Virus record (IMG/VR): IMGVR_UViG_3300032237_001118 | Coordinates: 1 to 58,394 of that record | Strand: one strand, 5' to 3' | Source of the DNA: a virus | Lineage: Duplodnaviria > Caudoviricetes | Length of the DNA stretch: 58,394 nt | In this document: in pieces, positions 1 through 58,394 of the stretch | Position numbering within the stretch: the stretch's first letter is position 1 | Layout: the number at the start of each line of letters is the position of its first letter | Translations under genes and position numbers: made by a program | Notes under the pieces: generated by a model | What the model saw: the letters and a program-made list of their open reading frames with translations, nothing else | The model's database searches: none | What the model was told of the DNA's origin: nothing

Positions 1-3000
1 GCAGGTACAGGTACTTGTTCGGTTATTAGATGTGGTGTTGGAAACACAGCTGGTGGAAATTGTTCGGCATCTTTAGCAGGAAGTTGTAACACAGCCTGTG
101 GAAATGATTCAATTGTCGGTGGCGGTAGTAGTAATATAGCTAGTGGAGGTTATTCATTTATAGGTGGAGGAAACACTAATATATCTTGTAATAATGCTAC
201 TGTGGTCGCAGGTGGTGACCACAATACAGCGAGCGGTACTTATTCAACCATTACTGGTGGTAAACGTAATACATCAAGTGGATATTATTCAACTGTAAGT
301 GGTGGATATTGTAACACAGCTAGTTGTGACAAATCAACAATAAGCGGAGGAGATTCTAACATATCTAGTGGTGTTTATTCATTTGTTGGTGGTGGTTATA
401 ATAACATATCTTGTGGATATGCTTCAACTGTTGGTGGTGGTAGAGGAAACTGTGCAACTGCAAACCGTACATCACTATTAGGAGGTCGTTCTAACACAGC
501 CAGCGGATATTATTCAACAATAGTTGGAGGTGGTCAAAACACAGCTAGTGGAAGTTATACTTTTGTTGGTGGTGGTAAATATAATACAGCTTGTGGAAAC
601 TGTTCATCTGTTATTGGTGGATACTGTAATACGGTTAGTGGCTGTGGTTCATTTATTGGTGGTGGAACTAATAATAATACTTATGCAAGAACAACTTTTA
701 TAGGAGCAGGAGATTTTAACAAAGTTTGTTGTATTGGTAGTTCGGTTGTTGGTGGTATTAATCATACAGTTTCAGGTCTCTATGCTTCTATTATAGGTGG
801 TCAAAGACATTGTGCAAGTGGTGATAGGTCATTTATAGGTGGTGGTTATCAAAACACTGCTTGTGGAGGTGGAGCAACCATAGTTAATGGTTATAATAGC
901 ACAGCTAGTTCGTATTATTCATTTATAGGTGCTGGTTCTACACAAAGAGCCATAGGAATGTACACATTCATAGGAAGTGGTGTTTGCAATGCTGCTTGTG
1001 GGAATTATTCAGCTGTACTAGGTGGATGTGGTAATACAGCTAGTGGTAGTTATTCTGGAGTATTTGGATATGGGTTAACAAACTCTGTGGCATGTTCATT
1101 CATGTCTAATAGATTGATAGCAGCTAACTTAACATGTAATTCAGCCGTTTGTGCCGATTCTAACGGTATGTTAGTTTCTTATACGGCAACAACAACACCT
1201 TTAATATACTCAGGAGGTACAGGTACTTGTTCGGTTGTTAGATGTGGTGTAAGTAATACTGCAGCAGGAAACTGTGCAGCTTCTTTAGCTGGTAGTGGAA
1301 ATACTGCAACAGGAGCATATTCATTCGTAGGTGGTGGTTTAAGTAATACTGTAACAGGAAGTACATCATCTGTAGTTGGTGGTGTATGTAATACAGTCAG
1401 TTCAGGTTATGGAGGTTCATTCATAGGAGGTGGTTGTTGTAATACAGCTTGTGGAAATTGTAGTTCAACTATAGCTGGTGGTACTTGTAACACAGTTGGT
1501 GGATGTTATTCATTTATCGGTGGTGGTTGTTATAATCGAGCTAATAATAATGGTTCAACAATTGGTGGTGGATTTTCTAACTTAAATTGTGCGACTTATG
1601 GAACTATTGGAGGTGGTTTTGGTAATACATCTATACCTAACTCACCTTATTCAACTATAGGGGGTGGTGACCTAAATAATGCTTGTAGCTGGTATGTAAC
1701 TGTAGCTGGAGGTATTGGTAATACTGCTAGTGGTTATGGTGCAACTGTAGGTGGTGGTGGAAGAAGTACAGTTTCAGGAAAATATGCAGTTGTGAGTGGT
1801 GGTGGTTATAATACAGCTTGTGGAAATTGTTCAACAATTAGTGGTGGATATTGTAATACAACTAATGGAACTGCCTCAACAATTAGTGGTGGATATTGTA
1901 ATATAGTTTGTAGAGGTGCTTTCATAGGTGGTGGCTGTTTTAATACTGCTTGTGGTAGAAGTTCTTCAGTAATCGGTGGAGAATATAATATTGTTTCTTG
2001 TAATTATTCATCAGTACTTGGTGGATGTTGTAATACTGTAAGTGCCAATTATTCAGGAGTATTCGGATGTGGATTAACAAACTCTGTGGCATGTTCGTTT
2101 AAATCAAATAGATTAATAGCAGCTAACTTAACATGTAATTCAGCCGTTTGTGCGGATTCTAACGGTATGTTAGTTTCTTATACGGCAACTTCAACACCTT
2201 TAATATACTCGGCAGGTACAGGTACTTGTTCGGTTATTAGATGTGGTGTTGGAAATATTGCTTCAGGAAACTGTTCAGCATCTTTAGCGGGTAGTGGAAA
2301 CACCGCAAGTGGAGTATTTTCATTTGTAGGTGGTGGTTTAAATAATACTGTAACAGGAAGTACATCATCAATAGATGGTGGAGCTTGTAATATATCTTAT
2401 GGAACTTACTCATTCATTGGTAATGGTAGTGGTAACACAATATCAACAGGTTCAAACTGTTCAGTAATTGCTGGAGGTATTAATAATATAACTTGTGGAA
2501 ACAATGCATCAATTGTTGGTGGTTCAGGTAATACAATTAGTGGGTCTTATTCATTAATTGGTGGTGGTAGTTGTAACACAATAACAGGAAATACTGCAAC
2601 AATTGGTGGTGGTAATTGTAATAGAGCTTTTGGTGGTAGTTCATTTATCGGAGGTGGTGGTTCTAACACATCTATTGGTGGTAGTTCATTTATCGGAGGA
2701 GGTGCTCTAAACACTGCATGTGGAGGTTGGTCAACTATTGGAGGTGGTATATGCAATTCCACAACAGGATGTAATTTTAGTGTGGTAGTAGGTGGATGTT
2801 TGAATGTTTCTTGTGGAACTGCTTCATTTGTTGGTGGTGGAATAAAGAATTGTGCTATTGGAGATAATTCATTTATAGGTGGAGGAGGAACTCTTGCACA
2901 ACCTAATATAGCATGTGGTGTTGCTTCTATTGTGGTTGGTGGGGTAACGAATAAGGCTTGTGGAGCTTGTTCATTTGTTGGTGGAGGACTTTGCCATACA

Positions 3001-4470
3001 ACAATTGGAGCTCTTTCTAGCGTTGTTGGAGGTTGTAAGAATTTAGTTTGTGGATGTAATTCTAACATTTTAGGTGGATTTTGTAACACCGCTTGTGGAG
3101 ATTGTAATACTATTTTAGGTGGATGTGGTAACGTTACTAGTGGTTCTTTCTCTGGTGCATTTGGATGTAACATAACAGCTTCCGCGGCTTGTACATTCTA
3201 TTCAAATAACTTATGTGCTACAGGTATTTCAAGTGCAGGTACTTGTGTTACTTCTCCTACGATTTGTGGTACAAGTTATGTGTGTACGTCTTCTCTTATA
3301 ACAACAAGTGCCAATATAGCTGGTTTAACATGTGGTTGTGCTGTTTGTGTTGGCGCATCTGGTTTATTGACAGCTTATACAGCTGCTGGTGGAGGTATTA
3401 TTATTGCTGGTAGCGGTAGTGGTTCAACACTAAGATGTGGTATTAACTCTACTGCTGGAGGTATTAATTCTGTTGTGACAGGCGGTTATACAAATACAGC
3501 TTCTGCAAGTTATTCATTTATTGGAGCTGGTAAATTTAATGTAGCTTGTGGAAATACTTCTTCAATATCAGGTGGGTATGGAAATTTAACTTGTTCTACA
3601 GCTTTTTATAGCTTTATTGGTAATGGACAATGTAACTGTGGAGCTGGAGGTTATGCAGCAATTGTTAGTGGTAAATACAACTCGGCTAGTAGTTATGGAT
3701 TTGTAGGTGGTGGATATTGTAATACAGCTAATGGAACTGCCTCAACAATTAGTGGTGGATATTGTAACACTGCTAGTTCTTTTTATTCAACAGTTGCAGG
3801 TGGTATATGCAACTTAGCTTGTGGTTCAAATAACTTTGTAGGTGGAGGTAAATGTAATAGAACATTTATTGGAGCTAATTCAACAATCAGTGGGGGTTAT
3901 TCTAATTGTATAAGAGGTTCAAATGCAACAATAGGTGGTGGTTTATGTAATACTGCTTGTGGTAATTATTCATTTATTGGAGGAGGTGCTTGTAATATTA
4001 CAAGTGGTGCTTATTCTGGAGCATTTGGTTGTGAATTAACAGCTAGTGCGGCTTGTACTTTCTATGTAAACAACATGTGTGTTTGTGGTAACTTAAGTAA
4101 GGCATCTGGTTCGTTCAAGATTCCTCACCCTGACCCAGTAAAAGCAGAAGCTGGTAAGTTCTTGAAACATTCATTCGTAGAATCACCTACTGCTGGAGAT
4201 AACATTTACAGATTTAATGTAACAACTTTAAATTGTAGTGCTTCTATTGAATTACCTAATTACTATAGTTTGTTAAACAGTAATGACCAAGTATATGTAA
4301 ACGCCAAAAAACACTTAGGTTATGGATTTGGTGTTATAAACGAAGAACAAACTCGTATTGATATTACTACTAATAGTGATGGAGAATATAATGTTCTTTT
4401 AATTGGAACTAGAAAAGATAAATTAGCTTTAGATACTTGGAATGGTACAGAAGTTAATGATGTAGAATAA
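1..4470 (+). CDS. Giant Gly/Cys-rich repeat protein, putative tail fibre/adhesin with C-terminal chaperone-like domain (5' truncated by window)
   Basis: Frame open from base 1 (AGTGTCSVIRCG...). Dozens of ~14-15 aa S-[FT]-[IV]-GGG-x-x-N-T-A repeats. C-terminus GSFKIPHPDP...KHSFVESP resembles phage fibre C-terminal intramolecular chaperone regions. Confidence 0.75.
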   Translation, partial: AGTGTCSVIRCGVGNTAGGNCSASLAGSCNTACGNDSIVGGGSSNIASGGYSFIGGGNTNISCNNATVVAGGDHNTASGTYSTITGGKRNTSSGYYSTVSGGYCNTASCDKSTISGGDSNISSGVYSFVGGGYNNISCGYASTVGGGRGNCATANRTSLLGGRSNTASGYYSTIVGGGQNTASGSYTFVGGGKYNTACGNCSSVIGGYCNTVSGCGSFIGGGTNNNTYARTTFIGAGDFNKVCCIGSSVVGGINHTVSGLYASIIGGQRHCASGDRSFIGGGYQNTACGGGATIVNGYNSTASSYYSFIGAGSTQRAIGMYTFIGSGVCNAACGNYSAVLGGCGNTASGSYSGVFGYGLTNSVACSFMSNRLIAANLTCNSAVCADSNGMLVSYTATTTPLIYSGGTGTCSVVRCGVSNTAAGNCAASLAGSGNTATGAYSFVGGGLSNTVTGSTSSVVGGVCNTVSSGYGGSFIGGGCCNTACGNCSSTIAGGTCNTVGGCYSFIGGGCYNRANNNGSTIGGGFSNLNCATYGTIGGGFGNTSIPNSPYSTIGGGDLNNACSWYVTVAGGIGNTASGYGATVGGGGRSTVSGKYAVVSGGGYNTACGNCSTISGGYCNTTNGTASTISGGYCNIVCRGAFIGGGCFNTACGRSSSVIGGEYNIVSCNYSSVLGGCCNTVSANYSGVFGCGLTNSVACSFKSNRLIAANLTCNSAVCADSNGMLVSYTATSTPLIYSAGTGTCSVIRCGVGNIASGNCSASLAGSGNTASGVFSFVGGGLNNTVTGSTSSIDGGACNISYGTYSFIGNGSGNTISTGSNCSVIAGGINNITCGNNASIVGGSGNTISGSYSLIGGGSCNTITGNTATIGGGNCNRAFGGSSFIGGGGSNTSIGGSSFIGGGALNTACGGWSTIGGGICNSTTGCNFSVVVGGCLNVSCGTASFVGGGIKNCAIGDNSFIGGGGTLAQPNIACGVASIVVGGVTNKACGACSFVGGGLCHTTIGALSSVVGGCKNLVCGCNSNILGGFCNTACGDCNTILGGCGNVTSGSFSGAFGCNITASAACTFYSNNLCATGISSAGTCVTSPTICGTSYVCTSSLITTSANIAGLTCGCAVCVGASGLLTAYTAAGGGIIIAGSGSGSTLRCGINSTAGGINSVVTGGYTNTASASYSFIGAGKFNVACGNTSSISGGYGNLTCSTAFYSFIGNGQCNCGAGGYAAIVSGKYNSASSYGFVGGGYCNTANGTASTISGGYCNTASSFYSTVAGGICNLACGSNNFVGGGKCNRTFIGANSTISGGYSNCIRGSNATIGGGLCNTACGNYSFIGGGACNITSGAYSGAFGCELTASAACTFYVNNMCVCGNLSKASGSFKIPHPDPVKAEAGKFLKHSFVESPTAGDNIYRFNVTTLNCSASIELPNYYSLLNSNDQVYVNAKKHLGYGFGVINEEQTRIDITTNSDGEYNVLLIGTRKDKLALDTWNGTEVNDVE
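1075..2255 (+). repeat. Near-identical ~180-bp connector repeats inside the fibre gene (1075-1250, 2074-2255; partial copy at 1-44)
   Basis: LTNSVACSFxSNRLIAANLTCNSAVCADSNGMLVSYTATxTPLIYS is encoded twice, 999 nt apart. Bases 1-44 are identical to 2212-2255. Confidence 0.95.
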
Positions 4471-4545
4471 AAATATTCTTATTATTCTTTAAATAAATTA
4501 ATAAATGATGTATATTTATATACAATAAAACAAAACAAAAAAACT

Positions 4546-4923
4546 ATGTTAATAGCAAAAATCAATCCCGCAGCAACATTCACTTCACAAAGTGGACCAT
4601 TTGTTCAAACTCAAACAACAACAGCAGATTATTTAACTGCATTAGCTCGTCCTTACCTTGTAGGCGCAGCAAAAACAAATTTTGAAGTATTATTCGGTAC
4701 TTACACTGCAGCAGTTGCTGGAGTAGAAGCTTCCGAAGGTGTTGAAGCCGTTGAAGCTCAACCTGCAAAGTTTAATCATGTTCAATCATCTCAAGTAACA
4801 TTGACTTCAGAAGAATTAGCTTCTTGGGGAACTGATGATTCAGTACTATTAACTGCAATTGCTTCTAAATTAGGAACATCTATATTATCAACAACAACAA
4901 TTGATTCTTCAAGATTATTCTAA
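4546..4923 (+). CDS. Hypothetical protein, possible fibre assembly/accessory protein
   Basis: 125-aa ORF directly after the fibre gene, preceded by TATTTAT motif. Confidence 0.6.
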   Translation: MLIAKINPAATFTSQSGPFVQTQTTTADYLTALARPYLVGAAKTNFEVLFGTYTAAVAGVEASEGVEAVEAQPAKFNHVQSSQVTLTSEELASWGTDDSVLLTAIASKLGTSILSTTTIDSSRLF

Positions 4924-4960
4924 TTATAAACTTGATTATTCTAATTATAAACTTGATTAT
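4913..4960 (+). repeat. 21-bp tandem duplication GATTATTCTAATTATAAACTT x2 plus partial copy
   Basis: Copies at 4913-4933 and 4934-4954, partial 4955-4960. Confidence 0.95.
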
Positions 4961-4982
4961 GTAACAAAGAATTTTATCTTTG
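4953..4982 (+). promoter_or_regulatory. Bacteroidota sigma-A type promoter (TTG...TATCTTTG)
   Basis: TATCTTTG at 4975-4982 matches the TAnnTTTG -7 consensus, with TTG 19 nt upstream. Confidence 0.6.
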
Positions 4983-5000
4983 TTACATAATCAAACTTAT

Positions 5001-5873
5001 ATGAATATTATTTTCCAAATTAGTGGAGGTATTGGTAAATGTGTTATTGCGACAGCAGTTTGTGAGGCAATTAAAAAACAATACCCAGAATCAAAATTAA
5101 TCGTTGTGTCAGGATACGCTGACGTATTTTTAAATAACCCAAATGTTTACAGGACTCTTAACTTTGGGTCGTTAAGTTATTTCTACGAAGAGTACATTGA
5201 AGATAAAGAGGTGAAATTATTTGCTCACGACCCATATCTTACCTCAGAACATATTCAATACAAAGAACACATCATAGAAACTTGGTGTAGATTGTTCGGG
5301 ATTGAATATAATGGTGAATTACCAAAAATTTATTTAACAGATAGAGAAAAAAAATTCTTCTCAAACAAATTTGTTACGAACAAACCAATATTTCTTATTC
5401 AAGCAAATGGTGGAGGAGAAAATGGATTACCCTATTCTTGGGCAAGAGACATTCCATTCAAGTTAGCACAAAATATTATTAACGAACACAAAGACGAATA
5501 TAATGTTGTTCACATAAAAAGAGATGACCAAATATCTTATGAGAACACATTCCCTGTTTCAGATTCTTTCAGAGCATTGGCCGTGTTAATTGAACTAAGC
5601 GAAAAAAGACTTTTTATGGATAGTTTTGCACAACATACTGCAGCGGCGATGAACAAACCTTCAACTGTTTTATGGATTGCTAACAAACCAAACGTATTTG
5701 GATATGATATTCATACCAACATTCAATCAAACCCATTCACAGTTAAACCTGAATTAAGAAATTCATTCTTATCTAAATTTAACATTGGAGGAGATTTATT
5801 GGAATTCCCTTATAATAATGAAGATGAAATCTTTAATTATGATGAAATAATAAACGCAATCAAAAACAAATAA
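5001..5873 (+). CDS. Glycosyltransferase, GT9/heptosyltransferase-like
   Basis: N-terminal GGIGKCVIATAVCEAIKKQYPE and C-terminal MDSFAQHTAAAMNKPSTVLW motifs typical of GT9-like enzymes. Confidence 0.75.
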   Translation: MNIIFQISGGIGKCVIATAVCEAIKKQYPESKLIVVSGYADVFLNNPNVYRTLNFGSLSYFYEEYIEDKEVKLFAHDPYLTSEHIQYKEHIIETWCRLFGIEYNGELPKIYLTDREKKFFSNKFVTNKPIFLIQANGGGENGLPYSWARDIPFKLAQNIINEHKDEYNVVHIKRDDQISYENTFPVSDSFRALAVLIELSEKRLFMDSFAQHTAAAMNKPSTVLWIANKPNVFGYDIHTNIQSNPFTVKPELRNSFLSKFNIGGDLLEFPYNNEDEIFNYDEIINAIKNK

Positions 5874-6694
5874 TGGAGAAAATATTTTATCAAAGCTCAC
5901 TTCCACGTTCGGGCTCAACTCTTTTACAAAATATCTTGGCTCAAAACCCTGATATATATGCAACGCCAACATCAGGTGTTTTAGAATTAATATTCGCAGC
6001 AAGAGCGAATTACACAACAAGTCCTGAGTTTATTGCTCAAGATGCAGAACTTATGAAAACAGGGTATCAAGCATTCTGTAAAGAAGGTATGGATGCTTTT
6101 TACAATGCAATCACCGATAAAAAATATGTTGTAGATAAAAGTAGAGGATGGGGAATCCATTATGATTTTTTAAAATTTGTTCGTAATGAAGAGCCTAAAA
6201 TTATTTGCATGGTTAGAGATTTACGTGATATATTTGCCTCAATGGAAAATAACTTTAGAAAACACCCTGAAAGACAATCTGATATATTAGATTGGTCTAA
6301 AGGACAAGGTACTACAGTTCCAAAAAGAATAGACATATGGGCACAACAACCTCCTGTAGGATTAGCAATTGAAAGATTAAGTGAAATTTTTAGAACAGGA
6401 ATTAACTCTAAAATGCATTTTGTTAGATTTGAAGACTTATGTTTGTATCCAGATACAACAATGAATCAAATTTATGAATATTTAGAATTACCTAACTTTC
6501 AACACGATTTCGATAATATTGAACAGGTAACCAAAGAAGATGATGAAGTGTACGGTATGTATGGTGACCATAATATTCGTAAAAAACTTGAACCTGTTAA
6601 AAGCAGAGCAAAAGAATTATTAGGAAAAGACGTGACTAATTGGATTTACACGAATTATGAATGGTTTTTCAAACAATTTAGATATACAAAATAA
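5873..6694 (+). CDS. Sulfotransferase family protein
   Basis: PAPS-binding SLPRSGSTLL, VDKSRGW, MVRDLRDIFAS and VRFEDL motifs. Confidence 0.88.
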   Translation: MEKIFYQSSLPRSGSTLLQNILAQNPDIYATPTSGVLELIFAARANYTTSPEFIAQDAELMKTGYQAFCKEGMDAFYNAITDKKYVVDKSRGWGIHYDFLKFVRNEEPKIICMVRDLRDIFASMENNFRKHPERQSDILDWSKGQGTTVPKRIDIWAQQPPVGLAIERLSEIFRTGINSKMHFVRFEDLCLYPDTTMNQIYEYLELPNFQHDFDNIEQVTKEDDEVYGMYGDHNIRKKLEPVKSRAKELLGKDVTNWIYTNYEWFFKQFRYTK

Positions 6695-6700
6695 TAAAAT

Positions 6701-7243
6701 ATGGAATACATTTATTACAAAGACAATCAAGTTACAGACGATGTACAACCGATTAAACTTTTGCAAGTTTATGATAATCATACTTTAGAAATTGATGATA
6801 AAATTTTGGAATTTTGGAAGAAAGAAAATGCTCTTCCAAGTACGGATTTTCAATACTTAAACCAAAGATTATCCGAAGTTTTATTTATAGTTTTGAATGA
6901 AGAGAATGAAATTGTTGGTGTGTCATCAGGAACACCAGTTTATTTTGAACAAATAAGAAATCATTTTTTATATTTCAGATTATTTGTAAGAGAAGATTAT
7001 CGTGGAAATAATAGAGGTGTTGCAATGGCGATGTATTATGCAACATTTGATTTGTTTAACCAATTAAAAAAATTATTCAATCAAGAAATTATAGGCATAT
7101 TAATAGTTTATGAGAGTGAACATTTAAATAAAGTAATTAATTATTACCATTCTGAAAAATATAGAAACCAAGTATTTGTTGGATGGACAGCTAATAATGA
7201 GCAAATAAGAATCACTTATTTTGAAGGTTTAAAAATGTTCTAA
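6701..7243 (+). CDS. GNAT-like (acyltransferase-fold) hypothetical protein
   Basis: EIVGVS and LFVREDYRG resemble GNAT beta-strand and motif A. Confidence 0.45.
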   Translation: MEYIYYKDNQVTDDVQPIKLLQVYDNHTLEIDDKILEFWKKENALPSTDFQYLNQRLSEVLFIVLNEENEIVGVSSGTPVYFEQIRNHFLYFRLFVREDYRGNNRGVAMAMYYATFDLFNQLKKLFNQEIIGILIVYESEHLNKVINYYHSEKYRNQVFVGWTANNEQIRITYFEGLKMF

Positions 7244-7244
7244 T

Positions 7245-7952
7245 ATGGAGTTTTTCTTTTCAACTTTTTTAAATTTAATTTTATTTTATATAATGGCGAC
7301 AGGGTTTGCATTTACTTTCTTGACGATTAATAATGGATTAAAAACTGTACAAAAAAGAACCCCTCTATATAAAGACTATATTAGAGAAATTAAACATTCA
7401 ATTATTAGTTTATTTATATTCACAGTGATAGCCACTGTTTTATATAAGACTAAATTACTGGAATATACAACTTTGTATTATAATATTGAAGAACATGGAT
7501 GGGGATACTACTTTATGGTTATCCCCATTATGTTTCTAATATATGATTTTTATTTTTATATATCTCATTTAACCATGCATCACAAAAGAATATTCAATTT
7601 GGTACATGTGACACATCATAAATCTAAATATGTTTCTCCGCTTTCAGCATTATCTATGCACCCCATAGAAGCAATTGTTAATCACGGGGCTTTACTTTTA
7701 TTATTCTTTTTACTTCCAATACATACATCACATGTTTATATTTGGGTGTCTGTTACGATAGTATATACAACATATCTTCATTTAGGTGTCGAGATATACT
7801 CACAAAAGTTCTTGAATACGAAGTTTGGAAGGTTATTGTATACCGCAACTGAACATGCTAAGCATCATTCATTATTTAAGGGTAATTATGGTTTTTACAC
7901 TTTAATTTGGGATAGATTATTTAAAACAGTAAATAATGAAAACAAAATTTAA
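7245..7952 (+). CDS. Sterol desaturase / fatty acid hydroxylase superfamily membrane enzyme
   Basis: Hydrophobic segments plus His boxes HLTMHH, HVTHH, HAKHH; HPIE and NYG-F-WDRLFKT tail. Confidence 0.88.
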   Translation: MEFFFSTFLNLILFYIMATGFAFTFLTINNGLKTVQKRTPLYKDYIREIKHSIISLFIFTVIATVLYKTKLLEYTTLYYNIEEHGWGYYFMVIPIMFLIYDFYFYISHLTMHHKRIFNLVHVTHHKSKYVSPLSALSMHPIEAIVNHGALLLLFFLLPIHTSHVYIWVSVTIVYTTYLHLGVEIYSQKFLNTKFGRLLYTATEHAKHHSLFKGNYGFYTLIWDRLFKTVNNENKI

Positions 7953-8733
7953 TATAGGGTTATATCAAGTTGACAAGAAGGATTTTACAAATGCATTTTA
8001 TGTTAATAAATTAACATTTGCATTATTTCCTAACGATAATGCCGTTACAAGTTCAATCATACAAGGATGGCAATATGAGAAGTATATGTTTGATTTTCTT
8101 GAACAAAATCAAATAGATTGTAGTGGAAAAGATATTATAGATATTGGTGCAAATAATGGAAACTTTGCCGTAGATTTTTCTCATTTGGTTGGAGATAGTG
8201 GAAAAGTTCATAGTTTTGAACCTCAAAGAATTATATACTACCAGTTATGTACTAATGTATTCTTAAACGGATTGGATAATGTTTATTGTCATAATGTTGC
8301 AATTGGGGATGGATTTGATGGGTATGTTCACATAGAGTCTCCTGACTATCACGATAAAGGAAATGTTAATTTTGGTGACGTAAGAGTTGGAAAAAGTGGA
8401 GACATGATTCAACAAAGAGCGTTAGATAGTTATGATTTTAACGATGTTGTCTTTATTAAAATAGACGTTCAAGGATATGAGTCATATGTATTCGATGGTG
8501 CTGAAGAGACTATTAAAAAACACAGACCTTATTTATTTGTAGAATTTGAAGACCATTTATTAAAAGAACAAGGTTCATCGGAAAATGAATTAAAAGCCAA
8601 AATAGAGTCATTAGGATACGTAGTAAAACAATTTCAAGAAGGTATCCCATATCAAACCGAATCAGGTAAATGTTTGGATTGTGTGTGTATTCCTAAAGAA
8701 AAAATTGAAGAATTTGTTCATAAAATACCTTAA
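7936..8733 (+). CDS. FkbM family SAM-dependent methyltransferase
   Basis: IDIGANNG, SFEPQ and FIKIDVQGYE motifs. Confidence 0.9.
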   Translation: MKTKFNIGLYQVDKKDFTNAFYVNKLTFALFPNDNAVTSSIIQGWQYEKYMFDFLEQNQIDCSGKDIIDIGANNGNFAVDFSHLVGDSGKVHSFEPQRIIYYQLCTNVFLNGLDNVYCHNVAIGDGFDGYVHIESPDYHDKGNVNFGDVRVGKSGDMIQQRALDSYDFNDVVFIKIDVQGYESYVFDGAEETIKKHRPYLFVEFEDHLLKEQGSSENELKAKIESLGYVVKQFQEGIPYQTESGKCLDCVCIPKEKIEEFVHKIP

Positions 8734-8740
8734 AATATTA

Positions 8741-8769
8741 AATCCCATCCCTTAAAGATGGGATTTTTT
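8741..8769 (+). terminator. Intrinsic terminator
   Basis: AATCCCATC/GATGGGATT stem followed by a T run. Confidence 0.8.
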
Positions 8770-8797
8770 ATTATCTTTGTTTGAAGTATTTATAATC

Positions 8798-9094
8798 ATG
8801 GACCAAGACCAAGTTGAGAATTCACTTAATAAGTTATTACCAAATATTCTTCCTGAGTATGTGACTGATATTGCATTTGATGTTCGTCATACAGCACCTA
8901 ATCAGTTTACATTATATGTTTTATTTGCGGTTAACGATGAATATTGGGATAGTTTAGACCATATAAATAGAGCTGCCTTTCTTCACGATACAAAAATAAA
9001 ACTTAAACAAAAAATCAAAAGTTACACTGATGTAAATGTTGTTTTCGATAAAGATAATACAAGGATGATAAAACAAAGTGATTGGGTTGGATAA
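8798..9094 (+). CDS. Hypothetical protein
   Basis: ATG at 8798 directly after GTATTTATAATC. Confidence 0.65.
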   Translation: MDQDQVENSLNKLLPNILPEYVTDIAFDVRHTAPNQFTLYVLFAVNDEYWDSLDHINRAAFLHDTKIKLKQKIKSYTDVNVVFDKDNTRMIKQSDWVG

Positions 9095-9113
9095 TATAAA
9101 GTATTTATAAAAG

Positions 9114-9971
9114 ATGAAAAAAACAATAACTCTTACGGAATCTGAACTTGTTAAGGTAGTTAACAGAATTGTTGAATCATACAGTGACGAAATGTATGAT
9201 GATGAGGATTATGTTGAGGTATTCTTACATTATTTCAGGCCGTGGGTTAAAAAAAATCATGGTGATGAAATTGGAGAATATCCGTTATCATATTTAGTTA
9301 AAAAATACATTGCAGAATTTGCTGAGGATAATGGAATGTATCCTGACCAAGTTATATATGGTTATAGAAATAATCTTACCAATGCGTCAAACGTTGGAAA
9401 AAGACTTGTGAGAATGGGTAAACATAAAATGCCATCACTTCGTTCTCAGGATAAATTTACAGACAGATATAAAAATCCATTAGAATTTTTTATTAGACAA
9501 TTGGAGTTACCTGATTTTATAAAAATTATTTTTATTGAAACTACTCCATATAATGTTAATGTTGAATTTCAAGTTGACTGGGAAAGATTGATAAAATATC
9601 AAGGAACTGAAAAATTTAATACTGAAAAAATTAAAAAAGAAATACAAGAAAAGATTAAGAGTTTTTTAGGTATTGAACTTGGAAACCCTACTCATGGACA
9701 GCTTAAGTTAGATTTTGGTAGAGCTATATATGTTGGTGTTGATGAATGGGTTAAAAAAACTTTGAATAAAGAAATTAAGAAAAAAATTAAAGAATTACCA
9801 AATGCAAGAATATTACATGCAATTAAATTTGAAACCAACAACCCGAGTTTGGGAGGAGACCTTAAATTTTCATTCAAAAGTTGGAACGGTAGAAATGATT
9901 TTATGAAAAATTCCAGAGAGTTACTACAGAGTTTGGGATATAATACTAACATTCTAAAAGTTTACTCATAA
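9114..9971 (+). CDS. Hypothetical protein with MKKTITLTESEL leader
   Basis: 285-aa ORF, shared N-terminal motif, TATTTAT upstream. Confidence 0.8.
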   Translation: MKKTITLTESELVKVVNRIVESYSDEMYDDEDYVEVFLHYFRPWVKKNHGDEIGEYPLSYLVKKYIAEFAEDNGMYPDQVIYGYRNNLTNASNVGKRLVRMGKHKMPSLRSQDKFTDRYKNPLEFFIRQLELPDFIKIIFIETTPYNVNVEFQVDWERLIKYQGTEKFNTEKIKKEIQEKIKSFLGIELGNPTHGQLKLDFGRAIYVGVDEWVKKTLNKEIKKKIKELPNARILHAIKFETNNPSLGGDLKFSFKSWNGRNDFMKNSRELLQSLGYNTNILKVYS

Positions 9972-9988
9972 CATTTATAAAGAATACT

Positions 9989-10014
9989 AACCCCCACTTG
10001 ATTGGGGGTTTTTT
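9989..10014 (+). terminator. Intrinsic terminator
   Basis: AACCCCCA/TGGGGGTT stem followed by a T run. Confidence 0.8.
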
Positions 10015-10032
10015 ATTTTGTATTTTTATGGT

Positions 10033-10194
10033 ATGAAACATTTATTCTATCTATTGATGGCCATATTGAGTGGTCTTATTTTGTTTTCGTATTGTATGAA
10101 TGGTAAACCTGTTGAATCCTATAGGTGGATTTTCACAATATTTTTCTTTATGTTTTTCTTTGGAAGATATGTTTCTGAAATAAAGGAGAAATAA
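10033..10194 (+). CDS. Small membrane protein (53 aa, not in ORF track)
   Basis: MKHLFYLLMAILSGLILFSY...WIFTIFFFMFFFG, two hydrophobic segments; stop overlaps the next ATG. Confidence 0.55.
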   Translation: MKHLFYLLMAILSGLILFSYCMNGKPVESYRWIFTIFFFMFFFGRYVSEIKEK

Positions 10195-10889
10195 TGAATA
10201 TATTAAATTTTTTAAGTAGACTGACTGGTAGACCACCGTTGTTACCTAATGGGTATCCTGATATGGCGGCAAATCATCGTTATGTAGACAACGACGGTGA
10301 AATAATACAAGATGTCACAAGACGAATAAATGGAGGTGGTTTTTATAATCCTCCACCACCTCCACCAATACCAATGTATTCTACACCAAAAGGTGAACCT
10401 CTACCACCCATGGTTTCTAAAATTGTTAATAAAATAATATCAGAACCAGTTAGAACCACACCATCAACAACTTCATCATTAATTCAGGAAAGGTTGTTTG
10501 GTACAACTTTAACTGATATTACATCAACCCTTACTGCACCGAAAGACCCTTATGTTTTAGACCATAAACCTCTTAAACGGATGCTAATGAAATTAGTTCC
10601 GTGGATATTGGATGTTACAGAAGTTAGAGTAAGAAAGTTCTTTGGAACAGGAGGACATGCTCAAGAAGTAGATGGAATTATGACAGGACCATTGGAAATT
10701 CATATTACTGTTTCTCCAATACACCATAGTGAATTGATGAATCAAAAGATTGAGGTTGAGGTAAGAGAAAAATTATTTGAACATCTACTTCCATTGGCTA
10801 AATGTATGTTTCCAAATCATTTATATATGAATCCAACAATTATTTTTTCACCCTCTCACTCTGAAACAATTTTAGAATATGTCAAGTAG
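10194..10889 (+). CDS. Hypothetical Pro-rich protein
   Basis: 231-aa ORF with a poly-Pro tract. Confidence 0.65.
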   Translation: MNILNFLSRLTGRPPLLPNGYPDMAANHRYVDNDGEIIQDVTRRINGGGFYNPPPPPPIPMYSTPKGEPLPPMVSKIVNKIISEPVRTTPSTTSSLIQERLFGTTLTDITSTLTAPKDPYVLDHKPLKRMLMKLVPWILDVTEVRVRKFFGTGGHAQEVDGIMTGPLEIHITVSPIHHSELMNQKIEVEVREKLFEHLLPLAKCMFPNHLYMNPTIIFSPSHSETILEYVK

Positions 10890-11199
10890 TAGAAATTGGT
10901 CTCATAATTCGTTTGAAGATACTATGGAAAAGTTTGTTCCCCTCATCAAATTTTGGTGGATGGAATATATGAAAATCATTCCAGTTAATTACAGTGAATG
11001 GTCTGATACAATTTATGTTATAATTGAATTTGAAATGACAAGGGAGGGAGAAGAAATGGCTCGCGGTTGGAATTATGTACAACAAGGAGAAATAACATCG
11101 GCAATGAGTAATCACTTGAGAAAATACTTTAATGGATTTTTGAATACAAATATACAAATCAAAGAATTTAGAAGACCAGCAAATTATAGTTATTCATAG
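10879..11199 (+). CDS. Hypothetical protein
   Basis: 106-aa ORF overlapping the previous stop. Confidence 0.6.
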   Translation: MSSSRNWSHNSFEDTMEKFVPLIKFWWMEYMKIIPVNYSEWSDTIYVIIEFEMTREGEEMARGWNYVQQGEITSAMSNHLRKYFNGFLNTNIQIKEFRRPANYSYS

Positions 11200-11252
11200 T
11201 ATTTTTATTTGTCATATGTTTTTTGTATCTTTGTAAAACAATAAGATACACC

Positions 11253-11648
11253 ATGAAAAAGACCTTCCCACAAAATTTCCAAAAAGTTGTTGATTACATC
11301 TATAATCAAAAAGGTGTTAAAGTTGAATTATATGATTCTACTTGTTTCTTGGGTCACGAAAACAAAACTATCTATATTCACAGAGCTTATAACCTTGATA
11401 AGAATGGGTTATTTGCTTTATTACATGAATGTGGTCACGCATTACAACCTGTAACAAATATAGGTGTAAATTGTTACAAAAATATTGACGAGGATTTGAA
11501 ACCACGGGAGTTTGCGATGAAGAGATTCATTAATGAAGTTGATGCTTGGGATAAAGGATTAAAGCTCGCATCTGAACTTGGAATTCATATCGACATCAAG
11601 AAGTATGATAAAGAAAAAGACATTGCTCTTCTAACTTACTTTGTTTGA
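11253..11648 (+). CDS. HExxH metallopeptidase-like protein (ImmA/IrrE-like)
   Basis: LLHECGH plus downstream EVDAW; TATCTTTG promoter motif upstream. Confidence 0.6.
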   Translation: MKKTFPQNFQKVVDYIYNQKGVKVELYDSTCFLGHENKTIYIHRAYNLDKNGLFALLHECGHALQPVTNIGVNCYKNIDEDLKPREFAMKRFINEVDAWDKGLKLASELGIHIDIKKYDKEKDIALLTYFV

Positions 11649-11663
11649 TGGTATTTATGAATA

Positions 11664-12089
11664 ATGAAAGAACTCATCCGTAAGATATTAAGAGAAGGAA
11701 TGCAGATTAGTGGTGATGCACCTGATTGGGTTGAAAAATTTCATGCTCTTCCAACAGAAGGAAGAATTGACTTTATTGAAAAACATAAAAAACGTATTGA
11801 AAAACTATTGCCAAGAATTATTGAATTTTTTGAACAAAAATTTGGTGATTACGTAGATAAAATTGAAGTCGGAGAAAAAGGTGTCCATTACGGTTCTGAA
11901 AATCATTCAACAAAACAACTTCTATTAAAATTTTATTTTAATGATGTTGATGATAATGTTGCAGAAACAAATTATGATTTAATGAAAAAAGTTAGAAATG
12001 ACTTAAAAAATTTCTTTAATATTGATTTAGAGTATTATGGAGTTCCATTGGATTTGGAATTTTATATAAAGACTTGGGAAAGAATGTAA
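11664..12089 (+). CDS. Hypothetical protein with MKELIRKILRE leader
   Basis: Shared leader motif, GGTATTTATG upstream. Confidence 0.75.
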   Translation: MKELIRKILREGMQISGDAPDWVEKFHALPTEGRIDFIEKHKKRIEKLLPRIIEFFEQKFGDYVDKIEVGEKGVHYGSENHSTKQLLLKFYFNDVDDNVAETNYDLMKKVRNDLKNFFNIDLEYYGVPLDLEFYIKTWERM

Positions 12090-12090
12090 T

Positions 12091-12336
12091 ATGGAAGAAG
12101 AAGTAAAAATACTTAAGAAGTTATTGAATCACAAAATATTCTTAGATGAATTTCCAAAAATCACATACGTTGCGGTAGACAAATTTGGAGAAGGTATAGA
12201 CGTTGTATTTTTTTACCGTGAAGGAGTTAGTTATGCTGAATCCAAATCATTCCGACAAAAGGCTGGACAATCAGTACGTGACTTAGCTAAAATGGCAGGA
12301 GTTCATTCTCGTCTAAACATTTATCCAATAGGGTAG
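12091..12336 (+). CDS. Hypothetical protein
   Basis: 81-aa ORF tightly coupled to the previous gene. Confidence 0.6.
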   Translation: MEEEVKILKKLLNHKIFLDEFPKITYVAVDKFGEGIDVVFFYREGVSYAESKSFRQKAGQSVRDLAKMAGVHSRLNIYPIG

Positions 12337-12368
12337 ATTATATTAGAATTTTCACCTATATTTGTTAT

Positions 12369-12545
12369 ATGGAAAATCACAACACAATCAAAATTGAAGA
12401 TAATAAAATTATTATCACAACTCCTAAAGAACGTCAAATCTTTGAACCCCTTAGAACTCCAAACTACACTATTGGTTCACAATTTATTAATGTGGACAAG
12501 GTTAGATACTTTCTAACTAAAACAAAACCTAACAAGGGTAATTGA
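12369..12545 (+). CDS. Small hypothetical protein (58 aa, not in ORF track)
   Basis: MENHNTIKIEDNKIII..., preceded by TATATTTG. Confidence 0.5.
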   Translation: MENHNTIKIEDNKIIITTPKERQIFEPLRTPNYTIGSQFINVDKVRYFLTKTKPNKGN

Positions 12546-12575
12546 TTATTTTAATTTAATTTACTATTATTAGTT

Positions 12576-12779
12576 ATGATACAAACACTAACGGTTAAGG
12601 ATATGGACTACTTAGTCACAGACGAAGAGACCATTACAAAAGAAGATGAGATGATATTTGAGGTGAGAAATCGTAGAGAAAGTGATTCAACCTATGTTAT
12701 TGGAATGTGGGAAGATTTACTCGGAGCCCCAATACAAAAAATTTGGAAAATTGTTTCCAAAACAAAACATCAAAAATAA
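12576..12779 (+). CDS. Hypothetical protein
   Basis: 67-aa ORF followed by a terminator. Confidence 0.6.
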   Translation: MIQTLTVKDMDYLVTDEETITKEDEMIFEVRNRRESDSTYVIGMWEDLLGAPIQKIWKIVSKTKHQK

Positions 12780-12784
12780 TTTCA

Positions 12785-12811
12785 TAACCCCTCCATAGTG
12801 AGGGGTTTTTT
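12785..12811 (+). terminator. Intrinsic terminator (identical to 15569-15595)
   Basis: TAACCCCTCCATAGTGAGGGGTTTTTT. Confidence 0.85.
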
Positions 12812-12833
12812 GTTTTAAAAGGTATTTATCATT

Positions 12834-13235
12834 ATGTCCAAGAACTATATCATTTCTGAAAATCAACTTAAAATTATTGTGGAGAATAATAAGGTGAACA
12901 CTTTAATTTCCAAATATTTGGATTCCCAAGATTGGAAAACATGGGATATTGGTGATGGTGAATTTGATGTTGCGGATGGGGAGTTTGGGAAAAACTTGAT
13001 TAAATTTAGAATTCAATATTCAAGTATGGAACCTGACCACCATTTTAACGTAATATACATTAGCGACGATTTGGTAACAAAGATTAATACTTTATTTTCA
13101 ATGTCAAACCTAAAGTCAATCAAAGAAATTATTAATTGGTTCAATAAGAAGTATGAGAAAAATTTAACGATGGATGATTTTGAATGGATGGATAGTGACA
13201 CCTACTACGCTGATGATGAAGATTATGAAAATTAG
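12834..13235 (+). CDS. Hypothetical protein with MSKNYIISENQL leader
   Basis: Leader motif, GGTATTTATC upstream. Confidence 0.75.
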   Translation: MSKNYIISENQLKIIVENNKVNTLISKYLDSQDWKTWDIGDGEFDVADGEFGKNLIKFRIQYSSMEPDHHFNVIYISDDLVTKINTLFSMSNLKSIKEIINWFNKKYEKNLTMDDFEWMDSDTYYADDEDYEN

Positions 13236-13258
13236 AAGTATTTATAAATAAAACTAAC

Positions 13259-13834
13259 GTGAAACAAAACAATAACATATTTGAAGAATTAAATAAGATG
13301 AAAAGTCTTATTAAGGCAAAGCCAGGAACTGTAATTTCAGAACAAGAAATTCAAGAAATAGGATTTGGAGCTTATGCTGCATCTCAACAACAAAAAACCC
13401 CATCAGGGTATGATTTATCGGGAACTCAATCAGTAAGTGAAAGACAAAAAAACATTAACGGTAATTATTGTAATGTCAAAAATGGTGTTATTGTAACTGG
13501 AGGATATTCAAATGGAACAAAGTGGGATGATTACGTAAAAACGTATTCAGTAACTGCTGATGAACTTGCAACCGCTAAAGCGTCTTGTGGTAATAAAGGA
13601 GGTGGAAATAAAAATAACGATTACTCAAGAATGGTTGGAGACTACAGTAAAAAAGTTCAAACAGGATTGGGTATAACACCTACGGGTCAATTATCTGATA
13701 ATGATTTAGAAAAAGTTTTAGGACAATTAAATGGAGAAGTTTCTGGTGAAGTTAATCAAACAGTACAAGGATTACCAACAACAGCAGATGGACAACCTGA
13801 TTTAGAAAAAATCTTGGCATCTTTATCAAAATAA
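13259..13834 (+). CDS. Hypothetical protein, C-terminal peptidoglycan-binding-like segment
   Basis: GTG start; FEELNKMKSLI..VISEQ leader; KKVQTGLGITPTGQL resembles a PG-binding helix motif. Confidence 0.65.
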   Translation: MKQNNNIFEELNKMKSLIKAKPGTVISEQEIQEIGFGAYAASQQQKTPSGYDLSGTQSVSERQKNINGNYCNVKNGVIVTGGYSNGTKWDDYVKTYSVTADELATAKASCGNKGGGNKNNDYSRMVGDYSKKVQTGLGITPTGQLSDNDLEKVLGQLNGEVSGEVNQTVQGLPTTADGQPDLEKILASLSK

Positions 13835-13856
13835 ATAAAAAAAACAAAAATATAAA

Positions 13857-14474
13857 ATGGGACTTTTAAAATTAACCGAATCAGAAAGATTAGAAATTCT
13901 AAATCTTCATAACAACGCCAAAATCATTAAAGAACAGGCGACACCTGTAGTTCCTGTTTCAAGTACAGTACCTACAGCGGCAACAACTATGGATAGAAAA
14001 ACATTAATTACTAAAATCCAAGAATTACTAAAAACAAAATATAATGCGGATTTAGGACCTAAAGGTGCTGATGGTGTATTAGGACCAAAAACTCTTGCAG
14101 CGTTAACAACTGCAATGGCAAACAAAGCTAAATCGGTACCTTCAACAACACCAGCGGCTACAACACAAGCAGCACCTGCAACACAAGCAGCACCTGCAAC
14201 ACAAGCAGCACCTGCAACACAAGCAGCACCTGCAACACAAGCAGCACCTGCAACACAAGCAGCACCTGCAACACAAGCAGCACCTGCAACTACAGGAACT
14301 GATGAATTTGGAGCTGAGGCACCTCAACCACAATTATCAGCACAATCTCAACAAGCATTAGGGGGACAATTAACTCCACAACAAATTAGACAACAAGCAA
14401 GATTTGACCAAAGATTGGCAAGACAAGCAAGAAGAAATACAAGAAGAGCAGGACAACAAGGTCAACAACAATAA
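13857..14474 (+). CDS. Peptidoglycan-binding domain protein with TQAAPA repeats
   Basis: LTESERLEILNLH leader; IQELL...GADGVLGPKTLAAL (PG_binding_1-like). Confidence 0.72.
   Translation: MGLLKLTESERLEILNLHNNAKIIKEQATPVVPVSSTVPTAATTMDRKTLITKIQELLKTKYNADLGPKGADGVLGPKTLAALTTAMANKAKSVPSTTPAATTQAAPATQAAPATQAAPATQAAPATQAAPATQAAPATQAAPATTGTDEFGAEAPQPQLSAQSQQALGGQLTPQQIRQQARFDQRLARQARRNTRRAGQQGQQQ
14161..14290 (+). repeat. Perfect 18-bp tandem repeat CAACACAAGCAGCACCTG x7
   Basis: Seven identical in-frame units encoding TQAAPA. Confidence 0.97.
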
Positions 14475-14496
14475 GATAAATTACCAATACGTAATT

Positions 14497-14523
14497 AAAC
14501 CCTCCATTCTTGGAGGGTTTTTT
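14497..14523 (+). terminator. Intrinsic terminator
   Basis: AAACCCTCCA/TGGAGGGTTT stem followed by a T run. Confidence 0.85.
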
Positions 14524-14546
14524 ATTTCATAAACTATTTATTAATT

Positions 14547-15101
14547 ATGAAAATAAAACTTACAGAATCTGATTTAATTAGAATGGTTAGAATGATTCTT
14601 GAAGACAGTGACGACTGGATGTCTCGTATGAAAAGAAGACAGGGAGAACTAACAAACTTAGTAGAAAAGCAAGTTGAGCAAGAGACTAATCCAGACAATT
14701 TTAGTGACGAGTTTGAATATGCCGATAATATATTATCATGGGCTTTAGATGAATTTATTAATCAACCAGGTAATGAATGGTTAGAAGATAAATTTGATGA
14801 CTTACTTGATTATGCCAAAGAAGAATTTGGAGACCAACTTTTTGATATATATTACGGAATGACGGGTGATGAAGATGAGTTTGATGATGAAGAATTTGAA
14901 GAGAATATTACAGAACAATTTAACAGAGAACAATTATATCCTAAAGAAGATGTTGTTAGAATGTTAAAAGGAGCACCTACTGAATTAAGAAAACTAATCA
15001 AAAAGTTACCAGACATTCCTTGTGAGAACGACAAAGGAGAAAGAACAATTTGTACAAAAATTCCAGAAACTATTCACGTTTATTTGACTGGAAGATATTA
15101 A
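14547..15101 (+). CDS. Acidic hypothetical protein with MKIKLTESDL leader
   Basis: Leader motif; internal ENITEQ precedes a second small domain. Confidence 0.75.
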   Translation: MKIKLTESDLIRMVRMILEDSDDWMSRMKRRQGELTNLVEKQVEQETNPDNFSDEFEYADNILSWALDEFINQPGNEWLEDKFDDLLDYAKEEFGDQLFDIYYGMTGDEDEFDDEEFEENITEQFNREQLYPKEDVVRMLKGAPTELRKLIKKLPDIPCENDKGERTICTKIPETIHVYLTGRY

Positions 15102-15128
15102 ATTGTTATACTTGTTGAAAACAACAAT

Positions 15129-15563
15129 ATGAGCAAAGTAAAAATTTCTACAGACAAGGGTGATATGATTGCCGAATTATACGACAACGAAACACCAATT
15201 ACAGTTAATAACTTTTTAAAATTAATCGGAGAAAAATTCTACGATGGTCTAAACTTTCATAGAGTAATCCCTGGATTTGTGGCTCAAGGTGGTTGCCCAA
15301 ATAAAAGAGGTGACGGTGGACCAGGTTATACCATCCAATGTGAAGTATCTGCCCCAAAACAATTTCATGATACAGGAGTTCTTTCTATGGCACACGCAGG
15401 AAGAAATACAGGTGGCTCTCAGTTCTTCATTTGTCACAGCAGACAAGGAACTCAACACTTAGACGGAAACCATACATGTTTTGGTAAAGTTGTTGAAGGA
15501 TTAGATATCATTCCTCAAATTCAACAAGGAACAAACATTAACTCAATCACAGTAGTTGAATAA
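15129..15563 (+). CDS. ppiA: Cyclophilin-type peptidyl-prolyl cis-trans isomerase
   Basis: FYDGLNFHRVIPGFVAQGGCP, LSMAHAGRNTGGSQFFI, HLDGNHTCFGKV. Confidence 0.96.
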   Translation: MSKVKISTDKGDMIAELYDNETPITVNNFLKLIGEKFYDGLNFHRVIPGFVAQGGCPNKRGDGGPGYTIQCEVSAPKQFHDTGVLSMAHAGRNTGGSQFFICHSRQGTQHLDGNHTCFGKVVEGLDIIPQIQQGTNINSITVVE

Positions 15564-15568
15564 GAAAT

Positions 15569-15595
15569 TAACCCCTCCATAGTGAGGGGTTTTTT
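15569..15595 (+). terminator. Intrinsic terminator (identical to 12785-12811)
   Basis: Same 27-mer as 12785-12811. Confidence 0.85.
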
Positions 15596-15641
15596 ATTAT
15601 AAAAAAATTTAATATATTTGTATTATAATTTTATCAAAGAC

Positions 15642-15860
15642 ATGGACAAACTAACATTTAACGAGTGGGCAAAAAAACATAACATATCAACTTTGTATGA
15701 TTATGATAAATTTGAAAATAGAGAGTTTCTTAAGAGGTTAGATGAAACTAGACCGATGTATCCAAAAAAAGAAAATACTGAAGGATTAGCTGATGCGCAT
15801 AAAGAAGGTGTATTTGAAAAATTAAGGTATTTATTTGTATGGGAAAGAAATTTATCGTAA
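15642..15860 (+). CDS. Hypothetical protein
   Basis: MDKLTFNEWAKK..., TATATTTG upstream. Confidence 0.55.
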   Translation: MDKLTFNEWAKKHNISTLYDYDKFENREFLKRLDETRPMYPKKENTEGLADAHKEGVFEKLRYLFVWERNLS

Positions 15861-16561
15861 GACTTACAGAACAGGAATTAGCTGATTTAATTACAAAACA
15901 ATTAATGGACCCGAAAGGTGATAATGTTTTGGGTAATTTTATTAAAGGGGTTTTAGGGGATAAAGATTCAACTACATCATCATCGGGTGATGCAAAAACA
16001 TTTGATAGTAAGGGCCCATCCATATCAGGTAGTGATGGTATGTTTACAAAATTAGACCTTAACACATCAGAAGGATATAAAGCATATGAAGAGATTGCAG
16101 ATAAGTTTATTGGTAGTAGGTCGGCAAATCTCTTAGGTATTAGAGGGTCTATGTTAGCAGATGCTGCAAAAAATGCTTACAACAAATATAACAAATATGT
16201 TCCTGCTGAATTAGCTCTTGCTCAATTGGCAATTGAAGGGGGATTCTCAAGTAATCCAAAGGCAAGGCCGATTAAAACAAAAAATCCATTCAACGTCGGT
16301 AACGTTGATACTGGAAAAAATGTATTTCATTCGTCAGTTCAAGACGGTATTCAAACATACTACAACTTAATTGCCAAAGACTATCTAACAGGAGGTAAAA
16401 CACCATCTGACCTTTTAAATAATTTTGTGAATAAGAATGGTCAAAGATATGCGACTGCGGCTTATGAAGTACCTGTAAGAGACCTTGCCAAAAAGGCTAA
16501 TCAAATGGCTCAACCAATTTATGCGTCATTAACTAAAAAGTCTACATCTGATATCGCATAA
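15839..16561 (+). CDS. Lysozyme-like/glucosaminidase-like cell wall hydrolase with LTEQEL leader
   Basis: ELALAQLAIEGG...NPFNVG...YATA pattern of GH73/SLT-like enzymes. Confidence 0.6.
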   Translation: MGKKFIVRLTEQELADLITKQLMDPKGDNVLGNFIKGVLGDKDSTTSSSGDAKTFDSKGPSISGSDGMFTKLDLNTSEGYKAYEEIADKFIGSRSANLLGIRGSMLADAAKNAYNKYNKYVPAELALAQLAIEGGFSSNPKARPIKTKNPFNVGNVDTGKNVFHSSVQDGIQTYYNLIAKDYLTGGKTPSDLLNNFVNKNGQRYATAAYEVPVRDLAKKANQMAQPIYASLTKKSTSDIA

Positions 16562-16562
16562 T

Positions 16563-17156
16563 ATGAAAATTATAATCACAGAAGACCAATATAGTAGACT
16601 TAATAAAAGTAGTCAGTCAATCACTAACGCTATCATCAAATATATGAACGAATATATTAGTAAGGGTGAAAGAAAGATATCCAAAAAATCTCGTAGTTAT
16701 GGAAATCGTCGTGAGGATTGGTGTGTTAATGGAAAAAATACTATTTCCACAGCATATTATTTTGAGAATGATGATTTTGAAAAGGGCAGTTTATATATTT
16801 CAAAAAAAATAGTAAAAAGCCTTTGTGATTTATTGAGTGTGAGACGTTCATATGTTTTACATGTTATTGAAGAGTGGTATGATGAAATTATGGTTCCAAA
16901 ATTTGAAGATATTGTTGGTGAATCAGGTTTATCAATTGACGAGATAGATGTTTGGGATAAAGAAAATGATTGTGTTCCTGACCCTGTTAAGCCTGAAGGA
17001 ATTACGGACGAAGAGATGTTTGACTACATTGTAAATAACACAGCATACCGTAGAGATGAGGTTGCAAAAAAAATTGAATCGGGAGAAAGAGACCTTGAGA
17101 ATTTTTATTTAGACATTGTAGATACTCAAAACAGAAAAAAAATTTACGGACATTAA
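16563..17156 (+). CDS. Hypothetical protein with MKIIITEDQ leader
   Basis: Leader motif. Confidence 0.75.
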   Translation: MKIIITEDQYSRLNKSSQSITNAIIKYMNEYISKGERKISKKSRSYGNRREDWCVNGKNTISTAYYFENDDFEKGSLYISKKIVKSLCDLLSVRRSYVLHVIEEWYDEIMVPKFEDIVGESGLSIDEIDVWDKENDCVPDPVKPEGITDEEMFDYIVNNTAYRRDEVAKKIESGERDLENFYLDIVDTQNRKKIYGH

Positions 17157-17157
17157 T

Positions 17158-17763
17158 ATGAAAATTATAATAACAGAACAACAAGCCAACGAATTACTAA
17201 CATCAATGTTAGAAGATATGTTCAATGGTTACGATATTAAATACGAAGGAGACTATAGAAACGTTTATGTTAATGGTAAACTTATGGCACAATTGGGACC
17301 ATCAAAAGGTGTTGTTTCTTTAGATGCTTTTAATCAATTGAAAGACAATTTATTTTTCAACTCTGATAAAGATTTAAGAGATGACGTTGCTGATTGGGTT
17401 AGAAATAAATTTAAATCAAAAAATAACATCGGAAAATATGGAATTTCATTTAAGAAATTACATGGTGAAGAAAGAGAATTACCAAAAAAAGAAAGAAAAC
17501 CTCATCACGCAACACGTCAAGATAAGTTAGAACCAGGATTTAATCTTGATGCATTTAAAGAAAGAACAGGTAATATTGAAACAAGACTTAAAAATAAAGA
17601 AGATTTAATTAGAGCTGCAAGAGAAAAGGCAAATCCTGATAGTTTTACTAATTGGTGGAAAAGAGAGACGGACAAACACAATGAAAGAGAAAGAAAAGAA
17701 AAAGAAAAACAATTATCAGACATATCTAAAATGGTTGCCAAATTAAAAACCGACAATAAGTAA
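17158..17763 (+). CDS. Hypothetical protein with MKIIITEQQ leader
   Basis: Leader motif. Confidence 0.75.
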   Translation: MKIIITEQQANELLTSMLEDMFNGYDIKYEGDYRNVYVNGKLMAQLGPSKGVVSLDAFNQLKDNLFFNSDKDLRDDVADWVRNKFKSKNNIGKYGISFKKLHGEERELPKKERKPHHATRQDKLEPGFNLDAFKERTGNIETRLKNKEDLIRAAREKANPDSFTNWWKRETDKHNERERKEKEKQLSDISKMVAKLKTDNK

Positions 17764-18137
17764 TGAAATATATAATCACAGAGTCAAAATTTGAGAATTT
17801 AGTTATTGAGTATCTTGATAAAATGTTTGACGTTACTGATATAAATTGGACAAATCCTTACGACATAATAGATGATGAAACAGGTGAAGAAGGTGATGAT
17901 GAAAGTAGAATTTTATTTTATATTGGTGACTACAACGGAGGTGATGATAGATGTTTTATGTGGTATGGTTGCGAATATTTTGATAAAGGAAGTAAAGCAA
18001 GAGAACTTTGTCCAATAGTACAACTTGAGCATCCATATGATATTCAACTTAATGGATATTTTGACGATAAGTGGCACGAACCATTCAAAAAGTGGTTCAC
18101 TAAAAACTTTAATTTACCTGTTAAAACTATAGAGTAA
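17763..18137 (+). CDS. Hypothetical protein with MKYIITESK leader
   Basis: Leader motif; stop/start overlap. Confidence 0.75.
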   Translation: MKYIITESKFENLVIEYLDKMFDVTDINWTNPYDIIDDETGEEGDDESRILFYIGDYNGGDDRCFMWYGCEYFDKGSKARELCPIVQLEHPYDIQLNGYFDDKWHEPFKKWFTKNFNLPVKTIE

Positions 18138-18463
18138 TGGTTAAAGAATTTCAAATAAAAGGTTTAGAGAAAATGGCAAATAGCGGTATAATCAAAAAGA
18201 TTTATCCAATGGTTGACCATATTGATATTCGTTATAATGGAGATTTATATAACCCAAGAGGGTGGGGAGGATTGGAAGTTGATATATTTGTAAATGACCC
18301 GACCATAACCAAAGAAAACATGTACGATAAGGAACTTGACCCACATTATTTGATTGATTATTATATTAAACAATACTTTCCGTATTTTAATATTAATAAG
18401 CCGATTACGAGTTTTATTGTTTGGGGTACTGAAGGTGAGGTAATTCATAGTTTTACGAATTAA
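18137..18463 (+). CDS. Hypothetical protein
   Basis: 108-aa ORF, TAATG coupling. Confidence 0.7.
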   Translation: MVKEFQIKGLEKMANSGIIKKIYPMVDHIDIRYNGDLYNPRGWGGLEVDIFVNDPTITKENMYDKELDPHYLIDYYIKQYFPYFNINKPITSFIVWGTEGEVIHSFTN

Positions 18464-18569
18464 TGAAAAAATTTAAGTTTTTTTTAGAACTATTAAGTTT
18501 AATATTTGCATCAGGAACAATCGTATTACTGATTTGGTTTATTTATATGTTTTATATCGTATTTTTTAG

Positions 18570-19025
18570 TTGGTGGATATAGAACAAATTGAAAAAATAC
18601 AAAAAATTGTTTTTAACAAGTTAAATCGTGACCTACATAACACGATATATCATCCTCATGGTCAAGAAATATGGATTATGAATTTTGATACTAAAGAATG
18701 GTTCTTTGAGTATCAAAATAACGGCCAATTATGGTATAATCAAAAGATTTTTAGTGTAAATCTACCTTTATTCTCACTGACTAATGCAGAAAACCAAAAA
18801 ATAATTAAAAATTGGTTTGAAATTACTTTAAATTTACCCGTAAATAAGATTTCAAGGAAAAACAGCAATATGGATTACTATATTGATGGTATTATCAAAA
18901 ATAATAAGTATAAATGGTCATTAAAAGAAAGATTTGGGTTTAGTTATAATACGGTTAAACAGTATTTGGACTTAAAATCTCATATTTTAACGGAAAACAT
19001 AAAATTAGAACATTTTATAGTATAA
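18570..19025 (+). CDS. Hypothetical protein
   Basis: 151-aa ORF, start codon uncertain. Confidence 0.6.
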   Translation: MVDIEQIEKIQKIVFNKLNRDLHNTIYHPHGQEIWIMNFDTKEWFFEYQNNGQLWYNQKIFSVNLPLFSLTNAENQKIIKNWFEITLNLPVNKISRKNSNMDYYIDGIIKNNKYKWSLKERFGFSYNTVKQYLDLKSHILTENIKLEHFIV

Positions 19026-19126
19026 TTTAAGGAACTTCTATAAACTTACTAGTAAAATCCTATTTTTATTAGTTTTTTACCATTTTTGTTGTATTATTTT
19101 AATAGTTATATTAAAAAAACACAATT

Positions 19127-19264
19127 ATGATACATTTACTATGTTTAACCTTAATACTTTGCGGAGCTCTTGGAGTAACTCTATCAAAAACAGATAAAAC
19201 TACCTTTATTAGAAAGAAAAGACAACATCAGGGGTTATTACAACTTGATAAGGAGGTAATTTAG
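19127..19264 (+). CDS. Possible small membrane protein (45 aa)
   Basis: [20 protein letters not shown]..., hydrophobic N-terminus. Confidence 0.4.
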
Positions 19265-19593
19265 AGGGCAAAACTCTCTCCACACCCACAAGTTCTTGAT
19301 GCGTTAGGATTACCCCATTGGAACCCTTTCCCGTTTAAGCCATCCGAATAGTCTAACTCAGTACCATAGAGGTATAATACAGATTTTCTATCAATAACCA
19401 CTTTTAATCCACCATCAATTTCGACAGTTTCATCAGTAGGTTCAATTTTGTCATCAAAATCCATGACATAAGATAGTCCACTACAACCTCCACCTTTTAC
19501 TCCAACGCGTAAATGATGAGAGTCTGGAGTTATTCCAGATTCCATCATTAAATTTACAACATGTTGTAATGCTTTTTCTGAAACCGTAATCAT
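19261..19593 (-). CDS. iscA: Iron-sulfur cluster assembly accessory protein (HesB/IscA/SufA family)
   Basis: [15 protein letters not shown] and [14 protein letters not shown]. Confidence 0.95.
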
Positions 19594-19901
19594 TAGTTGT
19601 ATGCTAAACCAAAAAATTTATAATTCTTATGAACGGAAATTTCATCACCCGCCTTTATTGCTAAATCCTCATCTTCGTAAATTGCATTAACAGGACATTC
19701 GGGTTCACACGCTCCACAATTGATACAAATATCAGGATTGATATACATTTGACCACCTGGGAATGATGCCCTACCATCTCTTTCAATTTCACCACCAGAA
19801 CCTTCAATATCAATAGGCCCGTGAATACAATCTACTGGGCACACACTTGCACAAGCGGTATCCATACAATCAACACAACTCTTTCCAATAATATAACTCA
19901 T
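19593..19901 (-). CDS. 4Fe-4S dicluster ferredoxin
   Basis: [17 protein letters not shown] and [12 protein letters not shown] motifs. Confidence 0.93.
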
Positions 19902-19919
19902 ACTTTATTTTTTTTGTTT

Positions 19920-20330
19920 TTATACGTGTGAGGCATCGAAGACTAATTCTTCTAATCCTTGTTTTTTTCTATAATCATTTATTGCAGATTTAATGGCATC
20001 TTCTGCTAATACTGAACAATGTATTTTAACGGGTGGTAAGTTTAATTCCTCAACCAATTCCATATTATCCATTTTAATTGCTTCGTCTAATGTCATACCT
20101 TTCAACCACTCCGTTGCTAATGAAGATGCCGCAATTGCACTTCCACATCCAAACGTTTTGAATTTTGCATCGGTTATAATATTGTCGTTTACTTCTATTT
20201 GTAATCTCATTACATCACCACATTCTGGTGCTCCAACTAATCCTGTACCAACGTTTGATTTTGATTTATCTAATGTCCCAACATTTTTTGGGTTTGAGTA
20301 ATGGTCGATGACCTTATCTGAGTATGCCAT
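19920..20330 (-). CDS. iscU: Fe-S cluster scaffold protein IscU
   Basis: MAYSDKVIDHY.NP.NVG, GAPECGDVM, FGCGSAIA, LPPVKIHCS. Confidence 0.97.
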   Translation of the reverse strand: MAYSDKVIDHYSNPKNVGTLDKSKSNVGTGLVGAPECGDVMRLQIEVNDNIITDAKFKTFGCGSAIAASSLATEWLKGMTLDEAIKMDNMELVEELNLPPVKIHCSVLAEDAIKSAINDYRKKQGLEELVFDASHV

Positions 20331-20333
20331 AAT

Positions 20334-21221
20334 TTAAAAATTTAATCCAACACCTAAGTAAAAATCCTTTCTAAAGGGGTCATAGTCAGCAGATAGTGAC
20401 CATGATTTATAATCATGAGTTATACCAACACTCATTGTAGTAAAATCATCAGCAAAATTCTTGAAAGAATATCTTCCATTGTTTGATAATATATAAGTAC
20501 CATCAAAATATTGATATTTTTCGTTTTCGTACCCAAAACCAAATGAAATGTTAGCTCCAAAGTTTTTAAACTCTTTACCAACACCAAAATACATGGACCA
20601 CTCATCTCTGATGTCATTTAATTTGTAGTTTTGAGAGGGATTATTTAATACCCAAGGTCTAACTATATCCATGGAAATATTTGTGTAGAAAGTTGATTGG
20701 TCTGCGTATACTGTTTTGTTAAAAGATGCTTTAAAATAAACATCTCTACCTACAGTAAACCACCCACCAATTTTATTTTTATTTAAAAGGTTTAAACCAA
20801 CCCTAACTTTGTTTTGTTTACTGTATATAGTGTCTTGAGTGTTATCAAGTTTATAATAAATTCTTGCTGGTGCTCTATATCCAAATCTATCAAAGTAATA
20901 GAAGTCGTAATAACTTCTGTATTGAAAAGGAGCTCCCCATCTATTCCATCTGTCATGGTAATAAGGGGTATAATAATTATAAGAATTTCTTGTGCCAATA
21001 TTATAATTTGGTGTTGTACCAAAATTATAATTTGGTGTTGTATTTTGAGTCCTAATTTGAGTTTTTTGTTGGTACTCACTTGGACGAGAAATTGGTGATG
21101 AAGTTTGAGGTTGGGATTGTGGTTGAGTACCCCCACTTCTAATGACTTCTTTTTGTTGCCTTTCCGTTTGTCCTAATACTACCATTGGTAATACAAGTAA
21201 GATTAATAATATTTTTTTCAT
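20334..21221 (-). CDS. Exported protein with Tyr-rich linker and putative C-terminal outer-membrane beta-barrel
   Basis: Signal peptide MKKILLILLVLPMVVLG; alternating beta-strands; ends FYLGVGLNF. Confidence 0.6.
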   Translation of the reverse strand: MKKILLILLVLPMVVLGQTERQQKEVIRSGGTQPQSQPQTSSPISRPSEYQQKTQIRTQNTTPNYNFGTTPNYNIGTRNSYNYYTPYYHDRWNRWGAPFQYRSYYDFYYFDRFGYRAPARIYYKLDNTQDTIYSKQNKVRVGLNLLNKNKIGGWFTVGRDVYFKASFNKTVYADQSTFYTNISMDIVRPWVLNNPSQNYKLNDIRDEWSMYFGVGKEFKNFGANISFGFGYENEKYQYFDGTYILSNNGRYSFKNFADDFTTMSVGITHDYKSWSLSADYDPFRKDFYLGVGLNF

Positions 21222-21260
21222 ATGCGTTTTATTTAACTATTTATAAATATAATCAAAAAT

Positions 21261-21530
21261 ATGTCTAAGTTTATAATAAAAGAATTACAATACCAAAAAT
21301 TGCTTGAAGTTGCTATGGATTTGGATATATATAGTCAACCAATGACTACCGCATCGGATAATGGAAATTCCGATGTTGAAGACGCTGTTGATGATATCAT
21401 TTCAAAAATGGAAGAAGTTAAGTCTATGTTAAAATCAGGTAAACAAATTCACACAGAATCTAAAACCAAAATTTTTCATGATTTAGACCAGATAAACCAA
21501 ACATTTTCAAATATAAAGTACCAAAACTAA
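21261..21530 (+). CDS. Hypothetical protein with MSKFIIKELQY leader
   Basis: Leader motif, TATTTATA upstream. Confidence 0.7.
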   Translation: MSKFIIKELQYQKLLEVAMDLDIYSQPMTTASDNGNSDVEDAVDDIISKMEEVKSMLKSGKQIHTESKTKIFHDLDQINQTFSNIKYQN

Positions 21531-21572
21531 TTACAATTTTAATTCTTTTAATACTTTTAAAAAAAACATAAG

Positions 21573-21770
21573 ATGGGAGCACAACATTTAACACAACAAG
21601 AAAAGGCAAAATTGTACGACAGTATGCTTTTAAGATATCAGAGACTTCAAGAGCAAGTTAGATTAATTAAAGCAAAAAGTTTTGAGGTTTCCTTAGAAGA
21701 CCAAAAACAAATCAATATGATTGAGGAAACTATGAGAAGATTATATAACGATACTCAAAAATTATTTTAA
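21573..21770 (+). CDS. Small coiled-coil hypothetical protein
   Basis: 65-aa ORF followed by a terminator. Confidence 0.65.
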   Translation: MGAQHLTQQEKAKLYDSMLLRYQRLQEQVRLIKAKSFEVSLEDQKQINMIEETMRRLYNDTQKLF

Positions 21771-21776
21771 AATATT

Positions 21777-21805
21777 AAACCCCCTTCTAATAGGGGTTTT
21801 TTTTT
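21777..21805 (+). terminator. Intrinsic terminator
   Basis: AAACCCC/GGGGTTT stem followed by a long T run. Confidence 0.75.
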
Positions 21806-21927
21806 GATATGGATATAAAAAACACAATAACAAAGTTTCTAACGAAACATAAAATCAGTAAGATTGATATTGCCTTATTGATAAGCACAATTACATTAAT
21901 ATGTTTGCTATTTGGTGTAAAATTTTA

Positions 21928-22131
21928 ATGGAGGTTAGGTCTCTTTTTATCAAAAGACCAACAAAAAAATTAACTTGGAGTCGCGAAAATTACGTATGGG
22001 CAAAAAAATGGGCGAGGACTCAACCTCACCCATTTAAAAAAAATCAGACCCTGTGGGATTTTATATACGACAAGTATGATTCTACTTATACGATTGATAA
22101 CTTAAATAAGTTTTTATTTAACGAAATTTAA
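21928..22131 (+). CDS. Hypothetical protein
   Basis: Likely start MEVRS. Confidence 0.55.
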   Translation: MEVRSLFIKRPTKKLTWSRENYVWAKKWARTQPHPFKKNQTLWDFIYDKYDSTYTIDNLNKFLFNEI

Positions 22132-22771
22132 ATCCTGTTAATTGTTCAATAACTTCTTTTTTAACTTTTAAAGTTTCAACATCAGTAATTTTTTCATCTG
22201 TGTTTGGAAAAAGATACGATTCAAAAGAGTTTGTTTTTTTTATGTAAATTACTTTCCAAGTCTTTAATGGTACCGAAACATTATGACCTCCAAAAATTTT
22301 AACAGACCCCACGGCACCTGCCCAAACGTGAATGCTGTCATTTTTAATTGAAAGGTCTCTTGATAAAACTTCAATTTTTTTCCAGGGACCAGCGTTACTG
22401 TAGTGAGGTTGAGGAATCATATTTGAAAAATAAAAACATTCGTCTTGTATTTGAATAGTTTGACATAAGTTATCTGCGGCGGGAATTACATGTCCTTTAT
22501 CATACCCACTACCAACATAATCTTTAGCCAAATCAGTTTCATTTGGTAATAATGGGTCAGGTTTAAAATTGTCTTTTCTAACCAATGGCTTTTCGCAACT
22601 AACTTTAGCCTTTGTAATCCACCACTCAACCATTACTGGATAATGTTTAGATTTTGAATAGTGAGATGTGTAATTTGTGTGTTTTAAAACAACAACATCT
22701 TGTGCTTGAGCACTTATACTGATTAGTACTATACTAACAAGTATTAAAATTTTCTTGGTAATTTTTTTCAT
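22118..22771 (-). CDS. Secreted DNA/RNA non-specific endonuclease (NucA/Endonuclease_NS family)
   Basis: Signal peptide ending AQA; GYDKGHVIPAAD, FSNMIPQ...N.GPW..IE motifs. Confidence 0.9.
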   Translation of the reverse strand: MKKITKKILILVSIVLISISAQAQDVVVLKHTNYTSHYSKSKHYPVMVEWWITKAKVSCEKPLVRKDNFKPDPLLPNETDLAKDYVGSGYDKGHVIPAADNLCQTIQIQDECFYFSNMIPQPHYSNAGPWKKIEVLSRDLSIKNDSIHVWAGAVGSVKIFGGHNVSVPLKTWKVIYIKKTNSFESYLFPNTDEKITDVETLKVKKEVIEQLTGFKFR

Positions 22772-22852
22772 AGTAATAAATACTATGAAAACCAAAGTCT
22801 TTTATTTTTAAATGAGTAAATTATTATTGTAAAAACCCGTATATTTATTGTT

Positions 22853-23350
22853 ATGAGTAAAAGATTTCAAATCACAGAAACGGAAATAGAGTCAATTAAG
22901 AAACTTTATATTTCAGAGCAGTCTCAAAAAGAAGAAGATAGAAAGTTCTGCCATGGTGGAAACGTTAAAACTTTAGAGGAGATTGTTGGAGACGACGACG
23001 CTGAAGATTATATTGAAGGTGTTAAAATAAGAAAAGGAGGAATCAACGGATTAGTTGATAGACTTGAATTGTTAAAAACTTTAAGACTTCATCCGAAAGT
23101 TTCCGATGGTGGAGAACATTTGGCATACGATGTAATGAACCATTTAAAAGAGTTCAAACCCTACAACTACTTTGACGAAACAAAAAAAGAATGTAATAGA
23201 GCAATGGATAAAATTATTGAACTTTACAAAGAGAACGAACACGGGGAAGAGTTAGTAAAAGATATTGAAAAAGTTTATGGTATGCAACACGTATCTCCAA
23301 GAGCAAAAGAATTTTTAAAACACGGAATTTCTATGATTAAGGGTGAATAA
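22853..23350 (+). CDS. Hypothetical protein with ITETEIESI..ISEQ leader
   Basis: Leader motif, TATTTAT upstream. Confidence 0.75.
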   Translation: MSKRFQITETEIESIKKLYISEQSQKEEDRKFCHGGNVKTLEEIVGDDDAEDYIEGVKIRKGGINGLVDRLELLKTLRLHPKVSDGGEHLAYDVMNHLKEFKPYNYFDETKKECNRAMDKIIELYKENEHGEELVKDIEKVYGMQHVSPRAKEFLKHGISMIKGE

Positions 23351-23382
23351 CTTGAACATTACAAAAATATGAATTATAATTT

Positions 23383-23408
23383 AAGCCCCAATCAATGGGG
23401 CTTTTTTT
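23383..23408 (+). terminator. Intrinsic terminator
   Basis: AAGCCCCA/TGGGGCTT stem followed by a T run. Confidence 0.75.
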
Positions 23409-23795
23409 ATGTCCACACAATCACATATTGATAAGGTCAATCTGAAACCAAATTTAATGGAATATCCACATCATGTTGGTGCGCCGCAGATTATACCTAC
23501 CGATTTAACACCATTCAAAAGAAACGGAACGGACAAAGCAAACAAGATATTTGACCGAAGATATAAAGAGTTAATTAAAGAGGCAGAAACCCTTCAAAAA
23601 TCGTTTATTATAACCCAAGAGGTCTACGAGTCATCTTATAAGTTTGAACCGATTATAGGGGAGATATACCACTTATATGAGGATGATAACGGAAACAAGT
23701 TTCTCTCTTTAATTGAACCCACTTCGTGGAAACAAACTCATCTTTATTCAGCGGTTTTAAATTCAGATATGACATGGACAAAATTGATAGAATAA
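23409..23795 (+). CDS. DUF2452-like protein
   Basis: YPHHVGAP and YKFEPIIGEIYHLYE...LSLIEP.SW pattern. Confidence 0.65.
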   Translation: MSTQSHIDKVNLKPNLMEYPHHVGAPQIIPTDLTPFKRNGTDKANKIFDRRYKELIKEAETLQKSFIITQEVYESSYKFEPIIGEIYHLYEDDNGNKFLSLIEPTSWKQTHLYSAVLNSDMTWTKLIE

Positions 23796-24058
23796 AACGA
23801 CTTGTAGAGTGTTCCTTGGACACCTCCTTCGGAGGTGAAATTTCCATTGTCACTATGGAAATACTTCCAACTCAAAAATATGATGAGGAAACAAAAAAAT
23901 GGATTCCCGACGCTCACTCCATTTTTCTAAACCTTAAAAACAAACGGAAATCGGAAAATAACCCTGACTATTATCATTTCGTATCGGACTATCCATCCAA
24001 CATATCTAAACTGTTGGAAAGTTTATTAGGGTTTGAATGTGTTGTGGATTTTGTATAA
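23774..24058 (+). CDS. Hypothetical protein
   Basis: Likely start MDKIDRIKRL. Confidence 0.6.
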   Translation: MDKIDRIKRLVECSLDTSFGGEISIVTMEILPTQKYDEETKKWIPDAHSIFLNLKNKRKSENNPDYYHFVSDYPSNISKLLESLLGFECVVDFV

Positions 24059-24205
24059 ATTTCCTAGAACTAGTATTACTATTTTTTCTTTTTTTTTAGT
24101 ATTTTATTAATTCTTATTATTATTCTGAAAGAATAATAATTATTTCCATCCTGACCAAAAGACACATTTTCTTTGGATGTATAATATTTATTATAAAATA
24201 CGTTA

Positions 24206-24514
24206 ATGGAACAACAAAATATTTGGACAGTTTTAATTACTATCGTTGGAGTTTTAGGTTCGGCAAGTGCATGGAGATTTTACGAGAAAAAATCTATGAG
24301 GAAAGAAAGAGACGATGAGTTTATTCGTCACGACTGCAAAGACAGAATATCTAAATTAGAAGCATTATTAGAAAACTCGTCTAAAGAAAAAGATGAAATG
24401 AGACAAACAATATTAAAATTGACTGAACAAGTTGCTGCTTTAGCTGTTAAAGTTGAATATTTACAAAAAGAAAATTCTGACCTATATAAATCACTTAACA
24501 AGTCATCAATATAA
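24206..24514 (+). CDS. Single-TM coiled-coil protein (possibly lysis-related)
   Basis: N-terminal TM helix followed by heptad repeats. Confidence 0.6.
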   Translation: MEQQNIWTVLITIVGVLGSASAWRFYEKKSMRKERDDEFIRHDCKDRISKLEALLENSSKEKDEMRQTILKLTEQVAALAVKVEYLQKENSDLYKSLNKSSI

Positions 24515-25608
24515 TGAAAAAAATAATAAGACTTACTGAATCTGATTTAGAAAAAATTATTAAAAAAGTTTTAAAAGAAGACCCTCAACCACTTCCTGAC
24601 ATGGAAAATATCCCATTAGGGAAAGTTGAAGCGGTACAACAAGCCTTAATTGATGCGGGATATGACGTAGGACCAACAGGTGTGGATGGTAAATTTGGTA
24701 GTAATACAAGAGCTGCAGTAATCAAATATCAAAAAAATAATGGTATTAAACAAACAGGTAATGTTGGACCTGTAACGGGTGGTAAATTGGGGGTAGAACC
24801 TTTAACTTCTGGAAGACCATTAACCAAAACCCCTACAACACCAAAACCAAATAAAACCCCTTCGGGATATGATTTGTCCAGAACGACTAATAAATCATCA
24901 GTAAAGGGACAAACCGTAGTTAATTTAAAACAAAAAGTTCCTGACCTCAAATTTATGAGACAAGATATGCCATCTGATTATTTGGGTAAGGGTGGAGGAT
25001 TTGAAAGACACTTATATGGAGGTAGTCAAGAAGATTATGTTAAAATGCAACAGTTACTTGGTAAAGTTCCTCCTGCAAAAAAATCTTCACTTCCATTACA
25101 CATTAGAGCTTTAATGGATTATTTAGCTGGTAGAACCAAACCATTTACAGCATCAGACTTAACAAAAGAGGAGCAACAATTTCTTAAAAATGTTGCAATT
25201 AATAATGCAAAAACAGGTTTATTATATAAAACTTGGAAGTCAATAGGGGCAGGTAATTTACCAACGGCAATGACCACTACTGGCTCTGAAAAAGAAACTG
25301 AAAAATTCAAAACCACTGCTCAAGGAAGTTTATCAAATCCTGGTTTAGCGGGTGAATTTATGTATACTTTAGGAGAAGTTGACCCACCAGCAATCAAGGT
25401 AGCACCTGACAAAAAATCTGTTACAGTTAGAGATAATTATGATTTTAATAGTGTTGGTTTACCTAAAGATAAAATAATGAAAAACTTCACAGACGCTTTA
25501 TCAAGCTATTTTACAGGTAAAGGAACGTTTTACAGTATTGTAAGAAATGCGGTTGCATTTAAAGAAATGAGTGGTTACCCAGGTTACCCTGTTAATATTA
25601 CTGTTTAA
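24514..25608 (+). CDS. Peptidoglycan-binding domain protein with MKKIIRLTESDL leader
   Basis: VQQALIDAGYDVGPTGVDGKFGSNTRAAVIKYQKNNGI is a PG_binding_1 pattern. Confidence 0.82.
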   Translation: MKKIIRLTESDLEKIIKKVLKEDPQPLPDMENIPLGKVEAVQQALIDAGYDVGPTGVDGKFGSNTRAAVIKYQKNNGIKQTGNVGPVTGGKLGVEPLTSGRPLTKTPTTPKPNKTPSGYDLSRTTNKSSVKGQTVVNLKQKVPDLKFMRQDMPSDYLGKGGGFERHLYGGSQEDYVKMQQLLGKVPPAKKSSLPLHIRALMDYLAGRTKPFTASDLTKEEQQFLKNVAINNAKTGLLYKTWKSIGAGNLPTAMTTTGSEKETEKFKTTAQGSLSNPGLAGEFMYTLGEVDPPAIKVAPDKKSVTVRDNYDFNSVGLPKDKIMKNFTDALSSYFTGKGTFYSIVRNAVAFKEMSGYPGYPVNITV

Positions 25609-26077
25609 CAATAATATTTCCAAACACTTCGGATAGACTTGGGTCGATATAATAAACATCACCAGTTGTATTATTTTTTACAATAGATATATCATGGTCT
25701 TTTAATGATGGGGAATTAGAAAAATGAATATTTTGCCCCATGAATAACACCTTAGCTCTTGCATGAGATATTGTAACGTTTCCCACATTATTCTTTTTTA
25801 ACTCCTCAAACAATTTTTTATTATAGTATTTTGCATATCCAACGCAATTTCCAACTTTAGTCTTGAAAACAAGACTTGTTTTACTTTTTAATTTAAAAGA
25901 CAAATCGTTTTTGGTGGATATTAATGCGTCAGACAATATAGGTTCCAAATTTTGAATTGGATTACCATTAATTTTTTCTACAGAGATTACAGATAAAATC
26001 TTGTAATTGAATAGATGGTTAGAAACCGTGAAAGAAAATAAAAATAAACTGAGTATGATTAGACCTAATTTTTTCAT
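25598..26077 (-). CDS. Exported protein, transglutaminase/papain-like fold candidate
   Basis: Signal-like N-terminus; GNCVGYA, DHD and YYIDPS give a candidate Cys-His-Asp triad. Confidence 0.45.
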   Translation of the reverse strand: MKKLGLIILSLFLFSFTVSNHLFNYKILSVISVEKINGNPIQNLEPILSDALISTKNDLSFKLKSKTSLVFKTKVGNCVGYAKYYNKKLFEELKKNNVGNVTISHARAKVLFMGQNIHFSNSPSLKDHDISIVKNNTTGDVYYIDPSLSEVFGNIIVKQ

Positions 26078-26115
26078 TTCACAAAAATAATGAAAATATT
26101 GACAATACAAAATTT

Positions 26116-26403
26116 TTATACGTCAAATCTTACATAAGTTTTAAAAGAACATTCAGGAAAAAAATATACTAAAGCGTCTTGGATTAATACGTCGGCAAGT
26201 TGTCTATCCATATGTTGTTCAGTAATCACATCACCAAGAATAATAACAGCCTCCATTAAAATTGTTTGATTAGTAACAGAAAAATTGAGATTGTGAATTT
26301 TGATGTAAGACCCTTTACCATACATTTCTTGTACGGCTCCACCTTGATAATCGTTGATATAGTTTTCGATTAGGCGAAACAATCTTCTTTTCTTATCTAA
26401 CAT
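26116..26403 (-). CDS. Hypothetical protein
   Basis: 95-aa ORF. Confidence 0.65.
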   Translation of the reverse strand: MLDKKRRLFRLIENYINDYQGGAVQEMYGKGSYIKIHNLNFSVTNQTILMEAVIILGDVITEQHMDRQLADVLIQDALVYFFPECSFKTYVRFDV

Positions 26404-26440
26404 GATAAAAAATATAAGGTTTAAATGAAAAATTTACAGA

Positions 26441-26572
26441 TTATCGACCTTGGCCTCTGTAGTTTCTTTCTTTACGGTCATTTTTGTTATGACTCTTTTG
26501 AGCCTTACCTGTACCCTTTTTTCCAAAAGAAACTTTATTTGAATTTCCTGCTGATTTTGAACCTTTTGCCAT
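26441..26572 (-). CDS. Small basic protein ending YRGQGR (43 aa, not in ORF track)
   Basis: MAKGSKSAGNSNKVSFGKKGTGKAQKSHNKNDRKERNYRGQGR; TATTTAT upstream on the minus strand. Confidence 0.75.
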   Translation of the reverse strand: MAKGSKSAGNSNKVSFGKKGTGKAQKSHNKNDRKERNYRGQGR

Positions 26573-26650
26573 GTCTTATTTTTATCAAATAAATAGTTTG
26601 GCAGAATAAAAAAAGTTCCGTACATTTGTATTCACAAAACGATAAACGAT

Positions 26651-26905
26651 ATGACTAAAGAAAAACTATACAGAAGTGTTAATGGTGACTACCTTTACTT
26701 GTTTAATTGGATTGGTGGTGGTTTTAATGATGTGTGGGCTCCAAATAAAAAAGAAGCTTATCTTCGTGTTATTAAAGAAAGAAAAGATGCTGAATTAAAG
26801 TATCCAAAGAATGCAAAGTTAAGACCTGATTATAAGTCAATGCGTAAGTGTACGTATTCCCAATATCAAGAACAAAATAAATTGGGTTGGATGTTGTCGA
26901 TGTAA
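26651..26905 (+). CDS. Hypothetical protein
   Basis: 84-aa ORF after a TACATTTG promoter motif. Confidence 0.7.
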   Translation: MTKEKLYRSVNGDYLYLFNWIGGGFNDVWAPNKKEAYLRVIKERKDAELKYPKNAKLRPDYKSMRKCTYSQYQEQNKLGWMLSM

Positions 26906-26924
26906 AATGTTTTTTATATCTTTG
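26893..26924 (+). promoter_or_regulatory. Bacteroidota-type promoter 1 of RNA cluster
   Basis: GTTG-N20-TATCTTTG. Confidence 0.65.
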
Positions 26925-26928
26925 TAAA

Positions 26929-26976
26929 AGAGTTTGGAACTTATAGGTAATGAAAGATACTCGGTATCCAAACTTT
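26929..26976 (+). ncRNA. Candidate ~50-nt structured small RNA
   Basis: AGTTTGGA/TCCAAACT closing stem and GATAC-TCG-GTATC hairpin directly after a promoter; no ORF. Confidence 0.4.
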
Positions 26977-26985
26977 AAAAAAAGA

Positions 26986-27038
26986 TTTGACGGTTTAAAA
27001 AAATCTTCTTATCTTTGTGAAACAAAAGTTCTTTAAAA
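26986..27038 (+). promoter_or_regulatory. Bacteroidota-type promoter 2 with boxA-like element
   Basis: TTTG(26986)-N20-TATCTTTG(27010), then AAGTTCTTTAAAA resembling the rRNA-leader boxA. Confidence 0.75.
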
Positions 27039-27043
27039 TATAT

Positions 27044-27133
27044 GGTTGTGGTAGCTCAGGAATCTTTCGGGATTCGCGGTAGAGCAATTATCTGAACAGT
27101 AATGTGCCGTTGGTTCGACTCCAATCCCAACCA
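27044..27133 (+). tRNA. Non-canonical tRNA-Phe(GAA)-like RNA with UUCG hairpin inserted in the D-loop
   Basis: Acceptor GGTTG(T)GG/CCCAACC; D stem GCTC/GAGC; insert GAATCT-TTCG-GGATTC; anticodon arm ATTAT-CTGAACA-GTAAT; T arm GTTGG-TTCGACT-CCAAT. Confidence 0.75.
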
Positions 27134-27185
27134 CGAAAGTCCTCCGAATTAAAGACGTTTTATTTTCGGAATTTTCATTAAAAGA

Positions 27186-27217
27186 TTTGGAAGGTATTAA
27201 AATCTTTCTTATCTTTG
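27186..27217 (+). promoter_or_regulatory. Bacteroidota-type promoter 3 of RNA cluster
   Basis: TTTG-N20-TATCTTTG; flanks similar to promoter 2. Confidence 0.75.
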
Positions 27218-27225
27218 TAAAAGAA

Positions 27226-27522
27226 ATGGACAGCGGAATGTTTTTTAGTGGTGGTTCCCCATACTCACCCGAACATCTTTCTTCTCCGCATTACAAATTA
27301 GAAAAATGTTAAATAAAACACGGGCGGTTGTGTGGAATGTTCTCCCTGTCTGACCTTAATCAGACTAAAACAACGGGTCTTTTTGGATGTTTTGGATTAG
27401 AACTAAAACAGGAGTTTGTCCGACTTTATGGGTGTTGATGGTTTACCCTACCTAAAGAAGAACCATATACTTTTTCCCTGACGGGGGATTTTGAGGGAGA
27501 CGCGACGGTGTCTCCCTTTTTT
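27226..27522 (+). ncRNA. Candidate ~300-nt multi-helix structured RNA ending in an intrinsic terminator
   Basis: GC-richer than flanks, no long ORF, at least 7 hand-identified helices; terminator AGGGAGAC/GTCTCCCT plus T run at 27493-27522. Confidence 0.6.
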
Positions 27523-27554
27523 TGTTTGTTTTATATTTATAAATAAAACAAAAC

Positions 27555-28553
27555 ATGGCAACAGCAACACCTTTCGCATATAATACAGGAGGAACAATTC
27601 CTGGAACACAACAAGTTGGAAATTTATCGGTTGGAGTACCAACATCAGGATTTACAAGTAGTCCACAATTTTGGAATGGGCCTGATGAAGAATTAGGTTA
27701 TGTTATCGCAATTCCTGTTTCAGGAGGAACTCAACCAACACCAATTTCAGGAGTAACTGCGTCTCTTGGTTTTTATAGGTCAACAGGATTGACTGACAGT
27801 TCTTTCATTAATTTAACAAATAGCCTTTTCAGTCAAAGTTTTTCATCTGCAACTGAAGCCAGTATATGGTTAACAAACAATGGTTATTGGAACTCATATA
27901 TTACACCTGTTTTATATTTGGATGCGGGTAATCCATCAAGTTATCCAGGTACAGGAACTGTTTGGACTGATTTGATTGGTGGAAAAACATTCAACTTAAT
28001 TAACGGACCTGGATATGACCCAACAAATGGTGGTAAATTTTATTTTTATGCTGCAGGTGGCCAATACGCCAATTGTTCAACAAGTTTACAATCATTACCA
28101 ACATTTACAATATCTGTTTGGCATAATTGGGATGGTAATAATACTGGAGGAGAACCTTGTATATTAACTGAAGTTTACCCTGGTAATACAGGAGCAATCA
28201 ATTATATTTTAGGAGCTCCACAAGGAATAACAACTATTGCTGGATACTTTGCATCTGGATTTCAACTCTCAAATTCATTTAGCTTAACACCAAACACTTG
28301 GTATAATATTGTTGTTACTTGTGACGCAAGCCAATTGGTTACAGTTTACCTTAACGGAACGACATATGGTTCAGTAGGAACAGCAGGTGCTCAACCATCT
28401 TCAAGTCAAGGAGGAATAAATTTAATGAGAAGATGGGATAATCCTGAATTCTGGGGAGGGTATTTGGCAACCGTTGGAATATATGATAAAGCACTAACTC
28501 AATCTCAAGTTTCATCAATTTTTAACTTAACCAAATCAAGATTTGGGTTATAA
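27555..28553 (+). CDS. LamG/concanavalin A-like domain putative virion protein
   Basis: LYLDAGNPSSYPGTGTVWTDL, WYNIVVT, VGIYDKALTQSQV; N-terminal domain resembles that of 53597-56995. Confidence 0.82.
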   Translation: MATATPFAYNTGGTIPGTQQVGNLSVGVPTSGFTSSPQFWNGPDEELGYVIAIPVSGGTQPTPISGVTASLGFYRSTGLTDSSFINLTNSLFSQSFSSATEASIWLTNNGYWNSYITPVLYLDAGNPSSYPGTGTVWTDLIGGKTFNLINGPGYDPTNGGKFYFYAAGGQYANCSTSLQSLPTFTISVWHNWDGNNTGGEPCILTEVYPGNTGAINYILGAPQGITTIAGYFASGFQLSNSFSLTPNTWYNIVVTCDASQLVTVYLNGTTYGSVGTAGAQPSSSQGGINLMRRWDNPEFWGGYLATVGIYDKALTQSQVSSIFNLTKSRFGL

Positions 28554-28586
28554 TTTGATATTTATACTTAAGTAAATTACCAAACT

Positions 28587-28847
28587 ATGAACAAAATTTT
28601 ATCAGGAATCAAAAGCTTATTTTCAGATGAGCACGGAGTAATCTCCATGAAACGCCTTTGTGGACTATTATGTACACTGGCATTAACAGTTACTTTATAC
28701 CAAAATAGTTTCAGTGAACAACACGTAGCACCTTCAAGAGAATTAGTTGATGCAGTTGCTTTATTGGCGTTTGGATGCTTAGGTTTATCAAGTGTTGATA
28801 AAATCTGGGGAAAAAAACCAAAAGACACAAGCTCAGAAACTGAGTAA
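28587..28847 (+). CDS. Two-TM holin-like membrane protein
   Basis: SMKRL followed by two hydrophobic helices and a charged tail. Confidence 0.55.
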   Translation: MNKILSGIKSLFSDEHGVISMKRLCGLLCTLALTVTLYQNSFSEQHVAPSRELVDAVALLAFGCLGLSSVDKIWGKKPKDTSSETE

Positions 28848-28854
28848 TTAATTA

Positions 28855-28882
28855 AGTCCCCACTTACAAGGTGGGGATTTTT
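28855..28882 (+). terminator. Intrinsic terminator
   Basis: AGTCCCCACTT/AGGTGGGGATT stem followed by a T run. Confidence 0.8.
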
Positions 28883-28907
28883 GTTTATTATAGGTATTTA
28901 TAAAGGT

Positions 28908-30068
28908 ATGCGAGGTTTTATTAAAACATTATTAAAAGAACAAGAGGATAAGTATGATACTTTAGCTATGCTTAGAGATTATCAAGGAAGTAACAGCAAG
29001 TTGAAAGATTTAAGTTTAGAGTTGAGAGTAAAAGGTAAATTATCTAATACAAAGATTAAAGAAGCTATTACTCAATTTAAAAAAGAATTCTACGAACCAA
29101 CCATATTAAGTAGCCTACAGTTTAACAAACAAATGCAATCCCTTATCATGGATTTGGGTACTAAAGCTTATAACGATATTCTCAGAAGTAATAAAAGATT
29201 CCTGTTAAAAGATTTGAATAAAATTAAAATTGGAACACCTGAGAGAGAATGGATGAACAGAAATGTTAGTGATTTAAGATTCTTTAAGAAACATATTACC
29301 GATACGGACGAAAAGTTTAATTTTCCCGATAGAGACGAAAAAGTTAGCATATCAGATGAAGTTACCAATTTATTAAAATTGTTGGTTAAACGAGACTTTT
29401 GGGGGTTTATTGAGGGTAATGAATGGTCTATTCTTAATAAGATTAACACCAATTATACTAATTGGAGTAAATTGATTGCAAAGAGAGATAAAGAAGGTGA
29501 TTTAGGTGATAACAGTGGACCAAAAGACAAAGTAATGAATTACTTTAAACAAAGACCTGTTGAAGAAATTCATGATTTATCTGAATTTGATGAAGACCAA
29601 AAAAAAATAATTAAAACAAAAGTTCCTACTTTAAGTTTTGCAGATGAAGATATTATAACAATATTAAGAGCTGCGGATAGTCCAGATAGTGATTACGATT
29701 TCAATAAAATGAGGAATAGAATCATGAGCACAACAGATAGGGGTGATAACACTGAAAATGATTTCATTGCGTGGTTACTTTATAATGAAATTCCTGAGTC
29801 TGATATTAGAGTATTCTCATCCTATGGTAATCTTGTGGATATTACTTTCCAATGTGACCTAATGGTTAAACTTAAAGACAAATGGGTTCCAATTCAAGTT
29901 AAGAGCTCAGAAAAAACAACAAGTTCAAAATTATTAAACTATGGTATTGGTGGTATTTTAGTTTATCCTGCTCCTAAAAAGATAAAATGTGGAAAATGGG
30001 TATATCTTACAGGAACATCACTACCAAAAGACTTTGACGAAGATTTTTTAAATTTGCATTGTCAATAA
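28908..30068 (+). CDS. Protein with LLKE leader and C-terminal PD-(D/E)xK-like nuclease motif
   Basis: RGDNTE...VDITFQCDLMV...PIQVKS. Confidence 0.55.
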   Translation: MRGFIKTLLKEQEDKYDTLAMLRDYQGSNSKLKDLSLELRVKGKLSNTKIKEAITQFKKEFYEPTILSSLQFNKQMQSLIMDLGTKAYNDILRSNKRFLLKDLNKIKIGTPEREWMNRNVSDLRFFKKHITDTDEKFNFPDRDEKVSISDEVTNLLKLLVKRDFWGFIEGNEWSILNKINTNYTNWSKLIAKRDKEGDLGDNSGPKDKVMNYFKQRPVEEIHDLSEFDEDQKKIIKTKVPTLSFADEDIITILRAADSPDSDYDFNKMRNRIMSTTDRGDNTENDFIAWLLYNEIPESDIRVFSSYGNLVDITFQCDLMVKLKDKWVPIQVKSSEKTTSSKLLNYGIGGILVYPAPKKIKCGKWVYLTGTSLPKDFDEDFLNLHCQ

Positions 30069-30087
30069 TTTTTCGTATCTTTGTGTT

Positions 30088-30330
30088 ATGGCAATACCAG
30101 TTAATTCAAAAACACCGATAAAACCTACCAAATGGGAACACGTCTACGAGGACGAAGAAACTATATCTATTTGGAAATATAATTCAAAAATAACCATCGC
30201 AGGTCCTGTAGAAGTAGAAATTAAATATAAGAGAGGATACGTACATTCTAAACCTGTGAAGAAAAAAACGATAGGTGACTTAGCTAAAGAAGCTAAGAAA
30301 GATGCAAAATTAAAGAAGCCTAAGTCTTGA
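30088..30330 (+). CDS. Hypothetical basic protein
   Basis: 80-aa ORF after TATCTTTG. Confidence 0.65.
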   Translation: MAIPVNSKTPIKPTKWEHVYEDEETISIWKYNSKITIAGPVEVEIKYKRGYVHSKPVKKKTIGDLAKEAKKDAKLKKPKS

Positions 30331-30963
30331 TTCAATAATGGACTTTAATTTGATTAAAGTTTGTTTGTCTAAAGACTTAACAACATCTTTAGTGTTTTCA
30401 AGTACAAGTTTACTAAGTAGGGATTCTTGAACAGGATTTTCGTCAACTTCATATACGTCATCAAAGTCGTAATCACTTTCTTCAAAATTTTCGTAATCAG
30501 TTGGAGCTCTTTCTTCACCTTCCCACATATTCCAATTACCATCATTGCTTTGTTGTGTAGCGGAATCCTTTACCCAATCTTCATCGTAAGAATCAAACTC
30601 TTGTGACATATAGTTAGTATAACTACAAGTACCCCACGCGCTGTAATCCAACTTGTAACTTTTTGCAACAGGTATAACTAATTGTTCAATTAATTCCCTA
30701 TTATTCATTTGTTCACGATTGTTTGCAAAAAGGTCGGCAATTAAATCATCGTTAATTTCTAAAAATTTTGAAAAAAATTCAACGTCTTCTTGGGTTGCTT
30801 CAACGTTAAAATATCTTGAGACTTCTTGTAAAGTGGCATATGCAGAATCAAAATCATCAGTATATGGATTCCCAATAGGAAAATCCTCATCAACTAACTT
30901 TTCAGCAATGAATACTAATTGTTTTTTTGGTAATCTTGAAAACTGACTTTGTTCTGCCGCCAT
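30310..30963 (-). CDS. Acidic hypothetical protein
   Basis: Start MAAEQ after TATTTAT; C-terminal VQE/VLE/IIE motifs. Confidence 0.7.
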   Translation of the reverse strand: MAAEQSQFSRLPKKQLVFIAEKLVDEDFPIGNPYTDDFDSAYATLQEVSRYFNVEATQEDVEFFSKFLEINDDLIADLFANNREQMNNRELIEQLVIPVAKSYKLDYSAWGTCSYTNYMSQEFDSYDEDWVKDSATQQSNDGNWNMWEGEERAPTDYENFEESDYDFDDVYEVDENPVQESLLSKLVLENTKDVVKSLDKQTLIKLKSIIESRLRLL

Positions 30964-31003
30964 GTTAATAAATATAAAAAAAGGTGGATTTCTCCACCTA
31001 TTT

Positions 31004-31417
31004 TTATATTGTGTGTTCAATTTTTACTCTAACACAATTTTGAGGTAATCTATTAACGTGTCGATAGTTGTTAATGTATCCCATCATATTACCACTCCCA
31101 ATTGCATTTGAGGAATGAATAACTACGTCCAAAAGAGGAGCTCCGTTCATCCATTGTTCAACTAACCATTTAACACAATCCATACCAGTTTTTTCCGTGA
31201 TGTTATTGTAATCTAAAGTATAATTGTGGTATACGTTGCGATGCCATTCTGCCATTGCGGTATCTCCTAAGTCATGGTCTAAAGAAATTAATTCAATATT
31301 CTCTAATCCAATATTCGTAACAGTACTTACGAATTCATCGTAACTTCTTACTACAGTCCAATCTTTATCGACAGGAGTTCTAAGGTCATCTAAATAAATT
31401 TTAATCATTTTTTTCAT
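31004..31417 (-). CDS. Cyclic-phosphate processing receiver-like domain protein
   Basis: IYLDDLR.P...W..VRSYDEF...ISLDHDLG...TGMD..KWL...HSSN..G..NM pattern. Confidence 0.75.
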   Translation of the reverse strand: MKKMIKIYLDDLRTPVDKDWTVVRSYDEFVSTVTNIGLENIELISLDHDLGDTAMAEWHRNVYHNYTLDYNNITEKTGMDCVKWLVEQWMNGAPLLDVVIHSSNAIGSGNMMGYINNYRHVNRLPQNCVRVKIEHTI

Positions 31418-31706
31418 TGTTTTGTTTTTTAAGATAGTTTACAAGTTCTTGAAGTTTATCGGCGTCATTTGGATTAAAGATAAACTCATCCCAAGCACCA
31501 TATTTTGATTTATATCCGAACATAAATTTTACTCCATGAACCACTCGTTTCCAAAAAGATTCATATGTTGTTAAGTGTACGTGTGCATAACACATATTGT
31601 ATTTTTGCCCATTACTATATTCTTCTTCATTGTAGAAGAGTAACATTTGATGTTCATCTGAGTGACATTCACAAATAAGAACCTCTTTATCCCAAGTCTT
31701 TTTCAT
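31401..31706 (-). CDS. Hypothetical protein (ICECHSDEH motif)
   Basis: 101-aa ORF with a CxC..EH motif. Confidence 0.7.
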   Translation of the reverse strand: MKKTWDKEVLICECHSDEHQMLLFYNEEEYSNGQKYNMCYAHVHLTTYESFWKRVVHGVKFMFGYKSKYGAWDEFIFNPNDADKLQELVNYLKKQNNEKND

Positions 31707-31717
31707 AATTTTTTATT

Positions 31718-32404
31718 TTAATTGTAATACTCAACAATTTCTTTCTTTTCAACATCAAAGTCTAAAACTATAGGTTTGTTTTCATATTCATATCTTTCGT
31801 TAAGAACAGATGCATTTAGGAACTCAACACCATTAAAGTTTTTTTGTCCGTAAGCACAATGTATGTGACCACAAACATGAATTTTTGGTTGAACTTCCAT
31901 AATTCTGTGGAATAAGTCTTCACAACCAACTCTTTGACCAGTCATAGTCCAATCTAACATTCCATGTGCAGGTCCGTGAGTGATTAAGATATCAGTATTA
32001 CCAGGGATTTTTGCCCACTTTTCAGCAAGTTTTTCTCCTCTTGGTAGGTTGAATGCCCAATCGTAGAATTCAGGTTGCCAAGGGCTACCATAGAACTTCA
32101 CACCATCAATTACAACCTCACTATCAAAAAGATAGATAACACCTCTTTCTTTGAACTCGTCGGCAATATCGTGATGTAACTCAAAACCAAAATCGTGGTT
32201 TCCCGCAATGAAGATTTTATGTTTAAAATCGGTCATGGCAAACCAGTTTAAGAAATTGGTAATTTCGTGACTTTTACCCATACTGGTGCAATCACCAGCG
32301 TGGATTAAAACGTCCCCACTTCCAAGAATGTTGTTATAGGCATTACTTGTTAAGTGATTGTGTTTGTTATGAGTATCTGATATAAAAGTATATTTTTTAG
32401 TCAT
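31718..32404 (-). CDS. Calcineurin-like metallophosphoesterase
   Basis: ISDTH, HAGD, IAGNHD, LITHGP, GHIH. Confidence 0.95.
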   Translation of the reverse strand: MTKKYTFISDTHNKHNHLTSNAYNNILGSGDVLIHAGDCTSMGKSHEITNFLNWFAMTDFKHKIFIAGNHDFGFELHHDIADEFKERGVIYLFDSEVVIDGVKFYGSPWQPEFYDWAFNLPRGEKLAEKWAKIPGNTDILITHGPAHGMLDWTMTGQRVGCEDLFHRIMEVQPKIHVCGHIHCAYGQKNFNGVEFLNASVLNERYEYENKPIVLDFDVEKKEIVEYYN

Positions 32405-32417
32405 TTTATTTGAATTT

Positions 32418-32570
32418 TTAATTTAACCAATCTGTATCCTCATCGTCCCAATTTAAAAAGTCGTCTCCTTTATAGTCAGGATGATTTTCCTTCATATAAT
32501 CAATCCCTCTTACCCAAAAGTACGAAATTATTGCAACAACAATGAACATTAATAAAAAAACTTTCCACAT
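32418..32570 (-). CDS. Small single-TM protein (50 aa, not in ORF track)
   Basis: MWKVFLLMFIVVAIISYFWVRGIDYMKENHPDYKGDDFL... Confidence 0.65.
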   Translation of the reverse strand: MWKVFLLMFIVVAIISYFWVRGIDYMKENHPDYKGDDFLNWDDEDTDWLN

Positions 32571-32591
32571 ATATAATAATTTTAATTTTTA

Positions 32592-33194
32592 CTAATCCCA
32601 CCAACTTTTCATTCCTGAACCATCAAACCAATCATTCCAAACACCTTCATCTTGTTTTTCTTCATCTGTTTTACTATCGTAAATTTTACGAAATTCACTC
32701 ATATCTTGTCCGTGAACAATTAACCATAGTTCTTTCCATTCAGATATTTCAATTTCTCTAGCTCTCTCAAACACTTTTTTATTATGGATTCTTTCTTCAT
32801 CAGTGTCTTCCCTATCAGTCCATAACCAATCAGAATTTTTAAGTTTCCCTAATTCTTTTTCCGCTTCCCTAATATATTCATCACTACGAATATTCTTGAA
32901 TAATTGAATTGCTCGGTTCATCTTCTCAACTTTTTTCATTCTTGATTCTTCTATTTCATGTCCATGATTCTTAATCGTATCTACAGTTTTTTCTAATGAA
33001 CGACGAAATAAATCAAGATTATATGAATAATCCCAAGAACGAAAGGCATACAATTCTTTTCTGAAAAACCAAATGTTTTCTAAAAAGTATGGTAAGTCTC
33101 TACGAAAAAATTCGTAAGTTTTATACCACCATGTTTGGTGTCTTGATAATGTTTTTAAGGATTTCCAAAAACTATCGGCAAATTTTATTTCCAT
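32592..33194 (-). CDS. Hypothetical phage protein (ends WWD)
   Basis: 200-aa ORF with RSWDYSY and terminal SWWD. Confidence 0.75.
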   Translation of the reverse strand: MEIKFADSFWKSLKTLSRHQTWWYKTYEFFRRDLPYFLENIWFFRKELYAFRSWDYSYNLDLFRRSLEKTVDTIKNHGHEIEESRMKKVEKMNRAIQLFKNIRSDEYIREAEKELGKLKNSDWLWTDREDTDEERIHNKKVFERAREIEISEWKELWLIVHGQDMSEFRKIYDSKTDEEKQDEGVWNDWFDGSGMKSWWD

Positions 33195-33198
33195 AATA

Positions 33199-33282
33199 TT
33201 ATTTTGTTGGTCTTTTAAAGATATAATAAGTTATTCCAAGACCTATTATAATCAACGAAAGTCCTATTATTTCTACTAACAT
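33199..33282 (-). CDS. Possible 27-aa membrane peptide
   Basis: MLVEIIGLSLIIIGLGITYYIFKRPTK; TATATTTG upstream. Confidence 0.45.
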   Translation of the reverse strand: MLVEIIGLSLIIIGLGITYYIFKRPTK

Positions 33283-33295
33283 AATACAAATATAT

Positions 33296-33381
33296 GAAAA
33301 AAATAAGACCCGACAAAATAAATTTCGCGGGTCTTTTGGAAAGGGATATATGAGAACACTCCATGTGGAGCGATGTGTACA
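33296..33381 (-). ncRNA. Candidate small RNA between TATTTAT motif and terminator
   Basis: Minus strand: TATTTAT, GCTCCA/TGGAGT hairpin, ATCCCTTTCC, AAGACCCG/CGGGTCTT terminator plus T run; no ORF. Confidence 0.5.
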
Positions 33382-33425
33382 AATAAATATGAAAACTATT
33401 TAAAAAAGTCCATTTTTTACTAGCG

Positions 33426-33902
33426 TTAGAATGAATTTTTTACCCTATCTAATAATTTTTCATCAAATTTAACACCATGACGGTCTTTGAAATGTTTCAA
33501 AAGAGTTTTAATTGAATCTGTTCTACCTGCTTTTTTAAGTAAAATATATGCACCTAAATCAGCATCCATTTCTTCATTATCATTTCTTGGACCATCGTGA
33601 CCTAAAATAATATGAGATACTTCGTGAGCCTCAATAAATTTAAGTACGTCAGCACCAAATTCATCAATAAATTGTTCACCGTCAATTATTATTAAATTTT
33701 TGCCTGGTACCATAAAACCATATCCGTATTCATCAAACATGGGTTTTAATTCTTTATATTGTGGATGTTCAGAAAGAACAACCGCAATCTGTACATTAGG
33801 TAAAAATTCGCTATTGAATATTAAAGGTTCCAATTGTATTGTTTTTTCTTTTAAATATTTTCCAAAAGTTGTCACATAAACGCCCCAATATTCTTTTCTC
33901 AT
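33426..33902 (-). CDS. HExxH metallopeptidase-like protein (true start possibly TTG at 33833)
   Basis: AHEVSH...EMDAD motifs. Confidence 0.62.
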   Translation of the reverse strand: MRKEYWGVYVTTFGKYLKEKTIQLEPLIFNSEFLPNVQIAVVLSEHPQYKELKPMFDEYGYGFMVPGKNLIIIDGEQFIDEFGADVLKFIEAHEVSHIILGHDGPRNDNEEMDADLGAYILLKKAGRTDSIKTLLKHFKDRHGVKFDEKLLDRVKNSF

Positions 33903-34053
33903 CCATATTATGGTTTGAGTTAAAATATCTTGATTCCCATAGTTGAAAACATTTTAAAGTACAATTCATATGATTTTCATCTTCTGAAGACTCTAAAACT
34001 TTTAAAACCCATTCAAAATCAGTGACAGCTGTTTTAATGTTATCTTTTAACAT
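33811..34053 (-). CDS. Hypothetical protein
   Basis: 80-aa ORF. Confidence 0.55.
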   Translation of the reverse strand: MLKDNIKTAVTDFEWVLKVLESSEDENHMNCTLKCFQLWESRYFNSNHNMDEKRILGRLCDNFWKIFKRKNNTIGTFNIQ

Positions 34054-34101
34054 ATTTTATTTATTTTGGTAAAGATATTGATTTATTTCGTAAATACAAA
34101 A

Positions 34102-34953
34102 TTATGCTAATAACTTATAATATTCTTGAAAGTGTTTAATTCTATCAGGTAAACCTATAGTTCCACCATTAACTCTTTTGGTCACCAAAGTTACTGTTAC
34201 AACATCTGCCCCTTTGTCGCAAATTGACCAAAGCTTGTTTGAGTCAAAGAAAAATGCTGCAGACGCTAATGGGTATTTTGTTGCAACTAATTCAGGATTA
34301 TTAACTGTGTCTTCACCAATAAACTTAGCAAAATTCGTATAATTGTCTTTTCCTGTTAATTGGATAAAACCTCGACCACAGTATTTTGAACCGTCTCCTG
34401 AAGATTCAGGACCATTACCCATTCTACCACCATAAACTCTATTAGCAATTTTTTGAGGGTTTCTTTCATATGCTTCAGCCAAACCAGACTCTTTGAAGTA
34501 TTTTGCGAAAGTACCTTTTAAACCTTTTGCCGAATAGTTTAAATTTTCTTTTGTTAATTTAAATCCACCTGATTCGTGTCCACATTGAGCTAAAAAATGT
34601 GCCAATCTTAGTGGTGTTGTTATGTTGAATTTTTTTGCAGTATCAGGTATTTGAGCAATTACTGAATCAGGGATATGTCCTTTTAAATTTTCTAATTTAA
34701 ATCCACTTCCTGAAGGGATTGTAGTTGAAACTACAGGTGCGACGGGCGCTGGTTCTGTAATAACTTGTTGAGTTGGGAACATTTTAGTCCACGTACCTTC
34801 ACCGACAAGTCCGTCGGCAGCTAAGTCGTGGTCTATTTGCCATTTTTTAACAGCTTTTTCAGTTCCAGGTCCAAAAACGCCATCGGCGCCAAGACCTAAT
34901 TTTTCTTGGAGTTTTTTTACGTCCTCTCCTTTAGACCCAATTTTTAATAACAT
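34102..34953 (-). CDS. Endolysin: PG-binding domain plus glycoside hydrolase family 19
   Basis: N-terminal GSKGEDVKKLQ..ADGVFGPGTE; AHFLAQCGHESG, ENLNYS, GRGFIQLTGKDNY, TKRVNGG. Confidence 0.93.
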   Translation of the reverse strand: MLLKIGSKGEDVKKLQEKLGLGADGVFGPGTEKAVKKWQIDHDLAADGLVGEGTWTKMFPTQQVITEPAPVAPVVSTTIPSGSGFKLENLKGHIPDSVIAQIPDTAKKFNITTPLRLAHFLAQCGHESGGFKLTKENLNYSAKGLKGTFAKYFKESGLAEAYERNPQKIANRVYGGRMGNGPESSGDGSKYCGRGFIQLTGKDNYTNFAKFIGEDTVNNPELVATKYPLASAAFFFDSNKLWSICDKGADVVTVTLVTKRVNGGTIGLPDRIKHFQEYYKLLA

Positions 34954-35113
34954 AGTAATTTACATTTATTACTATAAATACTTTTATATTAAAAGATGTG
35001 ATGGTAGAGAGATTTAAGGGTTAAAACTTGAGTCATTTCTGAGTATTTTTTTTTATTTTTTATATCAATTAGTTAGTTAGTTGGTATTTATGAATACCAA
35101 GATACTAATTAAA

Positions 35114-35605
35114 ATGAACAAACTTCTACTGATAGTAGTGTGCGGAATGCTCACTCTACCATTAAATGATTTACACCAAACTAAAGAAATATGGGTTGAG
35201 TCTGTTTCTAACAAGATTCAAATCGGAAACCTTGCGGGTAACCGTAACCTTGAGTTTGGTGTAAAAAACGTAGTAGAAGAATTTTTACAAGAGAAAGATT
35301 TTGAACTCAATCCCGAATCAAGTGATAAAGTAGCAATTGATATTGTTTACTTGGATGTTCTAAAAACCAAATCAAATCTTTCTGTCTTTCATAAAGACGC
35401 TGAGTCCGTTGTAATCCGACTTAAAGGAACTTTAAAACACGACGGTAAAAAAATCAAAGAAGTTGTTGTTGAAGAGGAGTCTTCAGAAATATCAATGTCA
35501 ACATTGGCTATTGATAATGGTGGTAATTTTAACCAACAATCGTTAAGTAATGCTTTAAAAAAATCTAGTAATAAATTGGTTAATAAATTATTTGAAACAA
35601 AATAA
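35114..35605 (+). CDS. Exported protein, CsgG/LptE-like alpha-beta fold candidate
   Basis: Hydrophobic N-terminus; EIWVESVSN...FGVKNVVEEFL and C-terminal helix ALKKSSNKLV. Confidence 0.5.
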   Translation: MNKLLLIVVCGMLTLPLNDLHQTKEIWVESVSNKIQIGNLAGNRNLEFGVKNVVEEFLQEKDFELNPESSDKVAIDIVYLDVLKTKSNLSVFHKDAESVVIRLKGTLKHDGKKIKEVVVEEESSEISMSTLAIDNGGNFNQQSLSNALKKSSNKLVNKLFETK

Positions 35606-35607
35606 AA

Positions 35608-37719
35608 ATGAAAAAATTTTTAATTGTAGGGTTTTTAATGATGTCCTTAACATCGTTCAGTCAAATTAAATTTAAGTTCCCTGATACAAGGGTTCTTACC
35701 GATGTAAATGGTGGTGTAATTGATAGGGGAGACCAATTCGATGTTATAGTTCATGCTAATGGTAATAACGATGCAACAACAAGACAATTAATGTTCGATT
35801 TTCAATATGACCAAACAAACTTTGAGGTAGTTTCAGTTAATCATACAGGTACAGGTGGAAATGGTGGAATACTTCCTGGCGGTTCAAATATACAATTATC
35901 TTGGCAAAATTACCCAAATTATTCTTACGCAGGAAATAGTACTTACACAAATGGCACTCAAAGATATACCGCTAACGCAACTTACACGTATAATCCTACT
36001 GGCTCTAATGCAATTCTTAGAGCTACCATAACTTGGGCAACAACTTCATCAATGCCTTACACGTCTTATGATAGAATGTTAATTGTAAGGTTTAAATTAA
36101 AAGCAACATCAACGGCAAATTCATTTAATCCAGTTAAATTAAACTTTGTTGCTGGATGGAATGCTCAAGGTGTTGGAGTTGCAACATATATGGATACTCC
36201 ATTGTCAACTGAAGTAATAATGAACCAAAACACAGGTAAATTTATAACTGCTAAAGTTGATATTAATTCTAATTTACTTGCTTTATCGGATATTAAAGTT
36301 TCATTTAGAGATACTGCCAGCGGAACTGGACAATTATTTAATGTATTATCAAATGGTAATGTTGATATTTCTCAAGCATTATTATCTGAAAACAAAGTTT
36401 ATGAAGTGACTGTAATGCACAACATAGATAAAACAAATGCAATTTACAACGGAGCAATTACAATATCGGACTTTACCACAGCTCAAGGTGAATTCACATC
36501 AATGGGATTAGATGGTAGTAATGGTCAAATTTTAAAAACAGGTCAATCTTTATACGCGGCTGACATCAATAGAAATAAAATTATAGACGGTGGTGATTTA
36601 CCAAGATTATTGGCTCAAGTAGTTGGATTAGATACACTTGTAACGGTTCCTACAGGATATGTTATGGGTAGTGGAGGTTATATGAGTTTACCTACTTGGA
36701 GAGCAACAGATGCAACAAGTATTGCGGGTCAAACGGAATGGTGTGTTGTTAATGTTGACGGGTATGGTTCTGGTCAAGCAAGAGTTTACATTGATATGAG
36801 AAAATTTGCAGGCTCAACAATATTACCTGAAGATATTAAAAGTTTACAATTATTTGACTTGTATTCAGGACCTGTTGAATTTGTTAGTAAAGACGCTTCG
36901 TGGGCTTTCTATAAAGTACCATCAAGTTTTACAAGTATATCAACATCAATATTCGCACCTTACATTAGAACTATGGGTAATAATGATTACGGTCTTAAGG
37001 CTGAATTTTCATTTAATACAAATCCTTCTAATTCATGGGGGTCAATAAAAACAACAAATTGGAAAGACATTACATATCCTAAAACATATGTTAAAACAGG
37101 AGTTTTAGGAACAAACGAAATTGTTGAATTAAAGTACCTTTTATGGGGTGATGTAAATCGTTCACACTCTTCACAAGTAGTTACAAGTTCAAATGGAACA
37201 AGCACAGTTCAAACAAATGCGGTGAATAGTTTAATGACTAACTCTGCATTCAGAACTATGGCAACACAATCTACATCATTTATTAACACACCAAATGAAA
37301 TTTCATCTATCGATGTTAATTTATCTAACATCACAGTAACATCAAATACTGTAGAAATTCCAGTAACACTTAACACAAACGGAAATAGTGTTGGTGGATT
37401 ACAATTTGAATTTGACTACGACAATACCAAATTAAACTTTGAAGAATTGAAATCAGAGGTTCCAAATTCTTGGTACATCTTTGCAAATTCCAAAAGTGGT
37501 AAAGTTAAATTTGGAGCAATTGACCAAAACAACAAAACATCGATTAACGGAAATTTAACACCATTTAAAATCAGATTTTCAACAATTGGAAATGGAGTAG
37601 ACATTTTAACATCCGTTAAAGTTTCTCCAACTATGGACGTTAGTAGTTCAAACGGAATTCAATTAGGTATTAATTTGAATACTACACAAATAAAATTAAC
37701 AGGATATAAAAACTTCTAA
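35608..37719 (+). CDS. Exported cohesin-like/dockerin-like modular protein
   Basis: Signal peptide ending SFS-Q; cohesin-like FDFQYDQTNFEV and GLQFEFDYDNTKLNF; dockerin-like ADINRNKIIDGGDL and WGDVN. Confidence 0.65.
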   Translation: MKKFLIVGFLMMSLTSFSQIKFKFPDTRVLTDVNGGVIDRGDQFDVIVHANGNNDATTRQLMFDFQYDQTNFEVVSVNHTGTGGNGGILPGGSNIQLSWQNYPNYSYAGNSTYTNGTQRYTANATYTYNPTGSNAILRATITWATTSSMPYTSYDRMLIVRFKLKATSTANSFNPVKLNFVAGWNAQGVGVATYMDTPLSTEVIMNQNTGKFITAKVDINSNLLALSDIKVSFRDTASGTGQLFNVLSNGNVDISQALLSENKVYEVTVMHNIDKTNAIYNGAITISDFTTAQGEFTSMGLDGSNGQILKTGQSLYAADINRNKIIDGGDLPRLLAQVVGLDTLVTVPTGYVMGSGGYMSLPTWRATDATSIAGQTEWCVVNVDGYGSGQARVYIDMRKFAGSTILPEDIKSLQLFDLYSGPVEFVSKDASWAFYKVPSSFTSISTSIFAPYIRTMGNNDYGLKAEFSFNTNPSNSWGSIKTTNWKDITYPKTYVKTGVLGTNEIVELKYLLWGDVNRSHSSQVVTSSNGTSTVQTNAVNSLMTNSAFRTMATQSTSFINTPNEISSIDVNLSNITVTSNTVEIPVTLNTNGNSVGGLQFEFDYDNTKLNFEELKSEVPNSWYIFANSKSGKVKFGAIDQNNKTSINGNLTPFKIRFSTIGNGVDILTSVKVSPTMDVSSSNGIQLGINLNTTQIKLTGYKNF

Positions 37720-37720
37720 A

Positions 37721-38080
37721 ATGAAAAAAACAATTATTGCTTTAAGTCTAATTGTGTTAATTGCAGGTTGTACAAAAATTGACATACCTCAACCAGCATC
37801 AGTTGACTTAGGAGTTAAATCAACTTCAACAGCTATTAAATCGATTAATCAATCAGGAAACATCATAACTGCAAATTTTGAAACAACAATTGGTTCAAAA
37901 TATTCAGTACAAATAGTCCCATTTGGTAGTGAACAACCTATTAAAAAAGAAGGGTTTACCGCTAATGAAACGACAACTCAAAAAACATATGATTTGTCTG
38001 GATTACCTAAAAAGGATTACGACTTAATTTTTATCGATATTGATGGAAAAGAAGTTAAGTACCCAATTGTAATAAAATAA
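37721..38080 (+). CDS. Lipoprotein
   Basis: Lipobox LIAG-C; C-terminal half resembles a small Ig-like/T9SS-CTD-like beta domain (DLSGLPKKDYDL). Confidence 0.7.
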   Translation: MKKTIIALSLIVLIAGCTKIDIPQPASVDLGVKSTSTAIKSINQSGNIITANFETTIGSKYSVQIVPFGSEQPIKKEGFTANETTTQKTYDLSGLPKKDYDLIFIDIDGKEVKYPIVIK

Positions 38081-38103
38081 ACTAAAAATAAAAAACAAAT
38101 CTT

Positions 38104-38424
38104 ATGTCAGAGGAAACACAAGACCACAATGACGGCACATGGTCGGGTCTTAAAAAAACAATCATTGGACTGGTCACTACTATCGTATTAGGTGCGGGTG
38201 GTGTTATTACAACTAAATTAGTTGGCGGTGGAGAAGAAGAAAAACCTGCAGTACAACAAGCGGCACCTGTAATTAACATCACAAACTCTAACCAACAGTC
38301 TCAAGCTGCTGGTGGTGGTAAAACTGTAATCATTAAAGAAAAAAGTGCAACGCCAGCTGCGGCGACACCTAAACCTAAGAAAAAAGAAGGAGACGAATTT
38401 AAGGAAGAAGCTCCAAAATGGTAA
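38104..38424 (+). CDS. Single-TM protein
   Basis: TIIGLVTTIVLGAGGVI helix, low-complexity tail. Confidence 0.7.
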   Translation: MSEETQDHNDGTWSGLKKTIIGLVTTIVLGAGGVITTKLVGGGEEEKPAVQQAAPVINITNSNQQSQAAGGGKTVIIKEKSATPAAATPKPKKKEGDEFKEEAPKW

Positions 38425-38427
38425 AAC

Positions 38428-38958
38428 ATGAAAGAAAATACTGGTTTTAAAGAATTGTTAAACAAAATGATGTCAAGAAGATGGTATATAACTGCAATGG
38501 TTCTTGGTGGATTTATGTTAATAATGGGAGGAATCTTTGGAGCTATTATGGGTAAAACACCAATGGCAACTGAGTGGAAAGAACTTATGTTGTTATTGTT
38601 AGGTGCCTTTATTGGTTCATATGGTAAAATCATTGACTATTGGTTCAGTGATACAGACAAAGACAAAATGTTAGTTCAAAAAATGGATGAAGAGGACGGT
38701 ATTTCATTATCTAATACACAAGATATGAAGGACTCAACACCATTACCAAGTAACGTAGCTGTTAATACAGTAACACCACAAGTTAAAGTTGAGATAGACG
38801 AAGATGGTGACGGAGTTATGGATGGGTACGACATTGATGGAGATGGCAAAATCGATGAGTATTTTGACCACAGAAACTGTCAACACGTTTGGGGTGATGT
38901 AGACGGAGATGGCGACGAAGAGTGCGTAATCTGCGGAGTAATCAAACCAATCGAATAA
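38428..38958 (+). CDS. Two-TM protein with DxDGDG calcium-binding-like loops and Cys/His motif
   Basis: Two TM helices; DEDGDG, DIDGDG, DVDGDG; CQH...CVICG. Confidence 0.7.
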   Translation: MKENTGFKELLNKMMSRRWYITAMVLGGFMLIMGGIFGAIMGKTPMATEWKELMLLLLGAFIGSYGKIIDYWFSDTDKDKMLVQKMDEEDGISLSNTQDMKDSTPLPSNVAVNTVTPQVKVEIDEDGDGVMDGYDIDGDGKIDEYFDHRNCQHVWGDVDGDGDEECVICGVIKPIE

Positions 38959-38982
38959 ATAAAAAACAAAAATTGAGGAAAA

Positions 38983-39216
38983 ATGAAAAAAATTAATTTA
39001 ACAAAAATTGGTGAAGCAATGTTCAAAGCATACTTGGGATTAGTCGGAGTATGGCTTGTATTCGCATTATCAACACAATTATTCTTTATTTATTTGCAAT
39101 TTACAGGTCAAGAAGAAAGAATGACAAACATTGCAAATAAAGTAGAATGGAAAATAGACGGAACGTTCAAGAACAATCCTGATAATATTTGGTATGAAGG
39201 ACCAGCAAAAAAATAG
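38983..39216 (+). CDS. Small membrane protein
   Basis: One long hydrophobic segment. Confidence 0.65.
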   Translation: MKKINLTKIGEAMFKAYLGLVGVWLVFALSTQLFFIYLQFTGQEERMTNIANKVEWKIDGTFKNNPDNIWYEGPAKK

Positions 39217-39221
39217 TAACA

Positions 39222-39332
39222 ATGAAAAAGAAACAAGAAATTGCAGAATTTGTGGTTAATACCGTGATATTATCATTCGGATTTTATATTCTGTATTTTG
39301 GATTCAGAATTCTGTTGTCAGTATTTTTTTAA
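39222..39332 (+). CDS. Possible 36-aa membrane peptide
   Basis: MKKKQEIAEFVVNTVILSFGFYILYFGFRILLSVFF. Confidence 0.45.
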   Translation: MKKKQEIAEFVVNTVILSFGFYILYFGFRILLSVFF

Positions 39333-39353
39333 TTAATAGATAGGAGTTAGATA

Positions 39354-39557
39354 ATGAAAAAATGGTATTTAGAGTTCGAACAAACGATTTTGTTCCTCTC
39401 AACAATAACTTATCTCATTTCATTTATGTTCGTATTTGATGAACAAATGCGTACCACTAATTGGATGGGAATAGTATGGCTTTTACAATTTTTTGTACTT
39501 GGAAGTGCACTTGCATTTTACGGTATTAAAAAGGGTTGGAAATGGCCTGAAAGATAA
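39354..39557 (+). CDS. Small two-TM protein
   Basis: Two hydrophobic helices. Confidence 0.65.
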   Translation: MKKWYLEFEQTILFLSTITYLISFMFVFDEQMRTTNWMGIVWLLQFFVLGSALAFYGIKKGWKWPER

Positions 39558-39568
39558 AACATATTAGT

Positions 39569-40285
39569 ATGAAAAAAATATTATTAGTTTTGGCACTTTT
39601 AGTGTCGGCAACATCCTATGGGCAAACCATAGGTAAAACACAAACCGAACAATACAAAGCGTCATTTGAAATTGCAATTGACATCAGTCAATTCTTAGAT
39701 TATGACGGACCTCAAATTCCCATTCAAATTTTAAAATGTGGAATCTCTGATGAGATGTATGAAATGTATCCTGAACTTAAAGAAAAAAGAGTTGGATTAG
39801 GGGTTGCAAATATCTCTATGGAATACCTTGAAAATCTTAATCGTTTCAAATTCACTGAAGATAAAACAGAAATTAAGAATAGAATGGTAAAACAATTCCA
39901 AGCGTCTCAAGCAGGAATTTCAGAAAACAAATTAGACGGTAGAGGTAAAATTAACTTGGCTCAATATTTCGTAACAATTGAGTGTTACGACTATTCTGTA
40001 TCAGAAGATGAGACAGTTAATTTAAAAGACGGAGTTAAAAACCTTATGGTTACTCGTATCGGTTTACAAGTTAGATTCACAAATGCTGAAACTGGTGTTG
40101 TATTTGGAGCATCAGGATTAGGTGAAGCAAAAACAACAAGAGAACTAACTTTATTATCGGATGCAACTGTAGACCCAGTTAAATTCAATCAATCAACAAT
40201 ATCAATTGCGACTAAAAAAGCTCTTGACATTGCTTGTGCTAGAATCTTAGATAGGATGATTAAAAAGGGGATTTACACCAAATAA
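39569..40285 (+). CDS. CsgG/HfaB-like exported protein
   Basis: Signal peptide; VGLGVANISMEYLENLNRFKFTE, AQYFVT...YDY, LQVRFTNAETG and terminal helix match the CsgG-like layout. Confidence 0.6.
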   Translation: MKKILLVLALLVSATSYGQTIGKTQTEQYKASFEIAIDISQFLDYDGPQIPIQILKCGISDEMYEMYPELKEKRVGLGVANISMEYLENLNRFKFTEDKTEIKNRMVKQFQASQAGISENKLDGRGKINLAQYFVTIECYDYSVSEDETVNLKDGVKNLMVTRIGLQVRFTNAETGVVFGASGLGEAKTTRELTLLSDATVDPVKFNQSTISIATKKALDIACARILDRMIKKGIYTK

Positions 40286-40297
40286 GATATACCATAA

Positions 40298-41716
40298 TTG
40301 AAAGGTCTAAAAATATTATTAAGCATCTTATTTGTGGTTTTCCTCACCCACAGGTCGCAAGGACAGGTAGTGACTCAAACCTACCTGGACCCTTGTGATT
40401 TAAAAACCTATGTCGTATCAATACCGATTCAATCAACATCAGGGGTATTGGTTATTATTAGAGGAACTTCTAAAGTTTTTACGTATTCACAATTTGCAAG
40501 TGGAGAAGTAGACAATTGGGTTAAATCAATATTCGCAACACCATGTCCATCAACAACAGTAGTAACACAAACAGTAGCGACGACAGTGACTCAGGCGGTA
40601 GCAGCGGCAGCAAGTGCCGCGGCAAGTTCTGCGGCGTCATCGGCAGCATCGTCAGCGGCGAGTTCCGCAGCTGGTTCTGCTGCAAGTTCAGGAGCATCAA
40701 ACGCAGCTTCATCATCCGCTTCGAGTGCGTCGAGCTCAGCGACATCATCACCACCCCAATCCTCATCATCATCTTCGTCTTCATCCTCCCAATCATCATC
40801 GTCTTCTGGGGAATCATCCTCATCAAGCAGTGGTTCTGGAGGTTCAAAAGGAGAAACTTCAGAAAGCAAATCAGAAAGTAAATCTGAGAGTAAGTCCGAA
40901 AGTAAAAGTGAAGAAAAGAAAGAAGAGTCAAAATCTGATGAGAAAAAATCGGACGAAAAGAAATCAGATGAAAAGAAAGAAGAAAAAAAATCTGACGAAA
41001 AAAAGAAAGAGGAAAAGAAAAAAGCTGTTAGCGCTAACCCAATGTTGTTTGCATCAGATTTGACAACAACGCAAGGACCTGATTTGAAATATAGTTTAAT
41101 TGCATCATTTGGTATTAGTAAAGCGTCAATGGCGGGAAATGAAAGTTGGAGTGCAAATGCGATGATTTGGAGTACATTAAAACAATTCGCATTAAGTGGA
41201 GGGTATACAAAAATGGATTTTAAAAACGGTAAATTGGAATCCATTAATTCATATTCAATGACTGCAGCTTATTTGGATGGAAATTATATGAACCTTCTTG
41301 GGTATACTCATATTATACCTAATCCAAAATATGGGACATATGGTTATAACGTAGGTGCTATTACTTTATTGTTACAAGATAAGGAATTGGTTAATATAAA
41401 AACAGGTGAAATGAAAGACATTTTTAATGTTTCATTTTCAACATCTGTTGTTGGGTTTTGGACTAAACCATTTCCTGTTAGTCCAAAAATAGTCTTATCA
41501 CCACAAGTATTTGTTATGAATTCACCAATAGGTTGGAATTCAAAGACTGGAGAAACAACAGTTAATAGACAAATGGGGTTTTTAATTGGTTCGTCATTTG
41601 ATTATAAAATCAGTAAAAGATTTGCTTTTAGCCTAAACTATAAAGTTTCAGGTTCCACTCAAAAAGGAACCCCGATACTTAGTAACTTCTTGATTGGTTC
41701 AAGATTAATACTTTAA
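40298..41716 (+). CDS. Exported protein: Cys-containing head, Ala/Ser then Glu/Lys stalk, putative C-terminal beta-barrel
   Basis: Signal peptide; DPC...PCP head; long A/S and SDEKK repeats; amphipathic beta-strands to the C-terminus. Confidence 0.65.
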   Translation: MKGLKILLSILFVVFLTHRSQGQVVTQTYLDPCDLKTYVVSIPIQSTSGVLVIIRGTSKVFTYSQFASGEVDNWVKSIFATPCPSTTVVTQTVATTVTQAVAAAASAAASSAASSAASSAASSAAGSAASSGASNAASSSASSASSSATSSPPQSSSSSSSSSSQSSSSSGESSSSSSGSGGSKGETSESKSESKSESKSESKSEEKKEESKSDEKKSDEKKSDEKKEEKKSDEKKKEEKKKAVSANPMLFASDLTTTQGPDLKYSLIASFGISKASMAGNESWSANAMIWSTLKQFALSGGYTKMDFKNGKLESINSYSMTAAYLDGNYMNLLGYTHIIPNPKYGTYGYNVGAITLLLQDKELVNIKTGEMKDIFNVSFSTSVVGFWTKPFPVSPKIVLSPQVFVMNSPIGWNSKTGETTVNRQMGFLIGSSFDYKISKRFAFSLNYKVSGSTQKGTPILSNFLIGSRLIL

Positions 41717-41720
41717 TATT

Positions 41721-42341
41721 ATGAAAAAAATACTAGACGTTCGACACTTTATTATTCTTGCTTTAATTGTCACTTTAATTTTATTAAAGGGGGACAATCG
41801 CACAGTGATTAAACAAGTAATTAAAGAAGTACCTGGTGAAACAATCCATGATACAATTCCAATTTCAGTTCCTGAATATATTCAAGGTGAAAACATTTAT
41901 CACGATACAACAATATATATACCAACATTGGTACAGGTTGATACTACAGAAATTCTTAAAGATTTTTACGCTAAAATGATTAAGATAGATACTATTAAGT
42001 TGAATAATAATCAAGGGTTTGTGTACTTGTCTGATAGTATATCTCAAAATAAAATAATATATAGAAATTGGTCTGCAACACTTAAACCAAAAATAGTTAG
42101 AGAACCAGCACCATTACCACCTCCAATTAGAAACCAAGTATTCTTTGGACTTGATGGTTCATGGAGTCAAAAGGATTGGGTAAATTCATTAGGAATGGGT
42201 TTAATTCTTAAAACAAAAAAAGACCATTTATACCATATAGGACTTGGAGTTGCGAATAGAACTACTGACGGAATATCAGGAGAATTTACGCCTTATTTAA
42301 ATGGAGGAGTTTATTGGAAGATAAAACTTAAAAAGGATTAG
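41721..42341 (+). CDS. Membrane-anchored protein, possible spanin-like/Bacteroidota phage envelope protein
   Basis: N-terminal TM, repeated HDT/DT motifs, C-terminal beta-strands ending GGVYWKI. Confidence 0.55.
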   Translation: MKKILDVRHFIILALIVTLILLKGDNRTVIKQVIKEVPGETIHDTIPISVPEYIQGENIYHDTTIYIPTLVQVDTTEILKDFYAKMIKIDTIKLNNNQGFVYLSDSISQNKIIYRNWSATLKPKIVREPAPLPPPIRNQVFFGLDGSWSQKDWVNSLGMGLILKTKKDHLYHIGLGVANRTTDGISGEFTPYLNGGVYWKIKLKKD

Positions 42342-42367
42342 AGGTATTTATCATAAAATACGTTATA

Positions 42368-42910
42368 ATGAACTTAAGAGAATTAATTAAAGAACAGTTA
42401 GAAAAACAATTAAACAAATCTTTAATATTGAAAGAAGATGTTAAAATTTCAAACGCGTTACAATATCATATTGATAATGGAATGACCTTAACTGAAAATG
42501 CATTTATGTTTTATTCTGAAAATTATTTTGATTTAATTAATGAAGTTAGAGAGTTATTTAATGAGGGAAAAATTGACCTTAATAAAAAGGATATATTAAT
42601 GGTTGAATCTGATTTAGGTGTTAAAGTTAAAATTGGTAAGGAATATGTTTATTTAGACGCACCTTACATCTACGAAACAGAAGAGGATATTTTAATGGAA
42701 GGTAAAACTCCAAAAAGTCCTAAGAAATTCGCGGTTTATACTAAGAGTAAAACAGAAGGAGTTAAGAAGGTAATTTTTGGTATCTCTAATTTATTATTAA
42801 AAGAAAGTCGCAACTGTTCTCAAAAAAAGGATAGGACAACCGCAGGATATTGGTCTTGTAATGTTAGTAGATTCGCTAAACAATTAGGTCTTTCATCTTC
42901 AAACTTTTAG
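42368..42910 (+). CDS. Hypothetical protein with MNLRELIKE leader
   Basis: Leader; C-terminal KKFAVY..KKVIFG..C.QKKDRTTAGYWSC. Confidence 0.7.
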   Translation: MNLRELIKEQLEKQLNKSLILKEDVKISNALQYHIDNGMTLTENAFMFYSENYFDLINEVRELFNEGKIDLNKKDILMVESDLGVKVKIGKEYVYLDAPYIYETEEDILMEGKTPKSPKKFAVYTKSKTEGVKKVIFGISNLLLKESRNCSQKKDRTTAGYWSCNVSRFAKQLGLSSSNF

Positions 42911-42912
42911 TA

Positions 42913-43221
42913 ATGAAAATAGAAAAACTTGAAAAATATTTACAGACTTATTTGGATGAAATTATAACACCTAAAGTTAATAATGAGTTGGTTGGTGAAG
43001 AAGATGAACCAATAACAATAAAGGTCTATGATATAAAACAAAAAGAACATCGTCCCGATGAAATTGTTGTATTTTTAGATATGGAACCCGATTGGTCAAG
43101 TGGTAGTATTACTAACAAAATTGATGACGACATTATAAGTTTTATGAGAATGATGGGGTATAATCACTGGATAATTGTTGCTTGGAATAAAAGAACACAA
43201 CAAATTTATGAACCTAGATAA
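42913..43221 (+). CDS. Hypothetical protein (paralogue of 43208-43495)
   Basis: YLQTYLD.I.P..N...VFLD.EP...WNKR shared with the next gene. Confidence 0.72.
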   Translation: MKIEKLEKYLQTYLDEIITPKVNNELVGEEDEPITIKVYDIKQKEHRPDEIVVFLDMEPDWSSGSITNKIDDDIISFMRMMGYNHWIIVAWNKRTQQIYEPR

Positions 43222-43495
43222 AATCAAAGAATATTTACAGAATTATTTGGATACTGTTGTCATTCCTAATTTAAATAAAGATAGGGTTGATGACGATAAA
43301 GTATCTTTAAATGTTTATCAGGTTGTTAAAGGGTCTTATCAACCACCAATATATCATGTTTTTATTGATGTTGAGCCACCTCATACACTTAGGGCTGACC
43401 TAAAAAAATTTGAAAGTAATATTAGTGATTTTTTTAGAATGTTTTCCATTAATAATAAAATCAAAGTTCATTGGAACAAAAGACCGTTATTTTAA
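43208..43495 (+). CDS. Hypothetical protein (paralogue of 42913-43221)
   Basis: YLQNYLD.V.P..N...VFIDVEP...WNKR. Confidence 0.72.
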   Translation: MNLDKIKEYLQNYLDTVVIPNLNKDRVDDDKVSLNVYQVVKGSYQPPIYHVFIDVEPPHTLRADLKKFESNISDFFRMFSINNKIKVHWNKRPLF

Positions 43496-43507
43496 AATTA
43501 TTTATCC

Positions 43508-43747
43508 GTGCCAAACAAATTGTTAACTGCCGAACAAATTTCAATTTCCAAGTCTAACTATAATCATATAGATATTGGGTATTTTAAATATAAATCACAT
43601 ACACCTACAATGGTAGATTGTATAAAGGAATATCCTATCACGGAGTTCATTTTAGAAAAAATTGAGAAAAAAGAGTTGATGTGGGAATTTGAAATGGAAG
43701 AAGAAAAACCAAAGTTATATAATGGAAAACTTATTATTTTAATATAA
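43508..43747 (+). CDS. Hypothetical protein
   Basis: 79-aa GTG-start ORF. Confidence 0.45.
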   Translation: MPNKLLTAEQISISKSNYNHIDIGYFKYKSHTPTMVDCIKEYPITEFILEKIEKKELMWEFEMEEEKPKLYNGKLIILI

Positions 43748-44509
43748 TTTTTTCAAATCAAATTTTTTCACAAACGCAGGAAACGCTTCTTTGTAAGACT
43801 CTTCAGATTCATCAGTAACCTTGTTTGTAAATTGCCAATTCCAATAAAAATTATTGTTGGGTTTAAATCCGTAAAATGTATGAACTCTTTTTTGAGTATC
43901 AACAACATCCATACCTTTCCAGTTCTGCCCTGAACAAATAAATCCACTTTGGATATTTTCAACAATATTAGGTTCGCCTAAAGTTTCATGTCTATTTTCA
44001 ATCCAAGTTAATCTTTCAATTAATTTTTGATAGAACATATTGGCTTGTCCCCAACGTATAGAGGTAAAAAATATAACAGCATTTGATTCAAATAACTCTT
44101 TGGATATTTTCCAAAGTTCGTCATCTTTATCATTCAAACTTGCCCAACATCTGTGGTAACCTGTTGGATTTTTATCTTTATCTTTTAATTTGGCTTTCAT
44201 TAAACCACAAGAGTTGCCATCTTTTCTAGATACGTTTCCTTCACATGGTGTGATATGTAATTCAGGGACATCAATTAGGACGGATTTTTCATTTAGATAT
44301 TCATTAATAACCATTGCAAGAATTGTTGATTTTGGTATATCAACATCTTTCGGGTCCCAATTGTATCTATTTGAGCACGATAATAGTAATACCTTATCCA
44401 ACTTTTGTAATTCAGATATTGTTTTTTCAAGTTTTTTCAAGTTACCTGTAGAATTGTTCTTTTCAGTAACGTTGTATTTTTCAAATATTTCTTGTAATCT
44501 ATTATCCAT
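43739..44509 (-). CDS. Flavodoxin-like / NAD(P)H-dependent FMN reductase family protein
   Basis: VLLLSCSNR...KST, PCEGNVS...C...RCW...DDE, AVIFFTSIRWG, KLIERL. Confidence 0.72.
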   Translation of the reverse strand: MDNRLQEIFEKYNVTEKNNSTGNLKKLEKTISELQKLDKVLLLSCSNRYNWDPKDVDIPKSTILAMVINEYLNEKSVLIDVPELHITPCEGNVSRKDGNSCGLMKAKLKDKDKNPTGYHRCWASLNDKDDELWKISKELFESNAVIFFTSIRWGQANMFYQKLIERLTWIENRHETLGEPNIVENIQSGFICSGQNWKGMDVVDTQKRVHTFYGFKPNNNFYWNWQFTNKVTDESEESYKEAFPAFVKKFDLKKLY

Positions 44510-44540
44510 TGATTATAAATACTTCATAAACCATAATAAG

Positions 44541-44563
44541 AAACCCACCATTGAGGTGGGTTT
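44541..44563. terminator. Hairpin, probable terminator for minus-strand transcription
   Basis: AAACCCACC/GGTGGGTTT. Confidence 0.65.
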
Positions 44564-44568
44564 ATATT

Positions 44569-45579
44569 TTAAGCTCTCATTGTTGGAACATTATTAATTT
44601 CTTCCGTCATATCCATATCATTGATTAATTCGCGTATTGTGTTTATTTCTCTTTCATAATTATGTGTGGGAGTTGGTCGTTCCATTACTGGTTGTTCTGC
44701 TATTTCAGTAGGTTCAGCAATTGGTTCATCTGCAAATTCAATTCTCATTCTTTCGTATGGTCTTAAACATTCCATATGAACTTGTTCTTGAATTTCATTT
44801 GTACATAAATTTTTGTTTGTAAATTCTGATTTGAATATTTTTCTCACAACTGGAAATAAATAATCATCAGCATCAATTTCAAGGTAATCAATTCTTGAAT
44901 CTTCAGCATTCCAAAAAGTAAATTCATTATCCCCTTCTAATCCTTTGTAACCTGCAAATTTATATCCTGTTTGTTTATTGATGAAATAAACCAAAATACC
45001 CTTTCTCCAGTATTTTTCAAAATATTGTTTTTCTTTTTGGTAGGTTGTACACCATCTTGTGGATGAACCATATTTTGCGGACGCTGAGAATGTTAAAGGT
45101 CTTAGAGCAACCCATTTTTCATCTTCATATTCTTTAATAATTTGACTCTCAAGTTCTTTTGCAAGTTCTTTCATAGTGGCCAAAGTTAACGCTCCTCTAA
45201 CATCATCAATGTCTTTATAAGTTGATACATCTTTATTGTCAATTTGACCTTTGTCCATATAATCCATAAACTCCTTTAGAGTTTGGTATGTATCATTATT
45301 ATAATGTTCTGTAATAAAATTCAAAATATAATACATCTGACCATCATTAAGACCATCAGTTGAAATTCCTCTATTAATTAATGTGGACTGAACATCTAAA
45401 AGATTTGATGAATAATCATCCTTATGCCAAAACTTTTTTGGGTTAACTTTTTGACCAAAAATTTTACATAATAGTGGAAGGTATTTGTAAGTCTTGGAAG
45501 TATCTAATCTTGTCATCATATCAAAAAATGTGACATTTAATTCAGGGTGTTGTTTTTTTAATTCATCTAAACGAGACAT
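44569..45579 (-). CDS. Conserved large-phage-type protein with YG..T.WCT motif (PcfJ-like)
   Basis: Start MSRLDELKK at 45579; RPLTFSASAKYGSSTRWCTT. Confidence 0.7.
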   Translation of the reverse strand: MSRLDELKKQHPELNVTFFDMMTRLDTSKTYKYLPLLCKIFGQKVNPKKFWHKDDYSSNLLDVQSTLINRGISTDGLNDGQMYYILNFITEHYNNDTYQTLKEFMDYMDKGQIDNKDVSTYKDIDDVRGALTLATMKELAKELESQIIKEYEDEKWVALRPLTFSASAKYGSSTRWCTTYQKEKQYFEKYWRKGILVYFINKQTGYKFAGYKGLEGDNEFTFWNAEDSRIDYLEIDADDYLFPVVRKIFKSEFTNKNLCTNEIQEQVHMECLRPYERMRIEFADEPIAEPTEIAEQPVMERPTPTHNYEREINTIRELINDMDMTEEINNVPTMRA

Positions 45580-45621
45580 AATATTCTTTTTGTAAAAGAT
45601 AAGTAAAATAAATTTTTTAGT

Positions 45622-45655
45622 CAAAAAAAAACATTCAGTATTTCTACTGAATGTT
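45622..45655 (-). terminator. Intrinsic terminator of the tRNA/RNA operon
   Basis: AACATTCAGTA-GAAA-TACTGAATGTT plus T run on the minus strand. Confidence 0.88.
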
Positions 45656-45659
45656 AATA

Positions 45660-45756
45660 ACTTAAAGATTCTCCCGTAGAGAATCCGCTCAACTTCAGGT
45701 ATTGAGTTTGAGAGAACAAGTCTCATACCATTGCGTTTACCCTTTGGGTAACACAT
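45660..45756 (-). ncRNA. Candidate structured RNA (four hairpins, possible pseudoknot)
   Basis: Stems 45732-42/45746-55, 45709-13/45721-25, 45688-92/45702-06, 45667-73/45679-85. Confidence 0.5.
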
Positions 45757-45757
45757 G

Positions 45758-45926
45758 CTGTCAGAGATGGATTCGAACCATCACGGTGAGATTCAGTTAA
45801 TAACATTACGCTTGCAAGCTGGTGGTCTACCCCATATTATTAACCTATTTCTTTGTCACCCTCTCCGAGACAGGAAGAGATTGTCTGCCTGGCCATAACT
45901 GAGATGACCTTTTCCAACACCTGACA
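45758..45926 (-). ncRNA. Expanded 169-nt tRNA-like RNA (GTC in anticodon position) with D-loop hairpin and branched variable arm
   Basis: Acceptor TGTCAGG/TCTGACA; D stem TTG/CAA with GGCAGA; insert GGTCAT/ATGGCC; CTCTTC-CTGTCTC-GGAGAG arm; GGTGA..TCACC arm holding an 11-bp helix; perfect T arm GATGG-TTCGAAT-CCATC. Confidence 0.78.
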
Positions 45927-45931
45927 ATTTG

Positions 45932-46014
45932 CGGAGGGAGACGGGCTCGAACCCCCAAAGCCTTTCAGCTCAACTGTTTTCAAGACAGCATCCTCACCAA
46001 TTCGGATTCCCTCC
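45932..46014 (-). tRNA. tRNA-Ser(TGA)
   Basis: GGAGGGA/TCCCTCC acceptor, G discriminator, GCTGT-CTTGAAA-ACAGT anticodon arm, long variable arm AGCT-GAAA-GGCT, TTCGAGC T loop (one T-stem mismatch); CCA not encoded. Confidence 0.88.
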
Positions 46015-46015
46015 A

Positions 46016-46573
46016 TTATTTTTTATAAATACTGTAACCGTTATATTCCAATACTTGGATACATTTTTCTAAAAATTCCTCTACAGTAATATCACTCTTC
46101 ATTTTATTTATCGATGAATTTATTAATCCCGCATTTTCTATTGTGTTATTTCCACCTTTAGATGCTGGTATAATGTGGTCAACACTGTATGATTTAGTTT
46201 CATACAAATCAATTGGTTGTCCTGATAAATAGCATTTAGGTTCTTCACCAATTTTTGATAAAAAATCGTCAAATGAAAAATTAACTTCTTGTGTTGAAAT
46301 AAGGCTTGAACCTTCTCTCCTTTGGAAATCTCTTACTTTACTAAGAACTCTTTTACCTAAATTATCTCTATACCTAAATACGTATAATTTTTTTTGTAAA
46401 ACAAATTCAGGTTTTGATGAAGTTTTTTTATTTCTTTTTAACGCTTTTTCTTTTTGATTGTTACCTAAATAATATGAAATTGTCGATTTACTACAATTTA
46501 ACTCCTTTATTATTTTATTGTAAGTATAACCTTGTTTTTTCAATTCAATAATCCTATTACCTAATTCAGTCAT
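46016..46573 (-). CDS. HNH endonuclease with N-terminal HTH (putative homing endonuclease)
   Basis: HTH (GYTYNKIIKELNCSKSTISY); CYLSG, SVDHIIPASKGGNNTIEN...INKMKS. Confidence 0.88.
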   Translation of the reverse strand: MTELGNRIIELKKQGYTYNKIIKELNCSKSTISYYLGNNQKEKALKRNKKTSSKPEFVLQKKLYVFRYRDNLGKRVLSKVRDFQRREGSSLISTQEVNFSFDDFLSKIGEEPKCYLSGQPIDLYETKSYSVDHIIPASKGGNNTIENAGLINSSINKMKSDITVEEFLEKCIQVLEYNGYSIYKK

Positions 46574-46666
46574 GATATTATTTATTTGTAAATATCAAGT
46601 TCGAATCAAAAAACAAAAAATCGAACAAATTCCCTTTTATTAATACAAAAGTAGTATATTTGTGTC

Positions 46667-47089
46667 ATGAAAACAACATTAACACTCTTTTTATTATTTA
46701 TCTCTTTTATTGGTAAAAGTCAGACATCTGACATCATGTATGTACCCGAAGAAAAAAGTTTGGTAGTTACGTACAACAATAATTATAATGGTTTTGGTTA
46801 TTATATCGGTGCATATGTAACCACAACGTTTCCTCAACCATATATCTATACTACTCCACAATCAAGAATGAATAGGATTGGATTAAGTTTATCCAACCGT
46901 AAAGTTTCAGTTATGGGTGGCGTCTTTGCGGAAACTTATGTGGATAGAATTGATTTTAAGTCTGACGTATGGGTAAAAGTATATCCACTTAGAATCCTCA
47001 CCAATTTCAAACATATTCCTGATGCAACTGTTGGAGTTAACTTTATGCAAGGAATTAGATATAGTTTTGGAATATCAATTCCATTTTGA
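46667..47089 (+). CDS. Small exported protein, putative outer-membrane beta-barrel
   Basis: Signal peptide; alternating strands; ends YSFGISIPF; TATATTTG upstream. Confidence 0.55.
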   Translation: MKTTLTLFLLFISFIGKSQTSDIMYVPEEKSLVVTYNNNYNGFGYYIGAYVTTTFPQPYIYTTPQSRMNRIGLSLSNRKVSVMGGVFAETYVDRIDFKSDVWVKVYPLRILTNFKHIPDATVGVNFMQGIRYSFGISIPF

Positions 47090-47103
47090 TGTATTTATAG
47101 TTA

Positions 47104-48081
47104 ATGAATCAAGAACAGGCGGTAATAGACAGAGTTAATAGATTTTTTGAAAACCATACATTTGAGATATATTATCTTCAAGATGGGGATGGTAAATATC
47201 CTACGCCTACTAACATTAAAGTTGAAATTACAGGAGTAAGGGAATATATCTCAATGGGGGATAAGAAAGATTATGTTACTCTTACATTGTATATTTTGCC
47301 TTCTAGCGAATTATCTGATGCCCATAATTCAATTATGAGGAGCTATTTTGGTCCCGAAACAAAAATTGAAACATATGATGCTGGTCCTTATCAAAATCTT
47401 GTGTGGGTTACACGAGAAAAAGTTGATGAGTTATTAAAATATTTTTCATTACCATCATCAATGATTACCAAAGTAGTAAACAAGGTAGAACCAAAACAAA
47501 TGAACGAATCGTTAATTGTTGAAGGTCAATTAGACAAAACCACAAGAAAATTGGTTCAAGATATTATTGAGTTTTTTAAATACCAAAGAGAAGGTGAATT
47601 TGGATTGCCCGAAGACGCATCTAATGACGAAATGGTTTATGAATTACCAGGATTTAATAACTTTTCAATATTCTTAGATTTGCAATTAAGTGACGATGTA
47701 GACACTGTTGATGTAGATGGAGAGTTATACTATGACGACGATTTAATGTACATTACAATCATTTCTAATCCAAATGCGGGGTATACTATACTTGATGAAT
47801 TAACTAAAGAATTGAATGAGGTTATTCGTCACGAATTAGAACACATTAGACAACACGAACAAGGATATAATTTTCCAAAAAAAGAACCCAAATCACCTGA
47901 AAAATATTATACTCAACAACATGAGTTAGAAGCACAAAGAGCAGGATTTAGAAAAAGAGCCAAATCTGAAAAAGCGGATTTTGAAACATTGGTTAGAAAC
48001 TGGTTTCAGAAAAATCCGCATAAGCACAATTTGAAACCAAATCAACAGGAGAAGGTGATTCAACAAATTTTACAAAAATAA
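47104..48081 (+). CDS. Two-domain protein with C-terminal HExxH motif
   Basis: Internal MNESLIVE linker; RHELEH...YY.QQHELEA. Confidence 0.65.
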   Translation: MNQEQAVIDRVNRFFENHTFEIYYLQDGDGKYPTPTNIKVEITGVREYISMGDKKDYVTLTLYILPSSELSDAHNSIMRSYFGPETKIETYDAGPYQNLVWVTREKVDELLKYFSLPSSMITKVVNKVEPKQMNESLIVEGQLDKTTRKLVQDIIEFFKYQREGEFGLPEDASNDEMVYELPGFNNFSIFLDLQLSDDVDTVDVDGELYYDDDLMYITIISNPNAGYTILDELTKELNEVIRHELEHIRQHEQGYNFPKKEPKSPEKYYTQQHELEAQRAGFRKRAKSEKADFETLVRNWFQKNPHKHNLKPNQQEKVIQQILQK

Positions 48082-49007
48082 TGAACTTACAAGAAGATAT
48101 ACATAGGATAAAAGAAGTAATGGGTCTTATTACAGAAGAAGAAAATGAACCTGTAAAAAAAGGGATTAATCATGGTAAAGTTATAATACAACCATACCAT
48201 GAAGGGCAAAAAGGTAAAAAACTTGATAGTTTTATTATTGGTATTACACATTTTGATGAAAATAATCCTGTTTATTTAGAAAAAAATGATATTAATCCAT
48301 CCATAATAAATAAAATAATGGAAGTTGCTCAACAGTGTGGTTATTTTTATGAAGGTGTTGGAGGTCCAGATTTAAAAAACATTGAAAGATTCTTTAAAGA
48401 AGAATTGGGGTTAAATGATATTAAAGATAATAAAAGTTATGAACCTAAAATAAGTCAAGAAGATAAATCTAAAAAAGATTTTATGTATACTTTTTTTTCT
48501 AATGGTAATGCTGTTAATAAAACTACAGGAGAAAAATTGGATGGAATAAACCAAGATAATATATTATTAGATGAGTTGAATAAACTTGAAAAAAATAATC
48601 AAAAACCAAAAAGTATTTTAGAATTAATTAAAAATGGAAATAGCTCCAAAATGTTTTGGGATGGAAGTTTATCATTTGACAAAATGGAAATAGATTGGTT
48701 TATTCAACAAATATTAAAAACACCAAATACTCAAGTTATAAAAACTTTATTGATGAGTGAACCAAATAAAGAAAATATTAGAAAATTCATTCAAACAGGA
48801 TTTGATATAATGTGGGGGAATTTTAATACCAAAAAAGATAATCATGGTTTTGAAGACGGTAAAAATCTTTTAACAAATATGGCTAATAATGCAACAAAAT
48901 TAAGAAGAGAATATATCAAAAATAATTTAGAGTGTGGAATATATTTTATAGGTGAAGGACATATAGGAGAATGGAAAAACCAATTTTTAGATACTAAAAT
49001 AGTTTAA
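48081..49007 (+). CDS. Hypothetical protein with MNLQEDIHRIKEVM leader
   Basis: Leader; IGITH, FYEG, FIGEGH suggest a TraB/ChaN-like metal site. Confidence 0.65.
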   Translation: MNLQEDIHRIKEVMGLITEEENEPVKKGINHGKVIIQPYHEGQKGKKLDSFIIGITHFDENNPVYLEKNDINPSIINKIMEVAQQCGYFYEGVGGPDLKNIERFFKEELGLNDIKDNKSYEPKISQEDKSKKDFMYTFFSNGNAVNKTTGEKLDGINQDNILLDELNKLEKNNQKPKSILELIKNGNSSKMFWDGSLSFDKMEIDWFIQQILKTPNTQVIKTLLMSEPNKENIRKFIQTGFDIMWGNFNTKKDNHGFEDGKNLLTNMANNATKLRREYIKNNLECGIYFIGEGHIGEWKNQFLDTKIV

Positions 49008-49010
49008 ATA

Positions 49011-49757
49011 ATGAATCCAAAATTTATAGATAAAGAGTTAAAAATATTTCGTAAAGTATTGATGGACCATTCTTTCAATAAAGACGGTTATGAATATCAT
49101 TTTCTATCAATAGAACCAGATGAGAAAGGATGGAGTTACGATATTATTATAAACGTTGTTTTACCTGAAAAAGGTCAATCATACGCAACTCCAGTGTTTA
49201 GTGGACATATTCACGACATCCTTAGTAATATATGGAAATACGTAGGTAGTTCTTTTTCTTATTCAGAAAAAATATTGGTTGACGGTAAAGAATCTGTTAA
49301 TAGAGGTCTTTTTATTAGTACAGAAAAACAAAGAGAAGTTTTATTTACAATGAGAAAAGAAGTTAAAGAAGTAACTTTAAAAACAGCAATAGGCCCGTTG
49401 ACTTTTGATGTATATTGGAAACCTAATGAAAAATTTTATTCATTAGACGATGTATATATTGATTTTGATTTTGATATTGAAATTAAAAATTTTATGTTAG
49501 ATAGTCATTATGCGGTACCTAATTTAGATATTGCAGATGATGTTTCTGGTGCTATTTTGAATGTAATGTATGATTCTGATTACCTAAGAGACAAAATGAA
49601 TAACGTAGTCTATGATGTGATGAGTAATGAAATAGATATTACAAGTATTGATGATTTATATTACCAAGTACGATTCTATATCACTAAAATTGATGGATTT
49701 GCGATTAGTCAAAGGTGGGGTAATCATTACGATTTAGAACCCAACATGTTTACTTAA
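49011..49757 (+). CDS. Hypothetical protein
   Basis: 248-aa ORF. Confidence 0.7.
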   Translation: MNPKFIDKELKIFRKVLMDHSFNKDGYEYHFLSIEPDEKGWSYDIIINVVLPEKGQSYATPVFSGHIHDILSNIWKYVGSSFSYSEKILVDGKESVNRGLFISTEKQREVLFTMRKEVKEVTLKTAIGPLTFDVYWKPNEKFYSLDDVYIDFDFDIEIKNFMLDSHYAVPNLDIADDVSGAILNVMYDSDYLRDKMNNVVYDVMSNEIDITSIDDLYYQVRFYITKIDGFAISQRWGNHYDLEPNMFT

Positions 49758-50370
49758 TCCTTTCAATAATTTTTTTGATGATTTGAGATAATGCTTGAGC
49801 TCCAACAACCACAACCCCTGACGAAACTAATCTTTCTGCAATTAATAACGCACTTTCTTTAGGGTTTGAAGTTCTATCTGCAACATGTTGAATATCTAAT
49901 ATGATAGGTATAAGGAATGAATACGCCACAGTATCCATAAAACTACTTACCGTAACATTTAATGAAGATAAAAACCCTTTAAAAGACAATTTTAAATCTT
50001 TTGCTTTTTCTAAACCGATTTTAAATGCATTCTCAAGACCTTCTTCTTTAATTTTTTCTAAAATTTTGACTAAACCTTTTTTATTCTCAAAAAATAGTAT
50101 AAAGGTAATTCCTACCAAAACCAAATATCTTTGGTCATCAGTTAAATCAAATTCACCTCCTCTAATAAATTGGTCCAATGGCATTACCATACCACCAACC
50201 GAAGTACCCCAAGTTAATAACATTTTTAGGTTAAGACCATAAACTTTACTAACTCTATTTACAAGGTTTTTAGTGAAGGAATACATGGTCTTCATGTAAT
50301 CATTCATTTTTGATTCATCTTGTTCCTGTAAGATTAATCTTAATTGAGATTCGTTAATTAAAAAATCCAT
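49750..50370 (-). CDS. Hydrophobic protein with MDFLINESQL leader
   Basis: Leader motif; several hydrophobic helices. Confidence 0.7.
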   Translation of the reverse strand: MDFLINESQLRLILQEQDESKMNDYMKTMYSFTKNLVNRVSKVYGLNLKMLLTWGTSVGGMVMPLDQFIRGGEFDLTDDQRYLVLVGITFILFFENKKGLVKILEKIKEEGLENAFKIGLEKAKDLKLSFKGFLSSLNVTVSSFMDTVAYSFLIPIILDIQHVADRTSNPKESALLIAERLVSSGVVVVGAQALSQIIKKIIERIK

Positions 50371-50375
50371 ATAAC

Positions 50376-50402
50376 AATAAATATACTGCATATATTTATT
50401 AT
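50376..50402. promoter_or_regulatory. Back-to-back TATTTAT motifs serving divergent genes
   Basis: AATAAATATA-CTGCA-TATATTTATT between the ATGs at 50370 (-) and 50404 (+). Confidence 0.6.
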
Positions 50403-50403
50403 C

Positions 50404-51015
50404 ATGAAAGGTGAATTAAATCCAGCATTAAAAGAGGGTGATAGAGTCATTTGTTATCACATGGATGGAGAAACAGGTGTTCCTCCAGGTACTAAAGGTA
50501 CTGTTAGAAGAATAACTAGAGACCCATTTGAGCCAGGTGGTGACGAATTAATTATTGAAGTAAATTGGGATAATGGAAGTTCATTAGCATTAATGCCATC
50601 AACTGATGCATGGAAAAAACCAAAAGAACAAGTTCAAGAGGCGTCAAATACAGGTGACCGTCATTATGATTTTTTTAATAAAAATCCTGAAGTCTTTGAA
50701 AATTTTGATTGGAGATTTTTTAGAGAATTTCTTAATAAGCTTAGAGAATCAAGTGTTGTAAACATGTTCCAATCTCGCCCTTTTTTATATTCAGGTAGAG
50801 AATGGATTGACCGATATCACGGAGAAGACCAAGAAGACAATGAAGCATTTCAAGAAGTTTTAGAAATGGCGGATGAGTCTAAAAACAAGTTAATACAAGG
50901 TCTTATGAAATATATGGAGTCCAAAAATATAGATATGGACGATATGCATAAAGTTAACCATTTTGCAGAAAAATTTGCAAGTAAAATTGTACAGTTGTAT
51001 ATGACGTTTGCATAG
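50404..51015 (+). CDS. DUF4314-like (SH3-like) domain protein
   Basis: GDRV..YHM.GE..VPPGTKGTV...VNWDNGSSLAL. Confidence 0.65.
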   Translation: MKGELNPALKEGDRVICYHMDGETGVPPGTKGTVRRITRDPFEPGGDELIIEVNWDNGSSLALMPSTDAWKKPKEQVQEASNTGDRHYDFFNKNPEVFENFDWRFFREFLNKLRESSVVNMFQSRPFLYSGREWIDRYHGEDQEDNEAFQEVLEMADESKNKLIQGLMKYMESKNIDMDDMHKVNHFAEKFASKIVQLYMTFA

Positions 51016-51093
51016 AATTATTTTATTTTAATCATCCTTACACAATAACGTCTTTTTTAAAAAGATTCTTCAGTTTATAATTCAATTATATTT

Positions 51094-53574
51094 TTAATCA
51101 CAATTACATGGTCCTGTAATTTGTGTGTAGTTATATAATTGTGTTGAACCTGGTGGTAAATCATAGGTAGTTGTATATGAATCAAAACATCCACCAGGGT
51201 AGTCAGTATCAGTGTATCTTCCAGTATGATATCCAATTGTATAAAAAACTCCAGGGTATGCACCACAACTATCATTATATAATGTGTACGGTGTTGGACA
51301 TCCTGTTTCTCCTGTATCAATCATACCATAAGGACCAGCATAATCAACGGTTAAAATAGATTGTACAACAAAGTAATCACCTCCTTCATTCAGAACGATT
51401 CTATCATTTACTGCGAAGGTTCCTTTACAGTATGGTATTGAATAATATCCTGAACCTCCCGCACAAGGAGTGAAGTAGTATACCTCTGCAATGTCATCTT
51501 CAGTATTGGAAGGGTTACTAGTATAGGTGTTACCATTCGCATACCATTGATTTCCAGTAAAACAAGTATTTGTATTTATAAATACTTCAGCGCTTACTGG
51601 CGTGTTACCTGGACAATACCATAGAGTACCTACTACTGTGCTGTAACTAGCGTCATAGTTACAAGGAGCACCTGCACCTAAATTAACATCTCTGGTAGTG
51701 TTATATCCAGCAGCACAAGGGTTTGTTTGTCTTTGTCTTTGGTAGGTTACACAACTAGAACAGAATACAGCACCTTCATTTGTCCAAGTCTGAGTTGTAT
51801 TACATTGTGTACCACCTGGGTTAGCTACCCAACGAGTTGCACCGTTTCCAGAAACACCACATGGATTAGTTTGAGTCTGTTGTTTTTCTTCTACACAACT
51901 ATTACATCTATAATTACCATTATCAGACCAAACATCAGTATTATTACCTGCTGTAGGTGCTGTTAATCCAACATCGCTACCATTCACATAATAGTGGTTG
52001 TAGGTTGAAGACCAAATATTTACATCTTTATAAACGGTATAAAGAGTGGTTCCATTACAAGTATTGTATCCTTGACTAACTAAAAGAGCTCCTGTTGACG
52101 TACAAGGAGTATAATCTTGAACAATACCATTTGTAGAAATTTGAACTCCCCAAACTGTTCCACCTCTTTGAACTCGGAAATATTGATTTCCACCGTTATA
52201 ATAAGATGTTAATTGAGGATTAGAATAAAATACTGTACCAACTGTTGGAGTTGTAGTTCCTGGGGCCGCATAAATTGATATGTTAGGTATTTGACCATAT
52301 GCACAAGCTGATGTTGCATCACCATATCCTGTATTAAATAAACCAAAACTATATGCTGGTGTTGTTGGTGTTGGTGTTACCGCTGCAGTTCCTGTTTGAG
52401 TAGGAGTGGCAGTTAAAGTAGTAGTGGTTGTTGGCGTTTGTGTTCTTGTTTGAGTCGGAGTTGTTGTTACTGCGGCAGTTCCTGTTTGAGTTTGAGTTTG
52501 TGTAGGAGTTTGTGTACGAGTTTGTGTAGGAGTTTGTGTAGGAGTTTGTGTAGGTATTGTTACACAATTAACTACGGATTGAATTTTTGCGTAAGTAGGT
52601 CCAACAACATCTGTTTCGGTGTAAATTGACCAGTTACTTCCATTCCTATACATCTTATAGAATCCTGTTGAACCAGCAAATTTAGTCGTTAAAGTTGCAT
52701 CAGTATAAATAATAGCATTTACGGTTGGTATCGTATATGACGGAGATAAGTATACTACAGAATCTAAACCAGTTCCTCTACATGCACTTGTATCGTCACC
52801 ATATACCGTTTGACTAATACTATATTGAATTGATAAAGATGTTTGTGTTGGCGTTTGTGTTTGTGTTGCAGTTAATGTTGTTGTGGTTGTTGGTGTTTGA
52901 GTTTGTGTTGCGGTTAATGTTGGAGTAGTTGTTGATGTTGGAGTTGATGTTTGTGTAGGTGTTGATGTTGGAGTGGTTGTTGGAATAACTCCACAAGCTA
53001 GACTACAAGAGTTATATTGTCCAGCCTTCAATGAGACAGCAGTCATACCTGGAGTACTTGTATCAGTGATTCGGTAATTAAAGTCTAATGCGTCATCGGC
53101 AGTTCTATACCATTTAGTTAAAGTTACAGAAGTGCCCGCAGGGAATGCCACTAAAACACCCGTATTTTGTATAGTACCGCAATCACTACAAGAGTATTCG
53201 TCCGCTAAATAAAAGTCATATAATCTAGTTGGTGTTTGAGTTTGAGTTGACGTTTGAGTTGGTGTTTGAGTTTGAGTTGACGTTTGAGTTGGTGTTGATG
53301 TATATGTTGGAGTTTGAGTTGGTGTTTGAGTAGCCAACATTATTACCTGTTGATTACTATTATTTGTATTAACAATGATTACATTCGATGCACTATCGGG
53401 AACCGCAACCCCAACACCAGGGAATGTCGTAACCTGTGAATATGTTAATCCTGTCGCACTTCCACCGCCATAATAAAGAGTTAAGACATTACTTGGGCTA
53501 ACAGAGTCATAATAAGCATTATAAGGACCTACTGCTACTCCTGAATCCATGTATATGTAAAAATTTCTTGCCAT
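51094..53574 (-). CDS. Modular Thr/Pro-rich putative virion fibre/decoration protein with Cys-rich domains
   Basis: TPTQT linkers separate Cys-containing domains; C..C...QTNPC repeats. Confidence 0.72.
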   Translation of the reverse strand: MARNFYIYMDSGVAVGPYNAYYDSVSPSNVLTLYYGGGSATGLTYSQVTTFPGVGVAVPDSASNVIIVNTNNSNQQVIMLATQTPTQTPTYTSTPTQTSTQTQTPTQTSTQTQTPTRLYDFYLADEYSCSDCGTIQNTGVLVAFPAGTSVTLTKWYRTADDALDFNYRITDTSTPGMTAVSLKAGQYNSCSLACGVIPTTTPTSTPTQTSTPTSTTTPTLTATQTQTPTTTTTLTATQTQTPTQTSLSIQYSISQTVYGDDTSACRGTGLDSVVYLSPSYTIPTVNAIIYTDATLTTKFAGSTGFYKMYRNGSNWSIYTETDVVGPTYAKIQSVVNCVTIPTQTPTQTPTQTRTQTPTQTQTQTGTAAVTTTPTQTRTQTPTTTTTLTATPTQTGTAAVTPTPTTPAYSFGLFNTGYGDATSACAYGQIPNISIYAAPGTTTPTVGTVFYSNPQLTSYYNGGNQYFRVQRGGTVWGVQISTNGIVQDYTPCTSTGALLVSQGYNTCNGTTLYTVYKDVNIWSSTYNHYYVNGSDVGLTAPTAGNNTDVWSDNGNYRCNSCVEEKQQTQTNPCGVSGNGATRWVANPGGTQCNTTQTWTNEGAVFCSSCVTYQRQRQTNPCAAGYNTTRDVNLGAGAPCNYDASYSTVVGTLWYCPGNTPVSAEVFINTNTCFTGNQWYANGNTYTSNPSNTEDDIAEVYYFTPCAGGSGYYSIPYCKGTFAVNDRIVLNEGGDYFVVQSILTVDYAGPYGMIDTGETGCPTPYTLYNDSCGAYPGVFYTIGYHTGRYTDTDYPGGCFDSYTTTYDLPPGSTQLYNYTQITGPCNCD

Positions 53575-53596
53575 TATCTATATTATATATATTAGG

Positions 53597-56500
53597 TTAT
53601 GATGTTATGTAATTAAATGTTATTCCATAATTTGCTGACCTCCAAATTCCAATCGTATCTCTAACAATAATATATTGACCACTATTAGAAACAGATAATC
53701 TATATCTACAATTTTTAGTTGGTGATACTTCAGTAATAATAGGCGTTGTATCTAAATTCACAATTCTTACTAAATTACTTGAAATTGTTGTTGACGCATA
53801 TGCTGTTGTACCGCTCACTGCATCGTTATAGATGGCGACACTTGACCATGTTCTACTAGGAGTACTACCATTAGTAATATTGTTCCATGTTGTACCTGAA
53901 TCTTGAGAATATTTTAAGAAGGTATATCCTTGAGTACTACCGAATGCTGCAATTGCATGGATACCGTCTCGAGATATCTTAACATCCCTTCCATTGCCTG
54001 CGGATAACGTACTTGCAACTGGAGCAAATGATACACCATAATTACTTGAGCGATAAATCTCACCAGCAGACGGGTCAAGAATTCCAGCACTCGCAGTTGC
54101 AAGTATAATTTGACCATTAGCACTTATTGTAACTTGGCTATACAATCCAAATAACGATGAACCATAATCTTGATAGTTACTTAAACTCCAAGTTGAACCA
54201 TAATCATTTGAAACATAAATACAGAAAAATAAATTGTACCCACCGCCACCACCAGTGTACGTAAACTTACTTAAATCTGTTCCCATAACTTGATATTGTC
54301 CGTTGTTTGAAATTGCAACTGAACTACCGTATATGTTATCGGTAACATAATTATATGGTGCAGGAAATGAAGTAAATGGTATTTGTACCCAATTTACACC
54401 GTAATCAGATGATTTATAAGTATAAGGATTTGTTCCGTCATTACCAACCGCTAACATGTATTGACCATTATCAGACACCGCAACACTTCTCCAATATCCA
54501 GGAATTCTAACTCCTGTAAAATTCGCACCATAATTATTTGAAACAAATATGTATCCTTGTATTTTCTTATTGATATCTCCTCCCTCAGCAATTATTTGAT
54601 ATTGGCCTGTTGTTTGGCTGATTGCATTTGATGTAAATGCTGAAGTTGTAAATCCTTGATTAGGAAGAGGTGTCGGTGTATGTGTCGGTGTATGTGTCGG
54701 TGTTGCAGTTACGGTTGGTGTTTGAGTTACACATACAGAACATGGACTTGTTACTATAGCGGTTTCATTTCCGTTAGTAATACTAACCTGAACATAATAT
54801 GAATCAGATGATATATAATAAGTACCTGTTGAGAATTGTGCAAAAACTGGATTAGTTAAAGTTGTACTATTACAGAATGTTGTGTTATTACCAACAGTTG
54901 GGTCAGGGTTAAAAAATATTGAACCACATGCGATTGACGGACTAATTTTAGGGTCAGAAGTTATTTCTGAAAAATATGACGGTGTCTGTGTTGGAGTTTG
55001 AGTTGGAGTAGCGGTTGGACTATAAATTCCACAACTTGTGGTTTCTGAAATTGTAATACTATCTAATGGGGTTGAAATTAACGCTCCTCTTTGAGCGCAG
55101 AATACACCACTACCTCCATTAGGGATTGTTAAGGATATTGCACTTCCATAACAATCCATATATTGTAGTCTAGAGGAATTTCCACTGTTATTTACATAAC
55201 TGTAATTATAACAAATTGTATCAATTGGTAATAATACAAAATGGAATGACGCATTACCTGTTGGACTTGGTGTTTGAGTGGTTGTTGGAGTTAATGTTTG
55301 AGTTGGGCTTACAGTTGGAGTCACTGTTTGTGTTGGAGTTACAGTTGGAGTCATTGTTTGTGTTGAAGTTGGAGTGACTACTACACAACTTTCTATATTA
55401 GACACAGTTGCACCATCTAAATTAAATGTGTTACCACTATAATAGTAATAACCAAATGTTGTATTTCTAAATAAAGTTAAACCTTTATTATCTTCATATA
55501 AAGTCGTTCCATTATCAAAAGTACCATTCCAATATAATGTAATACTGTAAATTGTTGTTGTACCACTACAAGCGTCATAATCAGAATTAAATCCACCAGG
55601 AATTTCATCATAATATAAATCGTAATATCCGATTAATCCACTTGAAGTGAGATTATTTGTTGGAGTTGGCGTTTGTGTTGGAGTTATTGTATTAGTAGGA
55701 GTTTCTGTATTAGTTGGAGTTTGTGTATTAGTTGGTGTTTGTGTATTAGTTGGTGTTTGTGTATTAGTTGGAGTTTGTGTATTAGTTGGAGTTTGTGTTT
55801 GAGTAGAAGTATTAGTTGGTGTTTGTGTATTAGTTGGTGTTTGTGTATTAGTTGGAGTTTGTGTATTAGTTGGAGTTTCTGTATTAGTTGGTGTAGGTGT
55901 TTGAGTAGAAGTATTAGTTGGAGTTGCGGTTGGTACCAAATTTGTAGGTGTTGGTGTTGGAGTACAAAGAGGGGCAATATTACATGGGTCAGTATAAGTA
56001 CCATTGTATCTTGGTAATAACGCGTTATAGTTTTGATTAATTTCAGTAGAACTTAATGCTCTATCAAAAATTTGAACTTCTCCCATATTACCATCAAAAA
56101 ATTCTGTGTTATTTGTAACACCTACTGTAAGATTAGATGAATATGGAACATTATGTCCTAAAGGAGTATCTGAACTAATTAACGTACCGTTAACCCAAAT
56201 AGACCTTGTTGTTCCATCAAAAGTTGTAACTGCATTATACCAATCACCCACAGTAAATGAGTAACTTACAGATAAATCATTTCCCAACCAATAATTTACA
56301 ATTCCTGATGATGATAATCTAAAAGCGTTAACAGCATTAGTTGTTCCGTAATTACCCCATCCTACAAGACCTTTTTCTCCCAAAGATGATGGATTAAACC
56401 AAATACTTATGGTGTAATTGGAATTTCCGACTGGAATTCCTGTTGTTGCACTGAAAGATACGTATTGATTGGCACCGTTTAATACTAAACTACCTCTCAA

Positions 56501-56995
56501 GGACGAATCGTACGTGATACCATTATTTAATAAACCTGTATTACCATTTCCAGTTAAATCGTACCATGAATTAAAAACTAAAGGATATGATGGCGGGAAG
56601 TTAGAGTCTAAGTTTAGAACACATCCATTTGTAACGATTGATGGATATTCTTGATTTGTTATAAAATACCCTTCATAAATTGCCCAATTTATTGCGTCTG
56701 ATAATGTTCCAAAAGGACCTGCAAATTTTGATGCGGCTAATTTATTGATTCCTGCAATTAAATCGGAATTAGTCAAACCAGAAGTTTGAAATCCCATTGC
56801 CCTTGCATTTAGTTGATTGGTTTTTCCGTTTGTGTAACTATCGGTAACAATTAAGTATTGATTACAAATTCCAAAGTCAGGACACCAAAGTAGAGAACCT
56901 TGAGAGACATCTCCATTTACATCCATTACGATTGTTCCAAATTGTAATGAATTTGAGATGGTACTTCCAGAATTATAAGCGACAAGATTCGGCAT
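53597..56995 (-). CDS. Large modular protein: LamG domain, TPT linkers, C-terminal BNR/Asp-box beta-propeller
   Basis: LamG ([24 protein letters not shown]); 18-bp TPTNTQ repeats; repeated SxDYGxTW Asp-boxes. Confidence 0.8.
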
Positions 56996-57103
56996 TAATT
57001 TATTAAATATATTAATAAATATATCTTCATGGTCTTTCTCTTCTCATTACTTCTTATCAATCTTCATCAGATTTAAATTTATAGAGTTCATTTTTTTTAT
57101 ACT

Positions 57104-58393
57104 TTAAGCGCAAGATGTACCATCTATTGCAGTTATGTATACACTATCATTACTATTAATCTGTGCAAAATTTACTGTGAAGGTATCACTACCATTTCCT
57201 GTTATATTTGTACAAGATGTAAATGTATCACTATCAGTTACGGTAAGTGTTTGACCAGCTATCGATGAACCATAATATACCACTATGGTTCTTGTACCAG
57301 TTAATGTAGTTTGGAATGTTCCATAACCACCACTACCATTCACAGGGAAGTTGTCTCCACTGACATAGGTCACACTTACTCCATCTACAGTAACATCGTT
57401 TATATCAACATCTAATGAATAAATTGAGTTAACCACAAAATAGACTCCACCAAGTGGAGTAGTTGGTGTTGGAGTGTTAGTTGGTTCTGGTGTTGGTGTT
57501 TGTGAAACTAAAGTACTACAATCAACATAATCTAAAACTTCTCCATTTGTATAAACTTGAGCTGCCCATGTTGTACCTCCTTTTTCCAAAAGGAACCATT
57601 GACCACTGGAACCACCATTATGTGGTACTGATAAATTAGCATTATCATAGAAAATCATTCCTACCATAGGTGTTGTATATCCTGGAGGAGCATAAATAAC
57701 AACAGTTGTATCTAAACCTGCACAAGCATCATAAGTACTGCCGTAACCAAATGATGATATATTATATTGAATAGCCAATTGTGTTGGTGTTGGTGTTTGA
57801 GTTGGAGTTGCGGTTAAAGTAGTGGTACTTGTTGGAGAATTAGTTGGTGTTTGAGTTGGAGTTGCGGTTAAAGTAGTAGTACTTGTTGGAGTTCGTGTTT
57901 GAGTTGGTGATGCGGTTAATGTAGTAGTGGTTGTTGGAGTTTGTGTTCGTGTTTGAGTTGGTGTCTGTGAAGGTAAAGTACCACATAGGTAAACAGTTTG
58001 AAGTACTCCGTTCGCATTTGGAAGAACGGCATATGATGTTCCATTATAGTCTAACAAATACCACCCACTACTTGCGGGTGTCCAAGTGTTTGTTAATCCT
58101 GGGTTAGTATACATTTGAGCACTTACGGCAGGACTTATTCCACCACCAGCTCCTGGCGTTTGATATAAGAAGTCTATACCACTAACTGAACCTAAACAAG
58201 TAAAATACTCATTAGCATAATCACTTGAAGACCTTGAAAACATTGTGGCTGGTGTTGTTGGTGTCGGTGTTGCTGTTAATGTAGTAGTGGTTGTTGGAGT
58301 TTGTGTTCTTGTTTGAGTAGGAGTTGTTGTTACTGCGGCAGTTCCTGTTTGAGTGTTAGTAGGAGTTTGAGTAGGAGTAGCTGTTAATGTAGT
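57104..58393 (-). CDS. Thr/Pro-rich modular protein (5' truncated by window)
   Basis: Frame open to the window end; shares domains and linker DNA with 51094-53574. Confidence 0.72.
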   Translation of the reverse strand, partial: TTLTATPTQTPTNTQTGTAAVTTTPTQTRTQTPTTTTTLTATPTPTTPATMFSRSSSDYANEYFTCLGSVSGIDFLYQTPGAGGGISPAVSAQMYTNPGLTNTWTPASSGWYLLDYNGTSYAVLPNANGVLQTVYLCGTLPSQTPTQTRTQTPTTTTTLTASPTQTRTPTSTTTLTATPTQTPTNSPTSTTTLTATPTQTPTPTQLAIQYNISSFGYGSTYDACAGLDTTVVIYAPPGYTTPMVGMIFYDNANLSVPHNGGSSGQWFLLEKGGTTWAAQVYTNGEVLDYVDCSTLVSQTPTPEPTNTPTPTTPLGGVYFVVNSIYSLDVDINDVTVDGVSVTYVSGDNFPVNGSGGYGTFQTTLTGTRTIVVYYGSSIAGQTLTVTDSDTFTSCTNITGNGSDTFTVNFAQINSNDSVYITAIDGTSCA

Positions 58394-58394
58394 A

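What the first reader, a model, noticed from the sequence alone, without database searches (positions are those of the whole stretch)
26893..27522. Non-coding island: three tandem near-consensus host promoters, each firing into a structured RNA
Seen: about 630 bp with no long ORF in a gene-dense genome. It holds TATCTTTG boxes at 26917, 27010 and 27210; the last two have TTTG exactly 20 nt upstream and similar flanks. A boxA-like AAGTTCTTTAAAA precedes the tRNA-like RNA. The promoters are followed by a ~50-nt hairpin RNA, a modified tRNA-like RNA and a ~300-nt structured RNA. Inference: a highly expressed early RNA arsenal.
Basis: partly seen in the sequence, partly recalled or inferred. Interest (0 to 1): 0.8.

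Follow-up and report, generated by a model that had tools for sequence, protein, structure and literature searches.

The report
Phage stable-RNA cassette with new RNA
This gene-free stretch of a freshwater phage genome is a conserved cassette of RNA genes: an odd tRNA look-alike and a previously undescribed, very abundant folded RNA of about 300 bases, made with promoter and leader signals that copy the host's ribosomal RNA genes.

Summary
Window 26906-27554 has no credible ORF. It carries Bacteroidota-type promoters (TTTG-N20-TATCTTTG) and three conserved RNA elements.

1. A 5' leader hairpin (26931-26974), followed by AGTTCTTTAAAA. This motif matches the boxA of Bacteroidota rRNA leaders.
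2. A tRNA-Phe(GAA)-derived tRNA-like gene (27044-27133). It has a hairpin inserted in the D-loop, a bulged acceptor stem and C37.
3. A ~300-nt RNA (about 27222-27525) with its own promoter and intrinsic terminator. It has no Rfam family.

The ~300-nt RNA has about 100 distinct homologues in viral and lake metagenome contigs. Covariation supports 9 helices, several of them pseudoknotted. In four freshwater metatranscriptome studies, contigs cover this RNA at word depths up to about 1200, while the flanking genes are near zero.

The whole cassette recurs in ~310-320 kb jumbo phages. In sister phages the same D-hairpin tRNA-like is followed by GOLLD RNA instead.

Best reading: a phage stable-RNA operon that imitates host rrn leaders and makes a new, compact RNA of the GOLLD/ROOL kind together with a non-canonical tRNA partner. 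Molecular function and "early" timing remain untested.

The parts
26893..26924 (+). Promoter P1: -7 box TATCTTTG (26917-26924) with an imperfect -33 element (GTTG, 26893-26896)
   Evidence: In all 19 distinct hairpin-1 copies found, a TAnnTT(T/C)G box sits at a fixed distance before the hairpin.
26931..26974 (+). Leader hairpin 1: a 7-8 bp outer stem (GUUUGGA / UCCAAAC) that encloses a conserved ~25-nt apical part, ACUUAYAGGYRAUGAAAGAUACUCGG
   Evidence: RNAalifold on 17 sequences gives 12 pairs, 4 of them with compensatory changes. 19 distinct copies were found, all in loci that also carry the ~300-nt RNA.
26986..27017 (+). Promoter P2: TTTG-N20-TATCTTTG
   Evidence: Promoter-profile hit with E 3.6e-6. 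P2 is absent between the hairpin and the tRNA-like in L001, L087, L098 and L108.
27027..27038 (+). boxA-like leader element AGTTCTTTAAAA
   Evidence: One search gives the position. 22 of 24 Bacteroidota 16S leaders carry (A/G)GTTCTTTGA(A/T), mostly 90-165 nt before the 16S. 81 of 85 distinct regions upstream of the tRNA-like carry the motif, 8-19 or 54-56 nt before the tRNA-like. Background is 201 of 5000 random windows.
27044..27133 (+). tRNA-Phe(GAA)-derived tRNA-like RNA. It has an acceptor stem with a 1-nt bulge, a 16-nt hairpin inserted in the D-loop, the anticodon loop CUGAACA (C at position 37) and no encoded CCA.
   Evidence: Rfam tRNA 29.4 bits with a 22-nt D-loop insert. ARAGORN reads it as 'tRNA-Arg tcg', taking the insert for the anticodon arm. 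All 30 of 30 distinct relatives fold the insert into a 4-7 bp hairpin, from 25 distinct insert sequences.
27143..27176 (+). Terminator-like hairpin t1 (TCCGAA...TTCGGA) followed by ATTTTC
   Evidence: Read. Relatives keep a hairpin plus T-run here with different stem sequences (TCAGAT/ATCTGA, CCGAAAT/ATTTCGG, TCCAAAT/ATTTGGA). The terminator scan did not call it.
27186..27217 (+). Promoter P3: TTTG-N20-TATCTTTG
   Evidence: Promoter-profile hit with E 4.3e-11. Conserved before every homologue: -33 TTTG in 16 of 17 distinct copies, -7 TATCTTT(G/A) in 17 of 17.
27222..27525 (+). New ~300-nt structured RNA. Helices: P1 GGACA/UGUCC, P2, P3 hairpin (GGUGGUUCCCCAUACUCACC, 27250-27269), P4, P6, P7, P10 and P8. 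Pseudoknots: P2xP4 and P1xP7.
   Evidence: No Rfam family even at E <= 10. On 22 sequences, 49 pairs are 92% paired and 27 pairs carry compensatory changes, against 16.2 +/- 2.0 in shuffles (0 of 500 reach it). Cognate versus permuted duplex tests for P4, P7 and P2 give 0 of 2000 and, for P4 and P7, 0 of 1000 on 92 sequences. Metatranscriptome contigs cover 27192-27479.
27493..27525 (+). Intrinsic terminator t2 of the ~300-nt RNA: an 11-bp stem with a GACG loop, then a T-run
   Evidence: 7 of its 9 counted pairs covary (helix 9).
27555..28553 (+). Downstream gene: a 332-aa virion or tail-fibre-like protein with a Laminin_G_3 domain
   Evidence: Pfam PF13385, E 3e-18. PHROG 'virion structural protein'. 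The N-terminal ~115 aa are conserved after the RNA in L001, L002, L004 and L062.

Best explanation
The island is a stable-RNA gene cassette of a freshwater Bacteroidota phage. Its relatives are ~310-320 kb jumbo phages.

Host sigma-A-type promoters (-33 TTTG, -7 TAnnTTTG) drive two products.

(a) A transcript that starts with a conserved leader hairpin and a boxA-like element and continues into a tRNA-Phe-derived tRNA-like RNA. This layout copies the leader of the host phylum's rRNA operons (tandem promoters, hairpin, boxA). By inference it recruits the host NusB/NusE-type antitermination machinery for fast, processive synthesis of structured RNA. The tRNA-like keeps the L-shape signatures (G18-G19, T-loop UUCGA). 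It also carries a helix that protrudes from the D-loop/elbow, a bulged acceptor stem and C37. It is therefore more likely a dedicated partner or decoy RNA than an ordinary decoder (inference).

(b) From its own promoter, a new ~300-nt multi-pseudoknot RNA that ends at an intrinsic terminator and accumulates to very high levels. It belongs, by context and properties but not by sequence, to the kind represented by GOLLD and ROOL. These are large or ornate phage RNAs beside tRNA genes, highly abundant and of unknown function. It most likely acts in trans as a stable folded RNA, possibly self-assembling or working together with the adjacent tRNA-like.

Shown: the sequence features, conservation, covariation, RNA abundance, and the linkage between the D-hairpin tRNA-like and GOLLD or the new RNA.

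Inferred: Nus recruitment, a non-decoding role for the tRNA-like, and a trans-acting GOLLD-like role for the new RNA.
For: Promoters:
-.
- The consensus is documented in passages read from PMC2483708 and PMC7366714.

boxA:
- 22 of 24 Bacteroidota 16S leaders carry GTTCTTTGA-type boxA.
- The phage motif lies before the tRNA-like in 81 of 85 distinct copies, against 4% background.
- In the relative G054, the three promoters in the stretch just upstream of GOLLD are each followed by the same motif.

Cassette conservation:
- The whole order hairpin-boxA-tRNA-like-t1-promoter-RNA-t2 is seen in about 20 viral loci.
- Among the 83 metagenome copies with at least 420 nt upstream, 74 have hairpin 1, 69 the tRNA-like and 79 the boxA-like motif by loose patterns.

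Structure.

Expression:
- In 4 of 4 runs laid, from 4 studies, contigs cover only 27192-27479.
- Word depths reach 62, 1275, 1193 and 283.
- Flanking ORFs are at 0-3.
- One 262-nt contig of depth 1158 spans 27220-27477.
- Contigs from 3 studies begin at 27220.

Link to GOLLD:
- 33 of 73 related loci have a D-hairpin tRNA-like. Of these, 20 are followed by GOLLD and 7 by the new RNA.
- 5 of the 6 loci left open have GOLLD just beyond the held stretch.
- GOLLD/ROOL context, abundance and unknown function come from passages read in PMC5737381 and bioRxiv 2024.12.08.627333.
Against: - No sequence or covariance-model similarity to GOLLD or any Rfam family: nothing at E <= 10, and a best nhmmer E of 0.72 over 17 GOLLD regions.
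- The new RNA is about a third the size of GOLLD.
- Window-type jumbo genomes carry the new RNA and also a GOLLD 56-71 kb away (5 of 5 records). The new RNA is therefore not simply a replacement for GOLLD.
- In those genomes GOLLD sits after a tRNA-Met, and no D-hairpin tRNA-like lies within the 5 kb examined.
- Nus-factor binding is untested. Within the window alone the boxA-like motif is not enriched.
- Logan contigs cannot show true RNA ends, strand or level. The matches are relatives at 85-99% identity, not necessarily this phage.
- Cover of the 3' quarter (27480-27525) is absent or minimal.
- The tRNA-like scores just above the Rfam tRNA threshold and keeps GAA, U33 and A73, so a decoding role is not excluded.
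- The host and the time of expression are unknown.
Confidence: 0.6

Rival explanations
1. The ~300-nt RNA is a cis-acting leader (a riboswitch, tRNA-sensing element or processive-antitermination element) that controls the downstream tail-fibre-like gene through terminator t2.
For: It always lies 30-40 nt upstream of a same-strand gene and ends in an intrinsic terminator. No promoter is visible between t2 and the ATG at 27555. The fold is complex with invariant loops, like an aptamer. The hairpin-1/boxA leader upstream could make polymerase read through t1 and t2 (inference).
Against: - It has a dedicated conserved promoter.
- Downstream genes differ among homologues: starts of the MATxTP type, MACNYYEI, MKKFF and MKDLIRK.
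- The terminator stem covaries freely while the upstream conserved segments are invariant, so I saw no conserved alternative (antiterminator) pairing (by inspection).
- Depth over the RNA is hundreds to more than 1000, against 0-3 over the gene.
- No T-box or other riboswitch family matched at E <= 10.
Confidence: 0.12
2. The tRNA-like is simply a working phage tRNA-Phe that supplements host decoding. Its neighbours (hairpin 1 and the ~300-nt RNA) are unrelated passengers of a tRNA island.
For: It passes the Rfam tRNA threshold, with a GAA anticodon, U33, discriminator A, and G18-G19 and T-loop signatures. Relatives carry ordinary tRNA arrays at this place, for example 19 tRNAs in L041. L098 and L108 have the same gene without the D-loop hairpin.
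Against: - All 30 of 30 distinct copies examined keep a 4-7 bp helix in the D-loop despite 25 different insert sequences.
- Window-type copies have a bulged acceptor stem.
- Position 37 is C in the window, and many relatives have 6- or 8-nt 'anticodon' loops of the type Y-GAAA-R (read by eye).
- The D-hairpin tRNA-like is followed by GOLLD or by the new RNA in 32 of the 33 loci that have it; the remaining locus, L012, was not evaluated.
Confidence: 0.2
3. The RNAs are anti-defence decoys or sponges. The tRNA-like would divert a host tRNA-cleaving defence nuclease, and the abundant ~300-nt RNA would sequester a host protein.
For: The very high abundance, the tRNA mimicry with an altered anticodon loop and the accessory nature of the cassette all fit. 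In L064 the 84-aa gene is followed about 113 nt later by the fibre-like gene with no RNA island. Phage tRNAs that evade anticodon nucleases are known (recalled, not read here).
Against: There is no direct evidence. No defence-related partner was identified. The invariant loops of the ~300-nt RNA show no complementarity longer than 13 nt to Bacteroidota rRNA operon loci.
Confidence: 0.13
4. The island encodes small proteins rather than RNAs.
For: Short ORFs exist: 41 and 36 aa with TTG starts on the + strand, and 65 aa with an ATG start on the - strand at 27448-27645.
Against: The alignments show frequent 1- and 2-nt indels, and conservation is concentrated in paired and loop segments, not in codon periodicity. 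Compensatory base-pair changes dominate. The + strand ORFs overlap promoter P3. I did not test conservation of the 65-aa - strand ORF.
Confidence: 0.02

Closest known systems
GOLLD RNA (Rfam RF02032) and ROOL RNA
   Same: Both are phage or prophage encoded, lie beside tRNA genes, have complex pseudoknotted folds, are very abundant and have no known function (passages read in PMC5737381, and bioRxiv 2024.12.08.627333). In sister jumbo phages GOLLD occupies the place after the same D-hairpin tRNA-like. It is also transcribed from a Bacteroidota promoter with a hairpin plus boxA-like leader.
   Different: The new RNA is ~300 nt against ~800 nt (GOLLD) and ~580 nt (ROOL). There is no sequence or CM similarity. 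Window-type genomes have both RNAs. Oligomerisation is untested.
rRNA-operon antitermination leader (boxB-boxA-boxC) and phage lambda nut sites
   Same: A promoter-proximal hairpin is followed by a single-stranded boxA. The phage motif AGTTCTTTAAAA is nearly the Bacteroidota rrn boxA (A/G)GTTCTTTGA(A/T). Tandem promoters also occur before a Pontibacter 16S gene.
   Different: No boxC or N-like protein was identified. Binding of NusB/NusE is untested. The hairpin's large conserved apical part has no counterpart that I know of. The E. coli and lambda boxA sequences are recalled, not read.
Phage-encoded tRNAs and the stable RNAs of the T4 tRNA cluster (species 1 and 2 RNAs; recalled, not read here)
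   Same: Small stable RNAs of unknown role are encoded inside a phage tRNA region.
   Different: Here there is a D-loop helix insertion and a bulged acceptor stem. A much larger pseudoknotted companion RNA has its own promoter and terminator.
manA and other short phage-associated RNAs that self-assemble (bioRxiv 10.64898/2026.07.01.735769, abstract and outline read)
   Same: These show that compact natural RNAs under 200 nt can form cages or filaments, so a ~300-nt RNA is not too small for a GOLLD-like quaternary role.
   Different: There is no sequence relation, and no assembly data exist for this RNA.

Membership tests
tRNA (Rfam RF00005) | Cloverleaf that scores at or above the family threshold | tested here: met
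   29.4 bits against a gathering score of 29, model positions 1-71. This is borderline.
tRNA (canonical decoder) | D-loop of normal size (about 7-11 nt) | tested here: not met
   A 22-nt insertion in the D-loop forms a 6-bp hairpin.
tRNA (canonical decoder) | 7-nt anticodon loop with U33 and a purine at position 37 | tested here: not met
   The window loop is CUGAACA: U33 is present and position 37 is C. Relatives show 6- and 8-nt loops.
tRNA (canonical decoder) | Regular 7-bp acceptor stem; aminoacylation | tested here: inconclusive
   There are 7 pairs only if one 5'-strand nucleotide bulges (GGTTG[T]GG against CCCAACC). The stem covaries as GGTAG[C]GG / CCCTACC in L098. Charging cannot be tested here.
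GOLLD RNA (RF02032) | Match to the covariance model of the conserved 3' domain (at least 150 bits) | tested here: not met
   No hit in the window at the gathering score or at E <= 10 in 26600-27700. nhmmer with a GOLLD profile gives E > 8. The model does find GOLLD in relatives at 285-325 bits.
GOLLD/ROOL kind (by context) | Phage-borne, next to tRNA genes, large pseudoknotted fold, high abundance | tested here: met
   Size is smaller than either.
GOLLD/ROOL kind | Homo-oligomeric assembly | not testable with these tools
   Needs SEC or cryo-EM.
rrn/nut boxA | Sequence match to the host-phylum boxA, in a transcribed leader downstream of a promoter | tested here: met
   blastn-short also pairs island positions 119-137 with rrn loci.
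rrn/nut boxA | Binding of NusB/NusE and antitermination activity | not testable with these tools
   Needs biochemistry or a reporter.
Bacteroidota sigma-A promoter | -7 TAnnTTTG and -33 TTTG about 19-21 nt apart | tested here: met
   P2 and P3 match exactly; P1 has GTTG at -33. The consensus comes from passages in PMC2483708 and PMC7366714. As for the transcription start, there is only a weak hint from contigs of 3 studies that start at 27220.
T-box / other riboswitches, RNase P, tmRNA, 6S, 5S | Match to the Rfam model | tested here: not met
   None is listed at E <= 10 over 26600-27700. ARAGORN finds no tmRNA.
Intrinsic terminator | GC-rich stem followed by a T-run | tested here: met
   27493-27518 has 11 pairs and is followed by TTTTTGTTTG. 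It is conserved with covariation.

The most novel reading that the evidence does not exclude
The D-loop-hairpin tRNA-Phe-like RNA is a dedicated partner (cargo, scaffold or cofactor) of phage 'ornate' RNAs. In these lake jumbo phages it is always followed by GOLLD or by this new ~300-nt RNA. The new RNA is then a miniature, independently evolved member of that functional class. Its invariant 5' GGACAG and the UGUCC loop, or its twin GACG loops, may make contacts between molecules. If so, this compact two-RNA module would be the most tractable system yet for finding out what GOLLD/ROOL-type RNAs do. The boxA/hairpin leader would show that phages borrow the rRNA antitermination and folding machinery to make them.
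Probability: 0.3. Interest if true: 0.9.

Novelty: new variant of a known kind. Interest (0 to 1): 0.8.

Why it matters
GOLLD and ROOL are among the largest bacterial and phage RNAs with no known function. Their only consistent clue is that they lie near phage tRNA genes.

This locus adds three things:
1. A new RNA family that is much smaller, has about 100 natural variants, a well-supported pseudoknotted fold and striking abundance in lake metatranscriptomes.
2. A specific, structurally odd tRNA-like gene that is linked both to GOLLD and to the new RNA.
3. Evidence that Bacteroidota phages transcribe such RNAs from leaders that copy host rRNA operons (promoters, hairpin, boxA).

Each point can be tested directly with in-vitro transcripts and a Flavobacterium-type reporter. 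The tRNA-like also shows why annotation tools misname it: ARAGORN calls it Arg, SeC, Thr, Pro or '???' in different relatives.

Tried and rejected
- No match of 26600-27700 in 50,697 GenBank phage records by blastn.
- No whole genome is held for the window.
- Single-sequence folding of the ~300-nt stretch is only weakly better than shuffles on either strand (z -1.6 on +, z -1.8 on -). Folding alone did not decide the question; comparative data did.
None is a true homologue by nhmmer at E <= 1e-3. Presence in cellular genomes therefore stays open.
- RNase P, tmRNA, T-box, 5S and 6S readings: by eye I noted resemblances (GAAAGUCC after the tRNA-like; GGUGGUUCC against the T-box core; CCCAU..CGAAC against 5S loop C). 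None is conserved in relatives or supported by Rfam. All rejected.
- A leader-trailer pairing between the boxA-like element and the t1 loop exists in the window but not in L004. Rejected (by eye).
- An inner hairpin GAUAC/GUAUC in hairpin 1 is not kept in L076. Rejected.
- Complementarity of the island to Bacteroidota rRNA operon loci: nothing beyond 11-13-nt chance-level matches, apart from boxA and the tRNA T-arm.
- Strict mutual exclusivity of GOLLD and the new RNA held within the fetched stretches but failed at genome level.
- The first regex for the tRNA-like found nothing because it was too strict; it was replaced.
- Parts of the island without RNA-contig cover (hairpin 1 and the tRNA-like in 3 of 4 runs, and 27480-27525) carry no weight either way.
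- Literature. No paper in the library holds 4 or more of: tRNA, D-loop, extra stem-loop, additional hairpin, phage-encoded tRNA, jumbo phage. The searches gave nothing on D-loop-insert or expanded-loop phage tRNAs. The boxA sequence strings I searched for were not found in PMC3177189 or PMC2800207.
Supplementary files were not requested.
Full report
**What is at the coordinates.** The stretch 26906-27554 lies between an 84-aa ORF (26651-26905, +; no Pfam or PHROG family) and a 332-aa Laminin_G_3 / virion-structural ORF (27555-28553, +). Only short ORFs of 30-65 aa overlap it. TATCTTTG occurs at 26917, 27010 and 27210. The window has 10 copies against 4.18 +/- 2.05 expected. The second and third boxes have TTTG exactly 20 nt upstream; the first has GTTG there. 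These elements are the Bacteroidetes primary-sigma consensus, -7 TAnnTTTG and -33 TTTG (passages read in PMC2483708, and PMC7366714). I built a profile from 17 distinct promoter copies that precede the large RNA in relatives. In the window it matches only 27178-27217 (E 4e-11) and 26980-27017 (E 4e-6). The window looks like phage DNA: it has endolysin-like, virion-structural and tail-fibre-like hits. It has no match in GenBank phages, and no genome is held for it.

**Known RNA families.** Rfam finds only a borderline tRNA at 27045-27132 (29.4 bits against a threshold of 29) with a 22-nt insertion in the D-loop. Nothing credible covers the rest, even at E <= 10. ARAGORN calls the same gene 'tRNA-Arg (tcg)' because it takes the inserted hairpin for the anticodon arm. 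In the Rfam register the anticodon loop is CUGAACA, that is GAA (Phe) with U33 but C at position 37. An intrinsic terminator lies at 27493-27518.

**Relatives.** The 84-aa ORF retrieved 73 IMG/VR loci. Many of them carry tRNA arrays at this place, up to 19 tRNAs in L041. Two motif scans of the viral contigs plus nhmmer gave 22 distinct homologues of the ~300-nt RNA and one divergent form (L017/L106). A 20-nt motif scan of metagenome contigs gave 108 stretches. All 108 are confirmed by nhmmer, 95 are full-length and 78 are distinct. A gapped scan of prokaryote genomes was cut at 120 rows and gave no true hit.

**The cassette is conserved as a whole**. Its order is:
- promoter;
- hairpin 1;
- A-run and AGTTCTT(T/A);
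- an optional second promoter;
- tRNA-like;
- hairpin plus T-run (t1);
- promoter;
- ~300-nt RNA;
- terminator (t2);
- a + strand gene.

Among the 83 metagenome copies with at least 420 nt upstream, loose patterns find hairpin 1 in 74, the tRNA-like in 69 and the boxA-like motif in 79. In L001, L087, L098 and L108 there is no promoter between hairpin 1 and the tRNA-like, so hairpin 1 is a 5' leader there. In L064 the 84-aa gene is followed about 113 nt later by the fibre-like gene, so the cassette is accessory.

**Structure of the ~300-nt RNA.** RNAalifold on 18 sequences predicted 45 pairs, 20 of them with compensatory changes. I counted a hand-curated structure of 49 pairs in 9 helices on 22 distinct sequences:
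- 92% of cells are paired, against 82.6% in shuffles.
- 27 pairs have double changes, against 16.2 +/- 2.0 in shuffles (0 of 500 shuffles reach this).
- The covariation score is 0.33, against 0.13 or less when partners are slid by 1-3 columns.

MAFFT does not keep helix register, so I added an alignment-free test. It compares the duplex energy of each sequence's own two strands with permuted partners. P4, P7 and P2 gave 0 of 2000 permutations as good (22 sequences). P4 and P7 gave 0 of 1000 on 92 parsed sequences out of 100 distinct ones. A J5-P6-loop contact also gave 0 of 1000, and P9 gave 5 of 1000, both with smaller effects. Relatedness inflates such tests, but many different complementary pairs occur (AACAU/AUGUU, CGUCU/AGACG, AAGAU/AUCUU, ACCUUU/AAAGGU). 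P2 crosses P4, and P1 (invariant GGACA with UGUCC in the P7 loop) crosses P7, so the fold has at least two pseudoknots. P3 (GGUGGUUCCCCAUACUCACC) and AAACACGGG are nearly invariant. The last two hairpins both carry GACG loops.

**Hairpin 1.** The outer stem covaries at 4 of 12 predicted pairs in 17 sequences, while the ~25-nt apical part is conserved. A -7 box always precedes it at a fixed distance.

**The tRNA-like.** I aligned 30 distinct copies in two sub-families.
- All 30 fold the D-loop insert into a 4-7 bp hairpin: mean -5.6 kcal/mol against -0.6 for shuffles, from 25 distinct inserts.
- Window-type copies need a bulged nucleotide in the acceptor 5' strand.
- The loop always holds UGAA or CGAA, but with 6-, 7- or 8-nt loops (read by eye).
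- G18-G19 and the T-loop are kept, so the extra helix should project from the elbow (inference from tRNA architecture).

**boxA.**
- In 22 of 24 Bacteroidota 16S leaders with at least 200 nt upstream, taken from the genomes searched, a motif (A/G)GTTCTTTGA(A/T) lies mostly 90-165 nt before the 16S. In the leaders I read, a hairpin precedes it in Pontibacter and in a Saprospiraceae genome, and tandem TAnnTTTG promoters precede it in Pontibacter.
- The window's AAAAGTTCTTTAAAA (core 27027-27038) differs at one position. One host leader (L286) has the same A.
- The motif is present in 81 of 85 distinct regions upstream of the tRNA-like, at 8-19 or 54-56 nt. Background is 201 of 5000 windows.
- Within the window alone it is not enriched.

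The inference is an rrn-type, NusB/NusE-dependent leader. This is untested.

**Expression.** 24 RNA runs from 11 studies hold small shares of the stretch's sampled words. I laid four runs from four freshwater studies on 26400-28000, counting matches at 85% identity or more.
- Contigs cover essentially only 27192-27479.
- Peak word depths are 62 (X1), 1275 (X2), 1193 (X3) and 283 (X5).
- The flanking ORFs are at 0, or 1.5-3 in X2.
- The hairpin/tRNA-like part is covered only in X2, at about 3-4.
- One 262-nt contig of depth 1158 spans 27220-27477. Contigs of three studies begin at 27220, a few bases after the -7 box.

Contigs cannot prove ends, strand or level, and these are relatives at 85-99% identity. 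Even so, depth of this size confined to the RNA gene is not what DNA carry-over gives.

**Link to GOLLD.**
- Rfam on six relatives found GOLLD (RF02032, 285-312 bits) downstream of the D-hairpin tRNA-like in L024 and L032. A profile of these hits finds GOLLD in 22 of the 73 loci and not in the window.
- Of the 33 loci with a D-hairpin tRNA-like, 20 are followed by GOLLD and 7 by the new RNA. The other 6 had less than 700 nt held downstream. 5 of 5 of those tested have GOLLD about 0.9 kb further on; L012 was not tested.
- In L007, GOLLD has its own Bacteroidota promoter, a small hairpin and CGTTCTTAGAAA before it.
- The two RNAs are not exclusive. 5 of 5 window-type records (four of them 100% complete at 317-321 kb) carry one copy of GOLLD, and the 4 of them that I searched each carry one copy of the new RNA, 56-71 kb away.
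- In those window-type records, a tRNA-Met and three promoter-plus-boxA-like units precede GOLLD in G054, and no D-hairpin tRNA-like lies within the 5 kb examined in G054 or G051.
- 0 of 5 GOLLD-type genomes (96-100% complete) have a BLAST-detectable copy of the new RNA. The positive control gave 4 of 4.
- The new RNA's profile does not match GOLLD regions (best E 0.72, 17 regions).

**Reading.** The island is a stable-RNA cassette that borrows the architecture of host rRNA leaders. It makes a non-canonical tRNA-Phe-like RNA and a new, abundant, pseudoknotted ~300-nt RNA. In context and properties the new RNA falls in the GOLLD/ROOL kind: phage RNAs near tRNA islands, very abundant, function unknown, forming RNA-only cages (passages read; the abstract read shows that short RNAs can also assemble). 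It is not a member of either family. Rival readings (cis leader of the fibre gene, ordinary tRNA-Phe, decoy or sponge, small proteins) are weighed in their own sections. 'Early' expression, Nus recruitment, charging and assembly are all untested.

**Limits.** Paper supplements were not consulted. No covariance model of the full RNA was built, because its length exceeds the calibration limit. The host is unknown.

Noticed in passing
window 45932-46014 (-): A second tRNA found by Rfam (30.2 bits) with a long variable arm and an anticodon loop that reads UGA (Ser). ARAGORN did not report it.
   Followed up: no
L007 3780-4020; L017 4390-4630: A conserved stretch of about 240 nt, closed by CUGUGAUAAG...CUUAUCACAG, lies between the D-hairpin tRNA-like and GOLLD in L007, and before the divergent ~300-nt RNA in L017. 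Rfam gives no match for it in L017 at the gathering score. It may be another unnamed structured RNA.
   Followed up: no
L007 3600-3690; L017 3415-3500: The sequence looks like a circularly permuted tRNA: the T-arm and 3' acceptor part come first, then the D-arm, and the two ends pair like an anticodon stem. It lies directly before the D-hairpin tRNA-like (by eye only).
   Followed up: no
L024 3411-3503; L032 3403-3496; L034 3408-3501; L045 3961-4054 and 5557-5644; L007 3411-3505: A second family of 88-94-nt tRNA-like genes with the ends AGTCAGG...CCTGACTAC and extra internal hairpins. ARAGORN names them Cys, Pro or '???'.
   Followed up: no
L004, L062 and L105, between hairpin 1 (or the promoter) and the tRNA-like: An extra promoter-driven unit of about 90 nt (GAAAUYGGGAGGACAGUAAAAAUGUACCUGAAG...AAAUCCCRAU) is inserted in the cassette.
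   Followed up: no
L017 3657-4300: An ORF that looks like a GIY-YIG homing endonuclease lies inside the tRNA region, flanked by tRNA fragments. This is by eye; no Pfam search was run.
   Followed up: no
window 30053-30088, also 8772 and 4975: TATCTTTG -7 boxes end only about 4-5 nt before predicted start codons (for example the box at 30076-30083 and the ATG at 30088). This suggests leaderless or near-leaderless mRNAs.
   Followed up: no
window 27448-27645 (-): A 65-aa ATG ORF on the opposite strand overlaps terminator t2 and the start of the 332-aa gene. Its conservation was not examined.
   Followed up: no
L064 3253-3365: In this relative the 84-aa gene is followed after about 113 nt by the fibre-like gene, with no RNA island. 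The cassette is therefore accessory.
   Followed up: partly
hairpin 1 loop (26957-26962) and P3 of the large RNA (27261-27266): Both conserved elements contain AUACUC. Whether they share a ligand is unknown.
   Followed up: no

What the first reader, a model, noticed from the sequence alone, without database searches (positions are those of the whole stretch)
27044..27133. tRNA-Phe(GAA)-like RNA with an extra UUCG-capped hairpin in the D-loop
Seen: all four cloverleaf arms are present, but a 16-nt hairpin GAATCT-TTCG-GGATTC (27060-27075) sits between A14-G15 and the conserved GG. The acceptor stem has a bulged T and position 37 is C rather than a purine. A stable tetraloop hairpin at a defined site looks selected rather than decayed. 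Inference: an elbow-modified tRNA or tRNA mimic (anticodon-nuclease decoy, synthetase or ribosome ligand), or a tRNA with a removable non-canonical intron.
Basis: partly seen in the sequence, partly recalled or inferred. Interest (0 to 1): 0.8.

Follow-up and report, generated by a model that had tools for sequence, protein, structure and literature searches.

The report
Phage tRNA-Phe with extra D-loop arm
A family of large, uncultured bacteriophages carries a phenylalanine tRNA gene with a conserved fifth hairpin arm inserted in its D-loop and a one-base bulge in its acceptor stem, a tRNA shape I found described nowhere, whose purpose is still open.

Summary
Window 27044-27133 (+) is a tRNA-Phe(GAA)-type cloverleaf. 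It has a 16-nt UUCG hairpin (27060-27075) between G15 and G18, a bulged T (27049) in the acceptor stem, and C at position 37 (27097).

It is not decay. I collected 155 copies (72 distinct) from viral and metagenome contigs. All six pairs of the inserted helix show compensatory changes, and the core tertiary-contact bases read in the window, GAA and A73 are kept. The hosts are jumbo phages of about 320 kb. Each complete genome examined has one copy, outside the normal tRNA array, under its own Bacteroidota-type promoter.

Some distant syntenic relatives carry the gene with the bulge but no hairpin, and one carries a fully canonical tRNA-Phe. The hairpin is therefore an acquired and then maintained decoration.

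The anticodon arm is irregular: loops of 6, 7 or 8 nt and stems of 4-6 bp. Only UGAA is fixed.

An intron is unlikely. The insert has no bulge-helix-bulge motif, and the relatives' genomes encode no splicing endonuclease or RtcB.

Best reading (about 0.4): a chargeable phage tRNA-Phe with recognition surfaces remodelled against host tRNA-directed enzymes. Main rival (about 0.3): a non-decoding tRNA mimic.

Expression of the tRNA itself was not shown. An adjacent, unclassified RNA of about 300 nt is abundant in metatranscriptome contigs.

The parts
26986..27017 (+). Bacteroidota-type promoter-like motif (TTTG-N-TAtcTTTG) 27 nt upstream of the tRNA
   Evidence: Pattern match (9 matches in the window against 4.59 expected by chance). 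The motif is conserved upstream of the tRNA in relatives. The near-identical motif at 27186-27217 lies 3-7 nt before the ends of RNA contigs. The consensus itself is recalled, not taken from a call.
27044..27133 (+). Five-armed tRNA-Phe(GAA)-type gene. CCA is not encoded in this copy.
   Evidence: (99.5 bits to family model R1).
27049..27049 (+). Bulged nucleotide in the 5' strand of the acceptor stem, between pairs 5 and 6
   Evidence: It is T in 57 and A in 15 of 72 distinct copies. In the viral scan, which did not fix this strand, all 42 copies have A or T here. In L398 the bulge is C and acceptor pair 4 has changed in a compensatory way.
27060..27075 (+). Extra hairpin (6 bp plus a UUCG loop) inserted in the D-loop between G15 and G18
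   Evidence: All 6 pairs covary. All 72 inserts fold into hairpins of 4-9 bp; 17 have UUCG loops and 15 have GNRA loops. The sequence is not repeated elsewhere in the window.
27092..27098 (+). Anticodon loop CUGAACA: U33, GAA at 27094-27096, C37 at 27097
   Evidence: Across the family, position 37 is C in 32, A in 35 and G in 5 of 72.
27143..27176 (+). Weak terminator-like hairpin (TCCGAA...TTCGGA, then ATTTTC) after the tRNA
   Evidence: Read. It was not called by the scan because its loop exceeds 8 nt. Relatives have a tighter hairpin plus a T-run at the same place.
26930..26975 (+). Conserved upstream hairpin element, placed behind its own TAtcTTTG box at 26917-26924. In several relatives it is the 5' leader of the tRNA.
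   Evidence: the stem covaries, the loop CTTAYAGGYRATGAAAGATACTCGGT is conserved, and in 7 of 21 relatives examined it lies directly before the tRNA.
27186..27217 (+). Second Bacteroidota-type promoter-like motif, in front of the downstream RNA
   Evidence: RNA contigs start at 27220-27224 in three runs (records 10, 16, 21).
27220..27524 (+). Conserved, structured, unclassified non-coding RNA of about 300 nt, ending in an intrinsic terminator (27493-27518 plus a T-run)
   Evidence: Alignment with indels that are not multiples of three. 43 predicted pairs, 25 of them with compensatory changes. No Rfam family. Terminator. Found in 144 of 155 family loci. RNA contigs from 4 runs of 4 studies cover 27200-27480 at depths of hundreds to thousands.

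Best explanation
**What it is (shown).** This is a real, vertically inherited phage gene for a tRNA-Phe(GAA) whose gene sequence predicts a normal L-shaped core plus a fifth helix. The helix projects from the D-loop at positions 16/17, in the 'variable pocket' at the elbow. The acceptor stem carries a one-nucleotide bulge.

**How it most likely works (inferred).**
1. It is transcribed from its own Bacteroidota-type promoter.
2. RNase P trims the leader; every relative examined has T at position -1.
3. Host enzymes finish the 3' end and add CCA.
4. The host PheRS charges it, because the universal Phe identity set (G34, A35, A36, A73) and the bacterial extras (U20, A26:G44, mostly U45) are kept.
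5. It then serves as the phage's own phenylalanine tRNA.

The hairpin, the bulge, and the fast-changing positions 32, 37 and 38 and arm length would alter the surfaces that host tRNA-directed enzymes read. Such enzymes include defence nucleases and modifying or inactivating enzymes. Phe decoding would thus survive infection-triggered attack on tRNA.
For: **Family and structure.**
- 155 copies, 72 distinct.
- Covariation in the hairpin (6 of 6 pairs), the anticodon stem (4 of 5) and the T stem (3 of 5). The acceptor stem is 100% paired, with only UA-to-UG changes.
- G-U pairs occur on this strand only, which points to an RNA rather than a DNA structure.
- The partners of the tertiary contacts 8-14, 15-48, 18-55, 19-56, 26-44 and 54-58 can be read in the window sequence. 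Much of the D arm and 5' acceptor strand was fixed by the search patterns.

**Phe identity.**
- GAA in 68 of 72, and GGAA in the other 4. A73 in 71 of 72.
- This matches the Phe identity set in Table 1 and the section 'Phenylalanine identity' of PMC9976931 (passages seen).

**Ancestry.**
- In a sample anchored on a neighbouring protein rather than on the tRNA, 37 of 80 loci had the tRNA within the fetched flank. Of these, 31 have hairpin and bulge, 1 has the hairpin only, 4 have the bulge only, and 1 is a fully canonical tRNA-Phe at the same place. The gene therefore descends from an ordinary tRNA-Phe.

**Relation to the canonical tRNA-Phe.**
- The complete genome G002 has the odd tRNA with a canonical 17-nt anticodon arm and no other tRNA-Phe.
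- Genomes whose odd tRNA has a 15- or 16-nt arm (G011, G001, G012, G013, G014, G018) do carry a canonical tRNA-Phe.

**Precedents in print.**
- Phage tRNAs that escape anticodon nucleases through changes beside the anticodon: PMC10264068 (title and abstract seen), PMC11555353 (abstract seen), PMC13056530 (passages seen).
- tRNAs with 4-bp anticodon stems are reported as frequent in bacteria: PMC13092985 (title, start of abstract and passages seen).
Against: - Half of the distinct copies (36 of 72) have anticodon arms of non-standard length: 15 nt in 5, 16 nt in 26, 18 nt in 5.
- ARAGORN reads 18 copies as having 6-nt loops and 4 as having 8-nt loops.
- Position 37 is a pyrimidine in 32 of 72. 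From recalled knowledge, this is nearly unknown in decoding tRNAs and should weaken reading-frame maintenance.
- The complete genomes G006 and G010 carry a related hairpin type with loops CUCGAAAG and AACGAAAG (no U33), and the strict pattern found no canonical tRNA-Phe in them. This breaks the compensation pattern described above.
- The hairpin sits in the variable pocket that E. coli PheRS reads (U20, U59), so charging might be impaired.
- No nuclease that targets tRNA-Phe in these hosts is known to me, and the host itself is only inferred.
- The whole-molecule fold energy is not better than shuffles.
Confidence: 0.4

Rival explanations
1. It is a non-decoding tRNA mimic. The RNA keeps the tRNA top half and the UGAA/GAA signature so that a tRNA-Phe-binding protein takes it up. 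Candidates are an anticodon nuclease, PheRS, a stringent-response or CCA-modifying factor, or a phage enzyme. It would act as a decoy, sponge or cofactor, possibly in Phe-charged form, rather than on the ribosome.
For: - Anticodon-arm geometry is not held constant: arm lengths run from 15 to 18 nt and loops are 6, 7 or 8 nt, while only UGAA is fixed.
- C37 occurs in 32 of 72 copies.
- The acceptor, D and T regions are far more conserved than the anticodon stem.
- The gene lies apart from the tRNA array under its own promoter, and coexists with a canonical tRNA-Phe in G001, G011, G012, G013, G014 and G018.
- In one subclade it is fused, after an encoded CCA, to an RNA that is very abundant in RNA libraries. 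This implies high co-expression.
- Hairpin-bearing Phe-type tRNAs recur in other phage lineages, including one directly beside a canonical tRNA-Phe in G004.
Against: - A fully canonical tRNA-Phe occupies the same locus in L363, and bulge-only forms occupy it in L377 and L398.
- G002 has no other tRNA-Phe.
- A73 and the Phe identity set are kept. A pure nuclease decoy would not need them.
- No partner protein was identified. No PheRS core, L/F-transferase, splicing endonuclease or RtcB was found in G001, G002 or G005.
- The hairpin loop sequence is not conserved, which argues against a sequence-specific protein site on the hairpin.
Confidence: 0.3
2. It is a processing or 'punctuation' element. 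The tRNA-like fold mainly recruits RNase P and the 3' tRNA processing enzymes, which then cut a multi-RNA transcript and set the ends of the upstream hairpin RNA and the downstream RNA of about 300 nt.
For: - In L005, L047, L012 and L029 the order is promoter, hairpin element, tRNA-CCA, downstream RNA, with no promoter or terminator in between.
- In L007, L021 and L016 the hairpin element also lies directly before the tRNA.
- The tRNA and the downstream RNA are adjacent in 144 of 155 loci.
- One run has RNA contigs covering 27159-27250, upstream of the predicted start of the downstream RNA.
- The top half of the tRNA is the best conserved part.
Against: - Most lineages, including the window, have a terminator-like hairpin and a separate promoter between the tRNA and the downstream RNA.
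- Processing does not explain why GAA and A73 are conserved, nor why a covarying extra helix is kept.
- The whole region is syntenic, so adjacency may be simple inheritance.
Confidence: 0.1
3. The hairpin is a small non-canonical intron. It would be removed after transcription to give an ordinary tRNA-Phe of about 74 nt.
For: - Removing exactly the hairpin leaves a normal D-loop of 8-10 nt. ARAGORN then calls tRNA-Phe(gaa) in 40 of 72 copies, including the window's.
- D-loop inserts that look like introns exist in archaeal genomes; examples are L138, L145, L147, L165 and L209.
- PMC4090602 reviews tRNA introns at unusual positions (abstract seen in a search listing).
Against: - The insert is a plain stem-loop, often capped by UUCG or GNRA (32 of 72). 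It has no bulge-helix-bulge geometry (read from the sequences).
- No tRNA_int_endo and no RtcB was found in any of 5 phage records searched, 4 of them at least 98% complete. The controls found them where expected.
- From recalled knowledge, no bacterial machinery for such splicing is known.
- The helix is kept by compensatory change while its loop and length drift. This is as expected for a structural arm.
- The bulge and the irregular anticodon arms would remain after splicing.
Confidence: 0.05
4. It is a decaying tRNA pseudogene or a chance resemblance.
For: - The Rfam score is borderline (29.4 against 29; E = 0.044 for the whole window).
- ARAGORN miscalls it.
- The fold energy is not better than shuffles.
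- No RNA contig covers it. That result is not evidence of absence.
Against: - There are 72 distinct homologues. Compensatory changes occur in three helices, and the acceptor stem stays fully paired.
- Promoter and terminator are conserved.
- Each of the three family genomes examined has one copy, at a syntenic place.
Confidence: 0.02

Closest known systems
Canonical bacterial or phage tRNA-Phe(GAA) (Rfam RF00005). One example is the 74-nt tRNA-Phe in the tRNA array of the related phage record G001 (L074:1576-1649, minus strand).
   Same: - Four standard arms.
- D-stem GCUC/GAGC.
- U8, A14, G15, G18 G19 U20, A26, G44 U45 G46, C48.
- T-loop UUCGA, GAA anticodon and A73.
- One syntenic relative (L363) is exactly such a tRNA.
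   Different: - A helix of 15-28 nt between G15 and G18.
- A bulged base in the acceptor stem.
- C37 in 32 of 72 copies.
- Anticodon arms of 15-18 nt.
- A separate locus with its own promoter.
Class II tRNAs (bacterial Leu, Ser, Tyr) with a long variable arm
   Same: A five-armed tRNA in which an extra helix projects from the core while the L shape is kept. This comparison is recalled knowledge. The review PMC7609411 (passages seen) notes that only the D arm and the variable arm differ in size among tRNAs.
   Different: The extra helix leaves from D-loop positions 16/17, not from positions 44-48. The variable loop here is the ordinary 5 nt (GUGCC or GAGCC).
Archaeal (and some eukaryotic) tRNA genes with non-canonical bulge-helix-bulge introns in the D-loop
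   Same: An insertion of tens of nucleotides inside the D-loop of the gene. Examples were seen in DPANN and Nitrososphaerota genomes.
   Different: - No bulge-helix-bulge motif.
- A phage whose promoter motifs suggest a bacterial (Bacteroidota) host.
- No splicing endonuclease or RtcB in the related phage genomes.
- The helix is conserved by covariation.
tRNAs with non-7/5 acceptor branches: tRNA-Sec (8/5, 9/4) and allo-tRNAs (8/4, 9/3); PMC5389517 and PMC7609411
   Same: Natural tRNAs that depart from the 7-bp acceptor stem. The 5' strand here has 8 nucleotides, as in bacterial tRNA-Sec (abstract of PMC5389517 seen; passages of PMC7609411 seen).
   Different: Here the 3' strand has 7 nucleotides, which gives 7 pairs plus a bulge and not an eighth pair. 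The T stem is 5 bp. There is no long variable arm. The anticodon is GAA, not UCA.
Phage tRNAs that evade tRNA-targeting defences through anticodon-loop changes (PMC10264068; PMC11555353)
   Same: Phage-encoded, with the anticodon kept while neighbouring loop positions differ. This is the proposed logic for my best explanation (title and abstracts seen).
   Different: In the text of PMC10264068 held in the library, none of the terms 'D-loop', 'acceptor', 'Phe' or 'loop size' occurs. No extra arm or acceptor bulge is described there. No cognate nuclease is known for the present case.
tRNA-like structures that mimic the top half of a tRNA (tmRNA tRNA-like domain, plant-virus TLS, bacterial YrlA, mascRNA)
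   Same: They keep the acceptor/T-arm/elbow mimicry and recruit tRNA-processing enzymes, while the anticodon region is free to change (recalled knowledge).
   Different: The present RNA keeps a complete cloverleaf, a GAA loop and A73. None of those Rfam families matched the window.

Membership tests
tRNA (Rfam RF00005) | Match to the covariance model at or above the gathering score | tested here: met
   29.4 bits against a gathering score of 29, with model positions 1-71 all matched. This is borderline because of the insert.
tRNA (Rfam RF00005) | Four-arm cloverleaf supported by covariation | tested here: met
   the anticodon stem has compensatory changes in 4 of 5 pairs and the T stem in 3 of 5. 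The acceptor and D stems are 100% paired. Their 5' strands were partly fixed by the search patterns.
tRNA (Rfam RF00005) | Conserved tertiary-interaction nucleotides (U8, A14, G18 G19, T54 Psi55 C56, A58, the 15-48 pair) | tested here: met
   Read and in the alignments. The numbering and the list of contacts are recalled knowledge.
tRNA (Rfam RF00005) | D-loop of about 7-11 nt | tested here: not met
   The window has 24 nt between the D-stem strands (27058-27081). Across the family, 15-28 nt lie between AGCTCAG and GGTAGAGC.
tRNA (Rfam RF00005) | 7-bp acceptor stem without a bulge | tested here: not met
   There are 7 pairs plus one bulged base on the 5' strand: 72 of 72 and 42 of 42 in the scan that did not fix this strand.
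tRNA (Rfam RF00005) | 5-bp anticodon stem, 7-nt loop, U33 and a purine at position 37 | tested here: not met
   The window has a 5-bp stem, a 7-nt loop and U33, but C37. In the family only 36 of 72 arms are 17 nt long, and position 37 is C in 32 of 72.
tRNA (Rfam RF00005) | Expressed, carrying a 3' CCA, and aminoacylated | not testable with these tools
   RNA runs were available only as contigs, and none covers 27040-27127. That is no evidence either way.
tRNA-Phe identity (bacterial PheRS substrate) | G34 A35 A36 and A73, plus U20, A26:G44, U45 and U59 (Table 1 of PMC9976931) | tested here: inconclusive
   GAA is present in 68 of 72 copies (GGAA in 4), A73 in 71 of 72, A26 in 69 of 72, and U45 in 56 of 72. 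U20 was fixed by the search pattern. Position 59 is C in the window. Charging itself was not tested, and the insert lies in the pocket formed by positions 16, 17, 20, 59 and 60.
Bulge-helix-bulge tRNA intron | Two 3-nt bulges separated by a 4-bp helix at the exon-intron borders | tested here: not met
   By inspection, the insert is a closed hairpin of 4-9 bp flanked by 0-3 unpaired bases.
Bulge-helix-bulge tRNA intron | A splicing endonuclease (tRNA_int_endo) and an RNA ligase (RtcB) available | tested here: not met
   0 of 5 phage records have either, and the controls were positive where expected. The host genome is unknown.
tRNA-Sec or allo-tRNA | 8/5, 9/4, 8/4 or 9/3 acceptor/T branch, long variable arm, and a UCA or other special anticodon | tested here: not met
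   The branch is 7 bp plus a bulge over 5 bp, the variable loop is 5 nt, and the anticodon is GAA. ARAGORN's 'SeC' calls on 5 native sequences are artefacts of the insert.

The most novel reading that the evidence does not exclude
The five-armed tRNA-Phe-like RNA is one part of a three-RNA module that is conserved in freshwater jumbo phages: a leader hairpin, the tRNA-like RNA, and an abundant structured RNA of about 300 nt. In this reading it does not decode. It works with, or is sensed by, the neighbouring RNA or a shared protein partner. It could act as a highly expressed Phe-tRNA mimic that reprogrammes or blinds a host tRNA-sensing pathway. The extra elbow helix and the acceptor bulge would mark it as 'not for the ribosome'.
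Probability: 0.15. Interest if true: 0.9.

Novelty: new variant of a known kind. Interest (0 to 1): 0.72.

Why it matters
tRNA architecture is among the most constrained in biology. The review of non-canonical tRNAs that I consulted (PMC7609411, passages seen) lists variation in acceptor/T lengths, D-stem length, variable arms and mitochondrial truncations. The passages I saw do not mention an extra helix inside the D-loop, and the word 'phage' does not occur in its text.

A covarying fifth arm at the elbow bears on several questions. The elbow is the place read by RNase P, the ribosomal L1 stalk, T-box leaders and, in E. coli, PheRS's 'variable pocket'.
- If the RNA decodes, it shows that the translation machinery tolerates an elbow helix. 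It would also provide a natural scaffold for tagged or orthogonal tRNAs.
- If it does not decode, it is a new class of phage tRNA mimic, and it points to an unknown tRNA-Phe-directed process in Bacteroidota-like hosts.

Standard tRNA finders miss or mislabel it. ARAGORN called 0 of 72 copies as Phe, and the Rfam score is borderline. Such genes are therefore probably absent from phage tRNA censuses.

Tried and rejected
- **Whole genome of the window:** none is held.
- **Deposited phages:** no DNA match among 50,697 records, either with a 3-kb query or with a 116-nt query.
- **RNA evidence for the tRNA:** four metatranscriptome runs were laid as contigs, and none covers 27040-27127. This says nothing about expression, because contigs and standard libraries rarely keep tRNAs. 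One low-depth joint in a single run skips 27026-27206 (depth 3.4, 21-nt side). I treat it as a relative's different arrangement.
- **Repeated palindromic element:** the hairpin sequence occurs once in the window. The only other hit needs 3 mismatches, and 10 of 100 shuffles do as well.
- **Partner enzymes:** tRNA_int_endo, RtcB, Leu_Phe_trans and the PheRS core were not found in G001, G002 or G005. There is one weak class-II synthetase-like hit in G003. CCA-adding-type enzymes were found only in G003 and G004, which are other phage lineages.
- **Neighbouring genes in the window:** a non-specific endonuclease, a holin-like protein, a protein with a PG_binding_1 domain, Laminin_G_3 proteins and a phosphoesterase. 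None has an evident link to tRNA.
- **T-box-like pairing:** the downstream RNA's UGGUGGUU is complementary to the tRNA's AACCACCA 3' end in the window. However, its first U varies (C, A or U), the fused subclade has UGGUGUUU, and the one copy with G73 shows no informative change. A possible UUC 'specifier' showed no covariation with the GGAA variants. The Rfam T-box model did not match. I rejected this idea as unsupported.
- **Anchor protein 25598-26110:** it gave no relatives.
- **The 43 of 80 marker-anchored loci without a hit:** these cannot be read as absence. In some relatives the tRNA lies at the very edge of the 7-kb flank (L375, position 14190).
- **Literature:** searches for a D-loop hairpin or intron in phage tRNAs found nothing relevant. 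Supplementary files were not consulted.
Full report
**The observation**

Window 27044-27133 (+) reads as a tRNA-Phe(GAA) cloverleaf.
- The acceptor stem has 7 pairs plus a bulged T at 27049.
- U8/A9, the GCTC/GAGC D-stem and A14/G15 are in place.
- The hairpin GAATCT-TTCG-GGATTC follows at 27060-27075, then GC and G18 G19 U20 A21.
- The anticodon stem has 5 bp. Its loop is CUGAACA, with GAA at 27094-27096 and C37 at 27097.
- The variable loop is GUGCC, the T arm has the loop UUCGACU, and A73 is at 27133.

Rfam's tRNA model matches at 29.4 bits (gathering score 29) and places 22 nt where the D-loop model has 5. ARAGORN returns a forced tRNA-Arg(tcg) that misuses the true anticodon arm as a variable arm. 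The single-sequence fold finds the hairpin, but the whole-molecule energy is not unusual (z = 0.15). The single sequence alone therefore proves little.

**Homologues**

Three scans recovered the family.
- An exact-pattern scan of IMG/VR, anchored only on the two D-stem segments with an 8-30 nt gap, returned 62 stretches. Forty-two are the same gene, several are other tRNAs with D-loop inserts, and 13 are chance hits in coding sequence.
- A second scan, anchored on the T arm and 3' acceptor strand, recovered the same 42 plus 12 unrelated tRNAs. It found no family member without the insert.
Of these, 112 are complete copies, 6 are copies cut by contig ends and 2 are non-tRNA hits.

With the window's own copy this gives 155 copies and 72 distinct sequences.

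I built covariance model R1 and aligned the 72 distinct sequences. The results are:
- 94.7% of cells are standard pairs, against 82.8% in shuffles.
- The covariation score is 0.372 against 0.141 (reached by 0 of 500 shuffles). Slid controls give 0.056-0.090.
- In the inserted helix all 6 pairs show changes on both sides. For example, one pair is UA in 37 and CG in 33 sequences, and another takes six pair types.
- The anticodon stem covaries in 4 of 5 pairs and the T stem in 3 of 5.
- The acceptor stem is always paired, with only UA-to-UG changes.

Two caveats apply. The alignment was fitted to the model, and the 5' acceptor strand and D-stem were partly fixed by the search patterns. The frequent G-U pairs on this strand indicate an RNA structure, not a DNA one.

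All 72 inserts fold into hairpins of 4-9 bp. Forty-six have tetraloops, of which 17 are UUCG and 15 are GNRA, but the loop sequence is not conserved.

ARAGORN calls none of the 72 native sequences Phe. With the hairpin columns removed by script, it tRNA-Phe(gaa), 18 with a two-base 'anticodon' (6-nt loop) and 4 with 'ggaa' (8-nt loop), and the rest get no call. The printed tallies sum to 73 for 72 sequences, so one 'none' is probably an artefact of parsing.

**Who carries it**

The window looks like phage DNA. It holds proteins matching endolysin families (one only through its PG-binding domain), a holin-like protein, virion-protein-like Laminin_G_3 proteins and many ORFs of unknown function, at about 31% G+C. 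It is syntenic at 65-90% DNA identity with the fetched loci. Several of those loci come from records of 317-326 kb that IMG/VR rates as complete.

Those genomes hold arrays of ordinary tRNAs, 24 in G001 and 14 in G002. Each has a single copy of the odd tRNA, 25-45 kb away from the array.

The window's copy sits 27 nt behind a TTTG...TAtcTTTG motif at 26986-27017. I recall this motif as the Bacteroidota promoter consensus, and it is the only basis for my host inference. A near-identical motif at 27186-27217 lies 3-7 nt before the ends of RNA contigs in three runs. This supports the motif being an active promoter.

In all 21 relatives examined the base before G1 is T. From recalled knowledge, this suits RNase P.

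Deposited phage genomes have no match.

**Ancestry of the insert**

To avoid sampling through the tRNA itself, I anchored on the neighbouring protein 22853-23350 and fetched 80 loci. Thirty-seven have an R1 hit within the 7-kb flank. They fall into these classes:

| Class | Loci | Count |
|---|---|---|
| Hairpin and bulge | family type | 31 |
| Hairpin, perfect acceptor stem | L346 | 1 |
| Bulge, no hairpin | L377, L398, L399, L401 | 4 |
| Fully canonical 75-nt tRNA-Phe | L363 | 1 |

L398 has GGTAG-C-GG pairing with CCCTACC. This is a compensatory change in acceptor pair 4 with the bulge retained, and it supports the bulged-stem model.

The gene therefore began as an ordinary tRNA-Phe at this locus, and the bulge and the hairpin were added and then maintained. 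The 43 loci without a hit cannot be scored as absence, because in L375 the tRNA lies at the very edge of the flank.

The complete genomes G006 and G010 carry, elsewhere in the genome, a related type with the hairpin but no bulge. Other phage lineages have their own hairpin-bearing GAA tRNAs. One lies directly beside a canonical tRNA-Phe in G004.

**The anticodon arm**

Only UGAA is fixed: GAA in 68 of 72 copies and GGAA in 4. Arm length is 15 nt in 5 copies, 16 in 26, 17 in 36 and 18 in 5. Position 37 is C in 32, A in 35 and G in 5. In the 16-nt arms the closing U-G pair becomes U-A in L228 and L277, so a 6-nt loop is likely to be real.

A strict pattern for a canonical tRNA-Phe gave these results:
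- It was found in G011, G001, G012, G013, G014 and G018. In these genomes the odd tRNA has a 15- or 16-nt arm.
- It was not found in complete G002, whose odd tRNA has a canonical 17-nt arm and 7-nt loop. ARAGORN also finds no Phe in G002's array loci.
- It was also not found in complete G006 and G010, whose odd tRNAs have 8-nt loops without U33. The pattern of compensation is therefore suggestive, not clean.

**What it probably does**

The four universal Phe identity elements (G34, A35, A36, A73) are kept, as are A26:G44 and mostly U45 (U20 was fixed by the search pattern). I checked these against Table 1 and the phenylalanine section of PMC9976931. [quoted passage not shown] That is where the extra helix emerges, so the insert could modulate PheRS recognition.

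I favour (about 0.4) a chargeable, decoding tRNA-Phe whose surfaces have been remodelled so that host tRNA-directed enzymes handle it poorly. This follows the published idea that phage tRNAs escape anticodon nucleases by changes next to the anticodon (PMC10264068 and PMC11555353, abstracts seen; PMC13056530, passages seen). tRNAs with 4-bp anticodon stems are reported as frequent in bacteria (PMC13092985).

The main rival (about 0.3) is a non-decoding mimic or decoy. It is favoured by the loose anticodon-arm geometry, by C37, by the separate highly conserved top half, and by coexistence with a normal tRNA-Phe.

Three further readings rank lower.
- A processing or 'punctuation' role (about 0.1) fits the lineages in which a leader hairpin, tRNA-CCA and the downstream RNA are fused. 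It does not explain why GAA and A73 are kept.
- An intron (about 0.05) is disfavoured. There is no bulge-helix-bulge motif, no splicing endonuclease or RtcB in 5 records, and the helix is conserved by covariation.
- Decay or chance (about 0.02) is contradicted.

**What is not shown**

Expression, CCA addition, charging and ribosome use of the tRNA are untested. The RNA runs were available only as contigs, and none covers the tRNA, which is uninformative. The host is inferred only from promoter motifs. No partner protein was found.

**Comparison and novelty**

The RNA is a tRNA by model score, cloverleaf and tertiary bases. It fails three textbook features: D-loop size, an unbulged acceptor stem, and a purine at position 37.

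My literature searches and the passages read in the review of non-canonical tRNAs (PMC7609411) turned up no natural tRNA with a helix inside the D-loop. Rfam has no separate family for it. I rate it a new variant of a known kind.

**Seen in passing**

Directly downstream (27220-27524) lies a conserved, structured RNA of about 300 nt.
- It has its own promoter and terminator.
- It matches no Rfam family.
- It accompanies the tRNA in 144 of 155 loci.
- RNA contigs from four runs of four studies cover it at depths of hundreds to thousands, while the flanking genes are almost bare.

Noticed in passing
window 27220-27524 (+): A conserved non-coding RNA of about 300 nt with its own promoter-like motif (27186-27217) and an intrinsic terminator (27493-27518). 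It has a long-range closing helix UGGAC/GUCCA and several covarying hairpins: 43 predicted pairs, 25 of them with compensatory changes. No Rfam family matches. RNA contigs from 4 metatranscriptome runs of 4 studies cover 27200-27480 at depths of hundreds to about 7000; one 262-nt contig spans 27220-27477. It is found beside the odd tRNA in 144 of 155 loci.
   Followed up: partly
window 26930-26975 (+): A hairpin element behind a TAtcTTTG box (26917-26924). The stem GTTTGGA/TCCAAAC covaries among relatives, and the loop CTTAYAGGYRATGAAAGATACTCGGT is highly conserved. In 7 of 21 relatives examined (L005, L047, L012, L029, L007, L021, L016) it lies directly before the tRNA as a 5' leader. L059, L062, L003 and L060 have a different hairpin at that place.
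   Followed up: partly
window 45932-46014 (-): A second tRNA: an 83-nt class II tRNA-Ser(UGA)-like gene with a long variable arm, G73 and one base missing at positions 8/9. It scores 30.2 bits against Rfam and is missed by ARAGORN.
   Followed up: partly
L045 6085-6173 (= G004:26787-26875); L025/L058; L052 13627-13724; L001 8505-8585; L346, L426, L428: Other phage lineages carry their own GAA-type tRNAs with a D-loop insert (a hairpin in all but L001) and irregular anticodon arms. Examples are the 8-nt loop CGUGAAAC, the loop CUGAACA on a bulged stem, and the loops AACGAAAG and CUCGAAAG, which contain a GAAA core flanked by C and G. In G004 the odd copy lies about 110 nt from a canonical tRNA-Phe.
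   Followed up: partly
L138, L145, L147, L165, L178, L209 (archaeal genome contigs); L152, L153, L160, L173 (bacterial contigs): The same D-arm pattern with a long gap also finds DPANN and Nitrososphaerota tRNA genes with D-loop inserts, which are probably bulge-helix-bulge introns. It further finds a few bacterial tRNA-like genes with a D-loop hairpin and, in L153, L160 and L173, a much enlarged anticodon region: a Bacteroidota MAG, a Jutongia MAG, the Breznakiella homolactica chromosome and a Verrucomicrobiota MAG.
   Followed up: no
L079 1717-1837 (-) (= G002:168681-168801): A 121-nt tRNA hit (36.1 bits) with 61 nt where the anticodon arm's 17 positions should be. It may be a tRNA with an insertion or intron in the anticodon region, inside the phage's tRNA array.
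   Followed up: no
window 24514-25608 (+): A 364-aa protein with an N-terminal PG_binding_1 domain (residues 37-88). It matches endolysin families only through that domain, and the remaining 270 or so residues match nothing. It follows a holin-like ORF at 24206-24514.
   Followed up: no
window 26995-27027 (RNA contig from run X19): One 499-nt RNA contig (depth 36) matches the tRNA's promoter region and then continues into a different sequence. This suggests that a relative uses the same promoter for another small gene (record 11 and the loose end at 27027).
   Followed up: no

What the first reader, a model, noticed from the sequence alone, without database searches (positions are those of the whole stretch)
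27226..27522. ~300-nt multi-helix RNA with possible pseudoknot and conformational switch
Seen helices: GCGGA/TCCGC with ATGTT/AACAT (5' domain); CGGGCGG 27321/TTGTCCG 27416; CTCC 27342/GGAG 27411; GTCTGA 27348/TCAGAC 27360; CTTTA+GGGT 27424-33/ACCC+TAAAG 27445-57, whose loop ATGGTT can pair with AACCAT 27461 (H-type pseudoknot); TCCC/GGGA; terminator. TGTTTTGG (27388) can pair with either of two CTAAAACA copies (27365, 27403). The 5' part could instead encode a 28-aa peptide (27226-27312, MDSGMFFSGGSPYSPEHL...). No family recognised.
Basis: partly seen in the sequence, partly recalled or inferred. Interest (0 to 1): 0.72.

Follow-up and report, generated by a model that had tools for sequence, protein, structure and literature searches.

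The report
New knotted phage RNA beside tRNA
This stretch is a real gene for a roughly 300-base non-coding RNA of an undescribed family, found only in phages of freshwater Bacteroidota-type hosts, which folds into a compact, many-times-knotted shape and always sits just after an odd phenylalanine tRNA; what it does is still unknown.

Summary
Window ~27220-27524 (+) is a stand-alone non-coding RNA gene with a Bacteroidota-type promoter (TTTG 27186-89, TATCTTTG 27210-17) and an intrinsic terminator (27494-27524). No Rfam family matches it and ARAGORN calls no tmRNA. I found over 80 distinct homologues in viral and metagenome contigs, and none in 185,579 species genomes.

Covariation supports ten helices and six long-range pairings. 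On 69 distinct sequences, 86.9% of cells pair against 77.8% shuffled, and the covariation score is 0.281 against 0.145 (0/500).

Four pairings and the "two CTAAAACA" switch are not conserved. The 28-aa ORF is not conserved: ATG in 61 of 89.

Contigs from four RNA libraries cover the RNA at high depth. It is the last gene of a conserved RNA cassette: a small hairpin RNA, an atypical tRNA-Phe(GAA), then this RNA.

Function is not shown. My best guess is an abundant trans-acting structured RNA, a protein-binding or scaffold RNA or a ribozyme, linked to phage tRNA biology. A cis leader, a T-box-like sensor and a peptide mRNA are all unlikely.

The parts
27186..27217 (+). Host-type (Bacteroidota) promoter: -33 TTTG at 27186-27189 and -7 box TATCTTTG at 27210-27217.
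   Evidence: Sequence. It is nearly identical to the promoter of the tRNA at 27009-27018. The motif TTATCTTTGT is enriched in the window: 28 matches against 15.3 expected, 0 of 100 shuffles reaching 28. It is conserved upstream of the homologues. The -7 box TAnnTTTG is described as conserved in Flavobacterium and Bacteroides (PMC7641319, passages).
27220..27524 (+). The non-coding RNA itself, about 300 nt.
   Evidence: The covariance model match spans 27227-27523 at 276.4 bits. Matches of RNA-library contigs start at 27220 in three studies (records 1, 18, 21).
27228..27232 (+). P1 5' strand, GGACA. It pairs with UGUCC at 27417-27421, which is the loop of P9.
   Evidence: Pairing is 97.8% across sequences. 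Compensatory variants seen: GGAUGG/CCAUCC in L099, GGAU/AUCC in L243-L247, and AGACA/UGUCU in a short paralogue.
27233..27237 (+). P2 5' strand, GCGGA. It pairs with 27285-27289 (UCCGC), which lies in the loop closed by P4/P5, so this is a pseudoknot.
   Evidence: Variants AGAGGG/CCCUCU and AGAGAG/CUCUCU occur. Cognate against non-cognate duplex test: 0 of 2000 permutations as good. Pairing is 95.2%.
27250..27269 (+). P3 hairpin: GGUGG/UCACC with loop UUCCCCAUAC.
   Evidence: Stem 98.6% paired. The loop is conserved in a sample that was fetched independently of the motif.
27258..27264 (+). PKd: P3-loop CCCAUAC pairs with ACACGGG at 27318-27324. The window copy has two C.A mismatches in this pairing.
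   Evidence: L243 and L245 have GUAUGGG, which gives 7 Watson-Crick pairs. The short paralogues covary: CUAUA/UAUAG, UUACA/UGUAA, UUUAC/GUGAA. Shuffle control.
27272..27310 (+). P4 (27272-27276 with 27306-27310) and P5 (27278-27282 with 27300-27304).
   Evidence: P4: all 5 pairs show changes on both sides, and the cognate test gives 0/2000. P5: cognate test 0/2000.
27325..27372 (+). Central double pseudoknot. P6 is 27334-36 with 27343-45. P7 is 27348-53 with 27360-65. PKa is 27325-27 with the P7 loop, 27354-56. PKb is the P6 loop, 27338-41, with 27369-72.
   Evidence: P7 gives 0/2000 and P6 gives 1/2000. PKa gives 39/2000 and PKb 186/2000 on 19 sequences. On 69 sequences PKa shows A-U 30 / C-G 7 and G-C 57 / A-U 7, and PKb shows G-C 48 / U-A 11 / A-U 2.
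27380..27410 (+). Conserved U-tract (27380-27384) followed by the A-U-rich hairpin P8 (27388-95 with 27403-10).
   Evidence: P8 is 90% paired with 6 covarying pairs, yet its central U-A pairs are almost invariant. A U.A-U triplex is my inference only and was not tested.
27411..27427 (+). P9 hairpin (27411-15 with 27423-27). Its loop carries UGUCC, the P1 3' strand.
   Evidence: All 4 modelled pairs covary. Cognate test 0/2000.
27430..27466 (+). P10 (27430-33 with 27445-48) and H-type pseudoknot PKc (loop 27438-43 with 27461-66).
   Evidence: PKc cognate test 0/2000; for example ATGGTT/AACCAT against ATGATT/AATCAT against TTGGTC/GACCAA. P10 is conserved without covariation (832/2000).
27475..27488 (+). 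P11 hairpin with invariant GACG tetraloop (27480-27483).
   Evidence: Pairing 97.3%, for example C-G 31 / U-A 29 at one pair. Loop conserved at >=97%.
27494..27524 (+). P12 intrinsic terminator (27494-27503 with 27508-27517), with the same GACG loop (27504-27507) and a U-tail.
   Evidence: Terminator scan. Pairing 99.4% with 7 covarying pairs.
27044..27134 (+). Partner gene upstream: atypical tRNA-Phe(GAA) with a hairpin inserted in the D-loop.
   Evidence: Rfam tRNA model 29.4 bits with a 22-nt D-loop insert, anticodon loop CUGAACA. ARAGORN calls Phe-GAA in the insert-free relatives L001, L025 and L046. It is present upstream of the RNA in 18 of 18 loci with upstream sequence and in 88 of 96 in the larger set (19 of these judged by eye).
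26931..26978 (+). First gene of the cassette: a ~50-nt hairpin RNA with the conserved core AGGNRAUGAAAGAUACUC (26945-26962) and its own promoter (26916-26925).
   Evidence: The core is found in 175 loci; the outer stem covaries.

Best explanation
**What it is (shown).** Window ~27220-27524 (+) is a stand-alone gene for a ~300-nt non-coding RNA of an undescribed family. It is carried by phages whose promoters point to Bacteroidota hosts.

**Transcription unit (shown from sequence and comparison).** It is read from a host-type promoter (TTTG-N20-TATCTTTG) and stops at an intrinsic terminator. It is the last gene of a conserved RNA cassette: a ~50-nt hairpin RNA, then an atypical tRNA-Phe(GAA), then this RNA. 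In some relatives the cassette is a single transcript, because the encoded CCA end of the tRNA lies 2 nt before the RNA's 5' end. In those phages, tRNA-processing enzymes would presumably release the RNA.

**Fold (shown by covariation).** The RNA forms one compact, knotted globule. Ten local helices (P3-P12) are tied together by six long-range pairings:
- P1: the 5' end with the P9 loop
- P2: pseudoknotted with P4/P5
- PKd: the P3 loop with the ACACGGG junction
- PKa and PKb: a reciprocal double pseudoknot around P6 and P7
- PKc: pseudoknotted with P10

**What stays exposed.** The bases that remain invariant outside any modelled helix are:
- two identical GACG tetraloops on the two 3' hairpins
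- UU at the start of the P3 loop
- bases of the UAUAAAU junction
- one base of a U-tract next to an almost invariant A-U helix; this arrangement could form a triplex (inference)

**How it works (inferred, not shown).** It accumulates as a stable, nuclease-resistant RNA and acts in trans through its shape. It is bound by, and titrates or scaffolds, a protein partner. The most likely arena is the phage-host contest over tRNA and translation, given its fixed partnership with the odd tRNA-Phe. It does not act as an antisense RNA, an mRNA or a cis leader.

I put about 0.95 on 'real structured ncRNA gene of a new family' and about 0.3 on this particular mode of action. The single confidence figure of 0.5 is for the statement as a whole.
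For: **Not a known family.** The Rfam gathering scan of the window finds only two tRNAs. A permissive scan of 26850-27650 finds nothing above 21.5 bits apart from the tRNA. ARAGORN calls no tmRNA.

**Homologues.**
- 19 of 36 sources searched hold a full-length copy, at 203-302 bits.
- 82 matches in 85 further sources.
- 92 matches, 84 of them distinct, in 100 sources.
- In a sample fetched through a neighbouring protein, so not through any RNA motif, 28 of 37 loci hold it.

**Fold.**; per-helix cognate against non-cognate tests; P1 and PKd compensatory variants.

**Own promoter and terminator.**

**The downstream gene has its own promoter-like motif.** TATTTAT sits 21 nt before the ATG at 27555. 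The same motif lies within 60 nt upstream of 19 of 69 gene starts in the window.

**Presence in RNA libraries.** Contigs of four metatranscriptome runs from four studies, all labelled freshwater metagenome, lie on 27192-27477 at 80-100% likeness. Summed word depth reaches 82 (X15), 1409 (X16), 1216 (X17) and 393 (X19). Three contigs begin their match at 27220.

**Cassette.** The tRNA-like gene lies directly upstream in 18 of 18 loci. In L243 and L244 the tRNA ...ACCACCAAA runs straight into the RNA.

**Conservation.** 71 positions are >=97% conserved across 84 distinct sequences, and only 19 of them lie outside the modelled helices.
Against: **No experiment and no partner.** I identified no partner protein. 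No RNA-binding or RNA-processing gene is consistently adjacent within +/-6 kb.

**Limits of the read evidence.** The RNA-library data are assembled contigs. They cannot show 5' or 3' ends, strand or true level, and RNA libraries can contain DNA (tool caveats).

**The tRNA link may be inheritance only.** The carriers are one syntenic group of phages. I found no covarying intermolecular pairing between the tRNA and the RNA: cognate score 19.52 against non-cognate 19.87, 4205 of 5000 permutations as good.

**A knotted core could equally fit other roles.** A globular, heavily knotted, highly conserved core is as typical of ribozymes and ligand binders as of protein-binding RNAs.

**P1 and P9 may not coexist.** P1 pairs almost the whole loop of P9, which is sterically tight. 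The two could be alternatives, or P1 could form between molecules.

**Ascertainment.** Most family members were fetched with a pattern that contains the P3 loop, which inflates its apparent invariance. The motif-independent sample still shows CCCAUAC in 23 of 30 rows.
Confidence: 0.5

Rival explanations
1. It is a ribozyme or an RNA-only machine or assembly. The knotted core would be an active site or a building block of a homo-oligomer, as reported for the phage- and tRNA-associated ROOL and GOLLD RNAs. It might act on the co-encoded tRNA.
For: - Six long-range pairings and 71 positions at >=97% conservation in 300 nt. This level of complexity is what the Breaker group treats as a sign of sophisticated biochemistry (PMC5737381, passages).
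- It shares genomic habits with GOLLD and ROOL: phage origin, position next to tRNAs, possible co-transcription.
- P1 joins the 5' end to a 5-7-nt hairpin loop, which is sterically easier between two molecules than within one. This is inference.
- Short tandem paralogues keep the P1-P9 core but change the PKd sequences.
Against: - No match to any ribozyme, GOLLD or ROOL model, even at E <= 10.
- No evidence of cleavage or ligation.
- Oligomerisation cannot be tested with these tools.
Confidence: 0.2
2. It is a cis-acting leader for the downstream tail-fibre-like gene and other late genes: a riboswitch, an attenuator, or a processive antiterminator of the HK022 put type.
For: - It ends in a terminator 30 nt before the ATG at 27555.
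- A tail-fibre-like gene follows it in 12 of 19 loci.
- It is transcribed in the same direction as that gene.
Against: - The downstream gene carries the phage's own recurrent promoter-like motif.
- The downstream gene differs in the other loci.
- I saw no alternative antiterminator pairing. The terminator is 99.4% paired and even its loop is conserved.
- Tandem short paralogues without terminators exist.
- In some phages it is fused behind a tRNA.
- The put-type comparison is recalled, not tested.
Confidence: 0.07
3. It is a T-box-like or other tRNA-sensing or tRNA-binding RNA. On this reading, the P3 loop UUY would act as a Phe codon for the GAA anticodon, or GGUGGU would pair with the tRNA 3' end ACCACC.
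For: - It always sits next to a tRNA-Phe(GAA) gene.
- The loop begins UUC or UUU in the first 20 sequences.
- GGUGGU is complementary to ...ACCACC(A), read directly from the sequence.
Against: - UUA variants occur in 2 distinct sequences (6 loci) whose tRNA anticodon is still GAA.
- GGUGG is the conserved 5' strand of P3, and the loop's CCCAUAC is used in PKd.
- L025 and L046 tRNAs have a ...UACCA acceptor end while the RNA is unchanged.
- No intermolecular covariation.
- No hit to the T-box model.
- The motif lies 230 nt from the terminator, so the architecture is not that of a T-box.
Confidence: 0.06
4. It is an mRNA for a 28-aa peptide (27226-27312).
For: An ATG at 27226 opens a 28-codon frame in the window. 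ATG is present in 61 of 89 distinct copies.
Against: - 27 of 89 copies have ACG, CAG, CTG, AAG or TCG at that place.
- Frames and lengths differ, from 5 to 90 aa.
- Substitutions follow base-pairing, not codons.
Confidence: 0.02

Closest known systems
ROOL and GOLLD RNAs (large ornate bacterial and phage RNAs)
   Same: - Complex-folded non-coding RNAs with several pseudoknots.
- Often found in phages or prophages and next to tRNA genes, possibly co-transcribed with them (PMC5737381, passages).
- Function unknown.

The preprint 10.1101/2024.12.08.627333 reports three-dimensional cryo-EM structures of them. I saw only its title and the start of its abstract; 'RNA-only complexes' is its title's wording.
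   Different: - No sequence or structure match.
- About half the size or less: ~300 nt against 581 nt for ROOL.
- Different hosts: freshwater phages with Bacteroidota-type promoters.
- Tied to one particular atypical tRNA-Phe.
- Oligomerisation not tested.
T-box riboswitch
   Same: - A leader-sized (~300 nt) structured RNA ending in a terminator.
- Contains UGGU, which could pair with ACCA.
- Has a tRNA as a possible partner.
   Different: - No specifier/anticodon covariation.
- The UGGU lies in a stable stem in the 5' domain, not in an antiterminator bulge.
- No alternative terminator/antiterminator pairing.
- No model hit.
- T-box distribution (mainly Firmicutes) is recalled, not tested.
tmRNA
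   Same: Similar size, a chain of pseudoknots, sometimes phage-encoded (this last point is recalled).
   Different: - No tRNA-like domain formed by its ends, no T-arm, no tag reading frame.
- ARAGORN and Rfam call none.
- The neighbouring tRNA is a complete cloverleaf with an anticodon arm.
Stable RNAs of the phage T4 tRNA gene cluster (species 1 and 2) - recalled from memory
   Same: Phage-encoded stable RNAs of unknown function that lie in, and are processed from, a tRNA transcription unit.
   Different: - Much smaller.
- No homology tested.
- Different phage and host lineage.
- Nothing from a call supports more than the analogy.

Membership tests
Any Rfam 15 family | Score at or above the family's gathering threshold. 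| tested here: not met
   only two tRNAs in the window; the best non-tRNA match near the RNA scores 21.5 bits against a gathering score of 72.
tmRNA | tRNA-like domain (acceptor stem plus T-arm) and a tag reading frame. | tested here: not met
   ARAGORN finds no tmRNA. No tmRNA-clan hit at E <= 10. No T-arm in the sequence.
T-box riboswitch | Specifier codon that matches and co-varies with the partner tRNA's anticodon. | tested here: not met
   The loop triplet is UUC, UUU or UUA while the neighbouring anticodon stays GAA.
T-box riboswitch | T-box sequence in an antiterminator that competes with the terminator. | tested here: not met
   GGUGGU lies in P3, 230 nt upstream of the terminator. I found no competing pairing for P12, which is 99.4% paired. 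No model hit.
ROOL / GOLLD | Homology to the family consensus (sequence plus structure). | tested here: not met
   No hit.
ROOL / GOLLD | Habit: phage-borne and adjacent to tRNA genes. | tested here: met
   family description in PMC5737381.
ROOL / GOLLD | RNA-only homo-oligomeric assembly. | not testable with these tools
   Needs SEC-MALS or cryo-EM of the transcript.
Independent bacterial ncRNA gene | Own promoter, own intrinsic terminator, no conserved ORF. | tested here: met
   Promoter. Terminator. ORF not conserved.
H-type pseudoknot (structural motif) | Hairpin-loop bases pair with a strand outside the hairpin, with compensatory changes. | tested here: met
   PKc 0/2000. P2 with P4/P5. 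PKa and PKb. PKd.

The most novel reading that the evidence does not exclude
The RNA is a new natural ribozyme or RNA-only machine that works on the phage's own non-canonical tRNA-Phe, for example by processing, repairing or protecting it against host tRNA-targeting defence. Alternatively it assembles, through its 5'-end/loop pairing, into a multimeric RNA particle. Either way it would be a new class of functional RNA that is abundant in lake metatranscriptomes.
Probability: 0.15. Interest if true: 0.95.

Novelty: categorically new. Interest (0 to 1): 0.76.

Why it matters
**It is a rare kind of find.** New complex-folded RNAs are uncommon, and past examples turned out to be ribozymes, riboswitches or RNA assemblies. 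This one has strong comparative support:
- over 80 distinct sequences
- ten helices and six long-range pairings in 300 nt
- confined to phages, with none found in 185,579 species genomes
- covered at high depth by contigs from four lake metatranscriptome studies

**It is fixed to unusual partners.** It always sits with an unusual tRNA-Phe (an extra hairpin in the D-loop, a bulged acceptor stem, and odd anticodon loops in relatives) and a small hairpin RNA. Together they form an all-RNA cassette driven by host-type promoters.

**It opens testable questions.** The fold is well enough defined for probing, cryo-EM and pull-downs to be designed at once. These could address what phage-encoded structured RNAs next to tRNAs do, which is still open for GOLLD and ROOL.

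My 'categorically new' applies to family and architecture. The functional class is not yet known.

Tried and rejected
1. **Single-sequence folding**. z = -1.77 and -2.54, not decisive on either strand.
2. **RNAalifold on the plain MAFFT alignment**. It recovered only 29 pairs, because the variable helices were misaligned. I replaced it with a hand-built model, a covariance model and cognate/non-cognate tests.
3. **Own-genome search**. No genome is held for this window.
5. **Cultured phages.**
   - blastn of 26900-27560 found only two 47-50-nt matches in huge uncultured phages.
   - tblastn with a 703-aa window protein found only weak hits (35% identity over 13% of the query) to Flavobacterium phages.
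6. **Specifier-codon idea** (UUY read by GAA). Rejected after UUA variants turned up.
7. **Intermolecular tRNA-RNA pairing.** No signal. An earlier attempt with RNAduplex was unusable: it timed out and produced whole-length 'duplexes'.
8. **GACG loops pairing with the conserved GUC before the U-tract.** Variants GCC, GAC and GUU are not compensated (read). Rejected.
9. **Triplex of the U-tract with P8.** The sequences are compatible, but I found no clean covariation (L099 and L026, by eye). Left as an idea.
10. **Species-genome scan**. It gave 3 hits (a gammaproteobacterial MAG, a Lachnospiraceae MAG and Marinobacter). None matched the model, so I treat them as chance.
11. **Read laying**. No contig of the four RNA runs lay on the flanking coding regions 26800-26923 or 27575-27700, and cover of the tRNA was very low. 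Contigs cannot give transcript ends.
13. **Search for a consistently adjacent RNA-related protein**. None found.
14. **Literature searches** found no description of this RNA:
    - GOLLD / ROOL / tRNA / phage
    - noncoding RNA / phage / Bacteroidetes / metatranscriptom / covariation / tRNA
    - phage-encoded tRNA / D-loop / anticodon nuclease / noncanonical

Full report
**1. Setting**

The window is AT-rich, 32% G+C, and looks like a phage genome. It encodes:
- endolysins, virion and tail-fibre proteins, nucleases and auxiliary metabolic genes
- distant protein matches to Flavobacterium phages only

No host genome is held for it.

The finding lies between an odd tRNA gene (27044-27134) and a 332-aa tail-fibre-like ORF (27555-28553; PHROG 24074 and 8510).

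Directly upstream of the finding is a promoter of the Bacteroidota type, TTTG (27186-89) then 20 nt then TATCTTTG (27210-17). It is almost identical to the promoter in front of the tRNA. The -7 box TAnnTTTG is described as conserved in Flavobacterium and Bacteroides (PMC7641319, passages). At the other end is a strong intrinsic terminator, 27493-27518 plus a T-run.

**2. Known families**

- The Rfam 15 gathering scan finds only the two tRNAs of the window.
- A permissive scan of 26850-27650 (E <= 10) gives nothing but weak chance matches beside the tRNA.
- ARAGORN finds no tmRNA.
- Folding energy alone is not convincing: z = -1.77 on the + strand, with 10 of 200 shuffles as good.

**3. Homologues**

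- Relatives of the downstream protein brought in 24 viral loci. nhmmer found the RNA in L009 (and four identical loci), in L012, and three times in L001.
- A 20-nt pattern from the most conserved hairpin found 30 viral stretches, giving 20 distinct sequences.
- From an alignment of 19 sequences and a hand-derived nested structure I built covariance model R1 (306 positions, 54 base pairs). It then found:
  - full-length copies in 19 of 36 sources, plus two short paralogues in L001
  - 92 matches, 84 distinct, in 100 sources
- A scan of one genome for each of 185,579 prokaryote species gave three pattern hits. None matches the model.
- Most members were fished with the P3 motif, which biases the sample. 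So I also fetched 49 loci through a neighbouring 95-aa protein family. Of the 37 I searched, 28 hold the RNA, including clearly divergent members at 155-182 bits.

**4. Structure**

Positions below are window coordinates.

| Element | Strands | Note |
|---|---|---|
| P1 | 27228-32 / 27417-21 | 5' end with the P9 loop |
| P2 | 27233-37 / 27285-89 | pseudoknot with P4/P5 |
| P3 | 27250-54 / 27265-69 | loop UUCCCCAUAC |
| PKd | 27258-64 / 27318-24 | P3 loop with ACACGGG |
| P4 | 27272-76 / 27306-10 | |
| P5 | 27278-82 / 27300-04 | |
| PKa | 27325-27 / 27354-56 | strand with the P7 loop |
| P6 | 27334-36 / 27343-45 | |
| PKb | 27338-41 / 27369-72 | P6 loop with strand |
| P7 | 27348-53 / 27360-65 | |
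| P8 | 27388-95 / 27403-10 | A-U rich |
| P9 | 27411-15 / 27423-27 | loop carries UGUCC |
| P10 | 27430-33 / 27445-48 | |
| PKc | 27438-43 / 27461-66 | P10 loop with strand |
| P11 | 27475-79 / 27484-88 | GACG loop |
| P12 | 27494-503 / 27508-17 | terminator, GACG loop |

*Whole-model support* (this 77-pair count did not include PKd, which was tested separately; see below):
- On 21 sequences, 84.4% of cells pair against 74.9% in shuffles. 47 of 77 pairs change on both sides. Covariation is 0.325 against 0.168 (0/500), and at most 0.14 when partners are slid.
- On 69 distinct sequences the figures are 86.9% against 77.8%, 53 of 77 pairs, and 0.281 against 0.145 (0/500), with slid controls at most 0.115.

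*Per-helix test.* The variable helices are hard to align, so I also compared the duplex energy of each sequence's own two arms with the arms of other sequences.
- P2, P4, P5, P7, P8, P9, PKc, P11 and P12: 0 of 2000 permutations as good.
- P6: 1 of 2000.
- PKa: 39 of 2000. PKb: 186 of 2000.
- P10: 832 of 2000. It is conserved and does not vary.

In the larger set PKa and PKb do covary; for example one PKb pair reads G-C 48, U-A 11, A-U 2.

*P1.* It is nearly invariant, but compensated in L099 (GGAUGG/CCAUCC), in L243-L247 (GGAU/AUCC) and in a short paralogue (AGACA/UGUCU).

*PKd.* It explains why both CCCAUAC and ACACGGG are so conserved.
- L243 and L245 have GUAUGGG, a perfect 7-bp complement.
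- The short paralogues have CUAUA/UAUAG, UUACA/UGUAA and UUUAC/GUGAA.
- L244 and L247 are a partial exception, with two central mismatches.

*Conservation.* Across 84 distinct sequences, 71 positions are >=97% conserved. Only 19 lie outside the modelled helices:
- UU at the start of the P3 loop
- U66, A69 and A70 (RNA numbering; window 27292, 27295 and 27296) of the UAUAAAU junction
- two As before ACACGGG
- one A after P7
- one U of the U-tract
- the GACG loop of P11 and three of the four bases of the GACG loop of P12
- the terminator tail

*Triplex idea.* The central U-A pairs of P8 hardly vary although other helices do, and a U-tract lies just upstream. A U.A-U triplex is a reasonable but untested idea.

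**5.

Seven named pairings are confirmed: P2, P7, P8, P10, PKc, P11 and P12.

Five are not. A model made only of the unconfirmed ones pairs 63.4% of cells against 61.8% shuffled, with covariation 0.123 against 0.107 (32/500).
- AACAT pairs with the downstream ATGTT, not the upstream one.
- CTTTA is the 3' strand of P9.
- UGUCC pairs with the 5' end, not with CGGGCGG.
- The upstream CTAAAACA copy exists only in the window's clade, so the proposed switch has no comparative support.

The ORF fails. ATG is present in 61 of 89 distinct copies; the rest have ACG (12), CAG (8), CTG (4), AAG (2), TCG (1) or TTG (1). Lengths run from 5 to 90 aa in shifting frames.

**6. Expression**

One run search listed six RNA libraries holding part of the stretch. 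I laid four of them, from four studies, all labelled freshwater metagenome.
- Their contigs lie on 27192-27477 at 80-100% likeness.
- Summed word depths reach 82, 1409, 1216 and 393.
- Three contigs start their match at 27220, close to where a start is expected downstream of the -7 box.

These are assemblies of relatives as well as of this phage. They cannot show true ends, strand or level, and RNA libraries may contain DNA. I take them as support for presence in RNA libraries, not as proof of a discrete transcript.

**7. The cassette**

In all 18 loci with enough upstream sequence, the RNA is preceded by a tRNA-like gene with anticodon GAA.

In a larger set, of the 96 distinct cases with at least 250 nt upstream:
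- 69 matched my pattern for the tRNA
- 19 more show it by eye
- 7 have a short paralogue of the RNA in that space
- 1 (L108) has a degenerate tRNA-like sequence

*The tRNA is atypical:*
- a covarying hairpin of 16-22 nt is inserted in the D-loop, and is absent in L025 and L046
- the acceptor stem reads best with one bulged base on the 5' strand
- many relatives have 6- or 8-nt anticodon loops (GUGAAA(G), UAUGAAAG)

These readings are my own.

*Upstream of the tRNA* lies a ~50-nt hairpin RNA with a conserved core. It is replaced by other small RNAs in a few loci.

*One transcript or three.* Each gene has its own host-type promoter in the window. In L012, L037 and L025 the small RNA and the tRNA share one. 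In L243 and L244 the tRNA's encoded CCA is followed after 2 nt by the RNA. So the three RNAs can be made as one precursor.

*The flanking protein genes use a different signal.* A recurrent motif, TATTTAT, lies within 60 nt upstream of 19 of 69 starts, including 27555. I read it as a phage-specific promoter, which is inference. This separates the RNA cassette from the flanking protein genes.

**8. Function**

I tested the obvious idea that the RNA recognises its tRNA.
- The loop triplet is UUC, UUU or UUA while the anticodon stays GAA.
- The loop is used for PKd, and GGUGG for P3.
- There is no covarying pairing between the two RNAs.

No RNA enzyme gene is consistently adjacent. The carriers are one syntenic phage group, so adjacency alone is weak evidence of a functional link.

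A cREC domain protein (31004-31417, -) and a calcineurin-like phosphoesterase (31718-32404, -) lie 3.5-5 kb away. cREC is predicted to resolve 2',3'-cyclic phosphate RNA ends in phage RNA-repair contexts (PMC9503650, passages). An eLife paper proposes that phage tRNAs evade tRNA-targeting defences through anticodon-loop changes (PMC10264068; listing and start of abstract only). Together these make a tRNA-centred conflict a plausible setting, but no more than that.

My preferred reading is an abundant, compact, trans-acting RNA that binds or scaffolds a protein. The two identical exposed GACG hairpins are the most obvious handles. A ribozyme or RNA-only assembly is the main rival. A cis leader, a T-box-like sensor and a peptide mRNA are unlikely.

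**9. Comparison and novelty**

The closest known things are ROOL and GOLLD. They share the habit (phage, next to tRNAs, ornate fold, unknown function; PMC5737381) but not the sequence or structure. The searches I could run found no description of this RNA.

I rate it a new family and architecture, with its functional class still open.

Noticed in passing
window 27044-27134 (+) and homologous loci: Atypical tRNA-Phe(GAA).
- A covarying 16-22-nt hairpin is inserted in the D-loop (absent in L025 and L046).
- The acceptor stem reads best with one bulged base on the 5' strand.
- CCA is not encoded here, but is encoded in L243 and L244.
- Many relatives have 6- or 8-nt anticodon loops.
- ARAGORN miscalls it as Arg(tcg), SeC or Cys, or misses it.
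   Followed up: partly
window 26931-26978 (+), promoter 26916-26925: A ~50-nt hairpin RNA with the invariant core AGGNRAUGAAAGAUACUC and a covarying outer stem. It is the first gene of the RNA cassette. The core is found in 175 fetched loci, and no Rfam family matches it. In L052-L054 a different small RNA takes its place.
   Followed up: partly
L001 1995-2593; also L075, L081, L106, L109, L126, L132, L145: One clade of phages carries one or two extra tandem copies of the RNA, about 250 nt each. They keep P1-P9 but lack P10-P12. Their P3 loop and its partner strand are changed together.
   Followed up: partly
L046, L053, L102, L155: between the tRNA and the RNA promoter: An extra conserved element of about 70 nt (...GUGUCGUCUGUAUAGAA...GGAGGUCCCAC...) is inserted between the tRNA and the RNA. 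It may be another small RNA.
   Followed up: no
window, e.g. 9100-9113, 11650-11663, 12820-12833, 27534-27540: A recurrent motif, (G)TATTTAT, often about 11-12 nt before the start codon. It lies within 60 nt upstream of 19 of 69 gene starts. It is probably a phage-specific promoter giving very short leaders, and is distinct from the host-type TTTG/TAnnTTTG promoters of the RNA cassette.
   Followed up: partly
window 31004-31417 (-) and 31718-32404 (-): A cREC_REC domain protein (E 2.5e-23) and a calcineurin-like phosphoesterase. These are of the kind predicted to process 2',3'-cyclic phosphate RNA ends in phage RNA-repair systems. They are conserved in 6-8 of the 19 related loci.
   Followed up: partly
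window 45932-46014 (-) and 45757-45930 (-): A type II tRNA with anticodon UGA (Ser), called by Rfam at 30.2 bits but missed by ARAGORN. It is followed by a stretch of about 170 nt that ends in a good T-arm and has an acceptor-like GUCAG...CUGAC closing stem, but matches no family.
   Followed up: partly
L221 1417-1840 (reverse strand, upstream of a truncated 246-nt RNA copy): A divergent, truncated family member lacking the P9/P1 part. It is preceded by tRNA fragments separated by a long structured-looking insert. An intron-containing tRNA is possible.
   Followed up: no
window, various ORFs: Auxiliary genes in a phage context: NifU-like and Fe-S assembly proteins, ferredoxin-like 4Fe-4S proteins, cyclophilin, sulfotransferases, a fatty-acid hydroxylase and an FkbM methyltransferase. 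There is also a 1422-aa ORF with an ice-binding-like beta-roll domain.
   Followed up: no
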